Positions 1 to 64,000 of a stretch of 64,000 nucleotides of DNA are shown one piece after another. The stretch lies in the sequence record NC_042060.1; one strand, given 5' to 3'. The stretch's first letter is position 1, and the number at the start of each line of letters is the position of its first letter. The notes below the pieces were generated by a model. The model was given only the letters and a program-made list of their open reading frames with translations, was not told where the DNA came from and did no database searches. The position numbers and the translations under genes were made by a program.

Positions 1-84
1 TTTATCAGTAATGACTGAATAAACACGTTGACGATGTTTTACATAAGGGATCTCGCGACACTTTTCCAAAGCATAATCCAACAT
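1..84 (-). CDS. Partial CDS (N-terminus only), possibly a deaminase-fold phage protein
   Basis: Hand translation MLDYALEKCREIPYVKHRQRVYSVITDK runs off the window; AGGT RBS and early promoter upstream; family guess is weak. Confidence 0.55.
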   Translation of the reverse strand, partial: MLDYALEKCREIPYVKHRQRVYSVITDK

Positions 85-127
85 AATTGATTTACCTATT
101 TGAAATTTAGATAGTTTTATCACATTT

Positions 128-135
128 GTAATATA
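128..135 (-). promoter_or_regulatory. Early (virion RNAP) promoter TATATTAC
   Basis: Exact phiKZ early consensus with upstream TTTAAA, just after a terminator. Confidence 0.85.
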
Positions 136-174
136 CTGTTTAAAATGCTTTAAATACAAAAAAATAAAATATAA

Positions 175-195
175 GCCCTCCCGCAATGGGAGGGC
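175..195 (-). terminator. Intrinsic terminator
   Basis: 8-bp stem GCCCTCCC/GGGAGGGC with a T-rich tail on the minus strand. Confidence 0.85.
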
Positions 196-208
196 AATAT
201 AATAACTA

Positions 209-643
209 TTACAATTTATTCGCCATTTTACCTGGTACTATAACCCAGTGTAAATTACATTTAATGTGTTTATTTTTAAGAGACATTCCTGAGATACACA
301 CATCCTCTTTGGTTATGCTAATTTTAAATAAAGCTTCCCATTTATTAGCTGTGATGATTTCATCAACAGTGTGATGGAATTTAAGTGTGTTATCTAATAC
401 TGAAATATAAAAGTCTTTATTGGGTTGACCTTTAGTTAAATCAATTATTAACCTATTATTTAATTTAGGTGAAAAAGTTGTTAATGTACCATCTTCATTA
501 TTTTCAGATATATAAGAGCAACCAGTAACAATGAAGACATTATCATTTACACTATTGGCATAAATTATTTTTGGGTGTTTAAAAATATTAATTAGATAAA
601 CAATAATTGCTGACAGGATTAGTGCAATTACTATATCAGCCAT
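209..643 (-). CDS. Hypothetical protein with N-terminal TM helix
   Basis: 144 aa, hydrophobic IVIALILSAIIVYLI. Confidence 0.8.
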   Translation of the reverse strand: MADIVIALILSAIIVYLINIFKHPKIIYANSVNDNVFIVTGCSYISENNEDGTLTTFSPKLNNRLIIDLTKGQPNKDFYISVLDNTLKFHHTVDEIITANKWEALFKISITKEDVCISGMSLKNKHIKCNLHWVIVPGKMANKL

Positions 644-645
644 TA

Positions 646-1020
646 TTAACCCCTATTAACAAAGATAAAATAATCTCGTAGTTCACCAGCTAAATCTAAT
701 GGTTGATAATTATCACTACCATCATCATAAGGGATATAATCAGCACCTGCTTCTACAGCCGCTAAATATTCTTCCTCACCAACTGCTGGAATTAAATGAA
801 ACGCTGGGCAATCGTCATTATTGCCATCTAGTATATCTAGCATGCCTGTAATGACACTATCTGCTACAGCCCTGTCCCGATCAGCTGGCTCTGTAAATTG
901 ATCAAGTTTAGAGTTATTGATAGCATTATCACGCATATTGACAACACTACTAATAAATAGTTCTTTAACTTGTTCCTGTGTTACAGGTTTAACATTACCA
1001 TCGCCTTCAAAATAGATCAT
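646..1020 (-). CDS. Hypothetical protein, paralog of 1065..1751
   Basis: Shared LDG..PxFxLIP..GxLR motif. Confidence 0.85.
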   Translation of the reverse strand: MIYFEGDGNVKPVTQEQVKELFISSVVNMRDNAINNSKLDQFTEPADRDRAVADSVITGMLDILDGNNDDCPAFHLIPAVGEEEYLAAVEAGADYIPYDDGSDNYQPLDLAGELRDYFIFVNRG

Positions 1021-1064
1021 AATTACATACCTTGTTATCAGTAGCTTATAAATTTATTAGTTCA

Positions 1065-1751
1065 TTAACGCATTATTCGACTGATATCATCAGCTATTTG
1101 TGATTGTATCTTTTCCGCTTTTTCTTTAGCTTTTTCTACTAACATAGCAAGTTGCTCTTGCGTAAAATTACCCGAGTAATACTTAACAGGTTTCTCACCT
1201 GCTAAACTAAGGAAATGGTTCAATAGTGCATGTGGTCCTTTGAAAGGTTCCGTAAATGTCTTAGAAACTTGATAACGTAGATTACCAGAAATATCAACTG
1301 CATCACACTTTGCACGGATATTATCTTTTAAATTTTCAACTGGGTTTACTGGCCAATAATTCTCACCAATACTTATTAGGTAGTCAATATCCTCTTGAGT
1401 AACATTAGGTATAAGTTTGAATCCGGGTATATTTGGATCATTGCCATCTAGGCCAGCTGCGATGCTATATATAAATCCATCAAGCATATCTCTGATAGAT
1501 AGTGCCTTATCTGTATTTTGAGTATCGGTATACTGTTTATGCCAGTAATTACGTGTGCTTTGAAGCCAATTTACAAAGAGAGAAGTTTGTTCCTCTTTTG
1601 TATATTCTCTCGGATCATCTACTTTCTCCCATTCTTTTTGTTTATTTATCTTAGGAGTCTTAGTTTTCTTTACAGGTTGTTCAATCGGTGAATCTGAAAC
1701 CTTTGTTTCAAATCCTATACCAACTATAGTTTTATCGGTTGTATTGATCAT
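1065..1751 (-). CDS. Hypothetical protein, paralog of 646..1020
   Basis: 228 aa, AGLDGNDPNIPGFKLIP motif. Confidence 0.85.
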   Translation of the reverse strand: MINTTDKTIVGIGFETKVSDSPIEQPVKKTKTPKINKQKEWEKVDDPREYTKEEQTSLFVNWLQSTRNYWHKQYTDTQNTDKALSIRDMLDGFIYSIAAGLDGNDPNIPGFKLIPNVTQEDIDYLISIGENYWPVNPVENLKDNIRAKCDAVDISGNLRYQVSKTFTEPFKGPHALLNHFLSLAGEKPVKYYSGNFTQEQLAMLVEKAKEKAEKIQSQIADDISRIMR

Positions 1752-1978
1752 AGAACATGAAACCTTTGTATATAGTTTGGTTTTATGCGTTTAGTAAATT
1801 GCGCTGAATGCTCAATGTAATAAATGCATTTATCATTAAGTGAATACACTGTATAATAGGTTTTAGCACATATATGTCGTATGCCAATAGTAACACATAT
1901 TTCCCAACCGATCTTTGTAAATACATAACCTAACTGATTAGGCTCTATTTCTAAACATCTTTTGTCGAAGTTAACCAT
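1748..1978 (-). CDS. Hypothetical protein
   Basis: 76 aa, overlaps both neighbours in the operon. Confidence 0.65.
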   Translation of the reverse strand: MVNFDKRCLEIEPNQLGYVFTKIGWEICVTIGIRHICAKTYYTVYSLNDKCIYYIEHSAQFTKRIKPNYIQRFHVL

Positions 1979-2418
1979 TGTGGCTTCCTCGGAATAGTTC
2001 GCAAGTACTGAACAATAAGTCGCGCGAATTCATCCATATCGTCTTCAACTAGAATTAACTCATCCAATGTATACCAGCCATCATCAGTTGTTTCAATTAG
2101 ATTAGAATCATCTTTGATTTCTCTATCTAAGATGGCGTATAATCTAGTTGGTCCAAAATCAGGCTCTTCTATAACCCCAAGATGTATCAAAGAATTTCTA
2201 TTATTAGTATCATCTGTGATAGTTGGCTGAACACTAATATTGGAAGTTTCCTCTGGGAAGTTATAACTATCTAAAATAGCAAAATCAGTTAATTGTCTAA
2301 TAGCCTTTCTAGTGAAATCATAAACCTTCACTATGGGATGAATCACATAGGTTAGTTTATCATTAACTAAACGTTGCCTTAAATTAATAAATGCGCAGTT
2401 ATTCATCGACATACTCAT
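1951..2418 (-). CDS. Possible degenerate NUDIX-fold protein
   Basis: ITDD..IHLGVI and WYTLDEL resemble COG4112-type NUDIX; no Nudix box. Confidence 0.45.
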   Translation of the reverse strand: MSMSMNNCAFINLRQRLVNDKLTYVIHPIVKVYDFTRKAIRQLTDFAILDSYNFPEETSNISVQPTITDDTNNRNSLIHLGVIEEPDFGPTRLYAILDREIKDDSNLIETTDDGWYTLDELILVEDDMDEFARLIVQYLRTIPRKPQWLTSTKDV

Positions 2419-2773
2419 GTACCATTTTAATAGTTTTCAAAAATACTTCTTGATTATTACTATCATCTGCTTTTAGAATAACAGGATGACACATAAATTC
2501 ATTTTCCAATGATACTCGATAATATTCATTAATTGTCTGAATGAAATCAAGCGGGGGATAAATAATAATATCCTTATCTGTTTCGGCGTAATTAACTACA
2601 TTTGGTTCATGTTTAAATTTGGATTTATTTAATTTATAAACAAAGTATTTTATATCATTTTTATCTACTTGTGATACAAATACAATTCGTTCATACATTG
2701 ATAAATCAATATCTTTACCAATATTGATAGACAGTGGCATACCAATAAATGAGCGTTTAATATTTTCATTCAT
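2399..2773 (-). CDS. Hypothetical early protein
   Basis: 124 aa, first gene after promoter at 2813. Confidence 0.8.
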   Translation of the reverse strand: MNENIKRSFIGMPLSINIGKDIDLSMYERIVFVSQVDKNDIKYFVYKLNKSKFKHEPNVVNYAETDKDIIIYPPLDFIQTINEYYRVSLENEFMCHPVILKADDSNNQEVFLKTIKMVHEYVDE

Positions 2774-2812
2774 TTTTTAATTACCTATTTAATAGTTTAA
2801 TGTTGTATTAGT

Positions 2813-2820
2813 GTAATATA
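2813..2820 (-). promoter_or_regulatory. Early promoter TATATTAC
   Basis: Exact motif preceded by TTTGAAATC. Confidence 0.85.
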
Positions 2821-2847
2821 GATTTCAAAAAAAATTTAATGTAAAAG

Positions 2848-2867
2848 CCCTCTCCTTTGGGAGAGGG
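2848..2867 (-). terminator. Intrinsic terminator
   Basis: 8-bp stem CCCTCTCC/GGAGAGGG plus T tract. Confidence 0.8.
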
Positions 2868-2876
2868 TTTATGACT

Positions 2877-2984
2877 TTATTTATATTTTTTCTTATGAGT
2901 GTGATAAATATAGCTAAATAGCATACCGATTGACATTGATACAGCTACCATACCCACATAGAAAAGTTCATTACTAAGTTGCAT
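2877..2984 (-). CDS. Small membrane protein (35 aa), not in ORF track
   Basis: [35 protein letters not shown]; GAGGAAA RBS; own terminator. Confidence 0.7.
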
Positions 2985-3020
2985 TAGATTTCCTCAAATA
3001 GTTTAATTTATCCCACCTAG

Positions 3021-3044
3021 TTTTAACCGTCCAGTCGGTTAAAA
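3021..3044. promoter_or_regulatory. Perfect inverted repeat TTTTAACCG-N6-CGGTTAAAA
   Basis: Read directly; abuts the terminator at 3045; function unknown. Confidence 0.45.
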
Positions 3045-3064
3045 AGAGGACCCGAAGGTCCTCT
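3045..3064 (-). terminator. cUUCGg terminator
   Basis: AGAGGACC-UUCG-GGTCCTCT on the minus strand. Confidence 0.8.
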
Positions 3065-3066
3065 AA

Positions 3067-3306
3067 TTATTTCTTATAACTCTCAGGGCATCCCATTTTG
3101 AGTTTGCCATCCTTTGGGTCTTCAGCGAATAATACTTCATCTGGACACTTCTTAACAGGAGTGTCCTTCGCCTTATCTTCCCATTCTACAACAGGCATTT
3201 CTAATTTCTTACGAAATTGATACGTATCATAAAGAACATACGTAATCATTCCCATAAGAGAGATTACCCATACCCATGCAACAATTAGGATGATTCTAGT
3301 TATCAT
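3067..3306 (-). CDS. Small bitopic membrane protein with a C-terminal Cys pair
   Basis: N-terminal TM; CPDEV..MGCP. Confidence 0.8.
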   Translation of the reverse strand: MITRIILIVAWVWVISLMGMITYVLYDTYQFRKKLEMPVVEWEDKAKDTPVKKCPDEVLFAEDPKDGKLKMGCPESYKK

Positions 3307-3673
3307 ACAACTCCTCGCCGACTATATTGAAACACCCATTACTGAGTTTTTCAGTCAGCATCTCACCAAGATCACTTCCCTCGCTCTTTGCCAAAAGCTT
3401 AAGTGCGGGATCAGTGAGATTTTGGTATATTACATCGACATTATCCAATGCGATATTAATAGCGAGTGCCTTATCACTCTGGTTTTTATCTATGGCAATG
3501 GATAGTTCATCTTGCAGTATTGCATACATCTCCAATGGCTCACCGCCATTAGTGTAGAATTGAACCATATTCTTTGCCAAGCTGTGCAGCACGTAGCAAG
3601 ATGACACGGTTACGGGTTGTGCATTAACCGACATTGCTACCATAGTGATAATGAGCGAGAAGACGTATTTCAT
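3296..3673 (-). CDS. Secreted two-Cys family protein
   Basis: Signal peptide ending SVNA; VTVSSC...CFNIVGEEL. Confidence 0.85.
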   Translation of the reverse strand: MKYVFSLIITMVAMSVNAQPVTVSSCYVLHSLAKNMVQFYTNGGEPLEMYAILQDELSIAIDKNQSDKALAINIALDNVDVIYQNLTDPALKLLAKSEGSDLGEMLTEKLSNGCFNIVGEELYDN

Positions 3674-3705
3674 CCTATTTTCCTTTTGAAAGTATTCGAT
3701 ATGAA

Positions 3706-4161
3706 TTAAATGAGTTCAACAATTACCATGTGAGTGAATTTCTCACCAATATGCTTCATGCAGTAATTGCCATAATACCCGCTGATAAAAGCTGCCAGAT
3801 TAGGAGTAGTCACATTGTAACCTTGACTACGGATATAATCATGGATCTCTTTACTGTTAAGGTCATTATTGATTTTATTAAGACTATTGAATACGAATGT
3901 TAACGCAATCCAATTATTGGTATCCAACTCATCTTTGAGTTTAGCAGAGTTGTTGAGCATAAGCACACCAACTTCATCTGCGCTATGACCTTCACTCATT
4001 CGAAATACAGCTTGTTTAGTAATGGTTTCAACCATTGCACACGACTGCACAGTGAGTTGAGCATCTTTTTTACCAATCTTGATTTCAGCCATTGCGGTAT
4101 TGAACATGATACCGGTAATGGCAATGAGACCAGCGAAAGCTGCTGCAATTACATTTTTCAT
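3706..4161 (-). CDS. Secreted two-Cys family protein
   Basis: Signal peptide ending AMA; LTVQSC...CMKHIGEKF. Confidence 0.85.
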   Translation of the reverse strand: MKNVIAAAFAGLIAITGIMFNTAMAEIKIGKKDAQLTVQSCAMVETITKQAVFRMSEGHSADEVGVLMLNNSAKLKDELDTNNWIALTFVFNSLNKINNDLNSKEIHDYIRSQGYNVTTPNLAAFISGYYGNYCMKHIGEKFTHMVIVELI

Positions 4162-4178
4162 TTTAAATCCTTCTTCAT

Positions 4179-4562
4179 TTATTTAATGGTAAGAATAGTA
4201 ATTTTTTCAGGATTTACTGGAACTTTAATTTTAGATTTATGTTGGAGAAACTCAACAACCACCATAGACTTATCCATTTTATACACTTCACATACTTTGA
4301 CAAGCCTATCTACTACGCAACCAATTTTACCGGCATTTTGAGAAAAGAAAGATTTTGCTTTTCTAATAGCCTCGCGTTTCTCAAGCATTTCCATATGCAT
4401 ATTTTCAATATGTTTATCGCGTTGAACACGATTAAACTTACGCATATGTCGTTCGATCTTACTAATTTCAGAAGAGTGTAATGAATAAGCAGCAGCTTCT
4501 TTCAGTTTCTCATATACTTCCACTGCCATTACCACGTGATCATCTTCAAAATTTCTTTTCAT
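4179..4562 (-). CDS. Basic cytoplasmic hypothetical protein
   Basis: 127 aa, K/R-rich, helical N-terminus. Confidence 0.8.
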   Translation of the reverse strand: MKRNFEDDHVVMAVEVYEKLKEAAAYSLHSSEISKIERHMRKFNRVQRDKHIENMHMEMLEKREAIRKAKSFFSQNAGKIGCVVDRLVKVCEVYKMDKSMVVVEFLQHKSKIKVPVNPEKITILTIK

Positions 4563-4575
4563 ATCTATGCCTTTT

Positions 4576-5370
4576 TTACTGTTTGATTAAATTTGACACT
4601 GCTTCTTGTTTACATTGAGTATTCATCCATAATGCAATGTCTTTGGGTTCTTGTCCAGTTTCCACCATATCGATAATGATACGGGTATTACGTTGTGCTT
4701 TCTCACGGGCATTTAACATATCAGGATCATTAATAATGAATTCCCTACCCATAACTGGATCTAATCCAATATAAGCTTTAGATGCAATAGTTCTCACCAT
4801 TGCTTCATATTGATCACATCCACGTTCAGTTAATACAAGGTTATCTGCATTGGCACTACCGCCAAATAGCAAACCTAGGAATCCATAGAAAAAAGTGTGA
4901 CGTATTGTCTTCCAACAAATACGCATCTCTTCATTTTTTGTATAAAGCTTTTCCCAATCAAACATTAAATAGAAACTTTCTTTTTGGATAGAAGGGTGTA
5001 ACCAAATAGGTTTAATACTTACTTCAAGAAGTTTACTATTTGGATTCTTACCGATAAAGATAACTTCAACAATGGCTCGTGCTAAAGCATCTTTTTCTTT
5101 ACCATTCCATCCAAATTTTATTTCATCAGCCGTAATGTAAAGACGTATTCCATCACCCACGTATTTGGGTAACCAAACAGCTTTACCTAGTTGCACTGGA
5201 ACATCATTAGGGATTCCCCCAACCATCCAGGTGGCCTTGGTGAAATGAATAGCAACATCATCATTCAACCATTTTAGAATAGCTGGCCTTACCCAACTAT
5301 CTACCAAATTACCACATGTCAATGCAGCTAGCATAGCCATGAGCATAATGACAATATAGATACTAATCAT
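4576..5370 (-). CDS. Membrane protein fused to a secreted two-Cys domain
   Basis: N-terminal TM; internal signal-like segment ending ANA; LTERGC...TQC. Confidence 0.8.
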   Translation of the reverse strand: MISIYIVIMLMAMLAALTCGNLVDSWVRPAILKWLNDDVAIHFTKATWMVGGIPNDVPVQLGKAVWLPKYVGDGIRLYITADEIKFGWNGKEKDALARAIVEVIFIGKNPNSKLLEVSIKPIWLHPSIQKESFYLMFDWEKLYTKNEEMRICWKTIRHTFFYGFLGLLFGGSANADNLVLTERGCDQYEAMVRTIASKAYIGLDPVMGREFIINDPDMLNAREKAQRNTRIIIDMVETGQEPKDIALWMNTQCKQEAVSNLIKQ

Positions 5371-5373
5371 AGT

Positions 5374-5733
5374 CTACTCCAAGTTAAATTTAGTACCAAT
5401 TGCTTCAACACAATTTTCAGCTAACCTATCTAGGATAGCTCCATTGGTAAATCCTTTTCGTTTATTTACTCGAATATCAACTAAGTTTAACTTGGCATAT
5501 ACCGCACCTGCATAGAACTCCAAGTCATCCATATCCTTACGAGAGATCATGTCTAACTGCATCATTATCTCAAATTGGGATAGGTTCTTATCATAAAGCT
5601 CAGTTGCTTTTTGTGAAAGATTTACTGCCACATTACATGATTTCTTAGTAATACCCACTTCTACAGCGTGGGCAGGCTGACATGCAATGGACAGGATTGG
5701 CAGGAAAAGGAATAATAGCCAATTCTTAAGCAT
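5374..5733 (-). CDS. Secreted two-Cys family protein
   Basis: Signal peptide ending AHA; ITKKSC...CVEAIGTKF. Confidence 0.85.
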   Translation of the reverse strand: MLKNWLLFLFLPILSIACQPAHAVEVGITKKSCNVAVNLSQKATELYDKNLSQFEIMMQLDMISRKDMDDLEFYAGAVYAKLNLVDIRVNKRKGFTNGAILDRLAENCVEAIGTKFNLE

Positions 5734-5745
5734 GTTGTACCTCCA

Positions 5746-6153
5746 TTATTTTAGAGTAAGTGGTTTTGCTTCAAACGCACCTGCCGCTACACAACGCTGG
5801 AAATAACCATCAATGATGAATTTCTCAGGAGTGGTCTTATAGACTTTAGCAGCATTTGTTGCACGTGGCAAACTTGCCTCAATTGCCATTTTATCTACCT
5901 TAGACCATAGGTAAAATAGACCAGTGAGTTCTTCAACTTTAGACTGGTTGGTCTTTAGATCTTTAGTGTTATTAAGGATATAATGAATCCTTTCATAAGT
6001 CTTCATTTGCACTTCAGTTACAGATGCACCTTTTACAAACAATTCATCTGCCTGTTTTACAAACTCGATGCATGAATCACGATTAGTGTACATGACAGCC
6101 GAGTTAGCAGTGATAGTTACAATAGACAACATAAATGCAATTACATATTTCAT
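5746..6153 (-). CDS. Secreted two-Cys family protein
   Basis: Signal peptide ending ANSA; TNRDSC...RCVAAG. Confidence 0.85.
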   Translation of the reverse strand: MKYVIAFMLSIVTITANSAVMYTNRDSCIEFVKQADELFVKGASVTEVQMKTYERIHYILNNTKDLKTNQSKVEELTGLFYLWSKVDKMAIEASLPRATNAAKVYKTTPEKFIIDGYFQRCVAAGAFEAKPLTLK

Positions 6154-6179
6154 AATGAATTACCTCAAAATTAATTTTA

Positions 6180-6443
6180 TTAACTATTGGTTTCACCACG
6201 AGTATTGAATTCTAAATCCAATACAACTTTAGTAAATTCTTCCAGTGCACCACCCTCGTAGATGAGTGGGTCACTGTCACCCCGGTACATGCTACCTACC
6301 GGTACTTGACCACGAAACACCATCAGCATATCGTTTTTTACTATGACATGATGTTCATCCCCGACAGCAATGTCTTGGATGTGTCTCCAGCGTTCACGCA
6401 GTAAGCTGCAAGCGCACCATACGGATTTCAAACGTTCAGTCAT
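6180..6443 (-). CDS. Hypothetical early protein
   Basis: 87 aa, GAGG RBS, first gene after promoter 6477. Confidence 0.8.
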   Translation of the reverse strand: MTERLKSVWCACSLLRERWRHIQDIAVGDEHHVIVKNDMLMVFRGQVPVGSMYRGDSDPLIYEGGALEEFTKVVLDLEFNTRGETNS

Positions 6444-6476
6444 TGTATTGCCCTCTTGGTTATTAAATTCATATTT

Positions 6477-6484
6477 GTAATATA
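6477..6484 (-). promoter_or_regulatory. Early promoter TATATTAC
   Basis: Exact motif after terminator 6524. Confidence 0.85.
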
Positions 6485-6523
6485 GCTTTTTAAATAGTTT
6501 AAATACAAAAAAAGATAAATAAA

Positions 6524-6543
6524 ACCCTCCCCGAAGGGAGGGT
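6524..6543 (-). terminator. cUUCGg terminator
   Basis: ACCCTCCC-UUCG-GGGAGGGT plus TTTT. Confidence 0.9.
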
Positions 6544-6561
6544 GTATATTAAGTAATTATT

Positions 6562-7218
6562 TTAACATACAATTTCATTATCAGAAAATAGTTTATTATA
6601 TTCTTTTAGTGCATCCCCACCAACCATAGTACACCTGCCATAGAGAACAGATATAGCCAGATCTTTAATAGCGGGGTGACAATTATTTAACTTACTGATT
6701 AGTTGAGCTTTCTCAGTCAGATACAGTTCAGCAAAATCAGGCTTATCATTAACAATCGACCACATGTTTGAAATGGAATCTAGTAACTTAAGAGATTGAC
6801 CACTCCATGAAATGCGAGAAAGTCTTTCATGTTGTAAACTAATCCTAGTTTTACGATTACCTTCGTAAGTTACATTTGTTAGTTCAGTTACTAAATTAAC
6901 AACAGGGATTGAGAATAGTTTAGTTAGATCAGAAGCAGTTACAGCAGTATCCTCAATTACATCATGTAACCATGCTGCTTTATAAGCAGCGTGAGATAGG
7001 TCGAATAATTGCGCCATCTCAGCTACTTGTAATAAATGATGCCAGTAAGGTTTTCCTGAACCATCTCGCAATTGACCAACAGCAGTATGTGCCGCAATGG
7101 CATATGATGCAGCCATTGCATTACCCGCATTGGAATATTTGCCATTACCTAGATGGTTAGTTAAGAGAATATTCTCTTTCCCTCCTTCTAGAATATCGAT
7201 AATTTCATTCATTAGCAT
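6562..7218 (-). CDS. RelA/SpoT-type HD hydrolase (small alarmone hydrolase-like)
   Basis: AH..GQ.R..SGKPY..H; WLHDVIEDT; LKLLD. Confidence 0.85.
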   Translation of the reverse strand: MLMNEIIDILEGGKENILLTNHLGNGKYSNAGNAMAASYAIAAHTAVGQLRDGSGKPYWHHLLQVAEMAQLFDLSHAAYKAAWLHDVIEDTAVTASDLTKLFSIPVVNLVTELTNVTYEGNRKTRISLQHERLSRISWSGQSLKLLDSISNMWSIVNDKPDFAELYLTEKAQLISKLNNCHPAIKDLAISVLYGRCTMVGGDALKEYNKLFSDNEIVC

Positions 7219-7248
7219 AGCTATATTCCTATTTAAATTATTGGAAAC

Positions 7249-7683
7249 CTAATATAGGTCTTCACTAAATAAATATTTAGTTACTAATCTATTTTCTAAT
7301 TCAGCTCGATATAACTGATTATTATTCTTAGCGATAATTACTGCTTCTTCCCTAGAGTGGAAGTTTTCATACTGATCAATAAAACCTTGTTCATGATCAT
7401 CTCCTGCATATTCATGCAATACCTTAAGACCACCATACATTAGCTGTTGTTGAGTCATTATGATTGATGAATGCCTCGCTGCAATGAAATAAACATCCTT
7501 CCATCTATTGCAGGCGGCAACTATCCTTAATTTCACATCGGGATGTTGTTCCCACCACCATAGACCAGTTTCCTCATTCCAATACCTTTCTTTCATTTGA
7601 GTTTTTCTAAACTCACCTTGTATGTCTAAAAGTCTAAATGCCTCTTCTTTAGACATAGCTTGTAGAATAGGATACTTATCCAT
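7249..7683 (-). CDS. Conserved phage hypothetical protein
   Basis: IVAA..ARH..EQGFIDQ..REEA..LFSEDLY pattern familiar from other phages. Confidence 0.8.
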   Translation of the reverse strand: MDKYPILQAMSKEEAFRLLDIQGEFRKTQMKERYWNEETGLWWWEQHPDVKLRIVAACNRWKDVYFIAARHSSIIMTQQQLMYGGLKVLHEYAGDDHEQGFIDQYENFHSREEAVIIAKNNNQLYRAELENRLVTKYLFSEDLY

Positions 7684-7712
7684 TTAATACAGATACCTAA
7701 TTGCGAAATAGA

Positions 7713-7732
7713 AAGAGCCCCGAAGGGCTCTT
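7713..7732 (-). terminator. cUUCGg terminator
   Basis: AAGAGCCC-UUCG-GGGCTCTT. Confidence 0.8.
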
Positions 7733-7733
7733 A

Positions 7734-8090
7734 TTATACAAGTAGCTTTTCAATAGTGAAGCTTGTCCAGACCATTGCCCTATAACCAACACTCTCTTCA
7801 GTATAAGTGATATCATCAAACTTATTAGGTGGCATGAAACCACGTTGTGTACTAGCATCAGTCACAACAAGATTAGAATCTTTTAAAGTTTCATTTAGAG
7901 CCTTAAGTTTATCCTTACTAATTGATCCCTTAACATGGAACTTAAAATAAGCATAGCCTTTATGATTGATACGACAACTTTCAAGAACAGTTTGTTTATC
8001 ATTCATTTGACTCATCAGATCACTAATAACTGCATCATCTACAGGAGTATCATCATTGACAATATTGATTAATTCAATATAAGTTGGCAT
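7734..8090 (-). CDS. Hypothetical protein
   Basis: 118 aa, AAGGA RBS. Confidence 0.85.
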   Translation of the reverse strand: MPTYIELINIVNDDTPVDDAVISDLMSQMNDKQTVLESCRINHKGYAYFKFHVKGSISKDKLKALNETLKDSNLVVTDASTQRGFMPPNKFDDITYTEESVGYRAMVWTSFTIEKLLV

Positions 8091-8147
8091 TCTTTTTGTT
8101 TCCTTAATTAGATAAACTACATAAGATAATTTTTAATTGATATTCTA

Positions 8148-9044
8148 TTAAATTTTCAATAGGAACCCATTGTGATTAAATGAGATAATACAGTTATGCC
8201 CCATCATGACAGTATGATAAGATACTATATTGTCACGTGTATTATTTGAAATCTTGTTCACCTTAAATTCATTCATGATAGCATTATGAATGGCTAAGTC
8301 TTTTTCTCGATACTGATTTGAAAAAATAATAACAGCAGGGTTAATATTGATAGTATCCATTGCATTAAGAAAATATTCAACATCAAACTTTTTAATAGTT
8401 TCAGATTTTCCAACACAACCCTTAGTTTCATCAATTAATGAAAAACCAATAGTTCTAATTGGTTCGTCCTCATTATGGAAGTCATAATTGGTAATGCTCA
8501 TACCTATCAATAGTCCATTTTTATCTACATTAACTACTTTAGAATCAGTGTACTTATAAATATCACTGATTGCATAACCAGCCGAATACAATACATCTTT
8601 AAAATGACTAGTTACTTTATCAATAATAAAGTTTTGATAATCTGTTTGATATAGTTTATCACTATGTTCAAGCTTTTTGATAATATCACTTAGTTCATGA
8701 TACACGTTGGTAAAACTATTCGAAAAATAATTATCTTTTATTCCTAACCTAGTTAACAGATCTAGCTGGATTTCTTTTTTAGATAGTTTCGTAGAATTAC
8801 TAAGTTTTTCAATGACGGATGTAATTGTACGTAGATCAATTGCTAGTGAAAGTGATTTAAAGATATTATTAATTGGTGTATCAGATAGCTTTGAAATAGC
8901 TATTAGTAGATTATCTAATTCATCATTAGTAATTTTCAGTTCTTTCACAATATCATTATATTCAATTAGTTTACCATCAATAATATTACAGATTAAAAGT
9001 TTATGTAATTCTTTAATAGTGGTATTAACTTGTAGATTATTCAT
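8148..9044 (-). CDS. Hypothetical protein, very AT-rich
   Basis: 298 aa, helical N-terminal half. Confidence 0.85.
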
Positions 9045-9064
9045 TTTTTTACCTTTTAGTTAAT

Positions 9065-9502
9065 TTAAAATTTATTTACAGCTCTAAGAAAATATTCAGA
9101 TGGATCATCGAAGAAGACAATACTATCAACAACACTATTTTGTCGAGTACACCTTACTTTGATAAGATTATATTCTCTGAATTTATTAAGCCCCCAAGCT
9201 TCTTTAGCACGATGGCGTAACCCACTACCAACAATAGCCCCATACCTAGTTTGTTCAACAAATAAATAAACATCCCAGCCATGATGATTATCATGGTATT
9301 TTGCGTAGTATTTATTGTCTTTAGTTTTGTTTAAACTAAGACTATACCTTTCTGTCTGTAGTTGATTAATATTCGATTTAATCATTTCATTTAATTTGGG
9401 TTCCACTGTATGAATGACATCGCCAGCAGTAGTGGCCATTACCTTTAGTTTGTGATGCACGTTCGTAAGAACGTCCTCCCAAATGTTAGTAACTACGTCC
9501 AT
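9065..9502 (-). CDS. Hypothetical early protein
   Basis: 145 aa, after promoter 9548. Confidence 0.85.
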   Translation of the reverse strand: MDVVTNIWEDVLTNVHHKLKVMATTAGDVIHTVEPKLNEMIKSNINQLQTERYSLSLNKTKDNKYYAKYHDNHHGWDVYLFVEQTRYGAIVGSGLRHRAKEAWGLNKFREYNLIKVRCTRQNSVVDSIVFFDDPSEYFLRAVNKF

Positions 9503-9547
9503 CTATTAAAACCTCGACACATTAATTTGATTTTGTAATACACACAT

Positions 9548-9555
9548 GTAATATA
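9548..9555 (-). promoter_or_regulatory. Early promoter TATATTAC
   Basis: Exact motif. Confidence 0.85.
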
Positions 9556-9556
9556 T

Positions 9557-9607
9557 ATCTCAAATAAAATTTAGTGCAATAGCCCTCCCCGAAGGGAGGG
9601 CCATATG
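9557..9607. repeat. 51-bp exact repeat, copy 1 (other at 24722..24772)
   Basis: Base-by-base comparison; includes terminator 9582..9601. Confidence 0.9.
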
Positions 9608-9613
9608 CTCTTA

Positions 9614-9943
9614 TTATCGATTAACTACACGATAATTATCAATAATAAACTCGATGTACTGTTCGACATCATGTAAGAAGCAGCTGTAGCTATACCGATC
9701 AAGTTTATTTAAAGCTTCAGTTAGAACTGGTTCGATATAGATATTTATTTCAGCTATTGATGGAATCTCAACATACTTATTTTCATATTCGGTAAGCTGC
9801 TCCTTTACCTTAGCCATTTGCTTTTTGTAAATGTATTCCATAGACCATTCTTTGTAAATGGAGCGCGCCCCATCAAAGAGATGGTAACCAAATGCAATAC
9901 CACCAAGCACCAGAACACCAGTGGAAATAGATGACATATTCAT
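9614..9943 (-). CDS. Early membrane-anchored protein, positional candidate for phiKZ gp241
   Basis: 109 aa, N-terminal TM, own promoter and terminator; gene number inferred by counting only. Confidence 0.8.
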   Translation of the reverse strand: MNMSSISTGVLVLGGIAFGYHLFDGARSIYKEWSMEYIYKKQMAKVKEQLTEYENKYVEIPSIAEINIYIEPVLTEALNKLDRYSYSCFLHDVEQYIEFIIDNYRVVNR

Positions 9944-9979
9944 GACATATCTCCTTTTTTCAAGATTGAATTCATATGT

Positions 9980-9987
9980 GTAATATA
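9980..9987 (-). promoter_or_regulatory. Early promoter TATATTAC
   Basis: Exact motif. Confidence 0.85.
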
Positions 9988-10027
9988 CTGTTTAAATATG
10001 TTTGAATACAAAAAAACACAATATAAA

Positions 10028-10045
10028 ACCTCCCCGAAGGGAGGT
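10028..10045 (-). terminator. cUUCGg terminator
   Basis: ACCTCCC-UUCG-GGGAGGT plus TTTT. Confidence 0.85.
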
Positions 10046-10072
10046 ATTTATGGTAACTTTGTAAAAGACTTA

Positions 10073-10555
10073 TTATAGTTGAAAGTCTTTATCTTCTTCA
10101 ATGATTTCATAACCTGGTGAATTAACTATATTTTTATTTAAACGAACTCGTTCATCTACTAAGTGTTTAACTACTTTAAGTAATTGACTTATTGACAGGT
10201 CATTATTTTCATCGGTATCTGATTTAAAAATACGACCACTGGTAGGTGAAGCATTTGTAAAACTAATACCTTCATTATCTTTATAAATATCATAATACCA
10301 TACGACATATGGACTATTGGTATTACTTATGACAAATACTAAAAATAGATCTTCATCATCACCTTGACCACACAGGATCCCGATATTTTTCCGATGCGTT
10401 ATACCACCTGTAATAATCAGGCCATCAGCATCACCACCGAATTTAAATATATCATAACCACCTTCAAGTTTACCATTTTCAAAATACTGTAATAGTGCAC
10501 CACCTACCACAGCACCCCATGAAAAGAAGTTATCTTTGTTTAGAAACTCAATCAT
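10073..10555 (-). CDS. Hypothetical protein
   Basis: 160 aa, GAGGA RBS. Confidence 0.85.
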   Translation of the reverse strand: MIEFLNKDNFFSWGAVVGGALLQYFENGKLEGGYDIFKFGGDADGLIITGGITHRKNIGILCGQGDDEDLFLVFVISNTNSPYVVWYYDIYKDNEGISFTNASPTSGRIFKSDTDENNDLSISQLLKVVKHLVDERVRLNKNIVNSPGYEIIEEDKDFQL

Positions 10556-10556
10556 C

Positions 10557-10739
10557 TTAAAAATCCTCTTTAGGTTCAGTGATTCGAGAATAAAGAATAA
10601 ACATATCGGTTAGGATATTTCTATCTAGTTCATAATTATCTTTAATACTTAATTGAATAGTTCCATATTTAACATTGGCACGTGTAAATAAGATTCCATA
10701 TTGAAATATACCTGTAGTACACAAATTATAAAACAACAT
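10557..10739 (-). CDS. Doubtful ORF
   Basis: 60 aa; ATG directly after a terminator T tract, no RBS. Confidence 0.3.
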   Translation of the reverse strand: MLFYNLCTTGIFQYGILFTRANVKYGTIQLSIKDNYELDRNILTDMFILYSRITEPKEDF

Positions 10740-10741
10740 AA

Positions 10742-10770
10742 AAAGAGAGAGGAATTTATCCTCTCTCTTT
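10742..10770 (-). terminator. Intrinsic terminator
   Basis: 12-bp stem AAAGAGAGAGGA/TCCTCTCTCTTT. Confidence 0.8.
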
Positions 10771-10786
10771 ATGCAACTAAATAGTT

Positions 10787-10909
10787 TTATTCTTTTTGCT
10801 TTTCTTTAGCTTCACGTTTAGCTTTGAGTTCTGCATTATTAAGCCGCCAAGCAGCTTGCATAGTAGCTAGATTGACAAACTTAGGCTGTTGCTTATTTTT
10901 AACTTTCAT
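10787..10909 (-). CDS. Small basic protein (40 aa), not in ORF track
   Basis: MKVKNKQQPKFVNLATMQAAWRLNNAELKAKREAKEKQKE; GGA RBS; terminator follows. Confidence 0.65.
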   Translation of the reverse strand: MKVKNKQQPKFVNLATMQAAWRLNNAELKAKREAKEKQKE

Positions 10910-10980
10910 TTGCTAATTCCAAATTTATTTCGAATGGTTAATTTAAACTATTAAATTGCTTCATATTCTTCATGCATAAT

Positions 10981-11274
10981 TTAATCCTCAGTCAGCGTAG
11001 CATAATCTACATAAAGATCATTGAGTTGCTCTTTTAATGAAATATTTATTTTTAATTCATTAAGAGTAATCCTATTCCAATGTTTACGCGGATTACCACA
11101 TAGCATACAACGAGACCTACCGCAGTTAAACGGATTATGTTTACGCCATTTACCTTTAGCCTTTGCTGAAGGATTAGTGTCATTATAACGACTCTCGGCT
11201 AGTGAAACATAATAATTAACTATACGAGTATTGTGATGACGATTAAGTTGTGCAGATAGTTTGTTGCTTGACAT
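10981..11274 (-). CDS. Basic protein with Cys motif, putative Zn/nucleic-acid binding
   Basis: CGRSRCMLCGNPRKH; GGTGGAG RBS. Confidence 0.85.
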   Translation of the reverse strand: MSSNKLSAQLNRHHNTRIVNYYVSLAESRYNDTNPSAKAKGKWRKHNPFNCGRSRCMLCGNPRKHWNRITLNELKINISLKEQLNDLYVDYATLTED

Positions 11275-11373
11275 ATTTATACTCCACCTTAATACCCCTA
11301 CCCCAATATGGAGTAGGGTAAAGTATGTAGTAGAGTAAATTTAATACATTAACTTTTAACATTCTAAACTTCA

Positions 11374-11874
11374 TTAATTTTCCACAATATCCTGGATGGT
11401 ACGTAGACTTTCTTGCATTGTCAGTAAGAAATTACGATAAGGTTCACTGGTGTCCAAAAAAGGTGGCATGTTTAACCTATTAGTAACCTCTTCTAGAAAT
11501 TCTTTATACTTATAAAGATTAATAGTGAATTTATTACAATCTGGATCAGTAGTAGTTGGGATAATATAATTACGAATAATGTAGTAAATATGAAAACTGC
11601 TACCATATTCAATTAAAGTATAAGGATTATCATCAATGAATTTCTGTGCTTCTTTTCCTTTTAAGGCGAAATCTTCTCGTTCAACGATTTCATGAAGTAG
11701 CGGCCCTAAGAATTGCATTGGAATCACACCATACATTTTAGCGAATTCCTTAATATCTTTATATGTTACTTTTGGATTAGGATATACCTCACGATTCCTA
11801 CCAATATTTCTAACTAGATATAGTTTTTCTTTTACTAAGATATTTTCGATGCATAGTTCATCTTTAAATAGCAT
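11374..11874 (-). CDS. Hypothetical protein
   Basis: 166 aa. Confidence 0.85.
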   Translation of the reverse strand: MLFKDELCIENILVKEKLYLVRNIGRNREVYPNPKVTYKDIKEFAKMYGVIPMQFLGPLLHEIVEREDFALKGKEAQKFIDDNPYTLIEYGSSFHIYYIIRNYIIPTTTDPDCNKFTINLYKYKEFLEEVTNRLNMPPFLDTSEPYRNFLLTMQESLRTIQDIVEN

Positions 11875-11923
11875 AAAATATTTTCCTTTTAATAAGATGG
11901 TATTAAACTTTTTTCTTTATTGA

Positions 11924-12757
11924 CTAATATTTTCTTCGTTCGATGCCCTGTAGTTTCGCGAATGTGTCGATCTTGTACTGGTCAACAAAATGCCAGGCTA
12001 GATCGGTAAGTGCATAGATGTCCGGACGTTCGTATTTACCGAAGTCTGGTTTCTCACGACTCAATTGAAAATCGATGAACTGATCTAATATAGGGCAACG
12101 ATCTATCAGATCCTGTTCAGTAGCCCCAACCTTATCATTAACCAGTTCTTGGATACGTTTATAAAGGATAGGATCTGTTAGAAGAGGCAGTAGATCATGG
12201 AATACCATCGGTGGATGTTCCAGACTTTCACGGACCCAAATTGCAGCCAACAGAGGACGAAGAGAATAGAAGTATTTCTTCATCCGGACTTTCTCATCTG
12301 ACAACCAACGCATTTTGGTTTGTTTGGCCATCGAGATATAATGCATGTAACTCGATTCAGGGATGAAGTGCTTTAGCGCAGCATCACGGATTAACTTGTA
12401 GTCCCGATCAACCTTACGGTAAACGATTGGGGAGTTTAGCCATTCCAAGAGAGTGGGGTTAGACTTGTAAGCAAGCTGAAGAGTCTTAGTGATACTCCAA
12501 CCAGCTAGGTCTAGTTCTTTAGACACCATCTCTTCAATAGTATCACGTGCTTCATTATCCACACGAACATAATGACTCGGATGGTTAACGTAAATGAAAC
12601 GAACGTCATAGTCACTATTGGTTGAAGCAAAGCCCCATCCACGACTACCGGACTCACAAGCATAAATAATCTTTACACCATATTTCTTTTCGATACGGTC
12701 TAGTTCTACATTAATCGTTACCCGCATCTCATCGTTAACTGGATGACGTTGATCCAT
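11924..12757 (-). CDS. Pol-beta superfamily nucleotidyltransferase (RlaP/PF10127 type)
   Basis: YACESGSRGWGFAS.NSDYDVRFIY; D..GW; SNPTLLEWL. Confidence 0.88.
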   Translation of the reverse strand: MDQRHPVNDEMRVTINVELDRIEKKYGVKIIYACESGSRGWGFASTNSDYDVRFIYVNHPSHYVRVDNEARDTIEEMVSKELDLAGWSITKTLQLAYKSNPTLLEWLNSPIVYRKVDRDYKLIRDAALKHFIPESSYMHYISMAKQTKMRWLSDEKVRMKKYFYSLRPLLAAIWVRESLEHPPMVFHDLLPLLTDPILYKRIQELVNDKVGATEQDLIDRCPILDQFIDFQLSREKPDFGKYERPDIYALTDLAWHFVDQYKIDTFAKLQGIERRKY

Positions 12758-13164
12758 TATCCACCAACCTTTTCAAATTTGAGTTTTTCTTCTTTACCTG
12801 TGTCCAGATACATGAACATCGATGTACCCAGCAAGTTGTATACAAACCAACCTTTGCTCACAAGTTCCTCTTCGAATTTCAGTGGTGCCGATAGTTCGCA
12901 TATAGCCTCGTACGGGATGACAATAGGCTCTTTCTCGGGCTTAGTAAGAATCAGTGCATGATCTGCAAGCTTCAACCATTGCTTGCGACTACTGATACCA
13001 AGACCAATACTAAACTCTTCACCTGGATCTTTTCCGTTAAAAAGGCTACAGCGAGTTTCTTTGGTTACTCTATTACCGGCGATACCGATCGTGAGAGGAT
13101 CAGGAAAGACCCCCATCAGTTCAATAACCATTTCAAGTTGACGCTTCAGTTCAGTGTTGTTCAT
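12757..13164 (-). CDS. Hypothetical protein coupled to the NTase
   Basis: 135 aa, TAATG overlap. Confidence 0.85.
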   Translation of the reverse strand: MNNTELKRQLEMVIELMGVFPDPLTIGIAGNRVTKETRCSLFNGKDPGEEFSIGLGISSRKQWLKLADHALILTKPEKEPIVIPYEAICELSAPLKFEEELVSKGWFVYNLLGTSMFMYLDTGKEEKLKFEKVGG

Positions 13165-13272
13165 AGGACAAATTCCTTTGTATTGTATTTACGTACTACA
13201 TCGGTCCACTAGGCAGGAGTCTGTGCATAGTAGTATTCGCTGAATATCCCAAATGAACCATAGGGAAATAAA

Positions 13273-13290
13273 GCCTCCCCAAAGGGAGGC
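13273..13290 (-). terminator. Intrinsic terminator
   Basis: GCCTCCC/GGGAGGC plus TTTATTT. Confidence 0.85.
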
Positions 13291-13297
13291 ATTTATG

Positions 13298-14764
13298 TTA
13301 GACAGCAACTTTACCAGCAATGTGTGAATGATATTCGTAGTTTTCGATAACAAAATCATCTACACCAATTTCCCGAATATCTTTACCAATAGCTTCTTGT
13401 TTGAAACGAATAGTTGGTAGAACCTTCGGTTCACGAGTTAATTGAAGATCAGTCTGTTCTTGGTGATTAGAGTAAATATGTACATCACCACCAGTCCAGA
13501 TAAACTCTTCAGCAATCATATTCATTTGGTTAGCTAACATGTGAGTCAGCAGACTATAGAACGTGATGTTAAAGGGTTTTCCTAAGAAAGTATCACAAGA
13601 TCTTTGATAGAGTTGACAACTGATGGCTCGTTTCGGAGCACCATGTTGATCCAGCCATTCTACTACTGCTTCATCTGTAGCCTTTTCATAACCACGACAG
13701 ACACGCAGAAGTGCTTTAACCTGCTCAGCACTATCGAATGGAGGTTGACCACGAGTAATCTCACCACTAATCTTATCATGATAAGCATCAGCTTCGAACT
13801 GGGTTTGGTCTAGAGCTTGCACTCGTTCATCTACGGTCAGTTCACGGGTCCAGAACTGAATAAATGCGTGGCAAGGTGGGAGTGCCTGCTCATCAATAAG
13901 ATGTGGCGCCCATGCACAAACAATGATCCGACGAGAATCCGGGTTGGTGCGAAGTTGATCGATGATGTCTTGGATTTGGTCGATACGTCGAGTAACCACG
14001 CATCTATCGGTTTCCATGGTTGTACCTGGGATATCCGCCACGAAGTCAAAACCACGCTTCTCATAATCAAACCACTCATATTTAGGGATTACACGAGTGT
14101 CTTCAAGATTACGCCATGTCTTACCGTAAACAGCACCTAGATCGCCGCCGACCAGACGCTCTGGTTCTTTATGCATCAAAGCACGATACAGTCGCTTGTT
14201 ATATTCAGCACGAATACCTTCAGGATTTTTGGCTTCATCGAACCCTTCAGTAGCGAACCTATTCCACGACGTTACGCTAACTCCAATGATGTATTGGATT
14301 TCCTCACGGTTAACTGGATATTCATCCCAGAAGGCCTGAATAGTCTCTGGAGTCATACCCGACTCGAATTCCGCTACAGTCTCAATGAATGGAGTAGAGT
14401 CATCGTTCATACAATGTAAGTACATTACGAATGGGGCACCAATGAGAGCAGTTACTGCTTTAAGAACGGCCTCATCGGTCATCGGCTCATATACTGCGGT
14501 TTCAGGTTTAACCCACTCGTTCCAGATGCGTACACCATTAGCGATCAGGTAATCCACCTTAGTATCACCTGACAGCATCCAGAACAATTCATGAATTACA
14601 GAAGCTAGATGAATCTTCTTGGTGGTTACAACTGGTAGCCGATTATTACGCAGACTATAACGTTCTTGTTGACCAAACATGCTCTGAGTACCAGTACCAG
14701 TACGGTCACCTTTATGTACACCGTGTTCTTTAACTAAACGGATTGAATTAAGATATTGTTCCAT
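13298..14764 (-). CDS. thyA: Thymidylate synthase with large insertions
   Basis: DRTGTGT, TTKK, ELFW, SRRII, LPPCH, YQRSCD, PFN, GDVHIY motifs. Confidence 0.97.
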   Translation of the reverse strand: MEQYLNSIRLVKEHGVHKGDRTGTGTQSMFGQQERYSLRNNRLPVVTTKKIHLASVIHELFWMLSGDTKVDYLIANGVRIWNEWVKPETAVYEPMTDEAVLKAVTALIGAPFVMYLHCMNDDSTPFIETVAEFESGMTPETIQAFWDEYPVNREEIQYIIGVSVTSWNRFATEGFDEAKNPEGIRAEYNKRLYRALMHKEPERLVGGDLGAVYGKTWRNLEDTRVIPKYEWFDYEKRGFDFVADIPGTTMETDRCVVTRRIDQIQDIIDQLRTNPDSRRIIVCAWAPHLIDEQALPPCHAFIQFWTRELTVDERVQALDQTQFEADAYHDKISGEITRGQPPFDSAEQVKALLRVCRGYEKATDEAVVEWLDQHGAPKRAISCQLYQRSCDTFLGKPFNITFYSLLTHMLANQMNMIAEEFIWTGGDVHIYSNHQEQTDLQLTREPKVLPTIRFKQEAIGKDIREIGVDDFVIENYEYHSHIAGKVAV

Positions 14765-14964
14765 TACTTGATCCTCGGATTGTCTACTAGTCCACAGTTG
14801 AACCAGAGATGTTTATCATGGCGGCGATCATCACTAATAGATACGATCGTACCCTTACCATCTTTAAAGTTAATAATCAATGCCCGAACTCGGCCATGGG
14901 AGAGAGCATTGAAAATTTTGTACGACTTTACACTGAATGCGATTCTTTCATCAAGACGATCCAT
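14764..14964 (-). CDS. Small hypothetical protein
   Basis: 66 aa, coupled to thyA; GAGG RBS. Confidence 0.7.
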   Translation of the reverse strand: MDRLDERIAFSVKSYKIFNALSHGRVRALIINFKDGKGTIVSISDDRRHDKHLWFNCGLVDNPRIK

Positions 14965-14991
14965 ACTTCATTCCTCTAACCTTACTGGTAA

Positions 14992-15285
14992 TCATAGATC
15001 AACCTCTATCCGTTTGTATTTGATATTAACTGGAATACCTAATTCATTTTTTACAAGATTAAATGAGTTTTTCGATGGAGTGTATGTAGCAACTATAACG
15101 GCTTGACTATCAACTACAGCTACATCTCGCCATTCCATGTGCATGTTATCGAAATCATCTTTACCCATGATCAAGTAATAAGACGTATCATTATGCGTAA
15201 TGGTATTTTCAAACGGTCTAATTACAAAAGCACTTAAACTAGACGGTATACGGTGTCCTACTTGTTCAAGTGTAACTGTATACAT
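14992..15285 (-). CDS. Hypothetical protein
   Basis: 97 aa, AGGAGG RBS. Confidence 0.85.
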   Translation of the reverse strand: MYTVTLEQVGHRIPSSLSAFVIRPFENTITHNDTSYYLIMGKDDFDNMHMEWRDVAVVDSQAVIVATYTPSKNSFNLVKNELGIPVNIKYKRIEVDL

Positions 15286-15306
15286 AAAACCTCCTAGACG
15301 ATATAC

Positions 15307-15326
15307 GGGAGTCCCGAAGGACTCCC
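15307..15326 (-). terminator. cUUCGg hairpin, probable terminator
   Basis: GGGAGTCC-UUCG-GGACTCCC; weak U tail. Confidence 0.65.
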
Positions 15327-15390
15327 TAAGCGCAACTAACCAATCGGCTAGTATCTTACCTATATTATTAGTCTATAAGAAGTATTTTTA

Positions 15391-16098
15391 TTACAGACCA
15401 ATACGAGTCAAAATTTCAGCCCAACCTTTCTCTTTAGCATATCGCAATAGGCTATTTTCAATATGGGTCTCACTATAGACAATAGGCTCATGACCACCTT
15501 GCACATGATACATTGTTAATGGTTCCACCACATGTTGACTAGACCAAGCATCGTATAAACGATCATTGATTTTAATCACCACATATACCATCAATTTATC
15601 GTCGATGTCAAGATCAATACCTGCTACAAATGCATTAACATTGGAACGCACTTGGTCAGCAGTTAGTTGCACTTGCAGCCCGCCATGTACTTCAAATTCG
15701 ATATCACAGATATTCTTATTTAACCAAGTATACACTGCCTGATTAGCATATGTCTCAATTGGATCACTACTACGTAAATCTATTAATGGACCATATGTTT
15801 CTAATGATGAGACACTGGTATCAACTAAGTCATTCAATGAGTATTCGGTACTAGAACAACTATCTAAAACACAGATAGTGTTATCCTCGATATGGATAGG
15901 TAATACCTTGAATACCACATTAGCAACATTAGGTAATGAGGTACCTGGTTCAGAACTATTGAATGGAGTATAAAATAATCGATCAGCCACTTCATTATCA
16001 ATAGTTGATACATCCATTGGAACGAATCCATTAAGATCTTGTTTGATTACGTCATTGTGTCCAATTCCAGAAAAAGATAAATACATTTTCTCAGACAT
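15391..16098 (-). CDS. Hypothetical protein
   Basis: 235 aa, acidic. Confidence 0.85.
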   Translation of the reverse strand: MSEKMYLSFSGIGHNDVIKQDLNGFVPMDVSTIDNEVADRLFYTPFNSSEPGTSLPNVANVVFKVLPIHIEDNTICVLDSCSSTEYSLNDLVDTSVSSLETYGPLIDLRSSDPIETYANQAVYTWLNKNICDIEFEVHGGLQVQLTADQVRSNVNAFVAGIDLDIDDKLMVYVVIKINDRLYDAWSSQHVVEPLTMYHVQGGHEPIVYSETHIENSLLRYAKEKGWAEILTRIGL

Positions 16099-16106
16099 AT
16101 CCGTAC

Positions 16107-16364
16107 CTATTTATTTACACAGATTAGAGTATGTTCTACTTTACTAGTACTAGAAGAAAAATAACGTAATAGAACACCATCACTGATTTTTACAGTCTCT
16201 ACATTATTACGAATAGCACTTGCTTTAGCTAGTTTTTGAATGCGCTCAATCGCGCTAAAACAAGTAGCCATGTCAGAGAACTCAGCGGTTGACTGCGATG
16301 CACCATTGGCTTGATAACCAGCGATACTGATACTACTAAAAAGAATTGCTAAAGTTGCATTCAT
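16107..16364 (-). CDS. Small exported protein with two Cys
   Basis: Hydrophobic N-terminus; EFSDMATC...LICV. Confidence 0.75.
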   Translation of the reverse strand: MNATLAILFSSISIAGYQANGASQSTAEFSDMATCFSAIERIQKLAKASAIRNNVETVKISDGVLLRYFSSSTSKVEHTLICVNK

Positions 16365-17269
16365 TTCTTACCACCTTTAATAACAGTGAGTTTTGGTGTA
16401 CCGGTAGGACGAGAAGGTTTATTAATAATAACCTGCGAATTGGAAGAATTATTGAAATCCTCAACCATCTTATTTACATCATTGTCAAATGAATTAGATG
16501 TATTATCACCCGAGTCCACAGTTGATTCACTAACCACATTTGAAATAGGGTAACTGAGGAGTTCCATCATAAGTACATTGATGTTATCCTGATAGTTTTC
16601 ATTACGTGTACAATTAATAACCCGCTCACACCAATCCATAATTAATTCTGGTGCATTCTGTTTAATTACAGTTACCGCTACTCTAATATGTGCATCTAAT
16701 TCTGGATTACTAAATTCAGTTACTCTGTTAATGGCGCTTTCAATCATCTGATCATGCTCATTCTCAGATGTATTCCTTACAACTAACTTACCATTAGTGG
16801 TATCGGCTTTATTTTTAAAATTAACCTCAGTGACATTACCTACGGTAGTTAATACTGGGTTTTTGTCAACTACATTATTAACAGTTCCTTCTAATGTTGC
16901 ACGAATAGTATCTGCATTGAGATATCTATCTACTAGTGGCATTTCAAAGAATGCGTTAGAATTATCATCAATAGGTGTAACTACACCCAATACTGCATAA
17001 AGAGGAAGTTTAATACTGACCCCAACTCCATTTACTGTTACATTGAAAGAGATATATTCGTCACTGATATAAAAATTCTTTGCACAGCGTGGATGGATAT
17101 TGAAAGTGATAGTGTGATCTTCTTTCGCATGCTTTAGAGCTACCTCAGATAAATCAGGTACTAATTGAGTATGTGCTACAATTAGAATATCTCTGAAGTT
17201 ATTCTCAAGAAACCAATCATAGGTAGCTCGAAGAATATGGCCAGTGAGTAATGATTTTACCTTTAGCAT
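16361..17269 (-). CDS. sspB: SspB-like ClpXP adaptor with extension
   Basis: LRATYDWF.EN, ITFNI, ISFNV..NGV..SI.LP..AVLG; C-terminal PKLTVIK XB-like motif. Confidence 0.85.
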   Translation of the reverse strand: MLKVKSLLTGHILRATYDWFLENNFRDILIVAHTQLVPDLSEVALKHAKEDHTITFNIHPRCAKNFYISDEYISFNVTVNGVGVSIKLPLYAVLGVVTPIDDNSNAFFEMPLVDRYLNADTIRATLEGTVNNVVDKNPVLTTVGNVTEVNFKNKADTTNGKLVVRNTSENEHDQMIESAINRVTEFSNPELDAHIRVAVTVIKQNAPELIMDWCERVINCTRNENYQDNINVLMMELLSYPISNVVSESTVDSGDNTSNSFDNDVNKMVEDFNNSSNSQVIINKPSRPTGTPKLTVIKGGKK

Positions 17270-17291
17270 ATTTGTATTACCTTTAAATAAA

Positions 17292-17759
17292 TTATAGGAA
17301 GATATCTTCTACTGAGGGCACTATATTCTTTTCTTTTACAAGTTCAGTAGATTTGGTATAATGTGCATTAAATAGTTTCTTTAAATCTGCTTTTTCATAT
17401 TTTACAGTATCTGCTAATTTCCAAATAGTAAGACCTAGATGAATACTAACTGAATTAACATGTTTTACGCATAGATCAATTAATTTGTTAAACTCTTCTA
17501 ATTCATTTTTAATCAACGTTGCATCTAAAGCTTGGTGCAAACGATTAGATAATTTAACTTTATCTTTGTCAATTGTAAAGTTATTTTCAATATCCTTAGC
17601 ACTCATCGGTGGTTCAACTTTATACCACACATTGGTTAGTTTACCGTCCACACGCGTCGTGATGGGATGTTTATAATCAGTCCAACTTCTATGTAGATTA
17701 TGTTTATCATCAAGAACATCTACAGTAACTTTCTCATTACCTGTAAAGAATGGATACAT
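17292..17759 (-). CDS. Hypothetical protein
   Basis: 155 aa. Confidence 0.85.
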   Translation of the reverse strand: MYPFFTGNEKVTVDVLDDKHNLHRSWTDYKHPITTRVDGKLTNVWYKVEPPMSAKDIENNFTIDKDKVKLSNRLHQALDATLIKNELEEFNKLIDLCVKHVNSVSIHLGLTIWKLADTVKYEKADLKKLFNAHYTKSTELVKEKNIVPSVEDIFL

Positions 17760-17932
17760 TAGGTTGCCTTTATTTTATCAATGAGTAATTTTAATAGTTC
17801 ATCATTAGTTAAATTGTCTTTATTTTTAATAATGTCTTTTAGTTTAAACATATTGAAAGTATACCACAACCACTTATGAATTATATAACAAATCACTATA
17901 ACTAATAATAGTAGTGAATGTAATGCTAGCAT
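17759..17932 (-). CDS. Small membrane protein (57 aa), not in ORF track
   Basis: MLALHSLLLLVIVICYIIHKWLWY...; AGGT RBS; TAATG coupling; after promoter 17969. Confidence 0.7.
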   Translation of the reverse strand: MLALHSLLLLVIVICYIIHKWLWYTFNMFKLKDIIKNKDNLTNDELLKLLIDKIKAT

Positions 17933-17968
17933 TATAACTACCTATTTTGATATGACTTGACCAAATAT

Positions 17969-17976
17969 GTAATATA
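17969..17976 (-). promoter_or_regulatory. Early promoter TATATTAC
   Basis: Exact motif; 30 bp identical to 2812..2841. Confidence 0.85.
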
Positions 17977-18003
17977 GATTTCAAAAAAAATTTAATGCAA
18001 TAA

Positions 18004-18025
18004 AGGAGAGCTAAATAGCTCTCCT
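18004..18025 (-). terminator. Intrinsic terminator
   Basis: AGGAGAGCT/AGCTCTCCT plus TTATT. Confidence 0.8.
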
Positions 18026-18033
18026 ATTTATGC

Positions 18034-18324
18034 TTATTTATTTTTCTTTCTTGACTTATCTTTAATAACTAAGTCTAATGCTTCAAACATTTTAACAGCA
18101 GTTAAATGGTCGATAGAGTATGCCTTTTTACGTAAACGTCCAATAGCTACTGTATACTGGTATTCAGATAAACCATCACTCATATTGTCAATAATTGATA
18201 GTGCTTCTTTATAAAGCCTGTTACACTTTATCGTGTGTTTGATGGCATAATAACCCCAGTTAATTAAAGCCATCATTATAATCAGAAACAAAATACCTAT
18301 AATTACTGTCATGATATCATTCAT
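18034..18324 (-). CDS. Small bitopic membrane protein
   Basis: 96 aa, N-terminal TM and basic tail. Confidence 0.8.
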   Translation of the reverse strand: MNDIMTVIIGILFLIIMMALINWGYYAIKHTIKCNRLYKEALSIIDNMSDGLSEYQYTVAIGRLRKKAYSIDHLTAVKMFEALDLVIKDKSRKKNK

Positions 18325-18634
18325 TTGCTGTTTCCCTATTATTACATTTTAATATAATCAATGAGTTGATATCGTAAATAAAAGATGTAAAAATATGTTG
18401 ATTTGTTATTTTAGATGATTCTTTATCTATAATGTCTTGGACAGCATTTTGATAGAAAAAATAACTTATGCCATTGGGCATTTTATCTAATACATATCTA
18501 ACCTTATAAACACCCATCCAGTGAATATAATGATTTTTTATATTAATAATGAAAGTTACACATGTTGATATAGCCGTTAGTGTTATCATTGATATAACAA
18601 ATACTTTATACATTTGCAACCCACAGATTCTCAT
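18317..18634 (-). CDS. Small bitopic membrane protein
   Basis: 105 aa, N-terminal TM. Confidence 0.75.
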   Translation of the reverse strand: MRICGLQMYKVFVISMITLTAISTCVTFIINIKNHYIHWMGVYKVRYVLDKMPNGISYFFYQNAVQDIIDKESSKITNQHIFTSFIYDINSLIILKCNNRETANE

Positions 18635-18647
18635 CTAGATGAAATAA

Positions 18648-18667
18648 ACCAGCCCCGAAGGGCTGGT
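18648..18667 (-). terminator. cUUCGg terminator
   Basis: ACCAGCCC-UUCG-GGGCTGGT plus TTATTT. Confidence 0.85.
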
Positions 18668-18669
18668 AT

Positions 18670-19038
18670 TTATTTTACAACCACAGCTTTACCGTAGTTG
18701 TTATCCATACAGGTTTTAAATGATGTAACGTATGCATCACGTGGGCTTTGTCTACGTGAATACACAACGTGCACCTCTTTAATTGCTGCTGGGAGAACAT
18801 TGTAAAGAACGTTATCTTTGTTCTTCACGCCGTACCCTTTTAGGGATCGTAGGTTTTCTTCCCATTGTAAAATGGGTGTTTTACGCTGACGTGCTTCTGC
18901 TGTGGCATGTGCTATAAGTGCAACACCATTACAGTAATTCTCGTCAACTACCAACGATGCAGCTAGTGGGTTTGATACGTATAACAACGTACTTAATACG
19001 GCCACTAACTTCATTACGTGTGTTAAACATTGCATCAC
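18670..19038 (-). CDS. Secreted two-Cys protein
   Basis: MKLVAVLSTLLYVSNPLAA signal; ENYC...KTCM. Confidence 0.8.
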   Translation of the reverse strand: MMQCLTHVMKLVAVLSTLLYVSNPLAASLVVDENYCNGVALIAHATAEARQRKTPILQWEENLRSLKGYGVKNKDNVLYNVLPAAIKEVHVVYSRRQSPRDAYVTSFKTCMDNNYGKAVVVK

Positions 19039-19091
19039 GTTGTACCTAGGTTGCTAAGATCAGAATATAAAGCTACTAAAATAGCCTTAAA

Positions 19092-19691
19092 TCATTCTAC
19101 AACCTTAACGTTACCATCTTCAATAACTAGATCTTTACCTACAACATCGGCAAGATCTAACTTATCTTTTACTTCCAGTTTCTTGATACTGTGTACAAAA
19201 CGGAATACAGATAGACGAAGAATTAGTTCTTCTGGTACATCAACAACATCAATAAAGTATTCTGATGGGTTGATATCACAATTGACATATTCCCAACTTT
19301 GTCTTAGTTCAGTTTCATTCTCAGTTACTTGTGCATCAAGAACTTCTTCAAAGTTAATATTGGCAATATTAGTATCATTATCATTCAGATAAGTAAATTG
19401 AAGACTAGCATTATTAATGAATTCTTCTTCAACTACAGTTAGTGCACGTTGAGCGTGAATGGGTAGATGATATCGAATACACCCATTAATAATAACCTCA
19501 TTTGCCTTTTCAATATAACGTTCTTCTTTGAATTTTACATTAGATACGACGTAATCTAGGATTGCCTTGTAATATTCTTTATGATCTGGGTGGCTCTTTT
19601 CAATCCACTGTCGGCTACTTACGCTAATTTTTTTCTCGGCTAGAAAATCTCGGAATTTAGCACGATCGATATAAGCGGTACGTTTTTTCAT
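19092..19691 (-). CDS. Hypothetical protein
   Basis: 199 aa. Confidence 0.85.
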   Translation of the reverse strand: MKKRTAYIDRAKFRDFLAEKKISVSSRQWIEKSHPDHKEYYKAILDYVVSNVKFKEERYIEKANEVIINGCIRYHLPIHAQRALTVVEEEFINNASLQFTYLNDNDTNIANINFEEVLDAQVTENETELRQSWEYVNCDINPSEYFIDVVDVPEELILRLSVFRFVHSIKKLEVKDKLDLADVVGKDLVIEDGNVKVVE

Positions 19692-19703
19692 CAGTAGTTC
19701 CTA

Positions 19704-20219
19704 TTATTTAACATTTCTAGGTGTTAGTTCGATATGTGAACAGATCACATAAGATGCACATGCCAGTACATCTAAACCATAATACTCATCATAATGGAAA
19801 TATCCTCTGAGATTACCTTGTTTAGTAAAGGTGTATTCATCAGCTAAATCTAACTCGTTACTTGTCTCTAGCACATTGATTAATTTATCATATTCAACTT
19901 TTAGTGCTATATCAGTACAGATTATTTGCTTGATATATTTATCAGAGTTTGGATCATTTTTATAATCTAAAGTATCAGTTAATACAGTGGTTAATGCTAG
20001 AATAACATAGTCATGGTAACTTTCCGGTTGTTTAATCTCACCTTCAGGTATTTCAATCCATTCCCAACCATGTCGTAATATATTTAGCATTACATGCCAC
20101 TTACTGGTTTCATTACTAACCACAGCTATTGGTGAATCATTATAAGGTTTATACAAACCTGTTGTTTTTAAAAGATCTTTTTTAATAGCAGCTATATATA
20201 ACGGGCGGTTTTCTGACAT
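19704..20219 (-). CDS. Hypothetical protein
   Basis: 171 aa. Confidence 0.85.
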   Translation of the reverse strand: MSENRPLYIAAIKKDLLKTTGLYKPYNDSPIAVVSNETSKWHVMLNILRHGWEWIEIPEGEIKQPESYHDYVILALTTVLTDTLDYKNDPNSDKYIKQIICTDIALKVEYDKLINVLETSNELDLADEYTFTKQGNLRGYFHYDEYYGLDVLACASYVICSHIELTPRNVK

Positions 20220-20228
20220 TTTTATAAC

Positions 20229-20558
20229 TCACATATATTTCAAATGTTTGCCAATTGGTCTGTTAGGGTTATACATATAACCACGACCTGCTGCTGCCCT
20301 AATTACTAATTTCTGCATATCTGTTAATTTTCTATAATTATCACCAATTAATTTAAGTATAATACTTTCTATAGAATCATTAGTTAATTCAGAAGGATCT
20401 GTTACTTTGAAATAATTATATACTAATTCTCTTTTAACTAGAAAATCAACTCTTCGTTTTTCTTTAATTCGTTTATAACGTTGCGATACATGGATAAATG
20501 AAAATAAAACAACTATCCAGAATAAGGTCAAAAGTAGGTACTCATCAACTACATTCAT
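20229..20558 (-). CDS. Small bitopic membrane protein
   Basis: 109 aa, N-terminal TM and basic stretch. Confidence 0.8.
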   Translation of the reverse strand: MNVVDEYLLLTLFWIVVLFSFIHVSQRYKRIKEKRRVDFLVKRELVYNYFKVTDPSELTNDSIESIILKLIGDNYRKLTDMQKLVIRAAAGRGYMYNPNRPIGKHLKYM

Positions 20559-20560
20559 TT

Positions 20561-20884
20561 TTAATCCCTATCTTTTTTTTTCAAATTATCTTGTAACTCA
20601 ACTAGTGTTCTGTTTAATAAACTAATTTGTTTCTGTTGTTCACATACAAGTTCACTTAACGTATTAATCTGTGCCTGTAGTTCTTTAGTATTAGTATCAA
20701 TAACATCAAGAATATATTCTTTATTTTTCTTAGGCATTCTTTGCTTCCTCAACGTTAATTCACCAAACGGCAGAAAAGATGACTGGGCAGCCAACACTCT
20801 TTTAGAATGTCTTTTGCCCAGTCTTTTAAATGTCTTACGAAGTTTAATTGGTATAAGCATTAAATAATATCTCTTGATGCCCAT
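20561..20884 (-). CDS. Basic coiled-coil protein
   Basis: 107 aa, heptads at C-terminus. Confidence 0.75.
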   Translation of the reverse strand: MGIKRYYLMLIPIKLRKTFKRLGKRHSKRVLAAQSSFLPFGELTLRKQRMPKKNKEYILDVIDTNTKELQAQINTLSELVCEQQKQISLLNRTLVELQDNLKKKDRD

Positions 20885-21294
20885 GCACCATCTACAGAGT
20901 CATTTACAAATGGTGCACGGTCACCAGGTATTACTTGAGCCCATAAATCCACTTCAAGTAATATCCGACGACATGCATAAAAAGGCTCTACTTCTACCCT
21001 GTATGAATTATCTTTAGGATCAATATACACAGTAGCAACTAGCTTAGGCTGGGCTCTTCGCCATTTATCCCATACTTTAAGAATTACTTCGCCTTCCATT
21101 CTGGCTATACGTGGAGTTATCTTTACCTCACTAATGATTAGCCCATCTGGACCTACCACTCGTTTAGGGGATAGCCATTTATGATAACCAATATCATTAA
21201 TCCCATTCTTTGAAAATACCGAGTCTTCAAGATATCCTCTCACACCAGGGTATAACGGAACCATTGTAAGCATATGACACCTATAGTGATCCAT
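20860..21294 (-). CDS. Hypothetical protein
   Basis: 144 aa; true start uncertain. Confidence 0.75.
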   Translation of the reverse strand: MDHYRCHMLTMVPLYPGVRGYLEDSVFSKNGINDIGYHKWLSPKRVVGPDGLIISEVKITPRIARMEGEVILKVWDKWRRAQPKLVATVYIDPKDNSYRVEVEPFYACRRILLEVDLWAQVIPGDRAPFVNDSVDGAWASRDII

Positions 21295-21679
21295 TGGATG
21301 CCCATAAAACTGAATAAGGATTTTGAGTTAATTGGAATCTAATTGCAAAGTTTTCGATTTCCCAAAAACGATCAGTCTTATTCCACTCTAATTCCTTTTT
21401 CGCCAGATCAACATTAATTGTTGATATAATACGATTACGCTCTTCTTCAAATACAGTAAACCTGACGATTGCTGGAAATAAGCAATCTCTTTCTTTATAA
21501 AAGTTTAGAGTATTCTTATCGATATAACCTGGTCCTGGAATAATTTCAAGGATATTAAAATCAGTCCATCCTAAGTCTGGTGTACCTAGATCAGGTAAAT
21601 GTTTTAAAACCCCATTGCGTATAAAGGGTTTTCCATATTCTAGTGTGACCTCATGAAAAGAAGAACCATAGATTTTCAT
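21281..21679 (-). CDS. Hypothetical protein
   Basis: 132 aa. Confidence 0.8.
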   Translation of the reverse strand: MKIYGSSFHEVTLEYGKPFIRNGVLKHLPDLGTPDLGWTDFNILEIIPGPGYIDKNTLNFYKERDCLFPAIVRFTVFEEERNRIISTINVDLAKKELEWNKTDRFWEIENFAIRFQLTQNPYSVLWASNGSL

Positions 21680-21840
21680 ACAACCACCGTGCGTTTTAAT
21701 TCATAGGGTTAGTATGTTTAGTACCGTTTGAATTTTATTTCATTACAGATGATCGCTTTGTTATATTTGGTGTTTGAATATTTTAGACTAGTTTCAATAA
21801 ATGCTTTCTTTTTCATATATACACTTACGCAAAATAAATA

Positions 21841-21861
21841 GGGACTCTCATTAAGAGTCCC
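21841..21861 (-). terminator. Intrinsic terminator
   Basis: GGGACTCT/AGAGTCCC plus TATTTATTTT. Confidence 0.8.
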
Positions 21862-21867
21862 TTAATA

Positions 21868-22200
21868 TTAAACGAATAATAACTCCAGTACTAATACTGG
21901 AAATTTATGCCGATATTGTGGATGTACATACGTATGAAATTTATGTGTGCCTAAATGGAATTCAACGTACAGTACAATAAAATCTTTAGCTACATTTCGA
22001 TCATGTACGTAAATAGTGAGTATTTCACCATCATCATCTTTCTTACGTCCATAATCAAAATAGTAATTTTTGTTATCAGCTATCCCTTCAGCATTTAATT
22101 GAATGCCCCTTACATCAACAACATTTAAACTAGAATCTTCATTAAATAAAGATCTAGTGCTACCATGGTAAACCATTAATGGATCTAATTGAATCTGCAT
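21868..22200 (-). CDS. Hypothetical protein
   Basis: 110 aa, GAGGA RBS. Confidence 0.85.
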   Translation of the reverse strand: MQIQLDPLMVYHGSTRSLFNEDSSLNVVDVRGIQLNAEGIADNKNYYFDYGRKKDDDGEILTIYVHDRNVAKDFIVLYVEFHLGTHKFHTYVHPQYRHKFPVLVLELLFV

Positions 22201-22220
22201 GTGTTAGTCCTCTACTATGT

Positions 22221-22240
22221 AGTGAGGCACATGCCTCACT
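22221..22240 (-). terminator. Hairpin, possible terminator
   Basis: AGTGAGGC/GCCTCACT; weak U tail. Confidence 0.55.
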
Positions 22241-22268
22241 TATATTGTTTTAATTTTCATATTAATGA

Positions 22269-22616
22269 TCAATTAAAGTTAACAGTGCTATAAGCTTTGC
22301 CTAAAGCTGTAAATAGTTCTTCATTAAGTTCATCAAATTCTAACCAACCATTCATTTCACCTAAGATAGTTTTAACAATCGTAAGATTAACAATCTCAGA
22401 GCTAGGAATGATATCTCGAATTCGCTCATGGAAATTAACTACTTGTTGAATACTTACTTTAGTATCATTGACTGAGATATCATCATCAGTTAACTTATTA
22501 ATAGCCATCATCGCTATACGTGAGAATAGATCAGTATGTTCTTCCTTAACAATTTCCCATGCTGCATTAAAGGAGTCAAGAACATCTAGATCATCAGAAT
22601 TTAGTTGCTTTTGCAT
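22269..22616 (-). CDS. Acidic hypothetical protein
   Basis: 115 aa, GAGG RBS. Confidence 0.85.
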   Translation of the reverse strand: MQKQLNSDDLDVLDSFNAAWEIVKEEHTDLFSRIAMMAINKLTDDDISVNDTKVSIQQVVNFHERIRDIIPSSEIVNLTIVKTILGEMNGWLEFDELNEELFTALGKAYSTVNFN

Positions 22617-22718
22617 TTTAACCTCTTAAACATTATAACACATATACCCCACAACATAAGTCATGGAGTATATGCCTCGAAAGGTACGTAATAGAAATAC
22701 TACTACATAGTATTGTAT

Positions 22719-23189
22719 TTACTCATTAATAACAGATACTTTGTTATTCTCAGCTTTATTTTTAGCCGATAGGGCTAAATAGAGACAACTATACCAAGTG
22801 AAGTAGTCTCTTGGGAAATAACCCTTTAAAAAAGTAGCCATATTTTTAGCACACGCTTTATTAATATTCTTATTAATGATTTTCCTCTCATTCATTATTT
22901 TACAAGCTAACAATGAATAATGTAGTTGATTATTAGTACTTAGGTCTTCAAGGAATAGTTCTTTCACTGCTTGTGGCTTAGAACTTAGACACATTATAAT
23001 TTCTTGAACAATATAGTCATTCGTCACTGAATGAATGAGTTCAAGATAGAGTGAAAGATTAATCGAATACAGATCTTGTTTATTATTGAAAATGTATCCA
23101 TTTCTATCTAATGTAACTAATTTCTTATATGTGGGAGACATCTTTTCATTAACTATTTTATAAAAAAGACTAATCACTAATTTAATCAT
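22719..23189 (-). CDS. Hypothetical protein
   Basis: 156 aa. Confidence 0.8.
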   Translation of the reverse strand: MIKLVISLFYKIVNEKMSPTYKKLVTLDRNGYIFNNKQDLYSINLSLYLELIHSVTNDYIVQEIIMCLSSKPQAVKELFLEDLSTNNQLHYSLLACKIMNERKIINKNINKACAKNMATFLKGYFPRDYFTWYSCLYLALSAKNKAENNKVSVINE

Positions 23190-24319
23190 TTTAATAAACT
23201 TCCATCTACTCTATAAAAACCATGGACATCACGTTTACCATTTAGACTAGGTATCTCATATGGATCAGTTGATGGATTTATCAGTTTGATTTTGCATTTA
23301 TCTAAACGATCACGCAAGCTGATATTACCAGATAATGTTAAACCACGATACTGAATATCGATATTATCTAAATCAACAATGAGCGTACTAAGCTCCCCAT
23401 TTGTTAAGTATGGTACCACAACCGAGTCAATTACTTTTGCAATTGTTTTAGCTTCAATATGTATCCAGTTTCCAATATGATTAACAATCTCTGGAAACTT
23501 ATCTAGATTTAATGTGATGCTATAGTCACACCTAATTTTGATAATTCCATTACTTGACCAATAATGCATTGCACTATTGATGCCACCTAGATGATTCTCC
23601 ATAGGTGTGAACTTTAGCCGTCCATTGAAATCTATAAGCACTTTTGAGTTATCACACGCATCAACTATTCTTGACCGATACATAAACATATTAAGTAGTT
23701 TTCTATTGATGGCCACAGTTGTACCATTAGTTAGTTCAACTACGACGATATCACCATCTGCTTCATAAGACTCTACAATTAGAGTTATTGGGTTACTATC
23801 AAATTTGGAATTATCAGATAACCCATCCATCACAATCTTGTAATTACTATTAACTGATTTAACTTGATCTATTAAAGATGGATCAATGAAATCCTTAGTG
23901 AGTGATTTTGATGTGAAAATTACAGCCACATTTAGATCACTATTGATTGGTGTATTTAAAGGTAAGTATTGTTCATTAGAAAAATAGAATAATTTAAGAT
24001 CTTCTATATCAGTTAGATTAATAATATCTAATGAATTATTAGTTACTTTATACATGAATGAATCAAAATTTTGTTCAACAAAATAAATCATCCATGTCTT
24101 AGTTTCTTTGGTATAATAACCCCATGCTAAACTTCGATCATGTAATTTACCAGATAGCATTCCTGTGAAGTAACCTGACAAAATATCAATTTTATCAACA
24201 TCTACATTTTCTCTGATGTATTTATCATTTAGATCAGCTATCTTTTGTTCTAATGTATCTACCTTTTTTGGTTTGTTAAAACTATCAATAACATTTTTTA
24301 AGTACTTAAACATAATCAT
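23186..24319 (-). CDS. Hypothetical protein
   Basis: 377 aa, AAGGT RBS. Confidence 0.88.
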   Translation of the reverse strand: MIMFKYLKNVIDSFNKPKKVDTLEQKIADLNDKYIRENVDVDKIDILSGYFTGMLSGKLHDRSLAWGYYTKETKTWMIYFVEQNFDSFMYKVTNNSLDIINLTDIEDLKLFYFSNEQYLPLNTPINSDLNVAVIFTSKSLTKDFIDPSLIDQVKSVNSNYKIVMDGLSDNSKFDSNPITLIVESYEADGDIVVVELTNGTTVAINRKLLNMFMYRSRIVDACDNSKVLIDFNGRLKFTPMENHLGGINSAMHYWSSNGIIKIRCDYSITLNLDKFPEIVNHIGNWIHIEAKTIAKVIDSVVVPYLTNGELSTLIVDLDNIDIQYRGLTLSGNISLRDRLDKCKIKLINPSTDPYEIPSLNGKRDVHGFYRVDGSLLK

Positions 24320-24350
24320 AAATTACCTTTTGAGTATAAACACGGAATAA

Positions 24351-24370
24351 AAGCGGTGTACACACCGCTT
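24351..24370 (-). terminator. Intrinsic terminator
   Basis: AAGCGGTG/CACCGCTT plus TTATT. Confidence 0.75.
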
Positions 24371-24668
24371 ATTGTTCAAATTTGATTTTGATATATCCAC
24401 CACCGACATTAGGCTGCTTAGGTCTTAGCCATCCTAGATTAAGATCCATATTCAAAACAAACGTATACGCTGTTACTCCATTTTCATCATCAACACTAAT
24501 GGAGTGCCATCCATCATGATTTTGATCTTTAAGAGAATGGATTTTGGGATATAGTTGATTATGATTCAAATCAAATACTGTAACATCTCCAATTGATCTA
24601 ATTGGATAACCGCGAGATCCTAAATGATGGGCTCCTCTGCGGTCCAGTGAAATAATAGCTTCGTTCAC
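24369..24668 (-). CDS. Hypothetical protein
   Basis: 99 aa, GTG start with GAGG RBS. Confidence 0.8.
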   Translation of the reverse strand: MNEAIISLDRRGAHHLGSRGYPIRSIGDVTVFDLNHNQLYPKIHSLKDQNHDGWHSISVDDENGVTAYTFVLNMDLNLGWLRPKQPNVGGGYIKIKFEQ

Positions 24669-24721
24669 GATAATTACCTCATGTAGATGTTTCCATTAGT
24701 ATATGCTAATCTATAATGTAG

Positions 24722-24772
24722 ATCTCAAATAAAATTTAGTGCAATAGCCCTCCCCGAAGGGAGGGCCATATG
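24722..24772. repeat. 51-bp exact repeat, copy 2 (other at 9557..9607)
   Basis: Includes cUUCGg terminator 24747..24766. Confidence 0.9.
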
Positions 24773-24778
24773 ACAACA

Positions 24779-25009
24779 TTACCGCTTACTCATTATCGCA
24801 GCTAGTTCAACTTTAAATAATGCTTCTTCGACTTTACGAGAAATAGCATTTATTTGAACACGTTTATTATTTTCACGATCTAATGCAATTGTATTTTTTC
24901 GTGTACAATAATCGTGTAAACCCAGTTGTCGCCTAACATAGAAAATAACAATTAATTTCAAAACACGAATATATCTCATAACGCGCTTGAACATTTTATA
25001 AATCCTCAA
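24779..25009 (-). CDS. Small basic protein
   Basis: 76 aa; start codon uncertain. Confidence 0.65.
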   Translation of the reverse strand: MRIYKMFKRVMRYIRVLKLIVIFYVRRQLGLHDYCTRKNTIALDRENNKRVQINAISRKVEEALFKVELAAIMSKR

Positions 25010-25013
25010 TAAT

Positions 25014-25205
25014 TTAAGGAATTGCTTTTAAAGCTTCTTCGCGTTCAGCTAAAAGCTTATCATATTGTATTTGTAATCGGTTAATTTCCGCACGAGTTAA
25101 TTTTGTCTTAGCATTAGGTTTCAACTTATGGTTAATATCAACGGTAATACCATGGTACCTAAATAGAGCTTCCATTTTGGCTATTTTCTTTTCAATATCA
25201 TCCAT
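25014..25205 (-). CDS. Small hypothetical protein
   Basis: 63 aa, helical. Confidence 0.75.
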   Translation of the reverse strand: MDDIEKKIAKMEALFRYHGITVDINHKLKPNAKTKLTRAEINRLQIQYDKLLAEREEALKAIP

Positions 25206-25236
25206 AGCTAAAATCCAAAAAAAATAATAATGACTA

Positions 25237-25256
25237 AGGGGACCAGAAGGTCCCCT
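25237..25256 (-). terminator. Intrinsic terminator
   Basis: AGGGGACC/GGTCCCCT with T-rich tail. Confidence 0.75.
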
Positions 25257-25262
25257 ATATCG

Positions 25263-25739
25263 TTAGGCAGTAATAGCGCGGCGGAAGACTGAATCAAACT
25301 CTTCCTGGTATGCTTTAATCAGCTTTGCAGTTTCTTCACAAATGGTATTATTACCATAAAATGCATCTGCAAAAGATTCTTGCTTACGTACTTCACAACC
25401 GAATAGCTCAAGACCATTTTTTGCTAGCTCAACTTTGAACTTAGCTAATTCGGTCATACCAATTGGTTTGGCCCGCCCTTCTTCGATACCATTTTCTTTT
25501 AGTTTAATATTATCACATACACTGCAATGACGAACATCTTTTTGTTTGTTCTTACGGAAGTTAGGACTTGATTTAGTTTGTTTTGCAGCAATGTCCATAA
25601 AGGTTTCCCTAGAATTTTTACGAACCGCAGCTTCATGATTCTTTTTAGCTCGATTTTTCTGTTTCTTCTGAACCGGCTTCGGCTGTACACCCAGCATTGA
25701 ACCAAGTTCACTCCAGGAAGAAATAGTATTGCGTGACAT
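25263..25739 (-). CDS. Basic early protein with CxxC
   Basis: 158 aa, GGAG RBS, HCSVCD. Confidence 0.85.
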   Translation of the reverse strand: MSRNTISSWSELGSMLGVQPKPVQKKQKNRAKKNHEAAVRKNSRETFMDIAAKQTKSSPNFRKNKQKDVRHCSVCDNIKLKENGIEEGRAKPIGMTELAKFKVELAKNGLELFGCEVRKQESFADAFYGNNTICEETAKLIKAYQEEFDSVFRRAITA

Positions 25740-25769
25740 GTATTAGAATCTCCTATATATGTTGATTAT

Positions 25770-25806
25770 ATCACATTTGTGATATACTGTTTAAAATGCT
25801 TTAAAT
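25770..25806 (-). promoter_or_regulatory. Variant early promoter TATATCAC, near-copy of 119..155
   Basis: 36 of 37 bp identical to 119..155. Confidence 0.75.
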
Positions 25807-25829
25807 GTATAAACCACTATGTTGGTCAA

Positions 25830-26066
25830 TCATAGATAGAATGGTTCATGAATAACAACCCGATAACGAGTGTTATATTGGTTAATTGGAAACATATGAA
25901 CAATCTTAAAATGCAGTTCAGCAACCAAATTAAAGAATTCAGCATGCATGTTATCAGTTGAAATATCAAATGAGATTGTATCATTAACTGCACAAAGTTC
26001 TGAATCAGATGCCTTTGTAATTTCAGTTAGCCGACTGACAAACTTTTCTTGGTTAGGACTAAGCAT
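25830..26066 (-). CDS. Hypothetical protein
   Basis: 78 aa, follows dcd. Confidence 0.75.
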   Translation of the reverse strand: MLSPNQEKFVSRLTEITKASDSELCAVNDTISFDISTDNMHAEFFNLVAELHFKIVHMFPINQYNTRYRVVIHEPFYL

Positions 26067-26068
26067 TA

Positions 26069-26638
26069 TTAAAGTCTCGCTGTTGTGATACCAATTTGAT
26101 TTTGATATTTACCATTACGTTTTGCATAACTAACTTCACATGGGGCATCACCTCTAAAGAACATAAACTGAGCAATACCCATATCAGCATAAATTTTTAG
26201 AGGTAGTGTAGTGCAGTTTGCAATCTCAATAACGACTTGTCCTTTGAAACCTGGTTCAATAGGAGTGACATTAACAATTGCACCTAGTCGTGCATAGGTT
26301 GATTTACCTGTGCAAATAGCTAGGACATCATCTGGAATATTAAACGATTCTACAGTATGACCAAGAATATAACTGTTAGGTGGAATAATACAATAATCAC
26401 CAGTCCAATCTACTAAGAATCCATCACTAGGGTCTAATGGGTCAATAACTGCACTTGTTACATTAGAAAAGATCTTAAAATTACGGGCTAGCCTTACATC
26501 GTACCCATATGAACTAAGCCCATAACTAATAATCTTTTTACCATCTTTTTCACGGACCTGGTGACCAATGAAATCCGTAATCATTGGTTCACGACCTTTA
26601 GATAAGTCAGTGATTGTTTTATCAGATAGAATAGCCAT
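26069..26638 (-). CDS. dcd: dCTP deaminase
   Basis: ILSD, SYGLSSYGYDVRL, GKSTYARLG, TPIEPGF.G, YQNQ. Confidence 0.96.
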   Translation of the reverse strand: MAILSDKTITDLSKGREPMITDFIGHQVREKDGKKIISYGLSSYGYDVRLARNFKIFSNVTSAVIDPLDPSDGFLVDWTGDYCIIPPNSYILGHTVESFNIPDDVLAICTGKSTYARLGAIVNVTPIEPGFKGQVVIEIANCTTLPLKIYADMGIAQFMFFRGDAPCEVSYAKRNGKYQNQIGITTARL

Positions 26639-26661
26639 TTTTAACTTTTCCTGTTAAGTAA

Positions 26662-27210
26662 TCATCCCCAGAATCGGGCGATGAAGTGAACACACTCCAT
26701 CTTTTTAGTTTCTTCCAGGAACTTGAAATAACCATCATCCACACCATTGCTCAAAAATAGCTGGCGATAGGTTTTTTCCGAAATGACTTCACCATTAACA
26801 TCTTGATCGAACATCGTTGGCTTCTGATCATAATCGAAGTTCCAGAGGTCTTCCATATTGAAGATCATTGTAAGTGGGTACCAACCATCTTCACTATAAT
26901 AGGCGTACGGTGTTAGATTGTCCTGTTTGGAATTGACAATTTGTGAAAGGCGACCTTCAAAGTTGTTCCATACTGGATGCGAGTCATCACTGACGAGTGT
27001 ACCAAATCCACAGCCTTTAAGAGTCGGTCGACAGAATCGGTTGGTATACTCATTATTATCGGTTAACCAATCCCAAAGATAATAGCAACGGCTAAAGTTA
27101 AGAGCCTCGCATGTATGCATGTCAATGAATTTAAGTACACGTGCACCATCTGAAGAACGTGTGGAACGTTTGGTAACTACAGGGAAAACATCAATACCCA
27201 TTTTAATCAT
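26662..27210 (-). CDS. Hypothetical protein
   Basis: 182 aa. Confidence 0.85.
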   Translation of the reverse strand: MIKMGIDVFPVVTKRSTRSSDGARVLKFIDMHTCEALNFSRCYYLWDWLTDNNEYTNRFCRPTLKGCGFGTLVSDDSHPVWNNFEGRLSQIVNSKQDNLTPYAYYSEDGWYPLTMIFNMEDLWNFDYDQKPTMFDQDVNGEVISEKTYRQLFLSNGVDDGYFKFLEETKKMECVHFIARFWG

Positions 27211-27214
27211 CCAT

Positions 27215-27559
27215 TTAACAGAATTTTTCTTGACCAGGGATTTTACCGTCCATAACCTCTAGTACCCAACGACCAGTCATCAACTCACGTGCAACCTCAC
27301 ATGCCACCCCGCCAATCTTCTCAGCTACTTTGTCCAGCAGAATTGGATGATAGTTGTGATCACCCATTACTGAGAACTTGCTTTCCCGTTCTATTTCAGC
27401 AAGTAAATCAGTGTCAACCCATTCAACACGCCCATCTGGATAGACAATATTAAGACCATACCACTTACAATAGTTTTCGATGGTTACAACTGGAATGTCA
27501 TAAACACCTTTAAAACACAGCGGTAACTTACGATCTGAGTAATGAATACGTTCAGTCAT
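27215..27559 (-). CDS. Hypothetical protein
   Basis: 114 aa. Confidence 0.85.
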   Translation of the reverse strand: MTERIHYSDRKLPLCFKGVYDIPVVTIENYCKWYGLNIVYPDGRVEWVDTDLLAEIERESKFSVMGDHNYHPILLDKVAEKIGGVACEVARELMTGRWVLEVMDGKIPGQEKFC

Positions 27560-27975
27560 TTGCCATTCACCAATTCAAAATAATTTTTTAGTAGATCTTC
27601 AGTTATTGGACGAGTATGTTCTTTAATCGATAATTCCTTACTGTCCATTTCAATTTCATATTCAGAAATTTGAAATTGCTTATATGGCACTGAACCATCT
27701 AACATAATGATCACATCTGCTAAGACTTGATCCACTGCACATTGCAACAAATTATTAACTTGTTGATTATCAGTAAGTGAGTAATCATTGATGGCTTTAT
27801 TACGAATGTCATATAGCCTTTTACTTAAAGGAGTATTACGTTCAATATGTTCTGTTCGCCACTCTTCTAAAATCTGTTCTGTACTTAGTTTGGATAATGA
27901 CGATCCGCCAAGTTTCTTCCTAACTTCATTTTCTGAAAATGGTTTATCATGCCAGAATTGATGATCTTGTTTCAT
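27556..27975 (-). CDS. Hypothetical protein, possible distant relative of 646..1020
   Basis: VLADVIIMLDG motif. Confidence 0.8.
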   Translation of the reverse strand: MKQDHQFWHDKPFSENEVRKKLGGSSLSKLSTEQILEEWRTEHIERNTPLSKRLYDIRNKAINDYSLTDNQQVNNLLQCAVDQVLADVIIMLDGSVPYKQFQISEYEIEMDSKELSIKEHTRPITEDLLKNYFELVNGK

Positions 27976-27987
27976 AGTAAATCCTTT

Positions 27988-28245
27988 TTATAATTTAGAA
28001 ATAGGTTTTAATACCGTATCTTTTTCATTGAATGGATTATAAACTTTATGCGGATTAATCATCTTTAGTTGCTCATTCTTTCTTTCTAAATAAGCATCTG
28101 ATGGTTTAATTGTTTTAGTTTTCCAAAAGTCATCGATTGGTTTTAACTTATCCATTTCTGACTGTTCGTTATCAAAAGGAGTTTCCCGATTTCTTAGTCG
28201 GGTCGAATTGAATAGGAGTCGTAAACTCCCGTCGTAATTCCTCAT
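27988..28245 (-). CDS. Hypothetical protein, possibly the 3' part of a frameshifted gene
   Basis: 85 aa, overlaps 28172..28336 in another frame. Confidence 0.55.
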   Translation of the reverse strand: MRNYDGSLRLLFNSTRLRNRETPFDNEQSEMDKLKPIDDFWKTKTIKPSDAYLERKNEQLKMINPHKVYNPFNEKDTVLKPISKL

Positions 28246-28336
28246 CTAAATTCTTCTCTTGAATTAATTTAGGAAAATGTTTTCTAACTGTTTTAATTGA
28301 AGCTATTAAATTGGAATAGGCTTTTTCTATGGACAT
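28172..28336 (-). CDS. 54-aa ORF, not in ORF track
   Basis: MSIEKAYSNLIASIK...GNSF, ends TTT TGA. Confidence 0.6.
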   Translation of the reverse strand: MSIEKAYSNLIASIKTVRKHFPKLIQEKNLDEELRREFTTPIQFDPTKKSGNSF

Positions 28337-28361
28337 TTTTATAACTCAAAATACATTATAA

Positions 28362-28385
28362 AGACAGTGGCTAAAACCACTGTCT
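28362..28385 (-). terminator. Hairpin terminator containing the upstream stop codon
   Basis: AGACAGTGG/CCACTGTCT plus TTAT. Confidence 0.7.
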
Positions 28386-28496
28386 AATTATTTCCCATAA
28401 TGATCCACCTATAACTGCACTTAGAAAAAGCATCTTGAATATGGGTGGTTCTTCTTGTTCATGTTGTATGTCTGATTTATTATTTTCGCTAGTCAT
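28371..28496 (-). CDS. Small membrane protein (41 aa), not in ORF track
   Basis: MTSENNKSDIQHEQEEPPIFKMLFLSAVIGGSLWEIIRQWF. Confidence 0.6.
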   Translation of the reverse strand: MTSENNKSDIQHEQEEPPIFKMLFLSAVIGGSLWEIIRQWF

Positions 28497-28507
28497 TTTC
28501 TTTTACT

Positions 28508-28876
28508 CTAATACCCACCATATTCTCTAATTTTCTCACCATCCCAAAACTCATAACCAGTCATATTGTGATTAAATGGCTTTATTTTAGTAAACCCACT
28601 ACGATAGATCCAGAAATGACCAGTGCCTCTTTTTAAGCGGCACTTATACATTGCTTTTTTCTCATATTCCGTGGGAGGGCTAATTTCTAGAACTTCAAGT
28701 TCATCACCCCGTATACAGAATAGCGCTGGTGGATGCTCACAGGATGCTTTCATACCGAGAACACCTGTTGACCAAACTGTATCACCTGGCTTAATAACAG
28801 TGATGTCATTTGATACAGGTATTACAGGAATTGCACACATATTAGATGCTCCAGAGTAATTACCTCCAAAGAGCAA
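28508..28876 (-). CDS. Hypothetical protein, SH3-like beta pattern
   Basis: Likely real start MCAIP after a GGAG RBS. Confidence 0.75.
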   Translation of the reverse strand: MLFGGNYSGASNMCAIPVIPVSNDITVIKPGDTVWSTGVLGMKASCEHPPALFCIRGDELEVLEISPPTEYEKKAMYKCRLKRGTGHFWIYRSGFTKIKPFNHNMTGYEFWDGEKIREYGGY

Positions 28877-28967
28877 ACACTGATATATTCATAGTCTGCT
28901 CTTTAGTAATATTTAAGAAGTTGGAATACTCATACTGGAGATAAACTAATGTCCATTTATACTAATC

Positions 28968-29570
28968 TCATTGTGTATAATAATTCTTTTTGAGATTATC
29001 CATATCGTAAGAATCATGTTTGAACTCAAACTTCTTAGCTATCTCACTCGAAAAAGCTTGTTTACGTTTTTCTTCTTGTTCACGGATATCGTAAGGACCA
29101 TTCTCTTTAACAAGATATTTTTTATACGGCCCAGTTCCTTGGATATATCCATCAGGAATAATGGTTGTGAGATATTTAGCCTCTACCAACCGGATGCACC
29201 GTCCATAACCAACTTCATTGGCATGACGAACTTGGATTAGTTGTCTATTCTTGGCAATACGTTCAGATATGCATGGGAAGTAAACCGGATCATCTCCTTT
29301 TTTACAGTTACCCATATCAACCTTTGCGTACAGAATTTTTCTATGATTGGCTTCGAAGAAAGCCCGAGCTTCACGAATACGTTGGGACCGAATAGCTTCC
29401 TTAGTTCTGACATTCTTTAGATGTGCAGGTTGTAAAAAAGGATTCATCTTTCGCACGTGACGTTGGATAAGTTTTGTCGTGTAATGAGGTGAATCATTAG
29501 CCATAGCCAGTAGGCTATTGTACATCTCAATCGACATGATTACTTGCTGCGGGTCATTATTGCGCTGCAT
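28968..29570 (-). CDS. Basic hypothetical protein
   Basis: 200 aa, GGAG RBS. Confidence 0.85.
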   Translation of the reverse strand: MQRNNDPQQVIMSIEMYNSLLAMANDSPHYTTKLIQRHVRKMNPFLQPAHLKNVRTKEAIRSQRIREARAFFEANHRKILYAKVDMGNCKKGDDPVYFPCISERIAKNRQLIQVRHANEVGYGRCIRLVEAKYLTTIIPDGYIQGTGPYKKYLVKENGPYDIREQEEKRKQAFSSEIAKKFEFKHDSYDMDNLKKNYYTQ

Positions 29571-29677
29571 GCTGATCTCCGTATGTGAAATAATGCTTTA
29601 CTTTAAGGTCATCAGGATTATAAATAACACGTTGGAATTCATGTTTCTTCGCTAGTTTAAAAGCAGCTTACTTTTCC

Positions 29678-30778
29678 TTAGAAACCTACACGACTTGCTT
29701 TGCGTGGGCTACTGCAAGAACTAGTATTCAATGCTTCAGCTAAAGTAAGATTATTACCGACAAACTCAACTGGATCTAGACCATTAGCTAAACGAGCTGC
29801 AATCGCTTGTTCAGCAGTAAGTGTTTTGAAGGTAAGAATATCGAAAGCACGGCCAGGTCGAACTAAAGCTTCATCAACATCACGAAGAGTCGGAAGATTA
29901 GTAGAAATGATAATCTTGGTCTTAGTAGATACTAGACCAGCTGTAGCATTTAATAGCCCTGACATATTACTATTACCATCTACACGTTTAGCCACCATTT
30001 TATCAGAGTCTTCTGTAATAATGAGTGAATTATCCTCAACACCACGAATAAAATTAGTCAAACCGGCGTGGCCAAGTACATCATCTTGATCAGCTAGATA
30101 CACATTACGATCATTATAACCACGAGCCCGAATAATCTCATTGATATAATTAGACTTACCAGTGCCAGGAGGACCAATCAATAGTAGAACATTAGATTCA
30201 GATGCAGCGAATTCAGTCCAGATTTCAGCTGGAGATCGATCTAGGAATGGATACATTTCCATCATATTTGGATTGTAGTTACGAACAGAAATAACTTCAC
30301 TAAAGCTATATAGTTCATTATTTTGATAGTTAACCCGAATTCTTTTAATACTAGGTGGACGAGTCTGATCAAATACTTCTTCAAAACGTAATTTAAATAC
30401 TTTGATCAGTTCTTCATTGGAGTATAATCTAAAGTTCTGACTAGTGGTACCTTCCATTCCATTCATTAGGAAACCAATGATTCCTTCATCATCTAGTAAT
30501 GCAAAACCACCACTAATTCTGAATGCTTTCAGATTTAAAGGGCTTATAACTTCATCACATAGTTTGTAAATTTGTTCTTTGATGAATTCTTTTCTATCAA
30601 CTCCAAAAGGATAGTGAATACGTAGATCTTCACTATCTGAACTAATTCCCTGTTCATTAAGAGTATAGCGATATGCATTGGAAATTGCACGGCCATTATC
30701 AACCTCCATAGCAATGGAGATAAAACGATCAATCCACTTCTGCTGGACTAACGTAAGTTTGCTATTACGATAATTCAT
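29678..30778 (-). CDS. AAA+ ATPase (BCS1-like Walker B)
   Basis: GPPGTGKS, IITED, STN, ALVRPGRAFD. Confidence 0.92.
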   Translation of the reverse strand: MNYRNSKLTLVQQKWIDRFISIAMEVDNGRAISNAYRYTLNEQGISSDSEDLRIHYPFGVDRKEFIKEQIYKLCDEVISPLNLKAFRISGGFALLDDEGIIGFLMNGMEGTTSQNFRLYSNEELIKVFKLRFEEVFDQTRPPSIKRIRVNYQNNELYSFSEVISVRNYNPNMMEMYPFLDRSPAEIWTEFAASESNVLLLIGPPGTGKSNYINEIIRARGYNDRNVYLADQDDVLGHAGLTNFIRGVEDNSLIITEDSDKMVAKRVDGNSNMSGLLNATAGLVSTKTKIIISTNLPTLRDVDEALVRPGRAFDILTFKTLTAEQAIAARLANGLDPVEFVGNNLTLAEALNTSSCSSPRKASRVGF

Positions 30779-30820
30779 TTGATGTTCCTTTTCTAATTGA
30801 TAATCTAATTTGAGACGATA

Positions 30821-30848
30821 TAAACCCTCCTACTAAGAGGAGGGTTTA
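30821..30848 (-). terminator. Intrinsic terminator
   Basis: 11-bp stem TAAACCCTCCT/AGGAGGGTTTA. Confidence 0.8.
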
Positions 30849-30881
30849 TTTTGGCTATTATAACTAATTCATTTGAGAAAA

Positions 30882-31535
30882 TTAATTATTATATTCATCC
30901 ATCAATTCAGGTAGACGGCTATCTCTAGGATCTAAGATTTCAGACCAATCAATTGGCATATATGGCTCATCAGATTCATTTTTATTTAACCATTCTTCTA
31001 GTCTCTTTACATCATCGGACCAGTATAGGTTATACATAGTTGGCACATTTGCATCTAATGCCAACTGCCACGCTGTATTAGTACCACCACTAATTACAGA
31101 GGTTGGTGTCTTTTGTTCACCGTATGCAATAATAGTTGAAACAGGTTCACGTAAAGTATGGCCATGAATTTGAAATACATTACGAGTATGTAGTTCAATA
31201 CCTGTTCTACCTAAACCATTGAAACTTCCCCGAGCTGCACAGGCCATTGCCATAGCTGTGGGAATGGTATCAGTATATACGGAGGCATCATGAAACCACG
31301 CTAGATTCTCAATTCGTCTTCCAAGAAATCCATTTCGAATAATGTAAATACGACTTTCTACTGTATCCCATTTATCAGACTGAATTGCACCATACCAACC
31401 AGCTCTATCTGATCCATATGCATCGCCTGATGAAATACCTATACCTAGATCAACAAATGTTCTTCCTGCGCGTATCATCAATTCTAGGGCCCATGTAGGG
31501 GCATAGCGACTACCGACAATAGCTGTCATTGCCAT
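30882..31535 (-). CDS. SLOG/DprA-like Rossmann-fold protein
   Basis: AIVGSR, SSGDAYGSD, RN, SGGT..A..LA. Confidence 0.85.
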   Translation of the reverse strand: MAMTAIVGSRYAPTWALELMIRAGRTFVDLGIGISSGDAYGSDRAGWYGAIQSDKWDTVESRIYIIRNGFLGRRIENLAWFHDASVYTDTIPTAMAMACAARGSFNGLGRTGIELHTRNVFQIHGHTLREPVSTIIAYGEQKTPTSVISGGTNTAWQLALDANVPTMYNLYWSDDVKRLEEWLNKNESDEPYMPIDWSEILDPRDSRLPELMDEYNN

Positions 31536-32245
31536 TATCTAACCCTCATTAGAAGACGGATATCACCGTACTTAAGAACGGCATTTCGGACTTGATAAAT
31601 AAAAGGTTTAAATTCTTTTCGCTGTTGATCAGCCGTGAGTGTATAAGTTACTTTGATAGGTTCATTAGGAACATTGCAGAAAGATAGATAACGCGATACT
31701 CGACGTAGATTACGTAGGTGATTCTTACCACATTTAGGCCCGACTCGTTGTAACCGACCGTCGATAACCTTCCAATCATAATTAGCTTTAAGGTTTAGAG
31801 AATAAAAACTTTCAGTTAAATTCTTATAATACTGTAATTGTTTTTGAGAGATTTTATTAATTTTTGGTTCATCTGTTACAAGACGTGGGCTATACCGTGA
31901 ATAACAATCTGGTTCTGACATACGATCCCAGGACATATAAGTATATAGACTCATATATACTGTTTTAGTAACTGGTTTAAGCTCACTCATACCTTTTAGA
32001 ATAGCTTCACCACTAATCCATGCATCACAGCGTGGATCATCATCATAACTACTCCACCATTCTGGTTTCTTTTTCAGATCATCAGGAACACCATTATGGT
32101 AAGCAAATGGTTTTACATCCCAATAATTGCGAATATCAAGTAGATATGCATAAAGATCATAATTCTGTGTTAGTTCAATATCTTCGATACCAATCCATTC
32201 ATTATTTACTTTAGCTTGAGTTTCTAAATATACATAATCACCCAT
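31535..32245 (-). CDS. Conserved phage hypothetical protein
   Basis: NYDLYAYL.D.RN..G.PDD pattern. Confidence 0.85.
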   Translation of the reverse strand: MGDYVYLETQAKVNNEWIGIEDIELTQNYDLYAYLLDIRNYWDVKPFAYHNGVPDDLKKKPEWWSSYDDDPRCDAWISGEAILKGMSELKPVTKTVYMSLYTYMSWDRMSEPDCYSRYSPRLVTDEPKINKISQKQLQYYKNLTESFYSLNLKANYDWKVIDGRLQRVGPKCGKNHLRNLRRVSRYLSFCNVPNEPIKVTYTLTADQQRKEFKPFIYQVRNAVLKYGDIRLLMRVR

Positions 32246-32352
32246 TTTCTTTATTTCCTGTATTAGATTAATATAAATGTTTTATAACAACTATTTCAAT
32301 ATTGAATAACGTATTATTGGTTGTTTTAATTTACTACTCAACCTGATAATGT

Positions 32353-32360
32353 GTAATACG
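32353..32360 (-). promoter_or_regulatory. Possible variant early promoter CGTATTAC
   Basis: 2 mismatches to consensus, in an intergenic gap after a terminator. Confidence 0.35.
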
Positions 32361-32449
32361 TCTATCTATATATCTCTTTTCTCTGGTGAAGAGCATTAGC
32401 ATTATTCCAAGGTAGAGTCCTTATTCTATTAAACATATAAGTAAATAAT

Positions 32450-32471
32450 CCCTCCCCAATAAAGGGGAGGG
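32450..32471 (-). terminator. Intrinsic terminator
   Basis: CCCTCCCC/GGGGAGGG plus ATTATTT. Confidence 0.8.
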
Positions 32472-32487
32472 TATATGTTATCTTAAT

Positions 32488-32889
32488 TCATGCTTTTGAA
32501 AGATCATATTTAATAGCTTCATCTTTCATAGGAGTTAATACAATAGTCACTTTTTCAAAACCATGTATATCCCTACCATTATAAGAAATATCAATACTCT
32601 CCCAATCCTGGTTAACTACTTCAGCATGAAGAATATTTTTAATATTGATAGCATCTGTTTTATCAAACCATTTAAAAACCTTTGGGTTAAATACAAGTTC
32701 GAAAGTAGTTTGATATGGATAGCTTTTCTGTTTAACAAGCCTACTAGATGCTAGTGATGTATTCTCAATGTTTCGAATAACATCAATCATTGCTTTACGG
32801 ATAGTAAGTAATTTACTTTTCAGAACCAAATCAATAAATGCTGGATCAGTTGTCATTACTTCTTTTACAGATGGAAATGTGATTTCCAT
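32488..32889 (-). CDS. Hypothetical early protein
   Basis: 133 aa, GAGGA RBS. Confidence 0.85.
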   Translation of the reverse strand: MEITFPSVKEVMTTDPAFIDLVLKSKLLTIRKAMIDVIRNIENTSLASSRLVKQKSYPYQTTFELVFNPKVFKWFDKTDAINIKNILHAEVVNQDWESIDISYNGRDIHGFEKVTIVLTPMKDEAIKYDLSKA

Positions 32890-32905
32890 AGCATCCTCTT
32901 ATAGG

Positions 32906-33082
32906 TTAATTATTAAAAGATAAATCATAATCACTTTGTCTGCGATTCGGATTAACAGGATCAGGATATTTTCCAGTTTTGATAACTTCTTTTATAGCTC
33001 TAAAATCACGTTCTAGAAAATCTAGTTTTTTAACTAACTCTTTTTCTAATTCTTTATTGAGTAGTCTTCTTAATTTGCTCAT
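32906..33082 (-). CDS. 58-aa coiled-coil ORF, not in ORF track
   Basis: MSKLRRLLNKELEKELVKKLDFLERDF...; fills the gap, overlaps the upstream gene end. Confidence 0.6.
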   Translation of the reverse strand: MSKLRRLLNKELEKELVKKLDFLERDFRAIKEVIKTGKYPDPVNPNRRQSDYDLSFNN

Positions 33083-33449
33083 CTACGTATACTCTTACAA
33101 TGAACCAATTGATTAGGCCAAAACCTTTTGGTGTGATGGTAATGTCATCTTTATATCCATTTTTAGTGATTACATTACGTAATACTTTAATTGCTTCAGG
33201 TGGAATAAGATTAGCATTACCGGTAACACTATACTCGAAATAATAACCTACACCTGGTAAATAACCTGATGCAATCTGGTTAGTACCTGTGATATTACTA
33301 ACGTGTTGGAAGTCACTAAAAGCATTCTTGTAGAATAACAAAATATTAGGAATTACTTCATCCCTAATAGTAGAACTAGTAATGGCATCCGCCGATGGAA
33401 AATAAGGTACTAATTCATCTGTTACATTGGTGCTATTAATATCGGACAT
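33054..33449 (-). CDS. Hypothetical early protein
   Basis: 131 aa, GAGGA RBS after promoter 33496. Confidence 0.85.
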   Translation of the reverse strand: MSDINSTNVTDELVPYFPSADAITSSTIRDEVIPNILLFYKNAFSDFQHVSNITGTNQIASGYLPGVGYYFEYSVTGNANLIPPEAIKVLRNVITKNGYKDDITITPKGFGLINWFIVRVYVDEQIKKTTQ

Positions 33450-33495
33450 AATCTTTTCCTCATTATAAAAGGATAAATATCTTTATGGTAATCCT

Positions 33496-33503
33496 GTAAT
33501 ATA
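33496..33503 (-). promoter_or_regulatory. Early promoter TATATTAC
   Basis: Exact motif preceded by TTTAAATC. Confidence 0.85.
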
Positions 33504-33531
33504 GATTTAAATTAATTTATAATGAATGGCA

Positions 33532-33558
33532 TAAAGGAGCCCCTGGTGGGCTCCTTTA
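33532..33558. terminator. Terminator hairpin flanking the putative ncRNA
   Basis: TAAAGGAGCCC/GGGCTCCTTTA; flanks resemble the other minus-strand terminators. Confidence 0.8.
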
Positions 33559-33569
33559 ATGTAATAGGT

Positions 33570-33730
33570 CCGACCCCTATCTAGAGGTCGGTGAGTAGCA
33601 AGGCACCGTAGTTGGGGTTCGTGTCGTTCCTGACGATACTTTAGTACCCCGGTTTATTTACGACTGGATCACCCCCTTAAAGTGCAGTGCGTTTTACGCA
33701 AACTGCCTTGCTCTATATCATTGCACTGTG
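33570..33730. ncRNA. Putative structured non-coding RNA (four-way junction plus hairpin)
   Basis: About 52% GC by hand count over 33570-33713; nested stems; no ORF. Confidence 0.6.
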
Positions 33731-33799
33731 CGTATTTTTATTCGTTAGCTAATCTTATGACTTAGAGTTATATTTACATACCCCTTAAGGAAAAATGCA

Positions 33800-35911
33800 A
33801 TGATAGACTCATTTAGGAAGCTAATGGGCTCGCTATCAATTACTGAAACTGATCAAGAAATTATCATCAGTGGTTTTGATGGTGCTGCATTCATTAGAGA
33901 TATTAACAAGTATTGGCGAACCACTAAATTAGCTACGCAGTTATTTAACACGGTTAGTCGTCGTAGTATTTCATTTTATAAATTCTTTGCTCCTGAAATA
34001 TATTACATGCTAGAAGCAGTAAAGAATTATAGAAGTAGATACATCTCTATTAAAACTGTTAATGCCATCCGTGAAGCAATGCTTCAATATACCTGGTTAA
34101 AAAATACTCGTCCTGTAGATACCAACTCTGTACCAGGTAGACTCAATTTCAAGATGTTAGACAAATTGACATTTACACCAGATGAGTCTCAAAAAGCTTA
34201 TTTTGAAAATTATAATTATCGAATTGACCAGTATGGTTTACGTGGTGATATTGTTGCAGGTAAACCTGGTACTGGTAAGACATTCATGACGATGGCTATT
34301 GCTGAAATGGTTGAGTCGGATATCATTATAGTTGTTTGTGAAAAGAAGTCTATTGATCTAATATGGAAGCCATCTATTATTGAGATGTATAAGGAAAGAC
34401 AAAAAGTATGGTCGACCATTGATGATAAAGCCTACAACGGTCAAAGAATACTTATATCCCATTACCAGGCGCAAGATAAAATAATTGATCTATTAAGAAG
34501 CGGTATATTCAAAGGTAAGAACATTACGGTGATTCTGGATGAATCACACAATATGAACGATCCTAATTCTGCACAATCTCTTAAGTTCCAGCAAATATGT
34601 TTTATGTCTAACTCTAATAACAGATTATTAGCGTCAGGTACCCCTGTTAAAGCACTTGGTTCTGAATTAGTAAGTGCATTAAGAGTATTAGACGATCTCT
34701 TCACCAATGAGGTTGAAGAACGTTTTAAGAAAGCATTTGGAAAAGAGACACAGAAAGGATTAGATATTGTCCAACATCGCTTTGGGTTAATTGCGTACGT
34801 CATTGAAAAGAAAGATACTGAGGTTTTACCACCGAGGATAAAAGCGTATCGTATCAAGATACCAAATGGATCACAGTATACTCTTAATGCCATTAAACGT
34901 GATTGTGAAGCTTTTATTAGAGAACGTGTAAAGTTCTATGCTGCGCGCCGACCAGAAGATGAGAAGTATTGGGCTAAACTAATGGCGATACACGAGAACT
35001 CTCTTAAGACCCAGGCGCAGAAAGATGGTTTCGCTCGCTATAAGAATTTGATTAAAATAATTCAGAAGAATCAAGACCCGCGATACATTGGTGAAGAAAT
35101 TAAAGAATCTAACCAATATGAAAAAATGTTTATAGAGCCAACTTTACCTCGTAATGAAATAGCTGCTTTTAGAGATATTAAATCAGTTATAAAATACGTT
35201 ATGCTAAAGATACAAGGTGAATGTTTGGGAAGGGTTTTAGGTGCTAAACGCATTCAGTGCCATGTGGACATGGTACCGTATATTGACTGGGTTGGTATCA
35301 CTGAATCAACTATGAAGAAAACGATTGCATTTACATCGTTTGTTGAGGTTGTTGATACTGTTGATAAGTACACCAATAAATTAGGTATGCATCCGGCGGT
35401 GGTGTATGGTAAAACCAATGACAATTTACCTCAAATAATCAGTAGATTTGAGAAAGACCCTAAATTAAATCCATTGGTAGCTACATATGCTTCCCTTTCA
35501 ACAGCGGTCCGTATGACGATGGCTGATACTATGGTGACAATTAATTCACCGTTTAGGCATTACATTCTAGAACAAGCTATTGCTCGAATTTACCGTAAAG
35601 GTCAGGATTCACAAACAGTCGTATATCAATGTACTCTCGATACAGAAGATGAACCGAATATCTCAACAAGGTCAGATGACATTCTAAAATGGAGTCAGGC
35701 AATGGTTGAAGCTATTATGGGTATTAAATCTCCATTTGAGATCACAGAGTCATTAGAAAGTTATGTTGATAAAAATAATAATTTTGATGAAAATAAAATC
35801 ATTTATCAGATGCTAAAAGAATCATTTGAGAAGTATGACATCGCAATTGATTTTAATGACTTTGATACACGTATGTATAAACCATATCAGCCCGCATATA
35901 TGCGGTTTTAA
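33800..35911 (+). CDS. SF2 (SNF2-like) helicase, phiKZ gp203-like
   Basis: GKPGTGKT, LDESH, ASGTP, QAIARIYRKGQ. Confidence 0.92.
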   Translation: MIDSFRKLMGSLSITETDQEIIISGFDGAAFIRDINKYWRTTKLATQLFNTVSRRSISFYKFFAPEIYYMLEAVKNYRSRYISIKTVNAIREAMLQYTWLKNTRPVDTNSVPGRLNFKMLDKLTFTPDESQKAYFENYNYRIDQYGLRGDIVAGKPGTGKTFMTMAIAEMVESDIIIVVCEKKSIDLIWKPSIIEMYKERQKVWSTIDDKAYNGQRILISHYQAQDKIIDLLRSGIFKGKNITVILDESHNMNDPNSAQSLKFQQICFMSNSNNRLLASGTPVKALGSELVSALRVLDDLFTNEVEERFKKAFGKETQKGLDIVQHRFGLIAYVIEKKDTEVLPPRIKAYRIKIPNGSQYTLNAIKRDCEAFIRERVKFYAARRPEDEKYWAKLMAIHENSLKTQAQKDGFARYKNLIKIIQKNQDPRYIGEEIKESNQYEKMFIEPTLPRNEIAAFRDIKSVIKYVMLKIQGECLGRVLGAKRIQCHVDMVPYIDWVGITESTMKKTIAFTSFVEVVDTVDKYTNKLGMHPAVVYGKTNDNLPQIISRFEKDPKLNPLVATYASLSTAVRMTMADTMVTINSPFRHYILEQAIARIYRKGQDSQTVVYQCTLDTEDEPNISTRSDDILKWSQAMVEAIMGIKSPFEITESLESYVDKNNNFDENKIIYQMLKESFEKYDIAIDFNDFDTRMYKPYQPAYMRF

Positions 35912-35922
35912 AGGAGACAGAA

Positions 35923-36393
35923 ATGTCTGATCCACATTCATCTAATACTGGTGAAGATCTTATTCTTGGGCCTGAAGCCACCAGTGAAGAAATGTATAAT
36001 GCGATTTTAAGGTGGGTTGACAAAGTAACAACCATCCTAGAATCTGGTGGTGGCCCTGGTCCAGGTCCTAGTACTGGTTTAAAACCAATTCTATTTCAAA
36101 CTGGTACATTAAACCCAGGAGATGTAGTTACTTATGATCTTTCCAAAGTTATTACTTCTATGGGTGATTATACTCTGGCTACAGCCATCGTTGATCTCAA
36201 GATTATCGACCCTGAAACTACTAGTCCTACTAGTGGTAAGCTTATTAGCGCTTCTGCTAGTATTGGTTGGGATCTCGATTCATCTACAGGGATTTTAAAT
36301 ATCCGTGGGTATAGCCTGTCTGTACCAATCACTTATTATATTCGAGTTGACTCACCTATTAAGACGGCTGATATTCCCGTGTATACCCCGTAA
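35923..36393 (+). CDS. Probable virion structural protein (gp202-like)
   Basis: 156 aa, AAGGAG RBS; role inferred from synteny. Confidence 0.8.
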   Translation: MSDPHSSNTGEDLILGPEATSEEMYNAILRWVDKVTTILESGGGPGPGPSTGLKPILFQTGTLNPGDVVTYDLSKVITSMGDYTLATAIVDLKIIDPETTSPTSGKLISASASIGWDLDSSTGILNIRGYSLSVPITYYIRVDSPIKTADIPVYTP

Positions 36394-36403
36394 GGAGTGA
36401 GAA

Positions 36404-38353
36404 ATGCCTTCTATTGTCCCGTCGCAAGTGCCGGGTCCTGTGGCACTAAACTCTAAAGTTAAATTTAACTTTAGTTCAGATATTCAGAAGGTGTATTATA
36501 CAGTGAGCCCGGAGTTACCTCCGGTGCTCTCTGAATACATTGCTTATGATGGTGACCCTGCAACAGGTGGTAGTCCATTTATTGCTGTTGTGCAAGATGG
36601 CACTAGTAATGTTCTTTATGATTGTAGTTTTCCAAAATTCTATAATTTAAACTATGATACTTACCAAATTCCGGCTAATACAACAAACCCTCAAGATCTA
36701 TGGGGATGGGTAAGATATTTTTATAATGCTATTGGGTTTATTAGGAATGGTAGTAAGTACGAATCAACTGGAAAGAAATTCTTAGTAATCACAGATAGTA
36801 ATCCTAGTGAACCTTATTCAGTCCTCAATACGTCAGGTAATGGTTTTAAAAAGATACTAGATACGGCTGCTCGTGTACAAGATTCTACCTATGATGTTTA
36901 TTACCCAGAAATGATGGGTGGCACAGTAGACCTTACTTTAACAGATCTTAATAAGTATTATGCATGTATTCTATTTTCTACTAAAGATCATAATACTGGC
37001 GCATTAACTCCTGAAAGAGTGAGTCAGGCGACTATCGATAATCTAGCTACTTGGCGTAAATCGGGTAATGGTATCTTTGTTATAACTGATTCTGCTTCAA
37101 GAGATTACACTAATATTGAAGATGCTAAAGAAAATAATGGTAGTTTTGCATTTACCGCTAATAGACTAGCCTTTAATTTTGGTTCTTATTTCTCTGGTGT
37201 TGTTGATAGGTCAGATGTTCAATATACTGTAAATCAGATGCTAAGCTGGTCACCAAAAGCTGCATCATCTGGTTTGTTTACAGGTATGAATAAATCTATT
37301 GGTAATGGTCAAGTAACTGACTTTGTTATCAAAGGTGATTCAAGTGAAAGTGAGATTAAGCTTGTTACTTTCCCAGCGTATAACAAAGAAGATATTCCTG
37401 AATTTACCTTCGATCATACTGGCGAGTACATTTACAATTTTCTGTGTACGACATCTGAAAATCCTAATAAACCGTATGCTATTTCATTTAGATTCCAAGT
37501 TGGTGTAGATGATGGTATCTTTGTTGCACGTGATAATGGCCAAGCTATTGATACTACTCAGATATTAACAGCTAAGCGTTATTTTGATCTTAATCTAGGT
37601 TACTCAAATGGCACTGACCATCAGGATTATCTAGGCGATATTCAAATAAATGGCTATTTAGTTGGATCATTCTTATTTAGTCAGGGCATTACTCAGTGGG
37701 ATCTGATAACTCATGGATCAACTCTTTTAATCCATGATAATGATCAGATACGTATTAACGTACGTGTACCTTATACTTACACAATGCAGCATCAAGTGGT
37801 ACTTAGTTCAAAACCTGCTTCTCTTTATAATGAAGCATCCCTTATAGGTACAATGGCATGGGATGATTATAAAGGGATAAGTAAAGCTAAAATTTATGAA
37901 TATATTAATCTTAGCATGACCAAGTATATGTATCGTGTAGCGAATGCATATAAGAATAACATTAATATAAAACCAATAGTATTGACTGCATTACGTCGTA
38001 CATTCCTTGGTGAGACATTGAATACAGCTAATGTATATGTTTATGATAATAACTCCACATGGGGTAAACTATCACAACGTGTCCAGAACGGACGACATGG
38101 TGATATTGTTATCTTTGCAGATACTTCTAAAGTTGTCCAGTATGATGAACTGGCTTCAACACCTGGCTGGTATGTAATGAAAGATCCAGGATTAGCTGAT
38201 GTAACAGTAGCTAAACTAGTTCCATTCTTTGGAAATAACCGAGCTATTAAAAATAGGTTAAAGACTGGTGACATTCTTGATGAGACCACTGGTCAACCAA
38301 TTTCTTTCCATGCTAATTGGAAAATAGAAAATGATAAACTTGTAAAAGTTTAA
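36404..38353 (+). CDS. Probable virion structural protein (gp201-like)
   Basis: 649 aa, beta-rich; role inferred from synteny. Confidence 0.8.
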   Translation: MPSIVPSQVPGPVALNSKVKFNFSSDIQKVYYTVSPELPPVLSEYIAYDGDPATGGSPFIAVVQDGTSNVLYDCSFPKFYNLNYDTYQIPANTTNPQDLWGWVRYFYNAIGFIRNGSKYESTGKKFLVITDSNPSEPYSVLNTSGNGFKKILDTAARVQDSTYDVYYPEMMGGTVDLTLTDLNKYYACILFSTKDHNTGALTPERVSQATIDNLATWRKSGNGIFVITDSASRDYTNIEDAKENNGSFAFTANRLAFNFGSYFSGVVDRSDVQYTVNQMLSWSPKAASSGLFTGMNKSIGNGQVTDFVIKGDSSESEIKLVTFPAYNKEDIPEFTFDHTGEYIYNFLCTTSENPNKPYAISFRFQVGVDDGIFVARDNGQAIDTTQILTAKRYFDLNLGYSNGTDHQDYLGDIQINGYLVGSFLFSQGITQWDLITHGSTLLIHDNDQIRINVRVPYTYTMQHQVVLSSKPASLYNEASLIGTMAWDDYKGISKAKIYEYINLSMTKYMYRVANAYKNNINIKPIVLTALRRTFLGETLNTANVYVYDNNSTWGKLSQRVQNGRHGDIVIFADTSKVVQYDELASTPGWYVMKDPGLADVTVAKLVPFFGNNRAIKNRLKTGDILDETTGQPISFHANWKIENDKLVKV

Positions 38354-38361
38354 CGGCATAA

Positions 38362-38382
38362 GCCCTCCCGCAATGGGAGGGC
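38362..38382. terminator. Bidirectional terminator between convergent genes
   Basis: 26 bp (38358..38383) identical to 171..196. Confidence 0.85.
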
Positions 38383-38393
38383 ATTATGTTGTT

Positions 38394-39053
38394 TTAACCA
38401 CGCGTTATATTAAATAACCGTCTTTTCTGATCAAGTAATAAAATAGCGCTTGTGGTAATTTTAATGTTAAACCTACGTTTAGCTAAACTCTGAGCTACTA
38501 GTTCAATAGCATCAACTAGATCGATTGATTCTATATCACCTGTATTTTTAGATTTACTAATTGGTTTACTAAGAATTTTCCATCCCTTAGTAAAATTACT
38601 AGCTGATGGCTTTTGACCTATCTTGCTACGAAAAAATAGTCCAACTAATTTACTAGCCAGTTCACGTGGATCATTAAAATCTGCTTCTGGTGAATGTAAG
38701 GTAATATTACTGTTTGCCAGGAATTCATGGTTCTCCGCACGATCCTCGATAGTTTTAGCACGTGGATCAAAATCCCAACAATTAACAGTTATATTTACGT
38801 CATTACCATTACGACGTAGATCAATACATCTAACGAAATCAGTCATGTCAAACTTACGTTCAACATCACGCATGTCATTAGCAATCTTCTCTAATTCATC
38901 GTTATCAGTAATACCAACTTGCTTAGTAATATCAAAAGTCAAATCGGCTAAAACGGATTGAGGAAAACTGGTTGCGATCAGCAAACGCAGTACGATTTCT
39001 GGACGACTTTTTCTATATTTGTCGCCTGACATCTTCTCAAAGGTGTTAGTCAT
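38394..39053 (-). CDS. Hypothetical protein
   Basis: 219 aa. Confidence 0.85.
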   Translation of the reverse strand: MTNTFEKMSGDKYRKSRPEIVLRLLIATSFPQSVLADLTFDITKQVGITDNDELEKIANDMRDVERKFDMTDFVRCIDLRRNGNDVNITVNCWDFDPRAKTIEDRAENHEFLANSNITLHSPEADFNDPRELASKLVGLFFRSKIGQKPSASNFTKGWKILSKPISKSKNTGDIESIDLVDAIELVAQSLAKRRFNIKITTSAILLLDQKRRLFNITRG

Positions 39054-39072
39054 GATGGCTATCCCAAAAAGG

Positions 39073-39504
39073 TTAGTTCACACCATTTAAACGCTCCCAG
39101 TCATCTAGAGTTGCACGAGCATCAAATAGTGCGTTGTGAAGCATTTTAGAACCTTTTCCACTTAGCTCATGATTTAATTCAAATATAGTTGGTAACTCAA
39201 CAACTTGTTTACCTTTACCCATATCCATAGCTTTACCAGTGTAAACCATATCGTTAACATGATTAGCTATAAAATGTAATCGAGCAAACTGACCAAGAAA
39301 CTTGGCTAGTCTATCATGGAATTCTTCTAAAGAGATTGGTTCTTTTTGAAGAATAGGAATAACGTTTTCTTTAACCCATTCATCTTCAATATTGTCATAT
39401 GGTAGAACTTCGTAGAATTCACAACGTCGATCTTCACTAACAATACCAAGTGAAATAAGAGTACCAGTAGGCGTATCAAATTCTGTATCAACAAAAAGTA
39501 ACAT
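39073..39504 (-). CDS. DEDDh 3'-5' exoribonuclease (Rv2179c-like)
   Basis: FVDTEF, LISLGIV, WVKENV.P.L, HNALFDARA. Confidence 0.88.
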   Translation of the reverse strand: MLLFVDTEFDTPTGTLISLGIVSEDRRCEFYEVLPYDNIEDEWVKENVIPILQKEPISLEEFHDRLAKFLGQFARLHFIANHVNDMVYTGKAMDMGKGKQVVELPTIFELNHELSGKGSKMLHNALFDARATLDDWERLNGVN

Positions 39505-39560
39505 AGTAGTTTTCCTTGTACGAAAGTCTTATCATAACAATAATGCACTTACGTCAAAAA

Positions 39561-39583
39561 GAGAGAACCATCATGGTTCTCTC
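39561..39583 (-). terminator. Intrinsic terminator
   Basis: GAGAGAACCA/TGGTTCTCTC plus TTTT. Confidence 0.8.
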
Positions 39584-39594
39584 CTATAAAAGTA

Positions 39595-40083
39595 TTAGAC
39601 TTTTAGTCCACGAATATTGAAGATTATTTGACAAGCTGCAATTATTCTATTTCTAGAAATCTTTACAGGAATTTTATAGTGATTGAGTACAGCTTTAGGA
39701 TTCTCAACACTCATCAATTCTTTAAGTAATTCGTCGCTAATTTTATTATGTGTTAGGACAAAGGTTGCGACATCGTGGTCCCAGCATCGTTTTATTGCAC
39801 TACAAGCACGAATATACTTCTCGGCTAATTCGGGGCTAAAATCTAATGCTTCTAGCCATTTCTTACGACCAGCAGTGTAAATCACTCGTGTACGAGTATT
39901 CGATGGGACAGCTACAATATAACCTGTACCTAGTGTCCTACGCTCTTCAATGGGTCTGATGTTCCAATCACCAATCATCCTAATTAATGTAGATAGATCA
40001 TCATTAGCACCATAGTAACCAATAGGTAAACCTAAACTCACTTGTGTATCTATCTGGTCTACAGTTTGATGTGTAATAACCAT
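39595..40083 (-). CDS. Hypothetical protein
   Basis: 162 aa. Confidence 0.85.
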   Translation of the reverse strand: MVITHQTVDQIDTQVSLGLPIGYYGANDDLSTLIRMIGDWNIRPIEERRTLGTGYIVAVPSNTRTRVIYTAGRKKWLEALDFSPELAEKYIRACSAIKRCWDHDVATFVLTHNKISDELLKELMSVENPKAVLNHYKIPVKISRNRIIAACQIIFNIRGLKV

Positions 40084-40190
40084 TGTAGTTCTCTTCCCAA
40101 TAGGGTTTTATAAACTTCCACAAGACTAAACTCCATTATAGCCCTATCAGATTGGGTAATAAAACTTAACAAAAAAATATTAAACATAAA

Positions 40191-40212
40191 ACCCTCTCCC
40201 GAAGGAGAGGGT
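40191..40212 (-). terminator. cUUCGg terminator
   Basis: ACCCTCTCC-UUCG-GGAGAGGGT plus TTT. Confidence 0.88.
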
Positions 40213-40223
40213 AATATATAACT

Positions 40224-40586
40224 TTATCCATACATTACGAAAGGTACTTCGTAAACAATTAGATAAGTATACATCAGTTTAAAACCAATGTGTAACCACT
40301 GATCTTGATTAAATGTAATTTTATTATCACATTTTAAATAATCAATAATGCAATGAGCAATTGCTTCAATAAGTCCTAAAACTAATGAACCAGTGATGAA
40401 ATAAACTGCACCGCCATGCATAAAACTATGCGCGGGTAATACCCATTTCCAGTATAGCGAACCTAGTTCAGTAGTATGATTTTTAGCCTTTGCAATGAAA
40501 TCATTTTGCAATGAAAAATCAAAGATGAAGTGTGCCACAATTAAACCAAAGAATAATGCCATTGAGCTGACACTGATTAATTCCAT
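40224..40586 (-). CDS. DUF3307-family membrane protein
   Basis: AHF..DF.LQ..AK, H...H, H..ID..K, DQ.LH. Confidence 0.85.
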   Translation of the reverse strand: MELISVSSMALFFGLIVAHFIFDFSLQNDFIAKAKNHTTELGSLYWKWVLPAHSFMHGGAVYFITGSLVLGLIEAIAHCIIDYLKCDNKITFNQDQWLHIGFKLMYTYLIVYEVPFVMYG

Positions 40587-40597
40587 TTTATTTCCGC

Positions 40598-40999
40598 CTA
40601 GAAAGGTATCTCATCTTCAACAATGTGTGAATAGTCGATATTATGTTTTTCACATAATTCTTTAAATTTATCTATTTTGGTTATAGCCTCTAATAGATCA
40701 GAATGTAATTTATTTTTATAATTCTTACCAAAATCAGCAGGGTCAAATACAGATTTATAGTAGGTATATATTTCAGAATATTCTTTCTTTAAAAGATCGA
40801 TAACTACTGGATCATTGCCATCACCAAGATAACTAATCAGATGACATAAATCATAGTTTTGACGGCGAGCTGCTTTTAAGATAAGTTCATTAATTTCAAT
40901 TAATTCAGACTTATTACATCGCCTTCTTTTTATATATCGAATGATTTTATTAAATATCATATTAAGTGATTCCCAACCATTGTAGATAACCACTATCAC
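40598..40999 (-). CDS. Hypothetical protein
   Basis: 133 aa; start likely internal. Confidence 0.75.
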   Translation of the reverse strand: MIVVIYNGWESLNMIFNKIIRYIKRRRCNKSELIEINELILKAARRQNYDLCHLISYLGDGNDPVVIDLLKKEYSEIYTYYKSVFDPADFGKNYKNKLHSDLLEAITKIDKFKELCEKHNIDYSHIVEDEIPF

Positions 41000-41336
41000 T
41001 TAATCCACGATAATAATCATCTTTATTTTTACGTAAATAACAATAAACTATTTTACCCATTAATTGATAGTTAGCTTCATTATCAAAGGTAAATTCTTTT
41101 TCTAATCTATTATTACTATCCACTAATGAGATTACTACATTACCGTAACGTACTGTTAATTTAACTGTACGAGTAGAGTCGGTATCATGAAAGATATAAG
41201 TCAACCCATAATTCAACTCATTATTTAATACTTGAATACTAGTAGATCTATTAGATTTAATCTGAAGTGGATGCTCAACAATCGCCTTGAATGCTTTATT
41301 GCATAAGAGAATATTTTGTATTTTTAATGAATCCAT
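40962..41336 (-). CDS. Hypothetical protein
   Basis: 124 aa. Confidence 0.8.
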   Translation of the reverse strand: MDSLKIQNILLCNKAFKAIVEHPLQIKSNRSTSIQVLNNELNYGLTYIFHDTDSTRTVKLTVRYGNVVISLVDSNNRLEKEFTFDNEANYQLMGKIVYCYLRKNKDDYYRGLSDSGYLQWLGIT

Positions 41337-41412
41337 GACATTACCTGACTTTGTATTTATAATTTACCTATATCAAATTAGAAGTAGGCAATAATGAGCT
41401 GACCCAGTAGTC

Positions 41413-41456
41413 TTCAATCTCAGCCTAATTGGATCAGTGTTTAGACTGAGATTGAA
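41413..41456 (-). promoter_or_regulatory. 16-bp intergenic RNA stem-loop without a U tail
   Basis: TTCAATCTCAGTCTAA/TTAGGCTGAGATTGAA, one G-U pair on the minus strand. Confidence 0.6.
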
Positions 41457-41491
41457 TATTAAGCTGTAGTGGTACTTTAATCAATGATGTA

Positions 41492-41848
41492 TTATGGATT
41501 TCCGGCAAGCCAGCTTACTGCACATATTGCTGCCTCATCAAATTGATTCAATGAGAATTTGGTTATCCGAACAGCCTGTGCCATATTAAGAACTTTAAAT
41601 TCACTATCACCAGACTCAATATGAGATATCATGCCAAGATGATCATTGCTGGTATCATAAACTGCAATGCGGATATCCTTGCCTCTCTCAACCACATATG
41701 CAATAGATCGTTTTGTTACAGGGTTATCGATGACATTAACTGTTTCACGCAATGTAGCGTCAATCCGGGATGCATTAATATGAATGCTAATTGCATTCAG
41801 CAAATGATGCTCAATCTGTCGCCCTGTTTCAAGAGTTAGAGAACCCAT
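41492..41848 (-). CDS. Hypothetical protein
   Basis: 118 aa, AAGGAG RBS. Confidence 0.85.
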   Translation of the reverse strand: MGSLTLETGRQIEHHLLNAISIHINASRIDATLRETVNVIDNPVTKRSIAYVVERGKDIRIAVYDTSNDHLGMISHIESGDSEFKVLNMAQAVRITKFSLNQFDEAAICAVSWLAGNP

Positions 41849-41860
41849 TATAATCTCCTT

Positions 41861-42223
41861 TTAGAATCCAAGATAATCAAAGAATCCATGGTAATCGAAT
41901 GTGCGTGTTGGGATACTTGTATCCGAAAAGAACGTATTTATTTGTTTGGCTAATTCAGTGTAGTAATGTGAATTATATTTGTTGATCTTAGTAACCATCT
42001 TCTCATCAAAGAGATAGGTTACACGCATATTCAGTGGTTTAACTACATTGATCTCAATAACTACCTTACGAACCATATCCTCAGATAAGAGTATACACTT
42101 AGCGTCACATGGTGAAACCTCTATTTTAATACCTACACAAGGCTTGAGGTTATCGTGATATTTCGTGAGTTCCTCTAATACAGCATCCATAGTTTGGATG
42201 AGCTTTATATTGGTGATGTTCAT
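41861..42223 (-). CDS. Hypothetical protein
   Basis: 120 aa. Confidence 0.85.
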   Translation of the reverse strand: MNITNIKLIQTMDAVLEELTKYHDNLKPCVGIKIEVSPCDAKCILLSEDMVRKVVIEINVVKPLNMRVTYLFDEKMVTKINKYNSHYYTELAKQINTFFSDTSIPTRTFDYHGFFDYLGF

Positions 42224-42960
42224 TACAGCCCCTCGTAAATATCCTTTCGTTTTGGATTGATGCCTGCAACCTTACCTTTATCATTATTGATGTAACAAAG
42301 GAATTCATCGCAAGTGGTGGTCTTTACAAATGGGATAATTTGAATGAGTTCTAGTAAAGTATATTCTTTACCAAAGTATTTACACATTTGTGTAAGTTGA
42401 CTACACACTACATTATAAAAGCCCCTAGTATTTTGTAGTGTAAGATACTCACCATCAATCACTCTATCATTATTTACCATGTATACATCACGAATAGGAT
42501 AAGTGTCTTTTAAGGGACCATTGCCAAATTTGACACCATGTACCCCATTAGGTCCATTTAGTAAATAGTATCCAGTTGGTACTGACCAATAAGTAGTTCC
42601 TTTAAATCCCAATAGATACCCATATGGTTCATGATAATCAGATGTATAGCACTGATCATTCTCACAAATAACCTCTTGATACATCGAGTATTCAACAGGT
42701 AGTTGTTTAGTTGGATCACTAGGGTGAACCACCAATATTATTGAATTTTCTGGATAACTGGTCCAACCGCAACTACCCAGTTTGGACTGCTTATTGAAAT
42801 TACATGGAGCAATTCGCGGAGTATGATTAGAGTAGAATAATGGTACTCCATAAAAAGCAAGTGGTTCGTAATTAACACTAGCTTTAGTATACATGCCAAT
42901 ACTAATCAGAAATACTGCACAGAATATACGCATCGATAATTTAAACATCAGTGCATCCAC
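42223..42960 (-). CDS. Exported Cys-rich protein
   Basis: Signal or TM segment, then repeated Cx4-6C motifs. Confidence 0.85.
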   Translation of the reverse strand: MDALMFKLSMRIFCAVFLISIGMYTKASVNYEPLAFYGVPLFYSNHTPRIAPCNFNKQSKLGSCGWTSYPENSIILVVHPSDPTKQLPVEYSMYQEVICENDQCYTSDYHEPYGYLLGFKGTTYWSVPTGYYLLNGPNGVHGVKFGNGPLKDTYPIRDVYMVNNDRVIDGEYLTLQNTRGFYNVVCSQLTQMCKYFGKEYTLLELIQIIPFVKTTTCDEFLCYINNDKGKVAGINPKRKDIYEGL

Positions 42961-43732
42961 CCTCGGTTTCCTTAATTGCTAATTTTACTAATACACTTAC
43001 CCATGCGCCTTCATCGAGTAGCCAACCAGCTGCACCCGTGCCATGCTCGGCAAATCCAAGACTATCTAAATAATGTAGCATGAATGTAGTTGGACCAAAC
43101 CCATATTTCTTATTACATTCATTACGTTTAGAAGTATTCCGACCTTGGCGATATATATCCAATACATCATCAATATAACGCAACTCCGCTTCTGGATAAC
43201 CACAGCCACACAGGTTAAATAATTTGCGTGTAATGGTATTGTATGTATCACTATATTCTTTTTCATTATAATCAATGAAAGAGCCTACCCGTTTGAATAG
43301 TTGCTTATCGGATGCTAAATCATCAAAATGACCAGGGTAATCTTGAGATGGAAGTGCACCTAGCGCCATTAGTATAATAACGCGCGGGTCTTTACGTTCA
43401 ACTGATTCAATGAGTACTTCAAAGTTAAGTTCTCGTTGCACCACATTGTTATTGCTGTTGATATTATTCAGCAGAATGTCCATAGCTTCTTGACCATGCC
43501 AACTACGGATGTTAGGTTGGTTATTAGTATAACCAGTAATGGTCAATTGGTTAGCTGTATTTGATTCACCAACAGTAACATGTAGGTAATAAGGACATTG
43601 TTCTAATTTATCAGCAATACCAGTTGAAGATTTGTTACCCTCAAGTAGTCCAACATCGCCATGACCGATATACAAACAGATACCTTCTGTAGAAGGTTGA
43701 GTAGTATAGTTAAAGTTCAAGGATTTAAACAT
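42941..43732 (-). CDS. Hypothetical protein
   Basis: CGCG.P and EHG..GW motifs. Confidence 0.85.
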   Translation of the reverse strand: MFKSLNFNYTTQPSTEGICLYIGHGDVGLLEGNKSSTGIADKLEQCPYYLHVTVGESNTANQLTITGYTNNQPNIRSWHGQEAMDILLNNINSNNNVVQRELNFEVLIESVERKDPRVIILMALGALPSQDYPGHFDDLASDKQLFKRVGSFIDYNEKEYSDTYNTITRKLFNLCGCGYPEAELRYIDDVLDIYRQGRNTSKRNECNKKYGFGPTTFMLHYLDSLGFAEHGTGAAGWLLDEGAWVSVLVKLAIKETEGGCTDV

Positions 43733-43759
43733 ACTCTTTCCTCTATTATAAATGATTAG

Positions 43760-44200
43760 TTATTTACCGTTTATATAAAGATTAAATGGACATTGACACA
43801 TGAATTCCGCATTTAGAATACTTTCAATATTGTAACTAATTGATTTATCAGTGATGATGTTGATATCTAAATACCACGTTTTAGTATTTTGAGTAACTAG
43901 TCTGTATTCAATGTCAATACTAAAGCCAGGTGCATCGACTGGGTCATTATCACCTTCATGCTGATAAATAAAGTATGAAGATAAAGTATACCTGGCTTTA
44001 ATATATTCATCTGGTTTTATAACTTTTAAAGGGGCATTGATATGTGAAATAAAACCATGATAATTAAATTCTTTATCCCTAATATCGATAACTTTAGGAG
44101 TAACCGATACATAGGCTGGCCATTGTGGTAGATCTAGTTCACCATGTTTAGATTGGTCTTTATCGATAATGTGAAAAGCTCTAACAATTCTATTGAACAC
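43760..44200 (-). CDS. Hypothetical protein
   Basis: 146 aa, GTG start, AAGGT RBS. Confidence 0.8.
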   Translation of the reverse strand: MFNRIVRAFHIIDKDQSKHGELDLPQWPAYVSVTPKVIDIRDKEFNYHGFISHINAPLKVIKPDEYIKARYTLSSYFIYQHEGDNDPVDAPGFSIDIEYRLVTQNTKTWYLDINIITDKSISYNIESILNAEFMCQCPFNLYINGK

Positions 44201-44233
44201 TTGATATACCTTTTAACAAAAAAATTATAAAGA

Positions 44234-44256
44234 AGAGTCCCCGTAATGGGGACTCT
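44234..44256 (-). terminator. Intrinsic terminator
   Basis: AGAGTCCCC/GGGGACTCT plus TCTTT. Confidence 0.8.
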
Positions 44257-44269
44257 ATTATATCGTATT

Positions 44270-44521
44270 TTATTTTTTATCGCGATTAGATGGTGCTAGT
44301 TTATAAAACTTCCGGAATTTATTAATAGACAATGTAAATGAATCTTCCCTACCATCCGGATAACCAAGATAAACATCTCGGCGAGAGAGTTTAATTAGCT
44401 TATGCGCTGTAGACACGCCATTTCGTTCGACTAGAAAAGTACGACCAATATAATCTTCTAGGTTATCTAGATTAGTTGCAGGGATGTATTTAGATTCTTT
44501 CAGAGTCAGGGTAGTGCTCAT
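44270..44521 (-). CDS. Small hypothetical protein
   Basis: 83 aa. Confidence 0.8.
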   Translation of the reverse strand: MSTTLTLKESKYIPATNLDNLEDYIGRTFLVERNGVSTAHKLIKLSRRDVYLGYPDGREDSFTLSINKFRKFYKLAPSNRDKK

Positions 44522-44558
44522 TTAATTTCTTCACCAATTACGAAATAATAAATTAATT

Positions 44559-45617
44559 TTATTTCCAGAGTGTTTTACCAATTAGATCATTTTCTGCAAT
44601 GAATGCATCTAATTGATGTCCATAGTAAAGTAAACTATGAATTTGTTGATTTAGACGTTCTTTATTTGAACCTAAGAACATCTTGTGCTTTTCACTATCA
44701 GGTAGCTGATCGTAAACTCGTTGGCAGTACTTCTGTGCCACAACCTTACCAGATGCAAGGAAACGATCATCACCTTCGAATAACTGAGGGATAATATTTT
44801 CATCAAGATACTTACTGATTTCAGCATCTAGATCAAAATTAATAGTGTCATCGGTTGTTGCGACAGTATCTTCTTGCTGTTCATCATTCCATGGTATTTC
44901 AGAACTTACACTATCATCAAACTGATCACTAGTTGTAGTTTTAGCTAGTTGTTCATCAAATGATGATTGTTTATTTTTCTGTTTATCACGCAGGAAAATA
45001 ATTGATTCAACAATCTCATTAACAATGATGTCTAGATCGCGATTGGTATCTACAACAATTGAACTAGGTTGATTAATTAAGCGTCCATAACCTTCATCTA
45101 CTTTATTAAAGTAACTGGAACCCTTAGACTCATAATAGTCAAGACCTCGGTCGCGCATTTCAATTCGTTTTTTACGAACTTCTTCAGGAGCAGTTAAAAA
45201 GAAAGTAGCCGGTTCTGGAATAGAATGTAGTGTTCCTTGAAGAATATCCATAAATAGTTTTGATAGGTATGGATTAGTTTCTTCAAAAGGTACTACATTA
45301 AGAGCATAAGTAGATGCAATGAAACGTTCAGTGATAACGATTTTATCATCTTTTAAAGCAGGTCGAATAATGTTTTCTACATTAAGCATCCTACCTGCAC
45401 TATGCATCAATACATCGAATTCTGGCGGACGAACTTCATCTTTAAATTCTGGCCAAATTAACATTTGTCGAATCTTTTCCGATGTAGCTGTACCACCTGG
45501 TTCACGCATTGCTACTACATCGTAATTGCGCTTACGTAGTTCCTCAACAACCATCTTTGTAACAGTTGTTTTACCAACACCTTCAGTTCCTTCGATACAT
45601 ACAAATAAACCATTCAT
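44559..45617 (-). CDS. tmk: Thymidylate kinase with C-terminal extension
   Basis: IEGTEGVGKTT, REPGGT, ERF..ST.A. Confidence 0.93.
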   Translation of the reverse strand: MNGLFVCIEGTEGVGKTTVTKMVVEELRKRNYDVVAMREPGGTATSEKIRQMLIWPEFKDEVRPPEFDVLMHSAGRMLNVENIIRPALKDDKIVITERFIASTYALNVVPFEETNPYLSKLFMDILQGTLHSIPEPATFFLTAPEEVRKKRIEMRDRGLDYYESKGSSYFNKVDEGYGRLINQPSSIVVDTNRDLDIIVNEIVESIIFLRDKQKNKQSSFDEQLAKTTTSDQFDDSVSSEIPWNDEQQEDTVATTDDTINFDLDAEISKYLDENIIPQLFEGDDRFLASGKVVAQKYCQRVYDQLPDSEKHKMFLGSNKERLNQQIHSLLYYGHQLDAFIAENDLIGKTLWK

Positions 45618-45619
45618 TA

Positions 45620-45949
45620 CTAATCCCTCATCTTAAGTTTAATTACTGCTTCAACATTATCTTCTAAATCTTGTTGCGATAATTCTAATGAAGCTCTATA
45701 ACCTAAGCTATATAGAACATCAACTAATACATCAATGCTTAAAGCTGGTAAATTAAACATTTTAATATTCTCACTAAGTTCATCAGAGATGCCTAGTTTA
45801 GTGAAAACATCATCAATCAATACTTTTTGAGAAATGGCTTTTTGACGGGCAGTTTGTACAATTGCAATAACTAGATTATATTTGATATTGTCAGAATGTG
45901 ATTTTTTATTATCACCATGAACTTCTTTAAATAAATTCTGATCCGCCAT
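45620..45949 (-). CDS. XRE/HTH-like protein
   Basis: LSIDVLVDVLYSLG pattern typical of HTH_37-like proteins. Confidence 0.6.
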   Translation of the reverse strand: MADQNLFKEVHGDNKKSHSDNIKYNLVIAIVQTARQKAISQKVLIDDVFTKLGISDELSENIKMFNLPALSIDVLVDVLYSLGYRASLELSQQDLEDNVEAVIKLKMRD

Positions 45950-46018
45950 AATACTCAGTTCCTTAAATTATTAAAATGTACTATTTAGCCATTAAACTTT
46001 TTTAATATAAAAAATGAC

Positions 46019-46039
46019 CAGTGGGCAATGCACCCACTG
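46019..46039 (-). terminator. Hairpin terminator
   Basis: CAGTGGG/CCCACTG with T-rich tail. Confidence 0.65.
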
Positions 46040-46069
46040 ATCTTATTATATTGACATAGCTAGTATATA

Positions 46070-46474
46070 TTAGCTATTGACATCTTCAAAGAAGCTGGCT
46101 ACACTTTCAACAACATCATTCATAGCGCTGCTCTTATATTTGGTATCTACCACCGTAACAAGCTCGCCTTTACGATCGATAATACCAGAAACAGTTGCAC
46201 CACCTGCATTATAGGAATAACCCAGTTCAGCAATGTTTTCATTTTCTTTCATGTACGGTGCAGCTTTTTCAGCAAATACATAACTTACAGCTGCTGCCAG
46301 TTGCCCTGCACCTTCATGTACCTGAGCATACTGCTCGGCGGTCACGCCTGCCGGTTGTAGAACAACTTCTTCAAATAGGCCATCCGGGATTTCGAATACC
46401 CCGGCATCGGACATGCTTACTTTTTCATTTAGGTTGTGAGTTTCGATAAACTTCTTGGTGGTTTCGATGGACAT
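46070..46474 (-). CDS. Conserved acidic jumbo-phage protein
   Basis: 134 aa, GC-richer codons. Confidence 0.85.
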   Translation of the reverse strand: MSIETTKKFIETHNLNEKVSMSDAGVFEIPDGLFEEVVLQPAGVTAEQYAQVHEGAGQLAAAVSYVFAEKAAPYMKENENIAELGYSYNAGGATVSGIIDRKGELVTVVDTKYKSSAMNDVVESVASFFEDVNS

Positions 46475-46504
46475 TTTAGTACTCTCTCTATTTAGGGTGG
46501 TGGT

Positions 46505-46801
46505 TTAATTTACATCTTTCATTACAAAGCAACTACCATCATTAAAGACAATCTTAATTAGATTGTCAGTTAATGGTCGTTTATATACAACACATTTTAC
46601 ATCGGGGAGTTTAACTACTTCTTTTAAAGCATCTGGCATACCAATTAGATTAATGGTAGCTGCTACTTTATTTAGTGTGTCAAGATGTGAAATCAGCTCA
46701 TGTGCTGACTTAACCAAATCTACCATTGTTTTGTCTTTATCTACCATGCTAGTTACTCGATTTGATATATGAGGTACATACATCGCCAAAGTCTTCACCA
46801 C
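46505..46801 (-). CDS. Hypothetical protein
   Basis: 98 aa; likely start MYVPH. Confidence 0.7.
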   Translation of the reverse strand: MVKTLAMYVPHISNRVTSMVDKDKTMVDLVKSAHELISHLDTLNKVAATINLIGMPDALKEVVKLPDVKCVVYKRPLTDNLIKIVFNDGSCFVMKDVN

Positions 46802-47243
46802 TAGTATCAGCTACAATTGCAACTGGCGACCATCGAGCGGCAACAGCCTCACATACACCGATCGAATTCACTCGACGAATCGCATGAGCACCAGTATCAA
46901 TTACACTGAAACTGAGTTCACTAATGATTTCCACTCCTTTTAGTTCAGCGCTACTATCAATAACCTGGGTACTAATTAGATAGTTAGCTGTATCATTATT
47001 ATACGCAAGTACTAGTCTAAAAACCATGAGGGAGTTATCATTATCGGTGATGCCAGCGACTAGCTCATGATTCGAAGTGAGTGTATAGATACAACTACTT
47101 TCTTGAGTGGTAATTGGTAATCCTGGTGAAGAACTATATACACTAGGTGCATTAGCTGTATGTAGTTCAAACTTATTTACAGCGGAGTTAGGACCAGGAA
47201 CTTTATAACCAATAGGTCGGGCAGTGAAGATTACAACGTTCAT
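46749..47243 (-). CDS. Hypothetical early protein
   Basis: 164 aa, GAGGA RBS after promoter 47289. Confidence 0.85.
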   Translation of the reverse strand: MNVVIFTARPIGYKVPGPNSAVNKFELHTANAPSVYSSSPGLPITTQESSCIYTLTSNHELVAGITDNDNSLMVFRLVLAYNNDTANYLISTQVIDSSAELKGVEIISELSFSVIDTGAHAIRRVNSIGVCEAVAARWSPVAIVADTSGEDFGDVCTSYIKSSN

Positions 47244-47288
47244 TATGATTCCTCTTTACTAGATAGTTATTTTCCTAATTGCGTATTA

Positions 47289-47296
47289 GTAATATA
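47289..47296 (-). promoter_or_regulatory. Early promoter TATATTAC
   Basis: Exact motif preceded by TTTGAGATT. Confidence 0.85.
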
Positions 47297-47326
47297 AATC
47301 TCAAATTTTTTTCATTACGATATAAA

Positions 47327-47344
47327 GCCTCCCCGAAGGGAGGC
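47327..47344 (-). terminator. cUUCGg terminator ending the tail operon
   Basis: GCCTCCC-UUCG-GGGAGGC plus TTTAT. Confidence 0.88.
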
Positions 47345-47350
47345 AATATG

Positions 47351-48070
47351 TTAATTACCACTATAAGTACCTTCAGTACCCTGTTCTTTACGTCGTACGA
47401 AGCGTTGATGAATTGCACTAAGAGCACGGTCCATTGAATTAATCACTACCTGATTCTCTTCGCATGCAAATGGGCCTGCTTGGTAACCTTCAAATAAATC
47501 TTTAACGATTTTAATTAGACAGTCAGCAGTTAGGCCATTTACACCAACTTCTGGAATAACTCCATTCTGCATTAGAATAACACATTCAGTCAAGTTGTCG
47601 CCAGGCATGGCAGCTGGGTTAGTCTGAGCATTATAACCAGTTACTACATAACGTTTAGTTGCACCTGATTTCTGGTCAATACCACTTGCTTCAATATTTA
47701 GACCATTCTCATCAAAATGTTCATGGCCATAAATACCTTGCATGGTTACCCATCCACCATCTTCTTGATAAATCCAGTCTACCCCATTTACATGATAAGT
47801 ATCACCTGGTTTAGGGTCAGCTGGAAGATCTTTAGTAGTGGTTAATGCACGGATACGTGCATATTCTTCAATTGCAATTTGTATATCAGTTGCAGTTATA
47901 TTCTTCTCAGATTCAGTAGCTTCATCTTGTTGAGACTTATCGCTACCTTCCTTTTGATCATTATCCATATCGGAAGAATCTACTGTACTTTTAGCTTCTT
48001 TACTTTCTAAGGAAGCTAACCACTCAAGATTAGGTTTAGACATACTTACCTCAATAAATGAAACCACCAA
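47351..48070 (-). CDS. tad1: Tad1-like immune-signal sponge with N-terminal extension (likely start 48043)
   Basis: QNG..PE.GVNG...LIKIV...GYQAGPFACEEN...A...R..R..G.EGT matches the recalled Tad1 signature. Confidence 0.8.
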   Translation of the reverse strand: MVVSFIEVSMSKPNLEWLASLESKEAKSTVDSSDMDNDQKEGSDKSQQDEATESEKNITATDIQIAIEEYARIRALTTTKDLPADPKPGDTYHVNGVDWIYQEDGGWVTMQGIYGHEHFDENGLNIEASGIDQKSGATKRYVVTGYNAQTNPAAMPGDNLTECVILMQNGVIPEVGVNGLTADCLIKIVKDLFEGYQAGPFACEENQVVINSMDRALSAIHQRFVRRKEQGTEGTYSGN

Positions 48071-48356
48071 TGTAAAGTGACACTACTACATCGGCAACCC
48101 GAGGGTCTTGTGAATATTTAGATTTGACTAGTTTAATAAGTTCGGCTCGATTTTTAATGAAGCCTAGTTTCTTATTATCAATTTCTTCAGCTTTAATTAG
48201 GAAGTCATCTAACTTCTTCTTACTACCCAGTAAATTAATCACCATTTGATCAATAACTGCATTAGAATTTGATAGTTTAGTTAATTCTTGTTCAAAAACT
48301 TCCTTACGTCCTTCTGATCCAATTAAAGCTAGACCGATCTTTTTAAGTAGAGACAT
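48051..48356 (-). CDS. Hypothetical protein (gp183-like)
   Basis: 101 aa in the tail operon. Confidence 0.8.
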   Translation of the reverse strand: MSLLKKIGLALIGSEGRKEVFEQELTKLSNSNAVIDQMVINLLGSKKKLDDFLIKAEEIDNKKLGFIKNRAELIKLVKSKYSQDPRVADVVVSLYIGGFIY

Positions 48357-48414
48357 GTTAATTACCTATTACATTGGTTTAAGAATGGTTACAATAAATA
48401 ACTATTCCAAGTAT

Positions 48415-57190
<8,776 letters not shown>

Positions 57191-57253
57191 TGACGATTAG
57201 TAAAGTATCATATCGTTGTTTAACTTAGTATTACCAAAATAGGAAAATAGAAA

Positions 57254-58909
57254 ATGAAGAAGGCATTAGTTCCTTTTAATATTTCTTTACTTATTCCCAC
57301 TAAAGAACAATTAAAGTTCTTAGGTCAAGTAAAGAGTCATGAGATATTTGAAGGTTTAGGTGGTAACTTTCATGAAGATGGTTTGTTCTCTGTTTCCATT
57401 TTTGGAAGAGTTGGATCAACTGATCGTGAGAGTTTATTTGGATATATCCATTTAGGTTTAGAACTTATCCATCCAGTTGTATATCGAAACTTAATTAAAT
57501 TAAAAGCTTTCTATGAAGAAATTATTCTTGGTAAGGCATTTGCAGTATTTGATGAATCTATTAAAGATTTTATCCGCGCTGATGAACTAACTGGTAAAAC
57601 TGGTTATACATTCTTTTTTGATAACTGGAAACGAATTGACTTTGGGACCACTAAGTCAGGGATTCGGCTATCAAGGTTACAATTAATCGAAAAATATAAA
57701 GATAACTGTATTTTTAAAGACATGATTGTAACACCTGCTGCTTATCGTGATGCAGAGATTGATGAGAATAATCGTGTTGAGATGGATGAGGTCAATGAAC
57801 ATTATAGATATCTATTAAATCAGTCGTTTGGTGTACCTGACAGTTTTGGACCAAACGATGACTTGAGTATCTATGATCGCAAACGAGTAGCGATGCAAAA
57901 TACAGTATTAGCTATTTATGAACATTATGAAAGGTTATTAGCAGGTAGTAAACGAGGTTATATCCAATCTAAATGGGCATCCCGTCGTATTGCCAATGGT
58001 ACCCGTAACGTCATTAGTTCGCTAGATACTAATGCGGCTGATCTTGATTCACCTAATCGACCAACATTCAAAGATGCTGTAGTTGGCTTACATCAAGCAG
58101 CTCGTTCTGTTGCACCACGTACAATCTTTGCACTAAGGCAAGGTGTAGTTGGTGAAGTGTTTGATACAGTTACTAACACTGTACAGCTCATCAATAAGAA
58201 AACACTACGTTTAGAATGGGTTGATATCTCTAACGAAGATATGGATCTATGGGGAACTCCTGAAGGGCAAGAACAAATCATCAATGAGTTAGATGTCATT
58301 GAAAAACGTTCACGTGCAATTGAAATTGCTGATCATTATCTAGCCCTTATTTACGTTGATGATAAACAGAATTTTAAAATATTCCGCAACATCGATGAGT
58401 TACCTACTAATCTAAATAAGAAATTTGTTAGACCTATTACTTATGCCGAATTAGTTTACCTTAGTGGATTAAGTATGTGGCGAACAAACTCAGCGTTTGT
58501 TACACGATATCCTGTAGAAAACTACAATAGCTCTATCCCCTGTAAGATGTATGTTAAAACAACCGTAGTGGGTGAATTACGTTATCCGTTAAATGATCAA
58601 TGGGAACGTGATGATACGTTGGAACCAGCCTTAGAATTCCCTGTGTTTGAATTAAATAAACCAGCCCAGTGGCATGACTCAGTATCCATCTCTCCTTCTA
58701 TTCTCGCGCCATTGGGGGCGGATTTCGACGGGGACACTGTATCATTTAACGCAGTTTATTCAGAGGAAGCTATCGCTGAAACAGATGCTTTCTTTAAGAA
58801 ACGTATTGCATATATACATGCCGATGGTCGACTGGCATTTAGTGTTGGTATCCATACACTCAATTTAACTCTTCGGTACATGACTGGGGAACCCAAACAA
58901 AGGGATTAA
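57254..58909 (+). CDS. Virion RNA polymerase beta' subunit part (gp180-like)
   Basis: GLFS..IFG, GADFDGD catalytic motif. Confidence 0.95.
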   Translation: MKKALVPFNISLLIPTKEQLKFLGQVKSHEIFEGLGGNFHEDGLFSVSIFGRVGSTDRESLFGYIHLGLELIHPVVYRNLIKLKAFYEEIILGKAFAVFDESIKDFIRADELTGKTGYTFFFDNWKRIDFGTTKSGIRLSRLQLIEKYKDNCIFKDMIVTPAAYRDAEIDENNRVEMDEVNEHYRYLLNQSFGVPDSFGPNDDLSIYDRKRVAMQNTVLAIYEHYERLLAGSKRGYIQSKWASRRIANGTRNVISSLDTNAADLDSPNRPTFKDAVVGLHQAARSVAPRTIFALRQGVVGEVFDTVTNTVQLINKKTLRLEWVDISNEDMDLWGTPEGQEQIINELDVIEKRSRAIEIADHYLALIYVDDKQNFKIFRNIDELPTNLNKKFVRPITYAELVYLSGLSMWRTNSAFVTRYPVENYNSSIPCKMYVKTTVVGELRYPLNDQWERDDTLEPALEFPVFELNKPAQWHDSVSISPSILAPLGADFDGDTVSFNAVYSEEAIAETDAFFKKRIAYIHADGRLAFSVGIHTLNLTLRYMTGEPKQRD

Positions 58910-58911
58910 TC

Positions 58912-61900
58912 ATGCGCTTAAATATTACACAGTTTCTGAAAAATTATAGTGTACGCGAATATGCTAAACTTCAGTCACCTAAGTTGCATGCTCTAAATAA
59001 ACTTGATCTACCTTTCGAATCCATTTATCAGTTCTTCGATGGTAATAATGCAGTAATGGGTCCTAGTCAAACAGACCCATTATTCTCCAAACATCAAGGT
59101 AAAGTATATATTGAGCATGTTACTGATATGCTTACATTTGAAGGTAATCCACGTAGGACTTCAAATATCCCAGCAACAATGATTCAAGAGTTTCGCCGCC
59201 AGAACCGTTTCTTTAAACCTTTACGCAGTGATACCGGTTTTAAATTATCAAACCAGAACATTCTGGTAATGAATTATAATTTAATTAACCCTCAATGGAA
59301 TTATATGGCTTCTTATAAAGCTACATGGTTCCGTTGGTCAAATGACATGCGTACATTCTGGAGTGGCGTAGCGGCTGCATGTGAACGTTTTCCTGGTTGG
59401 AACCAGTTCATTGATGTACACTTACCTGAGTTAGTTCCACCTCCTTCTTCTTTTAATAAACTACGAGGGGGTTTGACTCAAGATCTAGCTAATCAATTCA
59501 ATACACCTGATATTCTAAATATATTTGATTTAGTTCGCTGGGTTTCTGATGATCGTGAAAGTTCTTTCATGAATGTCATCGATGCTAAGTATTACGGTAA
59601 CATTAATCTTTTATTCCGTGTACAAAGTTCATTCTTTGTTATTAACTTAGGGATGCTTGATCAATGGCGTCGTGATCCAGAAATTAAAGATGATAAAGGT
59701 TATGATACCCAGCAAATAGCTAGGCGCCTTATTTCACTAGTATCAGCGATGGTTGAATATAACCAAGGTAATACTTCATTAATTAAAGAAGATACGCCTA
59801 TCTTTAATGAAGATATTATTGTTGATGAAGAAACTCCGGTTAGTTATGAAGAAGGTGAAGCAGAAGAGGTTGAGGATGTTGAGTCTAATAACGTTGAAGA
59901 AGAAGTAACTGAAGTTGATGTTATTGATGATGTTCAATTTGACCCAACCAACTTAACTAACTTAATTGATATTGGCGCAATTGAGGTAACATATACCCCA
60001 CCACCAGAAAGTGATCTTGAGGTAACAAAGCTTATCATTGAAAAAGATCCACTGGAATCTTCACCTTCTCGCCAAATTAAAGAAGAGAAGGAACTCATTG
60101 TAACAGATGTACCAGAAGATGAGTTATTCATCAATACTGAAGTTGATGAAGAAGATAAACTAATCGATGCCATTAGAGCTAAAGCATACGACATGTATCG
60201 CGTGAATATGATTTCTGCGAATACATTCGAGCAAGCTCAAGAAGATTCGATTATGTATCGTCGTCTACCTGATCCATTTACCGATCCTAATGATGAATCA
60301 GTAGAACCTATGACGATCGCTGAGGCGATGGAATATCATCCAGATGATCTTAAGATTCCAGAAGACACCACTTTTGAAGATAAGCCAACCATTGTTGATA
60401 AATCAATGTTGGGTAGTAAGTTAAAAGCCATCCAACGCAAATACAACAAGGTCTTATTAAAGAAAGATATTTTAAACAGTGTGTTATCTGTTCAGAAACA
60501 AGGCGTATCAGTAACTAATTACAAAATTGAAACTGTACGCGATTCTGGTAACCATTACCAAATCCACAAAGTTACATTAAAGCCTATTCGTGGTAGAAGT
60601 TCACAAGTAATGTTCCGTATCCCTGTCATTGATAATGACGGTAGGTTCATGTCTAATGGGGTAACATATCGCCAACGTTTACAACGTGCTGATATTCCAA
60701 TTCGTAAAGTTAATCCACGTAAAGTTGCATTGACCTCTTATTATAATAAGACCTTTGTGACCAGATCTGAACGTGCTGAAAACAACTTTGATAATTGGTT
60801 AATCAGAGCGATTACCAACCGTGCATTAGATGGAAGTGATATGTCTGTACATTCAGTTACCTATGCTGAATTAGATCAATCCAACTATGTTCTACCAAGG
60901 GTGTACACTACTTTAGGAACAGCTTTTAAAGGCTTCCATAATCACCGTAATGTGTTCTATTTTAATTTCAAAGATCGTAATGAATTCTTTGCAAAACAAG
61001 GATTACATATCGAAGATTATGAAACTGATGATTTGATAATGGTGGGGTTCAATGGCACTGATGCTATCTTGTTAGATAAGAATTCCATCTTTTACATGAA
61101 AACAGGTAATGAGCTAGAACCTATTGGTACCATTACAGATATACTTGGCTTAGATCTAACCAAAGCGCCGTTAGAAGCTATTCTAATGTCAATTGGTGGT
61201 AAAGAGCTACCATTAGGTTTCATTTTAGCATATCACCATGGCTTAAACAATCTACTTAAGAAGTTGAATGTTAATTATCAGCGTCATCAGCGTGGTACCA
61301 GGATTGTTGTCAATAGTACGGATTATACATTAGCGTTCGCTGATGAGATCCTAGTATTTGATCGAGCTGATTATAAAGCAATGCTTGTATTAAGTGGACT
61401 CAAACGTTATCATAAATCACTGCGGCGTTATTCTGTTTATGATTTCAATAAACGAGATGTTTACTTCAGGGTTCTTGAAGAAGCTGGATTAAGTAATAGA
61501 TTTACACGTGATATTGATACACTCTTCTCAGCATGGGTCGATCCAATCACTGAGGGTCTACTCAAGGAGATGGGTGAACCAACTACTTTTGAAGGATTGC
61601 TTTATCGGTCTGTCGAGTTATTAACGAACGACTGGAGTCCAGCAGAAGTAGATGGTGCATATATGCGCTATCGTGGTTATGAGCGCATGGCAGGGGCTAT
61701 TTTTAATGAACTCAATAGAGCGGTACGTGTATTTAATATGCGTAATGGTGGGTCAGTGCAAACTGTCGAGTTAGATCCACACGTGATCTGGCGCAAGATT
61801 GTACAAGATCCGACAGTAGCCACTATTGAAGATTCTAACCCCATTGCAAATATCCGTGAACAAGAAGCGATGACTTATCGTGGAGATGGTGGACGCGGTC

Positions 61901-63267
61901 CAACTTCAATGGTTGCACGTACACGTATTTACGGTGAAGCGGATGTTGGTGTGGTCAGTGAATCAACTGTGGACTCAGGTGACGTTGGTGTTATTGCTTA
62001 CTTAGTACCTGATGCTAACTTTGTAAACATGCGTGGTGTTACGCGTATGTTTGATCCAAAGACAGATGGGCCAGCTAGACTACTCTCAACTAGTGCACTG
62101 CTTGGTGTTGCAACCGAACATGATGACCCTAAGCGAATTAACTTTATCTCAATTCAGCAGCAGCAAGGTATTTATGCTGATGGGTATACAGTTACACCAG
62201 TTCGTACAGGCTATGAACAAATCATAGCCCAAAGGACTAGTTCTATCTTTGCTGTAGCAGCAGAACAAGATGGTGAAGTTGTAGCTATTGATGAATATGG
62301 TATCCAAGTTAAATATGCTGATGGTAATGTATTTGGATATCAATTAGGTACAGTTCATGGCACAGCAGCTGGTGTTAACTACCCACACATTCTTGTTACC
62401 TCATTAAAGAAAGGTGATAAGTTTAAACGTGGAGATACTATCACATATAACAAACGTTATTTCTCTGAAGATAGGTATACGCCTGGGCAAGTATTATGGA
62501 AAGCCGGTTGTATGGCTGTTGTAGCATTTGATGATAACCTTGACACTTTAGAAGACGGTTCAGTTATTTCTGAAGACCTAGCTAAAAGGTTAAATACTCA
62601 AACAACTGCAATCAAGAATATCGATGTTAGGTTTGATCAGACTATTCGAGATATGGTGAAAGTTGGGGATCATGTCGACTTAAATTCAATTCTATGTATA
62701 ATTGAAGATCCTGAAACAGCTGCTCACTCACTATATGACGAGGCATCTATTGAGACATTACGCAAACTATCAGCATATTCGCCACGTGCTAAGCTCGTAG
62801 GTACAGTATCAAAGATTGAATGCTTCTATCATGGTGAAATAGACGATATGACACCAAGTTTACAAGCATTAGCTAATACGTCAGATAAACAACGCGCTGA
62901 ACGAGCTAAATCATTGAAAGAACCTACTTTCACTGGACAAGTAGATGCTAACTATCGAGTGAAAGGACGAGCCTTAGAATATGACCACATGATTATTCGA
63001 GTGTATATCGATCATGATATCCCATGTGGTGTTGGAGATAAAGGCGTAGTAGCTAACCAGATGAAAACGGTATTCTCCCGTGTAATGACTGGACGTAATG
63101 AAACTGAAGATGGCCGTAATATTGATCTACTATTCGGTAATACATCGGTAGAAGAACGAATGGTTCTATCTCCTAAAATCATTGCTACAACAACTGGTAT
63201 CTTGTGGGCAGCTGGAAAACATCTTGTAGCTGTATATAGAGGAAACACTAATGCAAAAGCTAAGTAA
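58912..63267 (+). CDS. Virion RNA polymerase beta subunit part (gp178-like)
   Basis: F..NG, STVDSG.VG, EHDD..R, QQQQ, GDK...NQ.K motifs; 1451 aa. Confidence 0.95.
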   Translation: MRLNITQFLKNYSVREYAKLQSPKLHALNKLDLPFESIYQFFDGNNAVMGPSQTDPLFSKHQGKVYIEHVTDMLTFEGNPRRTSNIPATMIQEFRRQNRFFKPLRSDTGFKLSNQNILVMNYNLINPQWNYMASYKATWFRWSNDMRTFWSGVAAACERFPGWNQFIDVHLPELVPPPSSFNKLRGGLTQDLANQFNTPDILNIFDLVRWVSDDRESSFMNVIDAKYYGNINLLFRVQSSFFVINLGMLDQWRRDPEIKDDKGYDTQQIARRLISLVSAMVEYNQGNTSLIKEDTPIFNEDIIVDEETPVSYEEGEAEEVEDVESNNVEEEVTEVDVIDDVQFDPTNLTNLIDIGAIEVTYTPPPESDLEVTKLIIEKDPLESSPSRQIKEEKELIVTDVPEDELFINTEVDEEDKLIDAIRAKAYDMYRVNMISANTFEQAQEDSIMYRRLPDPFTDPNDESVEPMTIAEAMEYHPDDLKIPEDTTFEDKPTIVDKSMLGSKLKAIQRKYNKVLLKKDILNSVLSVQKQGVSVTNYKIETVRDSGNHYQIHKVTLKPIRGRSSQVMFRIPVIDNDGRFMSNGVTYRQRLQRADIPIRKVNPRKVALTSYYNKTFVTRSERAENNFDNWLIRAITNRALDGSDMSVHSVTYAELDQSNYVLPRVYTTLGTAFKGFHNHRNVFYFNFKDRNEFFAKQGLHIEDYETDDLIMVGFNGTDAILLDKNSIFYMKTGNELEPIGTITDILGLDLTKAPLEAILMSIGGKELPLGFILAYHHGLNNLLKKLNVNYQRHQRGTRIVVNSTDYTLAFADEILVFDRADYKAMLVLSGLKRYHKSLRRYSVYDFNKRDVYFRVLEEAGLSNRFTRDIDTLFSAWVDPITEGLLKEMGEPTTFEGLLYRSVELLTNDWSPAEVDGAYMRYRGYERMAGAIFNELNRAVRVFNMRNGGSVQTVELDPHVIWRKIVQDPTVATIEDSNPIANIREQEAMTYRGDGGRGPTSMVARTRIYGEADVGVVSESTVDSGDVGVIAYLVPDANFVNMRGVTRMFDPKTDGPARLLSTSALLGVATEHDDPKRINFISIQQQQGIYADGYTVTPVRTGYEQIIAQRTSSIFAVAAEQDGEVVAIDEYGIQVKYADGNVFGYQLGTVHGTAAGVNYPHILVTSLKKGDKFKRGDTITYNKRYFSEDRYTPGQVLWKAGCMAVVAFDDNLDTLEDGSVISEDLAKRLNTQTTAIKNIDVRFDQTIRDMVKVGDHVDLNSILCIIEDPETAAHSLYDEASIETLRKLSAYSPRAKLVGTVSKIECFYHGEIDDMTPSLQALANTSDKQRAERAKSLKEPTFTGQVDANYRVKGRALEYDHMIIRVYIDHDIPCGVGDKGVVANQMKTVFSRVMTGRNETEDGRNIDLLFGNTSVEERMVLSPKIIATTTGILWAAGKHLVAVYRGNTNAKAK

Positions 63268-63448
63268 TAATGTAGCACATGGTCAGAACATTGCTGTTCT
63301 TCATGCTGCTGTTAAACTAGGTACTCAAGCAATTCTACAATCGCTTGGTGGCACCACCAGCTCCCCATCTCTGAATGGGGAGTTTTTAACTGAGGCTGAT
63401 ATTGCAGCAGCTTTAAACGCTCGCTTAATGAAGAACCTCAATATCTAA
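63251..63448 (+). CDS. Small protein (gp177-like)
   Basis: 65 aa, GAGGA RBS, overlaps the RNAP stop. Confidence 0.75.
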   Translation: MQKLSNNVAHGQNIAVLHAAVKLGTQAILQSLGGTTSSPSLNGEFLTEADIAAALNARLMKNLNI

Positions 63449-63459
63449 GGAGTGTTAAA

Positions 63460-64000
63460 ATGTTCTGTAAAGAAACCCAAGCTGCGATTGTTGGCTCAGC
63501 ACGTAGTCTAACTGAGGATAACCTTGTTCTAGTTATCCCTAATGAAACATATCCCCTTGCGGTCTTTGCAGATGGTTTCAGTGTAGATGGCAACTCTAAT
63601 AAAGTTGCCCTCTCTGAAGAGCTGGAAGCATCTGTAGAAGAGTTCTTCGAGGAAGCTAACCAAGAGCAACCTGTTAGTGTAGAAGAAGAGCAAGAAGCTC
63701 TGATTGCACATGTCTGCTCATCATTACAAAAGATCCAATTCAATACGCAGAATGTTATTTGCCCTGCAATTGAATATATGGTACGTGTTTTTAATGAGCG
63801 TCAAAGCATTAGTTGTCAACCAGATGTAAGCGCTACATTCTACCACTATAATGCAGTTCATAGTGATCCACGCTTAACTGCACACGTTAGTACACGATAC
63901 AATAATTTACAGCCGCTACCTGAGTATCGTACCTTTATTCTAGAATCAATTGATGCTAATGAAATTATTCGGTTAGTGTCAATGGGTAATCCGCATCTAG
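63460..64000 (+). CDS. Partial CDS (gp176-like), runs off the window
   Basis: AAGGAG RBS; MFCKETQAAIVGSARSLTEDNLVLVIPNE..., no stop seen in the portion translated. Confidence 0.85.
   Translation, partial: MFCKETQAAIVGSARSLTEDNLVLVIPNETYPLAVFADGFSVDGNSNKVALSEELEASVEEFFEEANQEQPVSVEEEQEALIAHVCSSLQKIQFNTQNVICPAIEYMVRVFNERQSISCQPDVSATFYHYNAVHSDPRLTAHVSTRYNNLQPLPEYRTFILESIDANEIIRLVSMGNPHL

Follow-up and report, generated by a model that had tools for sequence, protein, structure and literature searches.

An early operon of phiKZ-type phages encodes a diverged family of small, apparently exported proteins with a conserved cysteine pair

Results

Organization of the operon

The window, i.e. the whole stretch of DNA analysed in this work (64,000 nucleotides of sequence record NC_042060.1), is identical to the phiKZ-like Pseudomonas phage PA7 and 99% identical to phiKZ; the phiKZ gene names are used below. 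The features of the locus are, in the direction of transcription:

6524..6543, minus strand: intrinsic terminator upstream of the operon (8-bp GC-rich stem, TTCG loop, T-run), which closes the gp246 transcript
6477..6515, minus strand: promoter of the phiKZ early type, a T-rich block followed by the TATATTAC box at 6484-6477
6180..6443, minus strand: gp246.1, first gene of the operon, without signal peptide, outside the family (from the ORF and the phiKZ annotation)
5746..6153, minus strand: gp247, signal peptide, Cys28 and Cys121, family layout
5374..5733, minus strand: gp248, lipobox-like Cys18 followed by AHA↓V, invariant Cys33 and Cys108
4576..5370, minus strand: gp249, 264 aa, consisting of an N-terminal hydrophobic segment, a domain of ~130 aa, an internal segment resembling a signal peptide (aa 149-175) and the C-terminal unit
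4179..4562, minus strand: gp250, co-transcribed, no hydrophobic N-terminus and no signal peptide, outside the family
3706..4161, minus strand: gp251, long form of the family, 151 aa, Cys41, Cys134, CMKHIGEKF
3296..3673, minus strand: gp252, family member, 125 aa, Cys26, Cys114, CFNIVGEEL
3067..3306, minus strand: gp253, last gene of the operon, small membrane protein with an N-terminal TM and a C-terminal tail containing two Cys
3045..3064, minus strand: intrinsic terminator ending the operon, AGAGGACC-TTCG-GGTCCTCT followed by TTTT, directly after the gp253 stop

The gene upstream of the operon, gp246, encodes an HD phosphohydrolase. Its terminator (6543-6524), which is kept also in the diverged relative L008, is directly followed by the promoter with the TATATTAC box, then come the genes and the closing terminator. 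Both regulatory elements named in the initial annotation, an early promoter at 6477 and a terminator at 3045, were found: the former as the box at 6484-6477 behind a T-rich stretch, the latter as a GC-rich hairpin with a T-run on the minus strand (3064-3045), past gp253. The extended context of the promoter is common to about eight minus-strand sites of the window, each located just past a terminator. The early promoter motif published for phiKZ comprises an extended -10 and a T-rich element, and the operon promoter, which is AT-rich and has a T-rich upstream element, is consistent with it (PMC8244752).

Five proteins or protein parts encoded on the minus strand, gp247, gp248, the C-terminal half of gp249 (gp249C), gp251 and gp252, will be referred to as units. 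The remaining genes of the operon, gp246.1, gp250 and gp253, do not belong to the family. The early transcribed gp246.1 is missing from L008. The fastest-diverging gene of the operon is gp250 (61% identity to L008), for which we found no similarity to the ORF occupying the same position in Psa21, and the best conserved one is gp253 (96% identity to L008).

Common features of the units

A hydrophobic segment with the n/h/c organization of signal peptides is present in all five units; it is N-terminal, but internal in gp249. It is followed by a small-x-small site (VNA↓Q in gp252, AMA↓E in gp251, ANA↓D in gp249, AHA↓V in gp248 and ITA↓N in gp247). The mature domains are 89-126 residues long and contain two Cys only, which in mature numbering are at positions 8/96 in gp252, 16/109 in gp251, 10/78 in gp249, 10/85 in gp248 and 12/105 in gp247. 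Thus in every unit the first Cys comes 8-16 residues after the point of predicted cleavage, and the second lies 11-17 residues before the C-terminus. The chance of such a placement in all five is ~3e-7 by a rough estimate that assumes uniform placement. In 14 gp248-type sequences sharing only 23-41% identity the Cys pair is invariant, and in the oxidising periplasm the two Cys presumably form a disulfide. Judged from their sequences, the unit proteins appear to be made for export to the envelope of the cell.

The layout of signal peptide, AxA-type site and two Cys, which had been claimed for all five units, was thus borne out by the sequence. The motif [LIV]TxxSC, described in the initial annotation as present in most units, is exact in three of the five (gp252, gp251 and gp248), gp249 has LTERGC instead, and in gp247 the motif is offset by one residue. 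The three C-terminal motifs noticed previously, CMKHIGEKF (gp251), CFNIVGEEL (gp252) and CVEAIGTKF (gp248), are indeed in register. Their common pattern, CxxxhGxx[FLY], occurs in gp248, gp251, gp252 and the relatives of these proteins in four other genera, and is absent from gp247 and gp249C.

Relationship between the units

The similarity between gp248, gp251 and gp252 was detected by several approaches. Profile comparison with hhalign gave E values of 4.2e-6 for gp248-type vs. gp251-type sequences (probability 87%, 94 columns), 1.7e-4 for gp251-type vs. gp252-type sequences (102 columns) and 7e-4 for gp248-type vs. gp252-type sequences; BLASTP aligned gp252 with gp251 over 123 aa with E 8e-5. 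Among the 103 ORFs of the window the three proteins were reciprocally each other's top non-self matches. These sequence comparisons show that gp248, gp251 and gp252 constitute a real, diverged family.

The C-terminal unit of gp249 (mature part ~4576-4845, Cys185 and Cys253) ranked third against the gp248 profile, in a register shifted from the Cys-to-Cys alignment; neither hhalign nor the profile ranking among the window ORFs yielded a reciprocal match. In a Foldseek search the model of gp248 matched a BFVD entry of 264 aa (A0A494WC04; prob 0.95, TMq 0.59, 111 columns), which, to judge from its length and accession series, appears to be gp249. On the basis of this predicted structural similarity the C-terminal half of gp249 is probably a member of the family. 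No properly spaced Shine-Dalgarno sequence was found upstream of the internal Met149 of gp249.

Profile comparison of gp247 with the other units detected no similarity (hhalign E at least 0.14), and gp247 ranked 14th to 76th among the window ORFs. Its AF2 model (pLDDT 52) has five helices, but the fold is unreliable and in BFVD the model matched only its own entry. It is in layout and in the number of helices that gp247 agrees with the family. The relative of gp247 in PS119XW has the C-terminal pattern C....F[ED]PKP[LF]T in common with it.

The initial annotation had interpreted the units as five paralogues. Of this claim, the part concerning gp248, gp251 and gp252 stands (E 4e-6 to 7e-4), gp249C is joined to them by predicted structure only, and gp247 (E at least 0.14, pLDDT 52) did not qualify. 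One could go further and suppose that only gp248, gp251 and gp252 are kin, gp247 and gp249C being unrelated exported proteins with a convergent layout. The results with gp247 and the lack of a reciprocal sequence match for gp249C would fit this supposition, and T4 Spackle (see below) demonstrates that the same layout can exist without detectable homology. On the other hand, all five units are encoded in one operon and have their Cys pairs at matching positions, the gp248 model matches the gp249-sized BFVD entry with prob 0.95, and in PS119XW the genes resembling gp248 and gp251 are directly followed by one resembling gp247. We regard a convergent origin of the two units as improbable, and are fairly confident of the family, comprising gp248, gp251, gp252 and probably gp249C, and of its export.

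Predicted fold of gp248

The AF2 model of gp248 has a pLDDT of 89.6 (~97 in the mature part). It is a five-helix bundle (helices within residues 30-110) flanked by two strands (25-27 and 115-117), which close it as a small sheet between the N- and C-termini, beside the invariant Cys pair. Of this pair one Cys is located where the first helix begins and the other where the last helix ends. In addition to the entry assigned to gp249, the model matched in BFVD a gp251-sized entry of 151 aa (prob 1.00, TMq 0.61) and proteins of 150-161 aa from 201phi2-1, Phabio and Psa21 (prob 0.95-1.0), and the weak structural matches included several phage entries named 'lipoprotein'. For the units other than gp248 we infer the same fold. 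Comparison with HdeA/B and with Rap/Tai had been proposed earlier; neither is among the best 50 Foldseek PDB matches of the gp248 model.

The PDB matches bring up the possibility that the units are saposin-like proteins, which would bind phospholipid, LPS or the acyl chains of lipoproteins rather than a protein target, and would remodel or stabilize the envelope early in infection, for instance through a change in membrane trafficking or permeability. Saposins are lipid-binding proteins of eukaryotes, either lysosomal or secreted. Of the seven best Foldseek PDB matches of the gp248 model, five are to saposin A, saposin C and Na-SLP-1, with prob 0.72-0.93, TM by target 0.57-0.67 and rmsd ~3 A over 73-92 columns, and all other matches among the best 50 listed had prob below 0.2. 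The gp248 model is, similarly to saposins, a helical bundle, and is of similar size. The outer disulfides of saposins tie the first helix to the last, and the single disulfide of the units would also join these two helices. The lipobox-like Cys of gp248 and the sedimentation of half of this protein in gradients (see below) would be in line with lipid binding. It must be noted, however, that the E values of the saposin matches were 0.5-1.3, none being below 1e-3, and that small helical bundles match each other easily. The saposin family has six conserved Cys forming three disulfides; this pattern is absent from the units, which have only two Cys per mature domain, and the 14 members searched did not match the Pfam saposin families (SapB) at E <= 10. 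The gp248 model also differs from saposins in having the extra two-stranded sheet between its termini and one disulfide instead of three. We consider lipid or membrane binding of the saposin kind rather unlikely, and the more specific proposal of a saposin fold with a single disulfide, carried by phages and serving as an envelope lipid- or LPS-binding module, is still less probable. To our knowledge, saposin-type binding of envelope lipid or LPS has been described for no phage. If it were true, the phage could use its paralogues to change, within minutes of infection, the way membrane lipids are handled or the permeability of the envelope.

Expression and dispensability

In the phiKZ RNA-seq time course PHIKZ246.1-252 are all on by 2 min, the transcripts of every gene rising from ~0 to 200-500 (PMC10914614), in agreement with the early expression assumed in the initial annotation. 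All five unit proteins are made: they were detected by MS and labelled non-structural. In gradients 52% of gp248 and 71% of gp250 were in the pellet, and gp247 was found in the top fractions (PMC10914614). The Churi homologue of gp248 was detected at 15 min; when Churi proteins were screened for growth inhibition of PAO1, gp335 was the only one singled out, the report of the screen giving no result for the gp248 homologue.

In Tn-seq each gene of the operon had thousands of Tn reads, as compared with only 13 for chmA, thus the operon genes tolerate transposon insertions and are dispensable on PAO1. About 70% of the phiKZ genes have unknown function and can be dispensed with under laboratory conditions. 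The initial annotation called the operon a strong candidate for an undescribed system. We find this overstated, because the genes are dispensable on PAO1 and nothing joins the units into one system. Its statement that it knew of no functional description agrees with our searches of the literature, Pfam, PHROGs, PADLOC and NCBIfam, none of which returned one.

Distribution and divergence

Over its full length gp248 belongs to PHROG 15284 / VOG9823 (E 1.6e-56), an uncharacterised phage family holding phiKZ gp248 and PhiPA3 gp303; gp251 matches it weakly (E 0.0026), and gp252, gp249 and gp247 are outside it, in separate singleton-like PHROGs. Homologues of gp248 were found in PhiPA3, Phabio, Psa21, D6, PS119XW and other phages, relatives of gp251 in PS119XW and Psa21. 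Although gp248 occurs in several genera of Pseudomonas nucleus-forming phages, it has only 14 representatives in 1.84 billion proteins. The array lies beside the HD hydrolase gene and consists of three units in PS119XW, two in Psa21 and one each in PhiPA3 and Phabio. In our interpretation gp248, which many Pseudomonas nucleus-forming phages have retained, is the founder from which the family arose, and the other copies are lineage-specific duplicates. The identity of the units to their L008 counterparts is 71-86%, that of the neighbouring genes 78-91%; the units do not diverge faster than their neighbours, therefore there is no obvious arms-race signal.

These data bear on the idea that the units serve in counter-defence or host takeover by acting on envelope-located host functions, different paralogues serving on different hosts. 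Membrane-associated defence systems, pili, flagella, secretion or efflux machines and periplasmic enzymes could be the targets. The variable copy number among phage genera and the dispensability on PAO1 would be consistent with such a role, and the operon is in the non-essential orf184-304 block, which the authors of the Tn-seq study suggested to be host-interacting or defence-related. Against it speak the lack of PADLOC or other family matches, the lack of arms-race-like divergence from L008, and the main text of the Tn-seq study, which mentions no conditional phenotype for the operon genes. We think that counter-defence is an unlikely function of the units.

Discussion

phiKZ is the model of nucleus-forming jumbo phages, and attention has so far been focused almost entirely on the cytoplasm and the phage nucleus. 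The operon described here indicates that within 2 min phiKZ also makes proteins apparently built for export to the envelope. The explanation that we put forward, tentatively and at somewhat less than an even chance for the whole of it, is that this is an accessory early operon of exported, disulfide-clamped proteins with a protective role in the periplasm. The injected virion RNA polymerase would transcribe the operon within 2 min of infection and the host Sec pathway would export the small proteins into the cell envelope. There the [LIV]TxxSC and CxxxhGxxF motifs would form the two-stranded sheet that joins the N- and C-termini of the mature bundle, and the invariant Cys pair flanking the sheet would lock the termini by one disulfide. 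Each copy would bind a periplasm-exposed target soon after infection, and would so protect the infected cell, the way T4 Spackle inhibits the tail enzyme with which a superinfecting phage cuts the cell wall.

T4 Spackle (Sp, gp61.3), a superinfection-exclusion protein, is, by analogy, the closest known counterpart of the units. It is an early, periplasmic helical bundle of 75 aa with one disulfide, Cys29-Cys81 (PMC7677548); its Cys are ~7 residues past the cleavage site and 16 residues from the C-terminus (8-16 and 11-17 in the units). Early expression, a signal peptide and a small helical bundle (both predicted in the units) and the Cys pair are thus shared features. The differences are that the mature Spackle protein is shorter (75 residues vs. 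89-126), that it is encoded by a single gene and not by an array, and that it has an established target, the gp5 tail lysozyme. Between the mature domains of Spackle and the units we could not detect homology (hhalign E 0.03-0.6), and Spackle was not among the best 50 Foldseek PDB matches of the gp248 model. The full-length proteins gave a match with E 5.6e-4, which falls in the signal peptide. Reasoning from the analogy with Spackle, we think that the units most likely have an accessory role in the periplasm, of which superinfection exclusion would be an example; as the actual mechanism, superinfection exclusion is possible but doubtful. The only coherent PDB resemblance was to saposins, whose ligands are lipids and not enzymes, and this runs counter to a Spackle-like role.

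Regulation of lysis timing is another periplasmic function to be considered. One or more of the units could act like the T4 RI antiholin, sensing superinfection and delaying the triggering of the holin. Cultures of phiKZ lyse more slowly at high multiplicity, for which a lysis-inhibition system was suggested (PMC12894885), and T4 RI is also exported with a cleavable signal peptide (PMC8385771). However, the periplasmic domain of the phiKZ holin gp142 is small and the regulator known for this holin, gp143, resides in the cytoplasm (PMC12894885), the operon, which is expressed early, lies a long way from the lysis cassette (gp140-144), and no search with the units revealed similarity to RI. We consider this role very unlikely.

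The operon bears on three questions: do phages of the phiKZ type exclude superinfecting phages, how is the lysis inhibition suspected in phiKZ sensed, and do phages of this type counter envelope-level defences? Arrayed transposon mutants already exist, so superinfection exclusion, lysis inhibition and envelope counter-defence can be tested directly. With its confident model and 14 representatives in 1.84 billion proteins, the disulfide-clamped bundle of gp248 also offers a clearly delimited object for work on structure and binding.

It is possible that gp248 is lipid-anchored. When tested with the pattern of PROSITE PS00013 (Cys at 15-35, K/R in the first seven residues), gp248 and 11 of its 17 relatives (12/18) pass as classical lipobox proteins. 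A lipobox-like Cys is present in 15 of the 18 gp248-type proteins, three being without it, and in all 18 there is an AxA-type signal-peptidase I site ~5 residues past this position. Neither gp251 nor gp247 contains the pattern; the only match in gp252 is at the structural Cys26, downstream of VNA↓Q, and we regard it as a false positive. T5 Llp and Cor are small, early, exported, lipid-anchored phage lipoproteins that block receptors. Most gp248-type proteins resemble them in having the lipobox-like Cys, but the units have no sequence or confident structural match to Llp or Cor, and three gp248-type members lack the Cys. Llp mediates superinfection exclusion (PMC9586334). The signal peptide of the T4 Spackle precursor also contains a Cys, the third of the protein, followed by QPAMA↓G, where gp248 has CQPAHA↓V. 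Because Spackle, which has the same arrangement, is cleaved after AMA, the lipobox-like Cys of gp248 need not mean lipidation.

Results

The gp247-gp252 operon and its expression

The window matches Pseudomonas phage PA7 at 100% identity and phiKZ at 99%, and positions 3296-6153 hold phiKZ genes 252, 251, 250, 249, 248 and 247, each encoded on the minus strand. These genes carry no annotation beyond hypothetical protein. The initial annotation knew of no functional description for the five units studied here (gp252, gp251, the C-terminal unit of gp249, gp248 and gp247), and our searches agree: we found no discussion of the function of gp247-gp252 in the literature searched, and Pfam, PADLOC, NCBIfam, the PDB sequence search and PHROGs with assigned function gave no meaningful family match for the units.

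Features of the operon, in the direction of transcription
6543-6524, minus strand: terminator hairpin ending the upstream HD-hydrolase gene (gp246)
6484-6477, minus strand: early-promoter box TATATTAC with a T-rich stretch, directly after the HD-hydrolase terminator
gene order after the promoter, minus strand: gp246.1, 247, 248, 249, 250, 251, 252, 253
5746-6153, minus strand: gp247, signal-peptide-like segment with small-x-small site ITA↓N
5374-5733, minus strand: gp248, signal-peptide-like segment with small-x-small site AHA↓V
4576-5370, minus strand: gp249, internal signal-peptide-like segment with small-x-small site ANA↓D
3706-4161, minus strand: gp251, signal-peptide-like segment with small-x-small site AMA↓E
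3296-3673, minus strand: gp252, signal-peptide-like segment with small-x-small site VNA↓Q
3064-3045, minus strand: hairpin and T-run, operon end

The early promoter and the terminator that had been placed at 6477 and 3045 were thus both found. The promoter fits the published phiKZ early promoter, in which an extended -10 is preceded by a T-rich element (PMC8244752). Minus-strand sites with its extended context number about eight in the window, and each of them closely follows a terminator. A scan for sigma-70 promoters gave 29 against 27.5 expected and was uninformative, which is no surprise in a phage with polymerases of its own. Seven other minus-strand TATATTAC boxes in T-rich context (128-135, 2813-2820, 9548-9555, 9980-9987, 17969-17976, 33496-33503 and 47289-47296), mostly located immediately after a terminator hairpin and with upstream sequences of two sub-types, probably mark the remaining early transcription units of the 64-kb stretch.

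Published data bear out the early timing claimed for the operon. In phiKZ RNA sampled every 2 min after phage addition the transcripts of PHIKZ246.1-252 each started at about 0, had reached 200-500 units by 2 min and continued to increase up to 10 min (PMC10914614). The same study's gradient proteomics found gp247, 248, 249, 250 and 251 strong and gp252 weak, all labelled non-structural, with about half of gp248 in the gradient pellet (PMC10914614). In phage Churi the gp248 homologue was detectable at 15 min, and the overexpression screen of that paper singled out gp335 alone as an inhibitor of PAO1 growth, stating no outcome for the gp248 homologue (PMC11849849). Tn-seq of phiKZ gave 883-10,893 reads and 8-33 insertion sites per operon gene, compared with 13 reads for the essential chmA (PMC12676376); because every gene took insertions, the operon is dispensable on PAO1 in rich medium.

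A diverged metagenomic relative of phiKZ (L008, a 6,390-bp contig from the public sequencing run SRR33991144) has the TATATTAC promoter, the terminator and all of the operon except gp246.1, which is therefore not a fixed part of it (L008 1862-1993 compared with window 6180-6561); protein identity is 61-96%. The units are 71-86% and the neighbouring genes 78-91% identical to L008, an ordinary divergence that offers no evidence of an arms race. The array is followed by two very small membrane proteins: gp253 (3067-3306), which has two Cys in its tail and, at 96% identity to L008, is better conserved than any other operon gene, and gp253.1 (2877-2984; 35 aa, a TM segment and KKKYK), which lies between the operon terminator and the following one and has no evident promoter box of its own.

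The PA7 RefSeq record (NC_042060) starts gp104, gp103 and gp110 later than the phiKZ annotation does (3296-3568, 3067-3255 and 6180-6323; full extents in the window 3296-3673, 3067-3306 and 6180-6443). The late start of the gp252 homologue removes its whole signal peptide, so its export character would be missed from the record. Many fragments 85-100% identical to gp247-gp252 have been deposited under the label 'partial [Klebsiella pneumoniae]', on contigs of 210-718 bp, and full-length copies under 'Pseudomonas aeruginosa', on contigs as long as a phage genome; both look like phiKZ-like phage reads within bacterial assemblies, not bacterial genes.

Sequence layout and relatedness of the units

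All five units have exactly two Cys in the predicted mature part, the first 8-16 residues past the predicted cleavage site and the second 11-17 residues before the C-terminus; the chance of such placement in all five is, by a rough estimate, about 3e-7. Signal-peptide-like segments with AxA-type sites, the Cys pair, the [LIV]TxxSC motif and CxxxhGxx[FL] at three C-termini were found in the sequence as the initial annotation had described them.

Common ancestry of the five, claimed on the same occasion, stood in part. Pairwise BLASTP and phmmer gave a full-length alignment for gp251 and gp252 only, and similarity was otherwise almost nil, therefore profiles were built from relatives; HMMs mixing subfamilies were less sensitive. 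In profile-profile comparison of mature domains the gp248-type matched the gp251-type (E 4.2e-6, probability 87%, 94 columns), the gp251-type the gp252-type (E 1.7e-4, probability 49%, 102 columns) and the gp248-type the gp252-type (E 7e-4, probability 26%, 36 columns). When each profile was compared with all 103 ORFs of the window, these three were mutual best non-self matches (background 18 or less). The C-terminal unit of gp249 scores against the gp248 profile only, in a register which leaves the Cys unaligned, and gp247 has no profile similarity to any other unit (E at least 0.14). In the best-supported reading the family has gp248 as its conserved founder, gp251 and gp252 as diverged duplicates and the gp249 unit as a probable member; the descent of gp247, a look-alike, is unproven.

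In gp249 residues 149-175 resemble a second signal peptide, and the unit lies inside a 264-aa protein. No properly spaced ribosome-binding site precedes the internal Met, thus the unit is probably made within the 264-aa protein. Of the two hydrophobic segments, aa 1-19 lack N-terminal charge and aa 159-175 follow K/R/H; the positive-inside rule would place the middle domain (about 130 aa) in the cytoplasm and the C-terminal unit in the periplasm. The protein looks like an unrelated membrane protein fused to a family member with its signal peptide retained. The two-segment arrangement is conserved in L008.

The widespread member is gp248, found by tblastn in PhiPA3, Phabio, Psa21, D6, PS119XW and others. 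An exhaustive profile search with gp248 and PhiPA3 gp303 as query found 14 gp248-type proteins among 1.84 billion representative proteins, all of 104-125 aa and sharing the layout, and both structural Cys are invariant among gp248-type sequences. Elsewhere the gene is usually a gene or two downstream of an HD-hydrolase gene; the Phabio and Psa21 stretches have no HD gene annotated. The number of units varies among other genera (two in Psa21, one each in PhiPA3 and Phabio), and in PS119XW gp248-like, gp251-like and gp247-like genes are consecutive. With gp251, tblastn at E <= 1 found phiKZ-species phages only, a related-loci search with single proteins found PhiPA3 only, and a word-indexed protein search with the units found close relatives only. 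We rejected gp250 as a conserved partner, as it has no similarity to the equivalent Psa21 ORF.

Predicted structure

The AlphaFold2 model of gp248, made from a 14-sequence alignment, has a mean pLDDT of 89.6 (94-98 per ten-residue block over residues 31-110) and consists of the signal-peptide helix, strand 25-27, helices 30-48, 53-67, 71-82, 84-92 and 97-110, and strand 115-117. With this layout the two conserved motifs are strands joining the termini, and the invariant Cys, 6-7 residues inside the terminal strands, would fit a disulfide clamp. Among viral predicted structures the model matched gp248 orthologues and, with probability 0.95-1.0 and TM of about 0.6, a 151-aa and a 264-aa entry of a phiKZ-like phage (as long as gp251 and gp249, respectively), as well as proteins of 150-161 aa from 201phi2-1, Phabio and Psa21. 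The gp247 model is unreliable (pLDDT 52, four sequences only) and matched only its own database entry, poorly; it shows five helices with Cys at the outer ends.

Among the PDB matches listed for the gp248 model none reached E 1e-3 or better. Saposin A, saposin C and a saposin-like nematode protein took five of the seven top ranks (probability 0.72-0.93, target-normalised TM 0.57-0.67), and the remaining matches listed had probability < 0.2. Neither HdeA/B nor Rap/Tai, folds that had been suggested for comparison, was among the matches listed. The three-disulfide pattern that defines saposins and the Pfam saposin domains are not present in the units, so the likeness is one of topology, not membership. 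A literature search for saposin-like phage proteins gave nothing relevant. On a saposin-like reading the units may bind lipid.

Discussion

Our results confirm the observation made in the initial annotation and support its interpretation in part. They are best explained by an accessory operon, expressed early, through which a small family of disulfide-clamped helical bundles would reach the envelope. In biology and layout the closest analogue is T4 Spackle, a periplasmic protein made early, which forms a 75-aa helical bundle with a single disulfide (Cys29-Cys81) and inhibits the tail lysozyme of superinfecting phage (PMC7677548). The three-Cys pattern of the Spackle precursor is shared by gp248, and the signal peptides end alike (SCAAQPAMA↓G in Spackle, IACQPAHA↓V in gp248). 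A Spackle homology suggested by hhalign (E 5.6e-4) was misleading: it reflected this signal-peptide likeness and was gone when mature domains alone were compared, where Spackle and the units have no detectable homology (E 0.03-0.6).

By analogy with Spackle, the units may bind a periplasm-exposed target and so protect the infected cell; the leading candidate function is superinfection exclusion. Control of lysis timing and envelope-level counter-defence are alternative candidate roles of the units; that the units are part of the lysis cassette was rejected, the cassette being gp140-144. This is an uncharacterised protein family of an intensively studied phage, similar to a phage function of a known kind, yet with a distinct and rare fold and an unusual multi-copy arrangement.

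The Spackle precedent also advises caution in regarding gp248 as a lipoprotein. The classical lipobox pattern is passed by 12 of the 18 gp248-type sequences and the lipobox Cys is missing from 3, whereas all 18 have a signal-peptidase I site five residues on. Spackle and gp248-type signal peptides have in common a Cys followed by Q-P-x-x-A at the cleavage site (9759-10052 of L009, the sequence carrying the T4 Spackle gene sp, and window 5374-5733).

Outside the operon three more small minus-strand ORFs (18670-19038, 18317-18634 and 16107-16364) have no profile similarity to the gp248, gp251 or gp252 family. In each, a signal-peptide-like N-terminus is soon followed by one Cys, and another lies close to the C-terminus (for example ...PLAAS↓LVVDENYC, Cys36 and Cys110 of 122 aa); the phage may export further small disulfide proteins.

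Follow-up and report, generated by a model that had tools for sequence, protein, structure and literature searches.

The 64,000-nucleotide window analyzed here (NC_042060.1) comes from phage phiKZ, and it raises the question of what is encoded at positions 33532 to 33790, an interval between PHIKZ204 and the SNF2 helicase gene PHIKZ203. A first-pass annotation, made by reading the sequence, described the interval as ORF-free and proposed a structured RNA there. We found no ORF of at least 30 aa and just three of 20 to 27 aa, and a small-protein reading was rejected because none of the three sits behind the SD-like motif. The GC content originally given (about 52%) was too high for the interval as a whole, which has 45.2%; only the core at 33566 to 33719 reaches 50 to 51%, and the whole window has 35.7%.

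Known RNA families did not account for the element, as the first-pass annotation had supposed. Rfam 15 gave no matches in the whole window at gathering thresholds, and at E values up to 10 the best scores at 33400 to 33850 were 16 to 18 bits against thresholds of 49 to 81. No tRNA or tmRNA genes were found in the window by ARAGORN. The small-subunit rRNA family (RF00177) gave no match at E values up to 10, identity to 16S rRNA being confined to 19 to 22 nt and, in certain lineages, one further short block. The ribozyme suggested earlier was dropped since no Rfam ribozyme family matched, and we found neither an Rfam family nor a paper that describes the element.

Homologues were nevertheless recovered from related phages. 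A covariance model built solely from 201phi2-1-like phages matched phiKZ at 33589 to 33717 on the minus strand with 61.7 bits (E = 6e-16). Every Pseudomonas phiKZ-like (chimallivirus) lineage tested carries one copy per genome, namely phiKZ, SL2, PA1C, phiPA3, 201phi2-1, Viktualia, Phabio, D6 (46.1 bits), Psa21 (39.7 bits) and, weakly, Noxifer, and the element is also present in five metagenomic contigs. A single copy persists across nine or more genera or lineages with helicase identities of just 48 to 58%. Intergenic homologues adjoin the helicase gene in phiPA3, PA1C, 201phi2-1, Phabio, SL2, HPP-Temi, Viktualia and phiHQ, and the element lies next to or near that gene throughout, a synteny that is kept across genera. 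Its orientation relative to the helicase is opposite in phiPA3, no minus-strand gene follows it in PA1C, and two terminators flank it in 201phi2-1 and Phabio. The downstream genes vary among phages, the element not being tied to one flanking gene, and it is best read as an independent transcription unit, that is, a separate ncRNA gene. Scans of the helicase surroundings in Xanthomonas RTH11, Ralstonia RP12 and Pseudomonas EL found no element, and a search for related loci with the helicase protein returned phiKZ itself alone. Loose scans (CAAGGC...GGATCACCYCC; metagenome) gave mostly genuine 16S genes or chance matches and were filtered by hand, which left three true homologues in the metagenome scan. 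The initial idea of a conserved, structured non-coding RNA element of phiKZ-like phages, without an Rfam match, is upheld. Its parts and nearby signals, in window coordinates, are as follows.

33566 to 33719, minus strand: predicted ncRNA body, from the covariance-model match and the published termination site T095.
33597 to 33605, minus strand: 3' arm of P1 (model helix 1), UGCCUUGCU.
33704 to 33712, minus strand: 5' arm of P1, AGCAAGGCA, extending outward into UAUAG (33713 to 33717) in most relatives.
33607 to 33662, minus strand: P2 domain, a long irregular hairpin with P2b (33614-618/33646-650), P2c (33621-627/33633-639) and an apical loop (33628 to 33632).
33684 to 33706, minus strand: P4 hairpin, with an inner GCGU/ACGC at 33689 to 33699 and an optional outer GCAGU/ACUGC.
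33659 to 33679, minus strand: 16S-complementary motif UAAGGGGGUGAUCCAGUCGUA, with its core AGGGGGUGAUCCA at 33665 to 33677.
33570 to 33591, minus strand: H1 hairpin (CCGACC/GGUCGG), seen in the sequence, with the published 3' end 4 nt beyond.
33530 to 33561, minus strand: H0, a canonical phiKZ-type intrinsic terminator with a 13-bp GC-rich stem and then CUUUAUGCCAU.
33720 to 33745, minus strand: promoter-like block of an A-rich tract, TAC(G), N14 and UAUAG, with (A/C/U)AUG directly before the inferred start.
33756 to 33759, plus strand: TATG of the published late promoter P107, confirmed in the sequence.
33496 to 33508, minus strand: early-promoter-like AAAUCUAUAUUAC for PHIKZ204, seen in the sequence downstream of H0.

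On the GenBank plus strand of phiKZ, the RNA gene corresponds to approximately 212848 to 213001, or to 213037 with read-through; the conversion between phiKZ and window coordinates was checked against P107.

The four-way junction proposed in the first-pass annotation was partly confirmed. P1, both inner P2 helices, the GCGT-TTT-ACGC hairpin and the hairpins at 33570-591 and 33532 are all present in the sequence, and the junction is near-optimal on both the plus strand (-38.1 kcal/mol; minimum free energy [MFE], -39.6) and the minus strand (-35.3; MFE, -35.9). Folding was better than that of shuffled sequences on both strands (z = -3.16 and -3.64), with 0 of 200 shuffles as good. In the alignment of homologues, compensatory changes occur at 19 of the 33 modelled pairs, and 88.7% of cells pair versus 28 to 44% when the partners are slid, a level that none of 500 shuffles reached. 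P1 pairs in 95.6% of cells with compensatory changes at 6 of 12 pairs, and its outer part covaries as AUAGUC/GACUAU, AUAGAC/GUCUAU and UAUAGAG/UUCUAUA. Within the P2 arm as first drawn, P2b (100% paired, 5 of 5 pairs compensatory) and P2c (7 of 8 compensatory) held up well, while P2a (33607-611/33658-662) pairs in 70% of cells and is weakly supported. The arm carries a conserved A mismatch, and 12 of 15 homologues cap it, on the minus strand, with a GNRA tetraloop (GGGA, GAGA, GUGA or GCGA), the apical loop of phiKZ being CAGGA. The inner stem of P4 changes in a compensatory manner across lineages (GCGU/ACGC, CGC/GCG, GUGC/GCAC and CUAC/GUAG), and its outer extension competes with P3 and with the inner end of P1. 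P3, also part of the original junction, is less secure: both of its arms are invariant and hence beyond the reach of a covariation test, and it is unable to form in Phabio. In 201phi2-1, Viktualia and the PA1C clade, the hairpin equivalent to H1 has changed in a compensatory way, and Noxifer has no equivalent. We conclude that the folded element is real.

The minus strand of the window is likely the RNA strand, as suggested by the terminator motif of H0, the UUCG and GNRA loops, T095 and the start of the helicase transcript at 33759. On that strand, H0 reads GGAGCCC-loop-GGGCUCC followed by UUUAUGCCAU and has the GC-rich stem-loop and YTTATKYYGT of phiKZ-type terminators, fitting the published motif BCCYCCCCHWWDGGGRRGGBYTTATKYYGT. 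H0 is kept in all homologues, and its minus-strand loop is UUCG or UACG in 201phi2-1, Viktualia, phiPA3, L014, L157, L176, L187 and Psa21; these loops and the GNRA loops make sense on the minus strand only. T095, a published 3' end, maps to phiKZ 213001(+), which is window position 33566 on the minus strand, and P107 starts at phiKZ 212808(-), or window position 33759, so that the PHIKZ203 mRNA begins downstream of the element. The alignment-wide fold has -26.6 kcal/mol on the minus strand versus -18.3 on the plus strand, and among 11 single sequences 9 have their lower MFE on the minus strand, with phiKZ showing no difference and L014 the reverse. For the phiKZ core, the plus strand is the more stable one, by about 3 kcal/mol. 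Read on the minus strand, the modelled core pairs include 16 G-U versus 28 A-C cells, an asymmetry that does not favor the minus strand; calling the strand by such counts was dropped, and the terminator, tetraloops, alignment fold energies and published end-mapping were used instead. These agree with the earlier lean toward a minus-strand RNA, although not with the size of about 240 nt then attached to it. The minus-strand TATG at 33777-780 that had been taken as its start is not conserved, and a conserved block lies nearer, at 33719 to 33745, which gives a predicted length of approximately 154 to 190 nt, the longer form representing read-through to H0.

We infer a 5' end at G33719, where AAT|G resembles the TAT|G found at late promoters of phiKZ. 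The block just upstream, which is similar to the published TACT/A-rich description of middle promoters and to TATG late promoters, is a putative promoter for the RNA. Its TAC-N14-TATAG spacing is the same in 13 of 14 lineages, with N16 in Psa21. As a general phiKZ promoter motif, TAC-N14-TATAG was rejected, there being one copy in the window versus 4.1 expected by chance; this single occurrence indicates that TATAG is specific to the element. TATAG is probably part of P1, and the promoter role may be limited to the A-rich/TAC and nATG parts. A scan for sigma-70 promoters and simple terminators was uninformative for phiKZ. The alternative pairing of 33721-729 noted in the first-pass annotation falls in this promoter-like block and is not conserved, and a switch built on it is not supported. 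Published maps of phiKZ transcription starts list none for this RNA, which is also not among the 17 phiKZ ncRNA candidates of an ONT-cappable-seq study and was not flagged by Grad-seq in early infection.

What the first-pass annotation had seen as a loop is the complement of the anti-Shine-Dalgarno (anti-SD) tail of 16S rRNA, a match it had missed and one that changes the likeliest role of the element. Each of the 21 positions of the motif is able to pair with the final 21 nt of Pseudomonas 16S rRNA (18 Watson-Crick and 3 G-U), the host tail being GGAUCACCUCCUUA-3', and the Pseudomonas 16S 3' end was verified. Complementarity to the end of this rRNA covers the invariant stretch AGG(G/A)GGUGAUCCA and is extendable to 16 to 21 nt, and the sole variable base of the stretch is an A or G opposite a 16S U, with which both pair. 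In every lineage, 15 to 19 of 19 to 22 bases match; 0 of 500 shuffles were as good in 11 of 12 lineages, and 1 of 500 was in Phabio. The predicted duplex with 16S has -24.3 to -26.4 kcal/mol across all homologues. The phiKZ motif, at -25.3 kcal/mol, is the strongest predicted binder of the 16S tail in the 64-kb window, where the next site has -19.0 and the energies average -3.9 (standard deviation, 2.4), and AGGRGGTGATCC has its single exact match in the window at the motif. Opening the motif is predicted to cost 3.6 to 8.8 kcal/mol; in minimum-energy folds it is partly paired, either in P3 or, in phiKZ, through GGGGG with CCCC of P2. Complementarity beyond the 13-nt tail would require helix 45 of 16S to open. 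The complementarity is contiguous and conserved, as would be expected at the sequence level of an RNA that pairs with the anti-SD. mRNA Shine-Dalgarno sequences, including "perfect" extended ones such as UAAGGAGGUGAUC, share it, and the predicted duplex of the element is as strong as or stronger than that of any ribosome-binding site in the 64-kb window. Unlike those sites, which come with a start codon and ORF, the motif is followed by neither, lies in a conserved multi-helix RNA, is invariant across genera and reaches a length of 16 to 21 nt.

Our best reading, to which we give slightly less than an even chance, is that a separate minus-strand ncRNA gene produces an RNA that pairs in trans with the anti-SD tail of host 16S rRNA. 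It is based on the conservation, structure, complementarity and site uniqueness found in this analysis and on the published 3' end; the inferred parts are the 5' end, ribosome binding and what such binding brings about. Transcription would start at a phage-polymerase promoter just outside P1 and yield a multi-helix core in which P1 closes the short P4 hairpin, the long P2 arm with its GNRA cap, and a linker or P3 loop; the transcript would continue through H1 and end at or before the canonical phiKZ terminator. The invariant stretch of the linker would then pair with the single-stranded 16S 3' tail on host 30S or 70S particles, so that the RNA would serve as a "super Shine-Dalgarno" with no mRNA attached, occupying or shielding the anti-SD. 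The outcome may be modulated translation initiation or ribosome use in middle or late infection. Phage mRNAs use Shine-Dalgarno sequences too, and the benefit of a blanket anti-SD block is not obvious.

The same minus-strand ncRNA might instead pair with C/U-rich, anti-SD-like leaders of phage or host mRNAs and so repress or unmask their ribosome-binding sites, which we consider unlikely. The helicase leaders of the phiKZ and PA1C clades do have CCCCUUAAGG just before the start codon, which is able to pair over about 10 bp with the ncRNA segment CUUUAAGGGGG, and the ncRNA gene is consistently beside or near the helicase gene. The leaders of phiPA3 and Psa21, however, are without CCCCUUAAGG, those of HPP-Temi and phiHQ are mismatched there, and the UUUAA part of the ncRNA varies (ACGA in 201phi2-1 and Phabio, UCAA in L014). 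Invariant GGUGAUCCA has no counterpart in helicase leaders, yet it matches 16S exactly. Regulation of the helicase ribosome-binding site in cis, hinted at in the first-pass annotation, does not serve as a general function: only the phiKZ and PA1C clades have this leader, the helicase mRNA starts downstream of the element, and the orientation in phiPA3 is opposite. A riboswitch or cis-regulatory leader was likewise rejected given that start site and the lack of a family match. Control of read-through at H0 into the next gene (PHIKZ204 in phiKZ, the helicase in phiPA3) by a cis-acting leader or attenuator is very unlikely. In phiKZ, phiPA3, 201phi2-1 and Phabio, a terminator after the structure is indeed followed by a same-strand gene, and many phiKZ small RNAs are published as products of premature termination in 5' UTRs. 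The downstream genes differ, though, PA1C and its relatives have no gene on that strand, and in phiKZ, Phabio and Psa21 the downstream gene is separated from H0 by an early-type promoter; the published phiKZ early promoter P012 contains TATATTAC.

Invariant bases in a loop or linker between covarying helices could also mark a scaffold or sponge for a protein (for example, ribosomal protein S1, an RNA chaperone, an RNA-binding protein of the phage or the SNF2 helicase) that binds the motif and P3 loop; the SD likeness would then imitate the ribosome-binding site of an mRNA for the benefit of that protein instead of reflecting rRNA pairing. Helicase synteny across genera fits such a role, and the elaborate P2 arm with its GNRA cap and A mismatch suggests contacts with a protein or within a tertiary structure. 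Contiguous complementarity over 13 to 21 nt and an A/G toggle facing a 16S U are rather what RNA-RNA pairing predicts, GGGGG variants lack the GGA motif of RsmA/CsrA-type binding, and our data indicate no protein partner; we see this scaffold as having a small chance of being correct. Another possibility, which strikes us as quite improbable, is that the plus strand is functional and mimics the 16S 3' minor domain (helix 45 and the anti-SD tail) as a decoy for factors acting there, such as Era, KsgA, IF3, 3'-end maturation nucleases or rRNA-cleaving toxins. In every lineage the plus strand matches the 16S 3' end at 17 of 19 to 19 of 22 bases, P2a stands in place of the base of helix 45, and in PA1C and phiKZ the likeness continues upstream (AGUCGU..CAAGG.A.CCGUAG), with 1 to 3 of 500 shuffles as good. 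The greater plus-strand stability of the phiKZ core and the excess of A-C cells, which are G-U on the plus strand, point the same way. Against it, the upstream likeness is missing in the 201phi2-1 clade and Phabio, there is no plus-strand promoter upstream and transcription of the helicase gene begins beyond the element, and the published 3' end, terminator, and UUCG and GNRA loops all belong to the minus strand, the transcribed strand appearing antisense to rRNA. Where helix 45 has a GGAA loop, the plus-strand apical loop reads UCNC; the helix apex also carries an insertion of about 55 nt, and rRNA has nothing that corresponds to P1 and P4. All neighboring genes in 201phi2-1 and Phabio are antisense to the plus strand. 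The resemblance to 16S might, finally, be that of a functionless, decaying relic of captured host 16S rDNA beside ordinary promoter and terminator signals. We find this scarcely credible given the invariant motif and the single copy kept across divergent lineages; a relic would not covary at 19 pairs.

Compared with known RNAs, the element as we prefer to read it, an anti-SD-pairing ncRNA, has partial parallels. Other small RNA candidates of phiKZ-like phages (5'UTR_gp40, 3'UTR_PHIKZ298 and the sRNA upstream of gp182/201phi2-1 sRNA005) are likewise small and structured and end at phage terminators, and one of them is also conserved across genera. They differ in locus and sequence and are UTR-derived, whereas the element is independent in several genomes and has 16S complementarity. 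The natural ribosome-associated ncRNAs known so far are tRNA or mRNA fragments that bind the subunit at other sites, in archaea and yeast, and antisense oligonucleotides that block the anti-SD are synthetic. The element, by sequence prediction, would share with both the modulation of translation by a non-mRNA RNA that binds the small subunit. To our knowledge, no natural phage-encoded RNA that binds the anti-SD has been described, and we found none in the literature.

A scan of viral contigs with the bare motif gave 120 matches, 118 of them coding or in ribosome-binding sites; both non-coding matches belong to the PAK_P3-like family. In PAK_P3, an 80-nt small RNA candidate (TSS 85937, TTS 86017) has been listed as 5'UTR-derived by Putzeys et al. 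(bioRxiv 10.1101/2023.10.13.562163, Table S7), who do not mention 16S. It contains GAGGAGGUGAUCCAGC, and the motif is kept in Pakpunavirus. Like the phiKZ element, it is a non-coding RNA of a Pseudomonas phage with GAGGAGGUGAUCCAG(C/U) closed by (G)CUG...CAG in the manner of P3 and has the same predicted duplex energy with the 16S tail. Unlike the element, it belongs to an unrelated phage family, lies in the tRNA cluster, is short, and lacks both a significant fold (z = 0.08) and any P1, P2 or P4 architecture. We think it quite possible, though short of probable, that two unrelated groups of Pseudomonas phages (phiKZ-like chimalliviruses and PAK_P3/PAK_P1-like myoviruses) encode dedicated ncRNAs that pair with the host anti-SD tail, the chimallivirus version having arisen from an inverted, captured host 16S 3' end. 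If so, these would be natural "anti-anti-SD" RNAs that reprogram, tether or protect host ribosomes during infection.

Few phage small RNAs are known and most have no assigned function, and phiKZ is the model nucleus-forming jumbo phage, whose takeover of host translation still awaits an explanation. A conserved RNA backed by covariation now supplies a concrete, testable candidate target in the anti-SD tail. Even if that target is wrong, the element is a new RNA family with a model, and more than 60 sequenced phage genomes contain its gene, which had gone unannotated. Should the pairing prove real, no other natural phage RNA would be known to engage the mRNA-docking site of the ribosome directly, and the small RNAs with the same motif in a second, unrelated set of Pseudomonas phages would be explained as well.

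The element lies in the 350-nt gap between PHIKZ204 and the helicase gene PHIKZ203. The 451 bases around it are 100% identical to phiKZ and about 44 near-identical isolates, and a window position x converts to phiKZ as 246567 - x with the strand reversed. The published helicase late promoter P107 validates this map, as its start, phiKZ 212808(-), is placed at the G of TATG at window 33756-33759. The genes and the parts of the element are:

33054-33449, minus strand: PHIKZ204, flanking the element
33530-33561, minus strand: terminator hairpin H0
33566-33719, minus strand: body of the predicted RNA, with helices P1, P2 (P2a, P2b, P2c), P3 and P4
33570-33591: hairpin H1
33659-33679, minus strand: the motif, a stretch complementary to 16S rRNA
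33800-35911, plus strand: SNF2/DEAD helicase PHIKZ203, flanking the element

The interval had been described as ORF-free, and indeed no ORF of at least 30 aa was found, with three of 20-27 aa only. The claimed GC content of 52% was too high, the values being 45% for 33532-33790, 50-51% for the core and 36% for the window. The neighboring helicase gene gave a two-piece match in SL2 (MF805716 74235-77165), phiPA3 (216447-219608) and PA1C (208738-211889) spanning 2.9-3.2 kb versus 2.1 kb, and is annotated as two CDS in PA1C, so that in these phages, and not in phiKZ, the gene is interrupted by some 0.8-1 kb of inserted DNA (an intron, an intein or a mobile endonuclease).

Rfam returned no family, in line with the first-pass annotation, and ARAGORN likewise returned nothing. 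Sensitive BLAST gave weak intergenic matches (70-85% over 46-197 nt) in PA1C-like phages, phiPA3, Phabio, 201phi2-1 and Viktualia, and direct reading revealed a collinear element at each locus. In RNA orientation, its order is a short conserved block, P1, a small hairpin, an invariant stretch, a long arm, the P1 return strand and two hairpins, the second of them GC-rich and with UUUAUG after it. Pattern scans added homologues in two viral and three metagenomic contigs. A covariance model trained on the clade of 201phi2-1 and the homologue L014 alone recovered all other homologues (phiPA3, 76 bits; PA1C, 68; phiKZ, 61.7 with E 6e-16; the homologous loci L012 and L157, 44 and 31; Phabio, 29), found exactly one copy in the 64-kb window, and picked up two further homologues, in D6 (46 bits) and Psa21 (39.7 bits), that likewise occupy the divergent gap next to the helicase gene. 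Noxifer carries a reduced version lacking H1, recognized by eye and scoring 13 bits. Searches of 4-20 kb around the helicase gave no element in Xanthomonas phage RTH11, Ralstonia phage RP12 or Pseudomonas phage EL; as far as tested, the family is restricted to Pseudomonas-infecting phiKZ-like phages. The helicases of element-bearing phages are only 48-58% identical to that of phiKZ.

The helices originally listed were found in the sequence, the four-way junction lying at most 1.5 kcal/mol above the minimum free energy on either strand, and the interval folds better than shuffled controls (z = -3.2 and -3.6 on the two strands). Compensatory changes among relatives were present in 19 of the 33 pairs of a 15-sequence model alignment, in which 0/500 shuffles reached any of five measures; a 14-sequence version was also run. 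Pairing cells amounted to 88.7%, a figure inflated because the alignment was fitted to the model, versus 28-44% with partners slid by 1-3 columns; the compensatory counts and slid controls are still clear, and the model was derived from one clade only. Among individual helices, P2b (5/5 pairs compensatory, 100% paired), P2c (7/8) and P1 (6/12, 95.6% paired) covary, while P2a is weak at 70% paired. Both arms of P3 are invariant and thus uninformative for covariation; an extended P4 (GCAGU/ACUGC) is a competing fold, and P3 is unable to form in Phabio.

The strand had been left unresolved with a lean toward minus. The G-U pairs read as a plus-strand sign are not decisive, the core having 16 G-U versus 28 A-C cells on minus. 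On the minus strand only, the hairpin at 33530-33561 with CUUUAUGCCAU fits the motif published for phiKZ terminators (a stem-loop, then YTTATKYYGT), and its loop in relatives is UUCG or UACG. Read on minus, 12 of 15 sequences have a GNRA tetraloop as the apical loop of P2, and every choice of N occurs (GGGA, GAGA, GUGA, GCGA); on plus this loop is UCNC. The alignment-wide fold reaches -26.6 kcal/mol on minus versus -18.3 on plus; among 11 single sequences, minus was lower in nine, equal in phiKZ and higher in L014. A published ONT-cappable-seq supplement reports termination site T095, with no assigned start, at phiKZ 213001(+) (bioRxiv 10.1101/2023.10.13.562163), a minus-strand position, window 33566, that lies 4 nt beyond H1. 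The sole published start in the region, P107, is on the other strand, downstream of the element (bioRxiv 10.1101/2023.10.13.562163). The element points the same way as its neighbors and has minus-strand terminators on both sides in 201phi2-1, Phabio, Viktualia and others. Terminator motif, tetraloops, fold energy, 3' end and neighbor orientation thus agree with the initial lean, and the element is very probably transcribed from the minus strand. Terminator hairpins among these phages are stereotyped, as illustrated by 30 nt elsewhere in the Psa21 genome (MK552327 279589-279618) that are identical to the 201phi2-1 element terminator hairpin.

Upstream of P1, an A-rich tract, TAC, exactly 14 nt and UAUAG occur in 13 of 14 lineages (16 nt in Psa21), usually with (A/C/U)AUG just ahead; TAC-N14-TATAG is not a general motif within the window. 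Late promoters of phiKZ have TAT|G at their end, the G being +1 (bioRxiv 10.1101/2023.10.13.562163), and by analogy we place the 5' end of the RNA at G33719, which would bring the covarying outer P1 (AUAG...) inside it. Published start maps list no 5' end for this RNA, which would measure ~154 nt if it stops at T095 and ~190 nt if it runs on to terminator H0. The helicase late promoter block AAUCUUAUGAC, whose G is the P107 start, is conserved in phiKZ (window 33745-33759, plus), Psa21 (L375 ~3945-3960) and L012 (~3965-3984), and PA1C-type phages have UUCUAUGAA at its position. An early-type promoter sequence common to phiKZ, Phabio and Psa21 separates the terminator from the next gene:

Window 33496-33508, minus strand; compared loci L004 ~1310-1345 and L375 ~3705-3725: AAAUCUAUAUUAC, directly after the ncRNA terminator

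It looks like the phiKZ early-promoter core (TATATTAC) and would drive the next gene; the published phiKZ promoter table gives no start there.

The invariant stretch reads AGG(G/A)GGUGAUCCA on the RNA strand and, a feature overlooked in the first-pass annotation, is the reverse complement of the Pseudomonas 16S rRNA 3' end (...GCGGCUGGAUCACCUCCUUA-3'); every lineage has 15-19 matching bases out of 19-22 nt. That end was confirmed by an exact 49-nt scan with hits across many Pseudomonas genomes and by the Rfam SSU model, whose match in P. putida stops at the same base. No shuffle in 500 was as good in 11 of 12 lineages, and 1/500 was in Phabio. All 21 positions of phiKZ UAAGGGGGUGAUCCAGUCGUA are able to pair with 16S, its three departures from perfect complementarity being transitions that give G-U pairs, and the sole variable base of the 13-nt core is A/G opposite a 16S U, where both pair. 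When 20-nt windows on both strands of the 64 kb were scanned, the motif ranked first among predicted partners of the 16S tail, at -25.3 kcal/mol against -19.0 for the second-ranked site and a mean of -3.9 (sd 2.4), and AGGRGGTGATCC has one exact match in the window, at the element. The runner-up, AAAAAGGAGAUGAUCCG at 29286-29305 (minus, -19.0 kcal/mol), is probably an unusually strong ribosome-binding site. The predicted duplex is -24.3 to -26.4 kcal/mol across all homologues, and freeing the motif within the full RNA is computed to cost little (3.6-8.8 kcal/mol), so net binding is predicted to be favorable. No start codon follows the motif at any sensible spacing. In PA1C and phiKZ, antisense resemblance to 16S extends across the P2 arm (CUACGG.U.CCUUG..ACGACU; 1-3/500 shuffles as good), hinting at an origin of the element in the inverted final ~50 nt of a 16S gene, with P2 grown from the helix 45 apex; this origin is plausible, not established, and the extended resemblance is absent in the 201phi2-1 clade and Phabio.

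The motif also occurs in PAK_P3 (Nankokuvirus), a ~88-kb P. aeruginosa myovirus unrelated to phiKZ, within an 80-nt small RNA with mapped ends at 85937-86017 (bioRxiv 10.1101/2023.10.13.562163, Table S7) that contains GAGGAGGUGAUCCAGC.

L380:938-1018 (PAK_P3); L381 and L382 ~270-350 (Pakpunavirus PAK_P1, K8 and ~120 more): non-coding 16S-tail complement GAGGAGGUGAUCCAG(C/U)

The motif-bearing half is 85-89% conserved in 123 Pakpunavirus records, within a tRNA cluster, and in K8 it is located between tRNA genes. As with P3 in phiKZ, the motif is bracketed by (G)CUG...CAG(C/U); AUCUCC follows it and could fold back to pair with GGAGGU. Of the first 120 matches to GAGGAGGTGATCCAGYD in viral contigs, 96 fell in long ORFs, 22 were ribosome-binding sites and two, both from the PAK family, were non-coding; conserved non-coding copies are therefore rare and known in two unrelated Pseudomonas phage groups. 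Separately, many soil metagenome contigs (L138, L146, L148, L158, L160, L166, L170, L174, L182 and others) share a conserved block that is not rRNA, ...CUGCCGAGAAGGAGGUGAUCCAGUGAGGUACGGUUUACGUUGA..., in which a perfect complement of the 16S tail precedes a GUG mini-ORF of six codons; a GC-rich hairpin comes next, and the block could be the leader peptide or attenuator of a bacterial operon.

The best-supported reading of these sequences is that the RNA would pair through the motif with the single-stranded anti-Shine-Dalgarno tail of 16S on host small subunits. Against it, phage mRNAs use Shine-Dalgarno sequences too, the motif is partly paired in predicted folds, helix 45 would have to open for pairing past ~13-16 nt, and the RNA has never been reported on ribosomes or flagged in early-infection Grad-seq. 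Regulation of mRNA leaders, such as the helicase leader CCCCUUAAGG, is an unlikely alternative, that leader being present in two clades only, and a protein sponge or scaffold seems equally unlikely. A plus-strand 16S mimic, set beside the strand evidence, is more doubtful still. Below it we rank a cis leader, as the element reads as an independent gene: it precedes the helicase on the same strand in phiPA3, is divergent from it in phiKZ, and in PA1C-type phages has no gene after it on its strand. A relic, beside covarying helices, is the most remote of all.

The phiKZ transcriptome papers give other ncRNA candidates and not this RNA, the conserved sRNA of chimalliviruses described along with 201phi2-1 maps elsewhere, upstream of gp182/gp277, and full-text literature searches turned up no phage RNA with complementarity to the 16S 3' end or to the anti-Shine-Dalgarno. 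We file the element as a new RNA family of a broad known kind, the phage-encoded small RNA, whose predicted target is unprecedented. By pairing with the 16S tail, it would act as a Shine-Dalgarno without a message on host small subunits, with the structured arms (P1, P2 with its GNRA cap and conserved A mismatch, P4 and H1) providing stability and perhaps a second contact, and it may compete with Shine-Dalgarno-led initiation, protect the tail or tether ribosomes.

Follow-up and report, generated by a model that had tools for sequence, protein, structure and literature searches.

The internal protein IPI* of phage T4 and DarA/DarB of phage P1 are packaged in the phage head to counter host defences and are injected together with the DNA. 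In T4, the internal proteins have a short capsid-targeting sequence at the N-terminus, which is removed after Glu by the prohead protease. IPI* and DarA/DarB inhibit restriction enzymes by protein contact, whereas the cargo of Pseudomonas phage PA7 described here is a putative small-molecule sponge, and we know of no sequence relationship between these proteins and gp184 of phage phiKZ. The Tad1 sponges, represented by CbTad1 of a Clostridium botulinum prophage (PDB 7uav, 7uaw, 8smd and 8kbe), CmTad1 (8kbb) and the protein of Bacillus phage SBSphiJ7, share a common fold, in which an antiparallel beta sheet at the N-terminus precedes two long helices, and a core pocket containing an aromatic residue, an Asn and two Arg. 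These canonical Tad1 proteins are stand-alone proteins of 120-142 aa. According to the preprint of Li et al., cA3 binding requires hexamer formation, and the cyclic-dinucleotide spectra vary among Tad1 homologues; phiKZ is not mentioned in two versions of that preprint.

In phiKZ, gp184 belongs to the inner vertex-binding complex as a minor capsid protein and is processed by the head protease gp175 (PMC11297242), which has the specificity S/A/G-x-E (PMC10449902). C-terminally tagged gp184 entered translation-blocked cells, as detected by western blot, and the same study scored the protein as an inner-body interactor (PMC10449902). A phiKZ TnSeq preprint (10.1101/2025.11.23.690004), a review on jumbo phages (PMC13282480) and the paper on AntiDefenseFinder (PMC11724313) give gp184 the name Tad1 and describe it as injected, and its signal binding or sequestration is cited in passages of the first two. 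The TnSeq preprint states that the N-termini of gp93 and gp184/Tad1 are wedged in the capsid, and that their C-termini are freed by the head protease and injected. It also reports that tad1 could be lost without a fitness cost at 37 C and that, among 1,500 arrayed mutants, just nlp1 turned sensitive to cAAA-type CBASS, while the review describes phiKZ Tad1 as countering both CBASS and Thoeris. Like gp184, phiKZ gp93 and gp162 have an N-terminal segment that is woven into the capsid wall and cut after Glu, and a C-terminal part that is ejected. Their cargo, however, is a helical inner-body domain rather than a signal sponge, and their anchors are extended fibre-like segments rather than a beta-hairpin module.

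We analysed a window of 64,000 nt from NC_042060.1, which was a 100% match to phage PA7, a phiKZ-like jumbo phage. One protein encoded in this window showed 96% identity to chain I ('gp184') of PDB 8y6v over 230/230 residues, and the same identity to PHIKZ184 over its full length. The gene order 181-188 was identical in PA7 and phiKZ, the common neighbours being a gp181-like lysin, a gp182-like baseplate spacer, gp183, and gp185-188 with a thymidylate kinase. The two proteins also have the same three-part layout and differ by nine substitutions, of which the anchor module has two and the Tad1 domain three; the mapped pocket residues are all unchanged. These results demonstrate that the PA7 gene is real and is the orthologue of phiKZ gp184/Tad1. 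A first-pass annotation of the same DNA had suspected that homologs might already be reported, and phiKZ gp184 has indeed been published as Tad1. All public records of the protein label it 'hypothetical' or 'PHIKZ184'.

The open reading frame spans 47351..48070 on the minus strand of the window, and the first-pass annotation took its full extent as the gene. The TTG at 48070, however, is the mechanical longest start only; it lies inside the upstream gp183-like gene, has no ribosome-binding site, and was rejected. The gene likely starts 27 nt further in, at the ATG at 48043, and because this start is the one of the GenBank CDS and is preceded by a Shine-Dalgarno sequence, the protein has 230 aa. 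The gene is translationally adjacent to the gp183-like gene, and its start is coupled to gp183. It is the last gene of a block of tail and baseplate genes; the role of phiKZ gp182 is that of a baseplate spacer (PMC13250141). The hairpin following the gene (47327-47344, minus strand) had a folding energy of -16.7 kcal/mol as RNA, with a z of -3.45. The gene had been placed last before the terminator of the tail cluster, and this position held, although its product is most likely a head protein. A second terminator-like hairpin precedes the gp182-like gene, which is therefore probably the first gene of a gp182-gp184 unit (Table 1).

The 8-base putative early-promoter string named in the first-pass annotation was searched exactly as quoted. 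It was absent between 48044 and 50465, in agreement with the claim that no such promoter lies upstream, and was present at 47289-47296 (minus strand), just past the hairpin and 45 nt 5' of the next gene. For the phiKZ early promoters, PMC7598289 describes an AT-rich motif that is about 10 nt long and located near -10, with the letters not given, and the late-promoter element in that paper is four bases, too short for prediction. A scan for sigma-70 promoters gave 12 sites, below the 16.8 of the shuffles; such a scan is irrelevant to a phage with its own RNA polymerases. No paralogues of the three protein parts were found elsewhere in the window.

Table 1. Features of the gp184 orthologue and its surroundings in the PA7 window
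Feature	Position	Strand	Basis
phiKZ gp184/Tad1 orthologue gene, 230 aa plus stop	47351..48043	-	ORF; GenBank CDS AFO70991.1 of JX233784
Conserved N-terminal motif, residues 1-16, with two S/A/G-x-E (11-13 and 14-16)	47996..48043	-	conservation
Acidic linker, residues 17-59, ending in A-I-E (57-59)	47867..47995	-	composition; pLDDT about 46-53
Beta-hairpin module, residues 60-108, ending in G-H-E (106-108)	47720..47866	-	AF2
Tad1 domain, residues 109-230, beta sheet and two long helices	47354..47719	-	phmmer, profile, AF2, Foldseek
Shine-Dalgarno GAGGT, 4 nt 5' of the ATG, running into the stop codon of the gp183-like gene	48048..48052	-	direct reading and ORF ends
Terminator-like hairpin, G+C, 7 nt past the stop of the gp184 orthologue	47327..47344	-	consensus scan
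gp183-like gene, 101 aa	48051..48356	-	ORF; phrog_27341; synteny with PHIKZ183
gp182-like baseplate spacer protein, 664 aa	48415..50409	-	ORF; phrog_3181
Second terminator-like hairpin, ahead of the gp182-like gene	50430-50457		consensus scan

We then compared the C-terminal half of the protein with known Tad1 structures. Residues 117-226 matched the crystal structures 8kbb, 8kbh, 8kbg, 7uav and 8kbe by phmmer (E 8.6e-7 to 1.7e-5), and a profile built from 138 relatives matched Tad1 structures with E values of 1.1e-25 to 1.5e-30. The protein also matched phrog_2428 (E 1.9e-18) and phrog_23843. An AF2 model built on the 138-sequence alignment, which replaced a single-sequence run with a pLDDT of 44, contained strands within 110-158 followed by helices 173-189 and 195-220, with a pLDDT >90 for the Tad1 domain; the Tad1 fold is thus present in the model. 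The top 20 Foldseek matches were all Tad1 (TM 0.67-0.75 normalised to the target, probability 1.00), and the BFVD matches carry the name of Acb2/Tad1 hairpin domain proteins. The Tad1 family comprises 4444 representative clusters. Local Pfam-A, NCBIfam and PADLOC scans returned no family for the PA7 protein, and a local Pfam-A scan of alignment A1 returned nothing; precomputed matches to PF24729 (Acb2_Tad1_hairpin) were present in 21/25 close relatives and were marked weak on others. These results show that residues 109-230 are a Tad1-family domain. The comparison by HMM and AlphaFold proposed in the first-pass annotation thus bore out its assignment of the C-terminal ~125 aa. The canonical Tad1 sponges and the PA7 protein are alike phage-encoded and have detectable sequence homology, but the Tad1 domain of PA7 occupies the C-terminal half of a probable virion protein.

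The N-terminal extension had been read as ~100 extra residues with an acidic stretch, and it proved to be 108 residues long. It falls into three parts: a conserved motif at the N-terminus, a linker that is acidic and predicted to be disordered, and a small beta module. Residues 14-49 contain 11 D/E vs 5 K/R and were predicted to be disordered. The motif at 11-13 was kept in 23/26 relatives, including ones with a different middle part, and was also found in the anchor-only proteins of Psa21 and RVTF4, suggesting that residues 1-16 may be a propeptide or targeting segment. The beta module has strands at 82-85, 88-92 and 98-100 in the AF2 model (pLDDT 73-91). The whole protein contains seven matches to S/A/G-x-E, and those at 57-59 and 106-108, which bracket the module, were kept in 6/6 module-bearing proteins; the relatives among these share 41-46% (three) to 82-97% (two) identity. 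The Tad1 domain begins exactly at the anchor junction. We found no earlier report in the literature of a protease-type motif pair bracketing the gp184 anchor, and the supplements of the phiKZ interactome paper have no entry for the gp184 termini.

Chain I of 8y6v has just 34 modelled residues, which superposed on the AF2 model with an rmsd of 1.4 Å and 94% identity. These capsid-resolved residues most likely belong to part of the beta module (60-108), because 55-107 is the sole N-terminal, motif-flanked window with the right number of substitutions. Windows in the Tad1 domain and in the acidic linker also have two substitutions, yet these placements were rejected because the N-termini are reported to be wedged in the capsid (10.1101/2025.11.23.690004), because one end of the resolved piece must be near a protease site, and because the part of the model onto which the piece superposes is structured. 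The beta module would accordingly serve as a capsid-wall anchor. Of the proposed virion-type extension at the end of a tail operon, the virion part was supported, but the anchoring would be to the capsid wall and not to the tail.

We next examined how this layout varies among relatives. In a 91-aa virion protein of Psa21, the whole C-terminal half was homologous to the beta module (43% identity, E 1e-13). Psa21 and RVTF4 each carry an anchor-only gene at the syntenic position, without the Tad1 domain, and the last residue of both proteins is the very one that aligns with H107; the Psa21 protein carries the name virion structural protein. No earlier report of an anchor-only gene at the gp184 position of these phages was found in the literature. 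The syntenic proteins gp280 of 201phi2-1 and gp217 of phiPA3 (phrog_23843) have the same N-terminal motif and a Tad1 domain that is 54-58% identical, but lack the beta anchor module and its two bracketing motifs. Its GenBank note records the detection of 201phi2-1 gp280 in virions by mass spectrometry. In metagenomic jumbo contigs, Tad1 may be joined to a stretch that resembles the I-domain region of the major capsid protein. Tentatively, and with more doubt than belief, we suggest that in nucleus-forming jumbo phages Tad1 is an exchangeable cargo on differing virion-targeting modules, perhaps with a shifted ligand range in this clade. The modules may be a protease-bracketed beta anchor in phiKZ, the N-terminal motif alone in 201phi2-1 and phiPA3, and a capsid-protein-like fragment in the metagenomic contigs.

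To characterise the ligand pocket, we took the roles of its residues from 10.1101/2022.05.03.490397 and PMC10680739 and mapped them onto the PA7 protein; in loop regions the mapping is a sequence alignment and not a superposed complex. Conservation was counted in 26 close relatives and in a comparison set of 112 other family representatives (138 in all). CbTad1 F82, F87, N92, R109, R113, G55 and G120 correspond to Y187, F192, N197, R214, R218, G161 and G225 in PA7, and these seven core positions were invariant or nearly so in the alignment. N197, R214 and G161 were invariant in 138/138 and R218 was kept in 134/138, and N197, R214, R218, F192 and G161 were kept in all 26 relatives, down to about 40% identity. 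At the level of aligned residues, these results indicate that the PA7 protein keeps the pocket residues that contact adenine and phosphate.

By the same alignment, four of the 11 gcADPR contacts were changed. The histidine of GGAYH had been noted as replaced, and the position of CbTad1 H29 is indeed K130 in PA7, with K in 26/26 close relatives and H in 82/112 other representatives. CbTad1 R78 corresponds to L183 (hydrophobic in 26/26 clade members vs R in 102/112 others) and N122 to Y227 (Y in 23/26 clade members), and the R57 loop has no counterpart. Both cyclic-trinucleotide contacts were changed (CbTad1 R90 to E195 and T97 to N202). CmTad1 R88, T95, K96, Q98, E99, M102, W103 and K106 correspond to E195, N202, S203, D205, R206, S209, A210 and Q213, so that the M-W hydrophobic patch of the hexamer interface is replaced by S209 and A210. 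An R at the trinucleotide position was found in just 9/112 other representatives, and the sample may be biased or the site built differently, as many of them also lack the Arg. The alignment indicates that residues contacting the ribose-ribose linkage and those of the trinucleotide and hexamer sites are replaced in the gp184 clade, and the ligand range of the PA7 Tad1 domain is therefore probably different from that of the crystallised Tad1 proteins. No earlier report of these altered gcADPR-linkage, trinucleotide and hexamer residues was found in the literature.

Taken together, we consider it highly likely that the PA7 protein is a three-part gp184/Tad1 orthologue that is made with the structural genes, packaged, cleaved and injected as a signal sponge. 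Judging from the motifs and the phiKZ papers, the N-terminal motif, the acidic linker and the beta module would bring the protein into the prohead, and the module would sit on the inner face of each capsid vertex, giving about 60 copies per capsid. The head protease would cut after S/A/G-x-E at the conserved motifs on either side of the module, freeing the 122-residue C-terminal Tad1 domain inside the head. The freed protein would be ejected into the next host with the DNA, as shown for phiKZ. From what is known of the family and cited for phiKZ, the Tad1 domain would act ahead of any phage gene expression, binding and sequestering nucleotide immune signals such as Thoeris gcADPR and CBASS cyclic dinucleotides so that the host effectors stay off. 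By our arithmetic, about 60 wall-bound copies would give a binding-site concentration of only ~0.1 micromolar in a cell of 1 fL, which is close to the Kd values reported for other Tad1 proteins (Li et al. preprint). Virion presence, cleavage and injection of the PA7 protein are transferred here from phiKZ by analogy. The proposal of a late-made, packaged and injected sponge, put forward from the DNA alone, is supported by the reports on the 96%-identical phiKZ gp184; it is right, yet already known from that protein.

Two other explanations would assign the injected Tad1 domain a minor part or none. If the protein were only a structural capsid cement, its Tad1-like domain would be a relic that no longer binds signals. 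The membership of gp184 in the vertex-binding complex, the replaced linkage, trinucleotide and hexamer residues, the lack of a fitness cost of tad1 insertions, and nlp1 as the sole arrayed mutant sensitive to cAAA-CBASS fit this explanation. However, the 34 capsid-bound residues are placed outside the Tad1 domain, and the domain is not needed for a capsid role, because Psa21 and RVTF4 keep the anchor without it. The retention of the core pocket across the clade and in the 112 other representatives is not expected of a relic, and the C-terminally tagged phiKZ protein exits the capsid and enters the cell. We therefore regard the cement explanation as very improbable. It is also improbable, though less so, that the sponge acts mainly as a newly made late cytoplasmic protein, with packaging and injection adding little. 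Consistent with such late action, the gene is part of a block of structural (late-type) genes and has no putative early-promoter string upstream, and the capsid model implies only about 60 wall-bound copies per capsid. Yet Thoeris and CBASS signals would need early interception, and a late product would come after the effector has fired. Injection has been shown for phiKZ, motifs on both sides of the anchor, with the start of the Tad1 domain at the junction, fit release inside the head, and the inner-body interactor score suggests that more than the wall-bound copies may be packaged.

A further explanation is compatible with the packaged, injected sponge and refines it. The domain could be an active sponge of shifted range that is dimeric rather than hexameric, binds no cyclic trinucleotides, and reads a signal other than 1''-2'/1''-3' gcADPR, for example a cyclic dinucleotide or another ADPR-derived signal. 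This specific form of the shift appears possible to us, if short of probable. The clade-wide signature of K130, a hydrophobic residue at the R78 position, Y227, E195/N202 and S209/A210 argues for it, as do the hexamer requirement for cA3 and the homologue-dependent cyclic-dinucleotide spectra reported by Li et al. On the other side, the mapping is alignment-based in the loops, Arg at the trinucleotide position is rare in the other representatives as well, and the review has phiKZ Tad1 countering both CBASS and Thoeris.

A sponge delivered with the DNA would be present before phage gene expression, and this would answer how a phage blocks signalling defences that fire within minutes. The phiKZ case is already published, and the PA7 copy adds an orthologue only; the public records of the protein can now be given an updated annotation. 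From the residue map, a ligand range unlike that of Tad1 proteins with crystal structures is predicted. Relatives that have the anchor alone or another anchor sketch out a modular packaging scheme, which is a possible guide to other injected anti-defence proteins, and if Tad1 is indeed an exchangeable cargo, capsid-targeting tags could reveal other pre-packaged anti-defence cargos.

The window was 100% identical to Pseudomonas phage PA7 (JX233784, genus Phikzvirus), and subtracting 62000 from a record position gives the window position. The first-pass annotation had described an open reading frame at 47351-48070. That frame exists, on the minus strand, but its deposited CDS is shorter (Table). 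The TTG at 48070 was rejected as a start: it is merely the first in-frame start past the previous stop and lies inside the upstream gene. GAGGT stands four bases before the ATG and overlaps the TGA of an upstream 101-aa gene, to which the gene is translationally adjacent. The ATG start gives a product of 230 aa. We searched all PDB sequences with phmmer, and the best match was chain I, 'gp184', of 8y6v (E 4e-151, residues 1-230 on 1-230, nine substitutions), the near-atomic phiKZ capsid structure (PMC11297242). By tblastn, 47 phiKZ-like phages encode the protein at 96-100% identity, and the reference genome's PHIKZ184 is one of these copies. The window and phiKZ share the gene order gp181-like, gp182-like, gp183, gp184, gp185 to gp187 and thymidylate kinase. 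In every public record the label of the protein is 'hypothetical protein' or 'PHIKZ184', and the phiKZ RefSeq note on PHIKZ184 reads 'structural protein'.

Capsid location, head-protease processing and injection have been shown for phiKZ gp184. It is among seven inner vertex-binding complex proteins and a cleavage substrate of the head protease gp175 (PMC11297242); it also scored as an inner-body interactor, and a C-terminal FLAG-tagged form was injected into translation-blocked cells, as seen by western blot (PMC10449902). A TnSeq preprint (10.1101/2025.11.23.690004) names it 'Thoeris anti-defense protein 1 (Tad1, gp184)', AntiDefenseFinder detects Tad1 as the sole known anti-defence gene of phiKZ (PMC11724313), and a 2026 review citing Li et al., Nature 2024, states that phiKZ injects Tad1 and that CBASS and Thoeris are blocked via cyclic nucleotide sequestration (PMC13282480). 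Therefore, the proposal that the sponge is made late, packaged and injected was correct and already published for this 96%-identical orthologue, and the remark that homologs may already be reported was borne out by the preprint, PMC13282480 and PMC11724313.

We then compared the protein with Tad1. The PDB matches ranking after gp184 were all Tad1 sponges (8kbb, 8kbh, 8kbg, 7uav and 8kbe; E 8.6e-7 to 1.7e-5, residues 117-226). A word-indexed search gave 25 relatives of 190-230 aa, and the profile built from them found 4444 clusters at E<=1e-3 among 1.84 billion representatives. For an alignment of 138 relatives, E-values against the Tad1 structures ranged from 1.5e-30 to 1.1e-25, and the AlphaFold model made from this alignment had a mean pLDDT of 79. 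In a Foldseek search of the PDB with this model, the top 20 matches were Tad1 structures (probability 1.00, target-normalised TM 0.67-0.75). The C-terminal resemblance to Tad1 noted in the first-pass annotation was confirmed.

Residues of the ligand pocket were mapped from HMMER alignments to PDB Tad1 and residue roles in the Leavitt et al. (10.1101/2022.05.03.490397) and Li et al. (PMC10680739) preprints; in loop regions the map is a sequence alignment. The adenine-stacking and phosphate contacts are kept: F82, F87, N92, R109, R113, G55 and G120 of the Clostridium botulinum prophage protein CbTad1 correspond to Y187, F192, N197, R214, R218, G161 and G225, with N197, R214 and G161 invariant in 138/138 aligned sequences. 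The contacts to the ribose-ribose linkage hydroxyls are replaced, and this signature is clade-wide. The histidine flagged earlier as replaced, CbTad1 H29, is indeed K130, with lysine in 26/26 close relatives and histidine in 82 of the 112 other representatives. CbTad1 R78 becomes L183 (hydrophobic in 26/26 close relatives, arginine in 102/112 others), and N122 becomes Y227 (tyrosine in 23/26). We infer that the ligand range would differ from that of CbTad1.

The cyclic-trinucleotide phosphate and hexamer residues R90 and T97 of CbTad1 (R88 and T95 of CmTad1) are E195 and N202, and the M-W hydrophobic patch of the hexamer interface is S209 and A210. Since cA3 binding requires the hexamer (Li et al. 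preprint, PMC10680739), a dimeric domain without the trinucleotide site is a reasonable prediction. Only nlp1 among 1,500 arrayed phiKZ mutants gave sensitivity to cAAA-type CBASS (TnSeq preprint), which is consistent with a missing trinucleotide site but no proof of it. Arginine occupies the trinucleotide position in only 9/112 other representatives, so this sample may be skewed.

The acidic stretch reported in the N-terminal extension was also found, with 11 D/E versus 5 K/R at residues 14-49. Foldseek match 21 was 8y6v chain I, of which 34 residues are modelled (rmsd 1.4 A and 94% identity on the PA7 model). Two mismatches per 34 residues fit positions 74 and 77, which places the modelled piece within 55-107. 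In phiKZ, the modelled part of gp184 is mainly beta strands and lies between gp86 and the hexamer 1 centre under each vertex; it covers less than the whole proteolytic product, and one of its ends is close to a protease site that has been mapped (PMC11297242). Taken with the placement, this description indicates that the beta module appears to be a capsid-wall anchor. Weak structural matches of the module in BFVD (35-150 aligned columns) were to other virion, tail-fibre and minor tail proteins, including F8SJX4 (phiPA3, 321 aa), A0A5C1K6R6 (PS119XW, 881 aa) and short tail-fibre matches; it may be the virion-type module sensed in the first-pass annotation.

The S/A/G-x-E protease motif has been confirmed (PMC10449902), and the PA7 protein holds seven matches to it. 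Two of these matches, at 57-59 and 106-108, lie on either side of the beta module and are kept in 6/6 module-bearing relatives, three of them only 41-46% identical; the match at 11-13 is kept in 23/26 relatives. In Psa21 and RVTF4, the syntenic gene, which follows the lysin, the gp182 homologue and a small gene and precedes thymidylate kinase, encodes 91-92 aa with only the N-terminal motif, linker and beta module (43% identity to PA7 residues 64-107, E 1e-13). In both proteins the last residue is the one that aligns with H107, so that they end precisely at the G-H-E motif, and no Tad1 domain was found downstream of either gene. The Psa21 protein is named a virion structural protein (UniProt; BFVD). 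The syntenic gene of 201phi2-1 and phiPA3 encodes the N-terminal motif and Tad1 domain without the beta module; in 201phi2-1 it is gp280, detected by virion mass spectrometry according to the GenBank note. Given these anchor-only and anchor-less relatives, anchor and cargo are separable modules whose joint coincides with a protease-type motif. The same logic is seen in phiKZ gp162, which is cut at E17|R18 and E137|D138 (PMC11297242).

Other architectures were also observed. Among the best 150 of the 4444 clusters, more than 60 residues precede the Tad1 domain in 59 and more than 100 in 42, while 13 have a long C-terminal extension and two have two domains; extended forms are common near the PA7 clade, and metagenome gene-start errors could inflate the count. 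In 6/10 of the longest Tad1-domain proteins (P0104, P0089, P0081, P0095, P0090 and P0048), the N-terminal region matches phrog_3231 and PF25620, the phiKZ major capsid protein gp120 (profile 142-280 of 635; 37-87 bits versus a cutoff of 27), a stretch that approximately spans the I-domain linker plus the first half of this domain. These look like a capsid-protein fragment fused to Tad1 in other jumbo phages. Several Bastille-like Bacillus phages carry stand-alone Tad1 homologues labelled 'putative structural protein' on the strength of their similarity to a protein given a structural name in another phage. Two separate places match the 230-aa protein in PhiPA3, HPP-Temi, phiLBG22 and HHBS36_1, which suggests a second Tad1-domain gene.

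Coordinates of features in the window (nucleotides), in the PA7 protein (residues) and in other loci
Feature	Position	Strand	Description
gp181-like gene			tail lysin, 2241 aa
gp182-like gene			baseplate spacer
gp184-like gene	47351..48043	minus	deposited CDS, start ATG
Hairpin after the gene	47327-47344	minus	G+C hairpin, short U-rich tract, 7 nt past stop; as RNA -16.7 kcal/mol, z -3.45
8-base string	47289-47296	minus	past hairpin, 45 nt before next gene
Next gene	46749-47243
Second terminator-like hairpin	50430-50457	minus	12 pairs, T-rich tail; between gp181-like and gp182-like genes
N-terminal residues	1-60		disordered (AlphaFold model)
Beta module	65-104		small, pLDDT 73-91 (AlphaFold model)
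C-terminal domain	112-230		beta strands then two long helices, pLDDT above 90 (AlphaFold model)
Psa21 gp249	L002:3857-4132		anchor-only gene, Psa21 locus
RVTF4 gene	L004:3857-4135		anchor-only gene, RVTF4 locus
PF25620-Tad1 gene	L007:8001-9455		252-kb metagenomic contig
Bc431v3 orf166	L010:1366-1746		stand-alone Tad1 homologue, 126 aa

Where the first-pass annotation placed a terminator after the gene, there is a terminator-like hairpin. The 8-base string that the annotation gave for an early promoter is absent from the gp182-gp184 block; one copy lies past the hairpin. Across the window the string occurs 12 times versus 7.0 expected (5/100 shuffles reach 12), and 10/12 copies are on the minus strand, the strand of most genes in the window. 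Given the second hairpin upstream of the gp182-like gene, genes 182-184 may form their own transcription unit or depend on read-through. Late promoters have only a four-base element (PMC7598289).

Cleavage after E59 and E108 would leave a ~49-residue fragment in the wall and free the 122-residue Tad1 domain, which would leave with the DNA and, in the first minutes after infection, bind signals. The phiKZ capsid has one gp184 chain per asymmetric unit (PMC11297242), hence ~60 copies per capsid. By arithmetic, these equal ~0.1 micromolar sites in 1 fL, close to the Kd of another Tad1 (49-284 nM; Li et al. preprint, PMC10680739), so extra inner-body copies or later synthesis may matter. Overall, the original observation was confirmed and its interpretation supported, but this biology had already been described for phiKZ gp184/Tad1. 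What is new is modest and descriptive, namely the residue signature, the motifs that bracket the module, and the relatives with only an anchor or with an alternative one.
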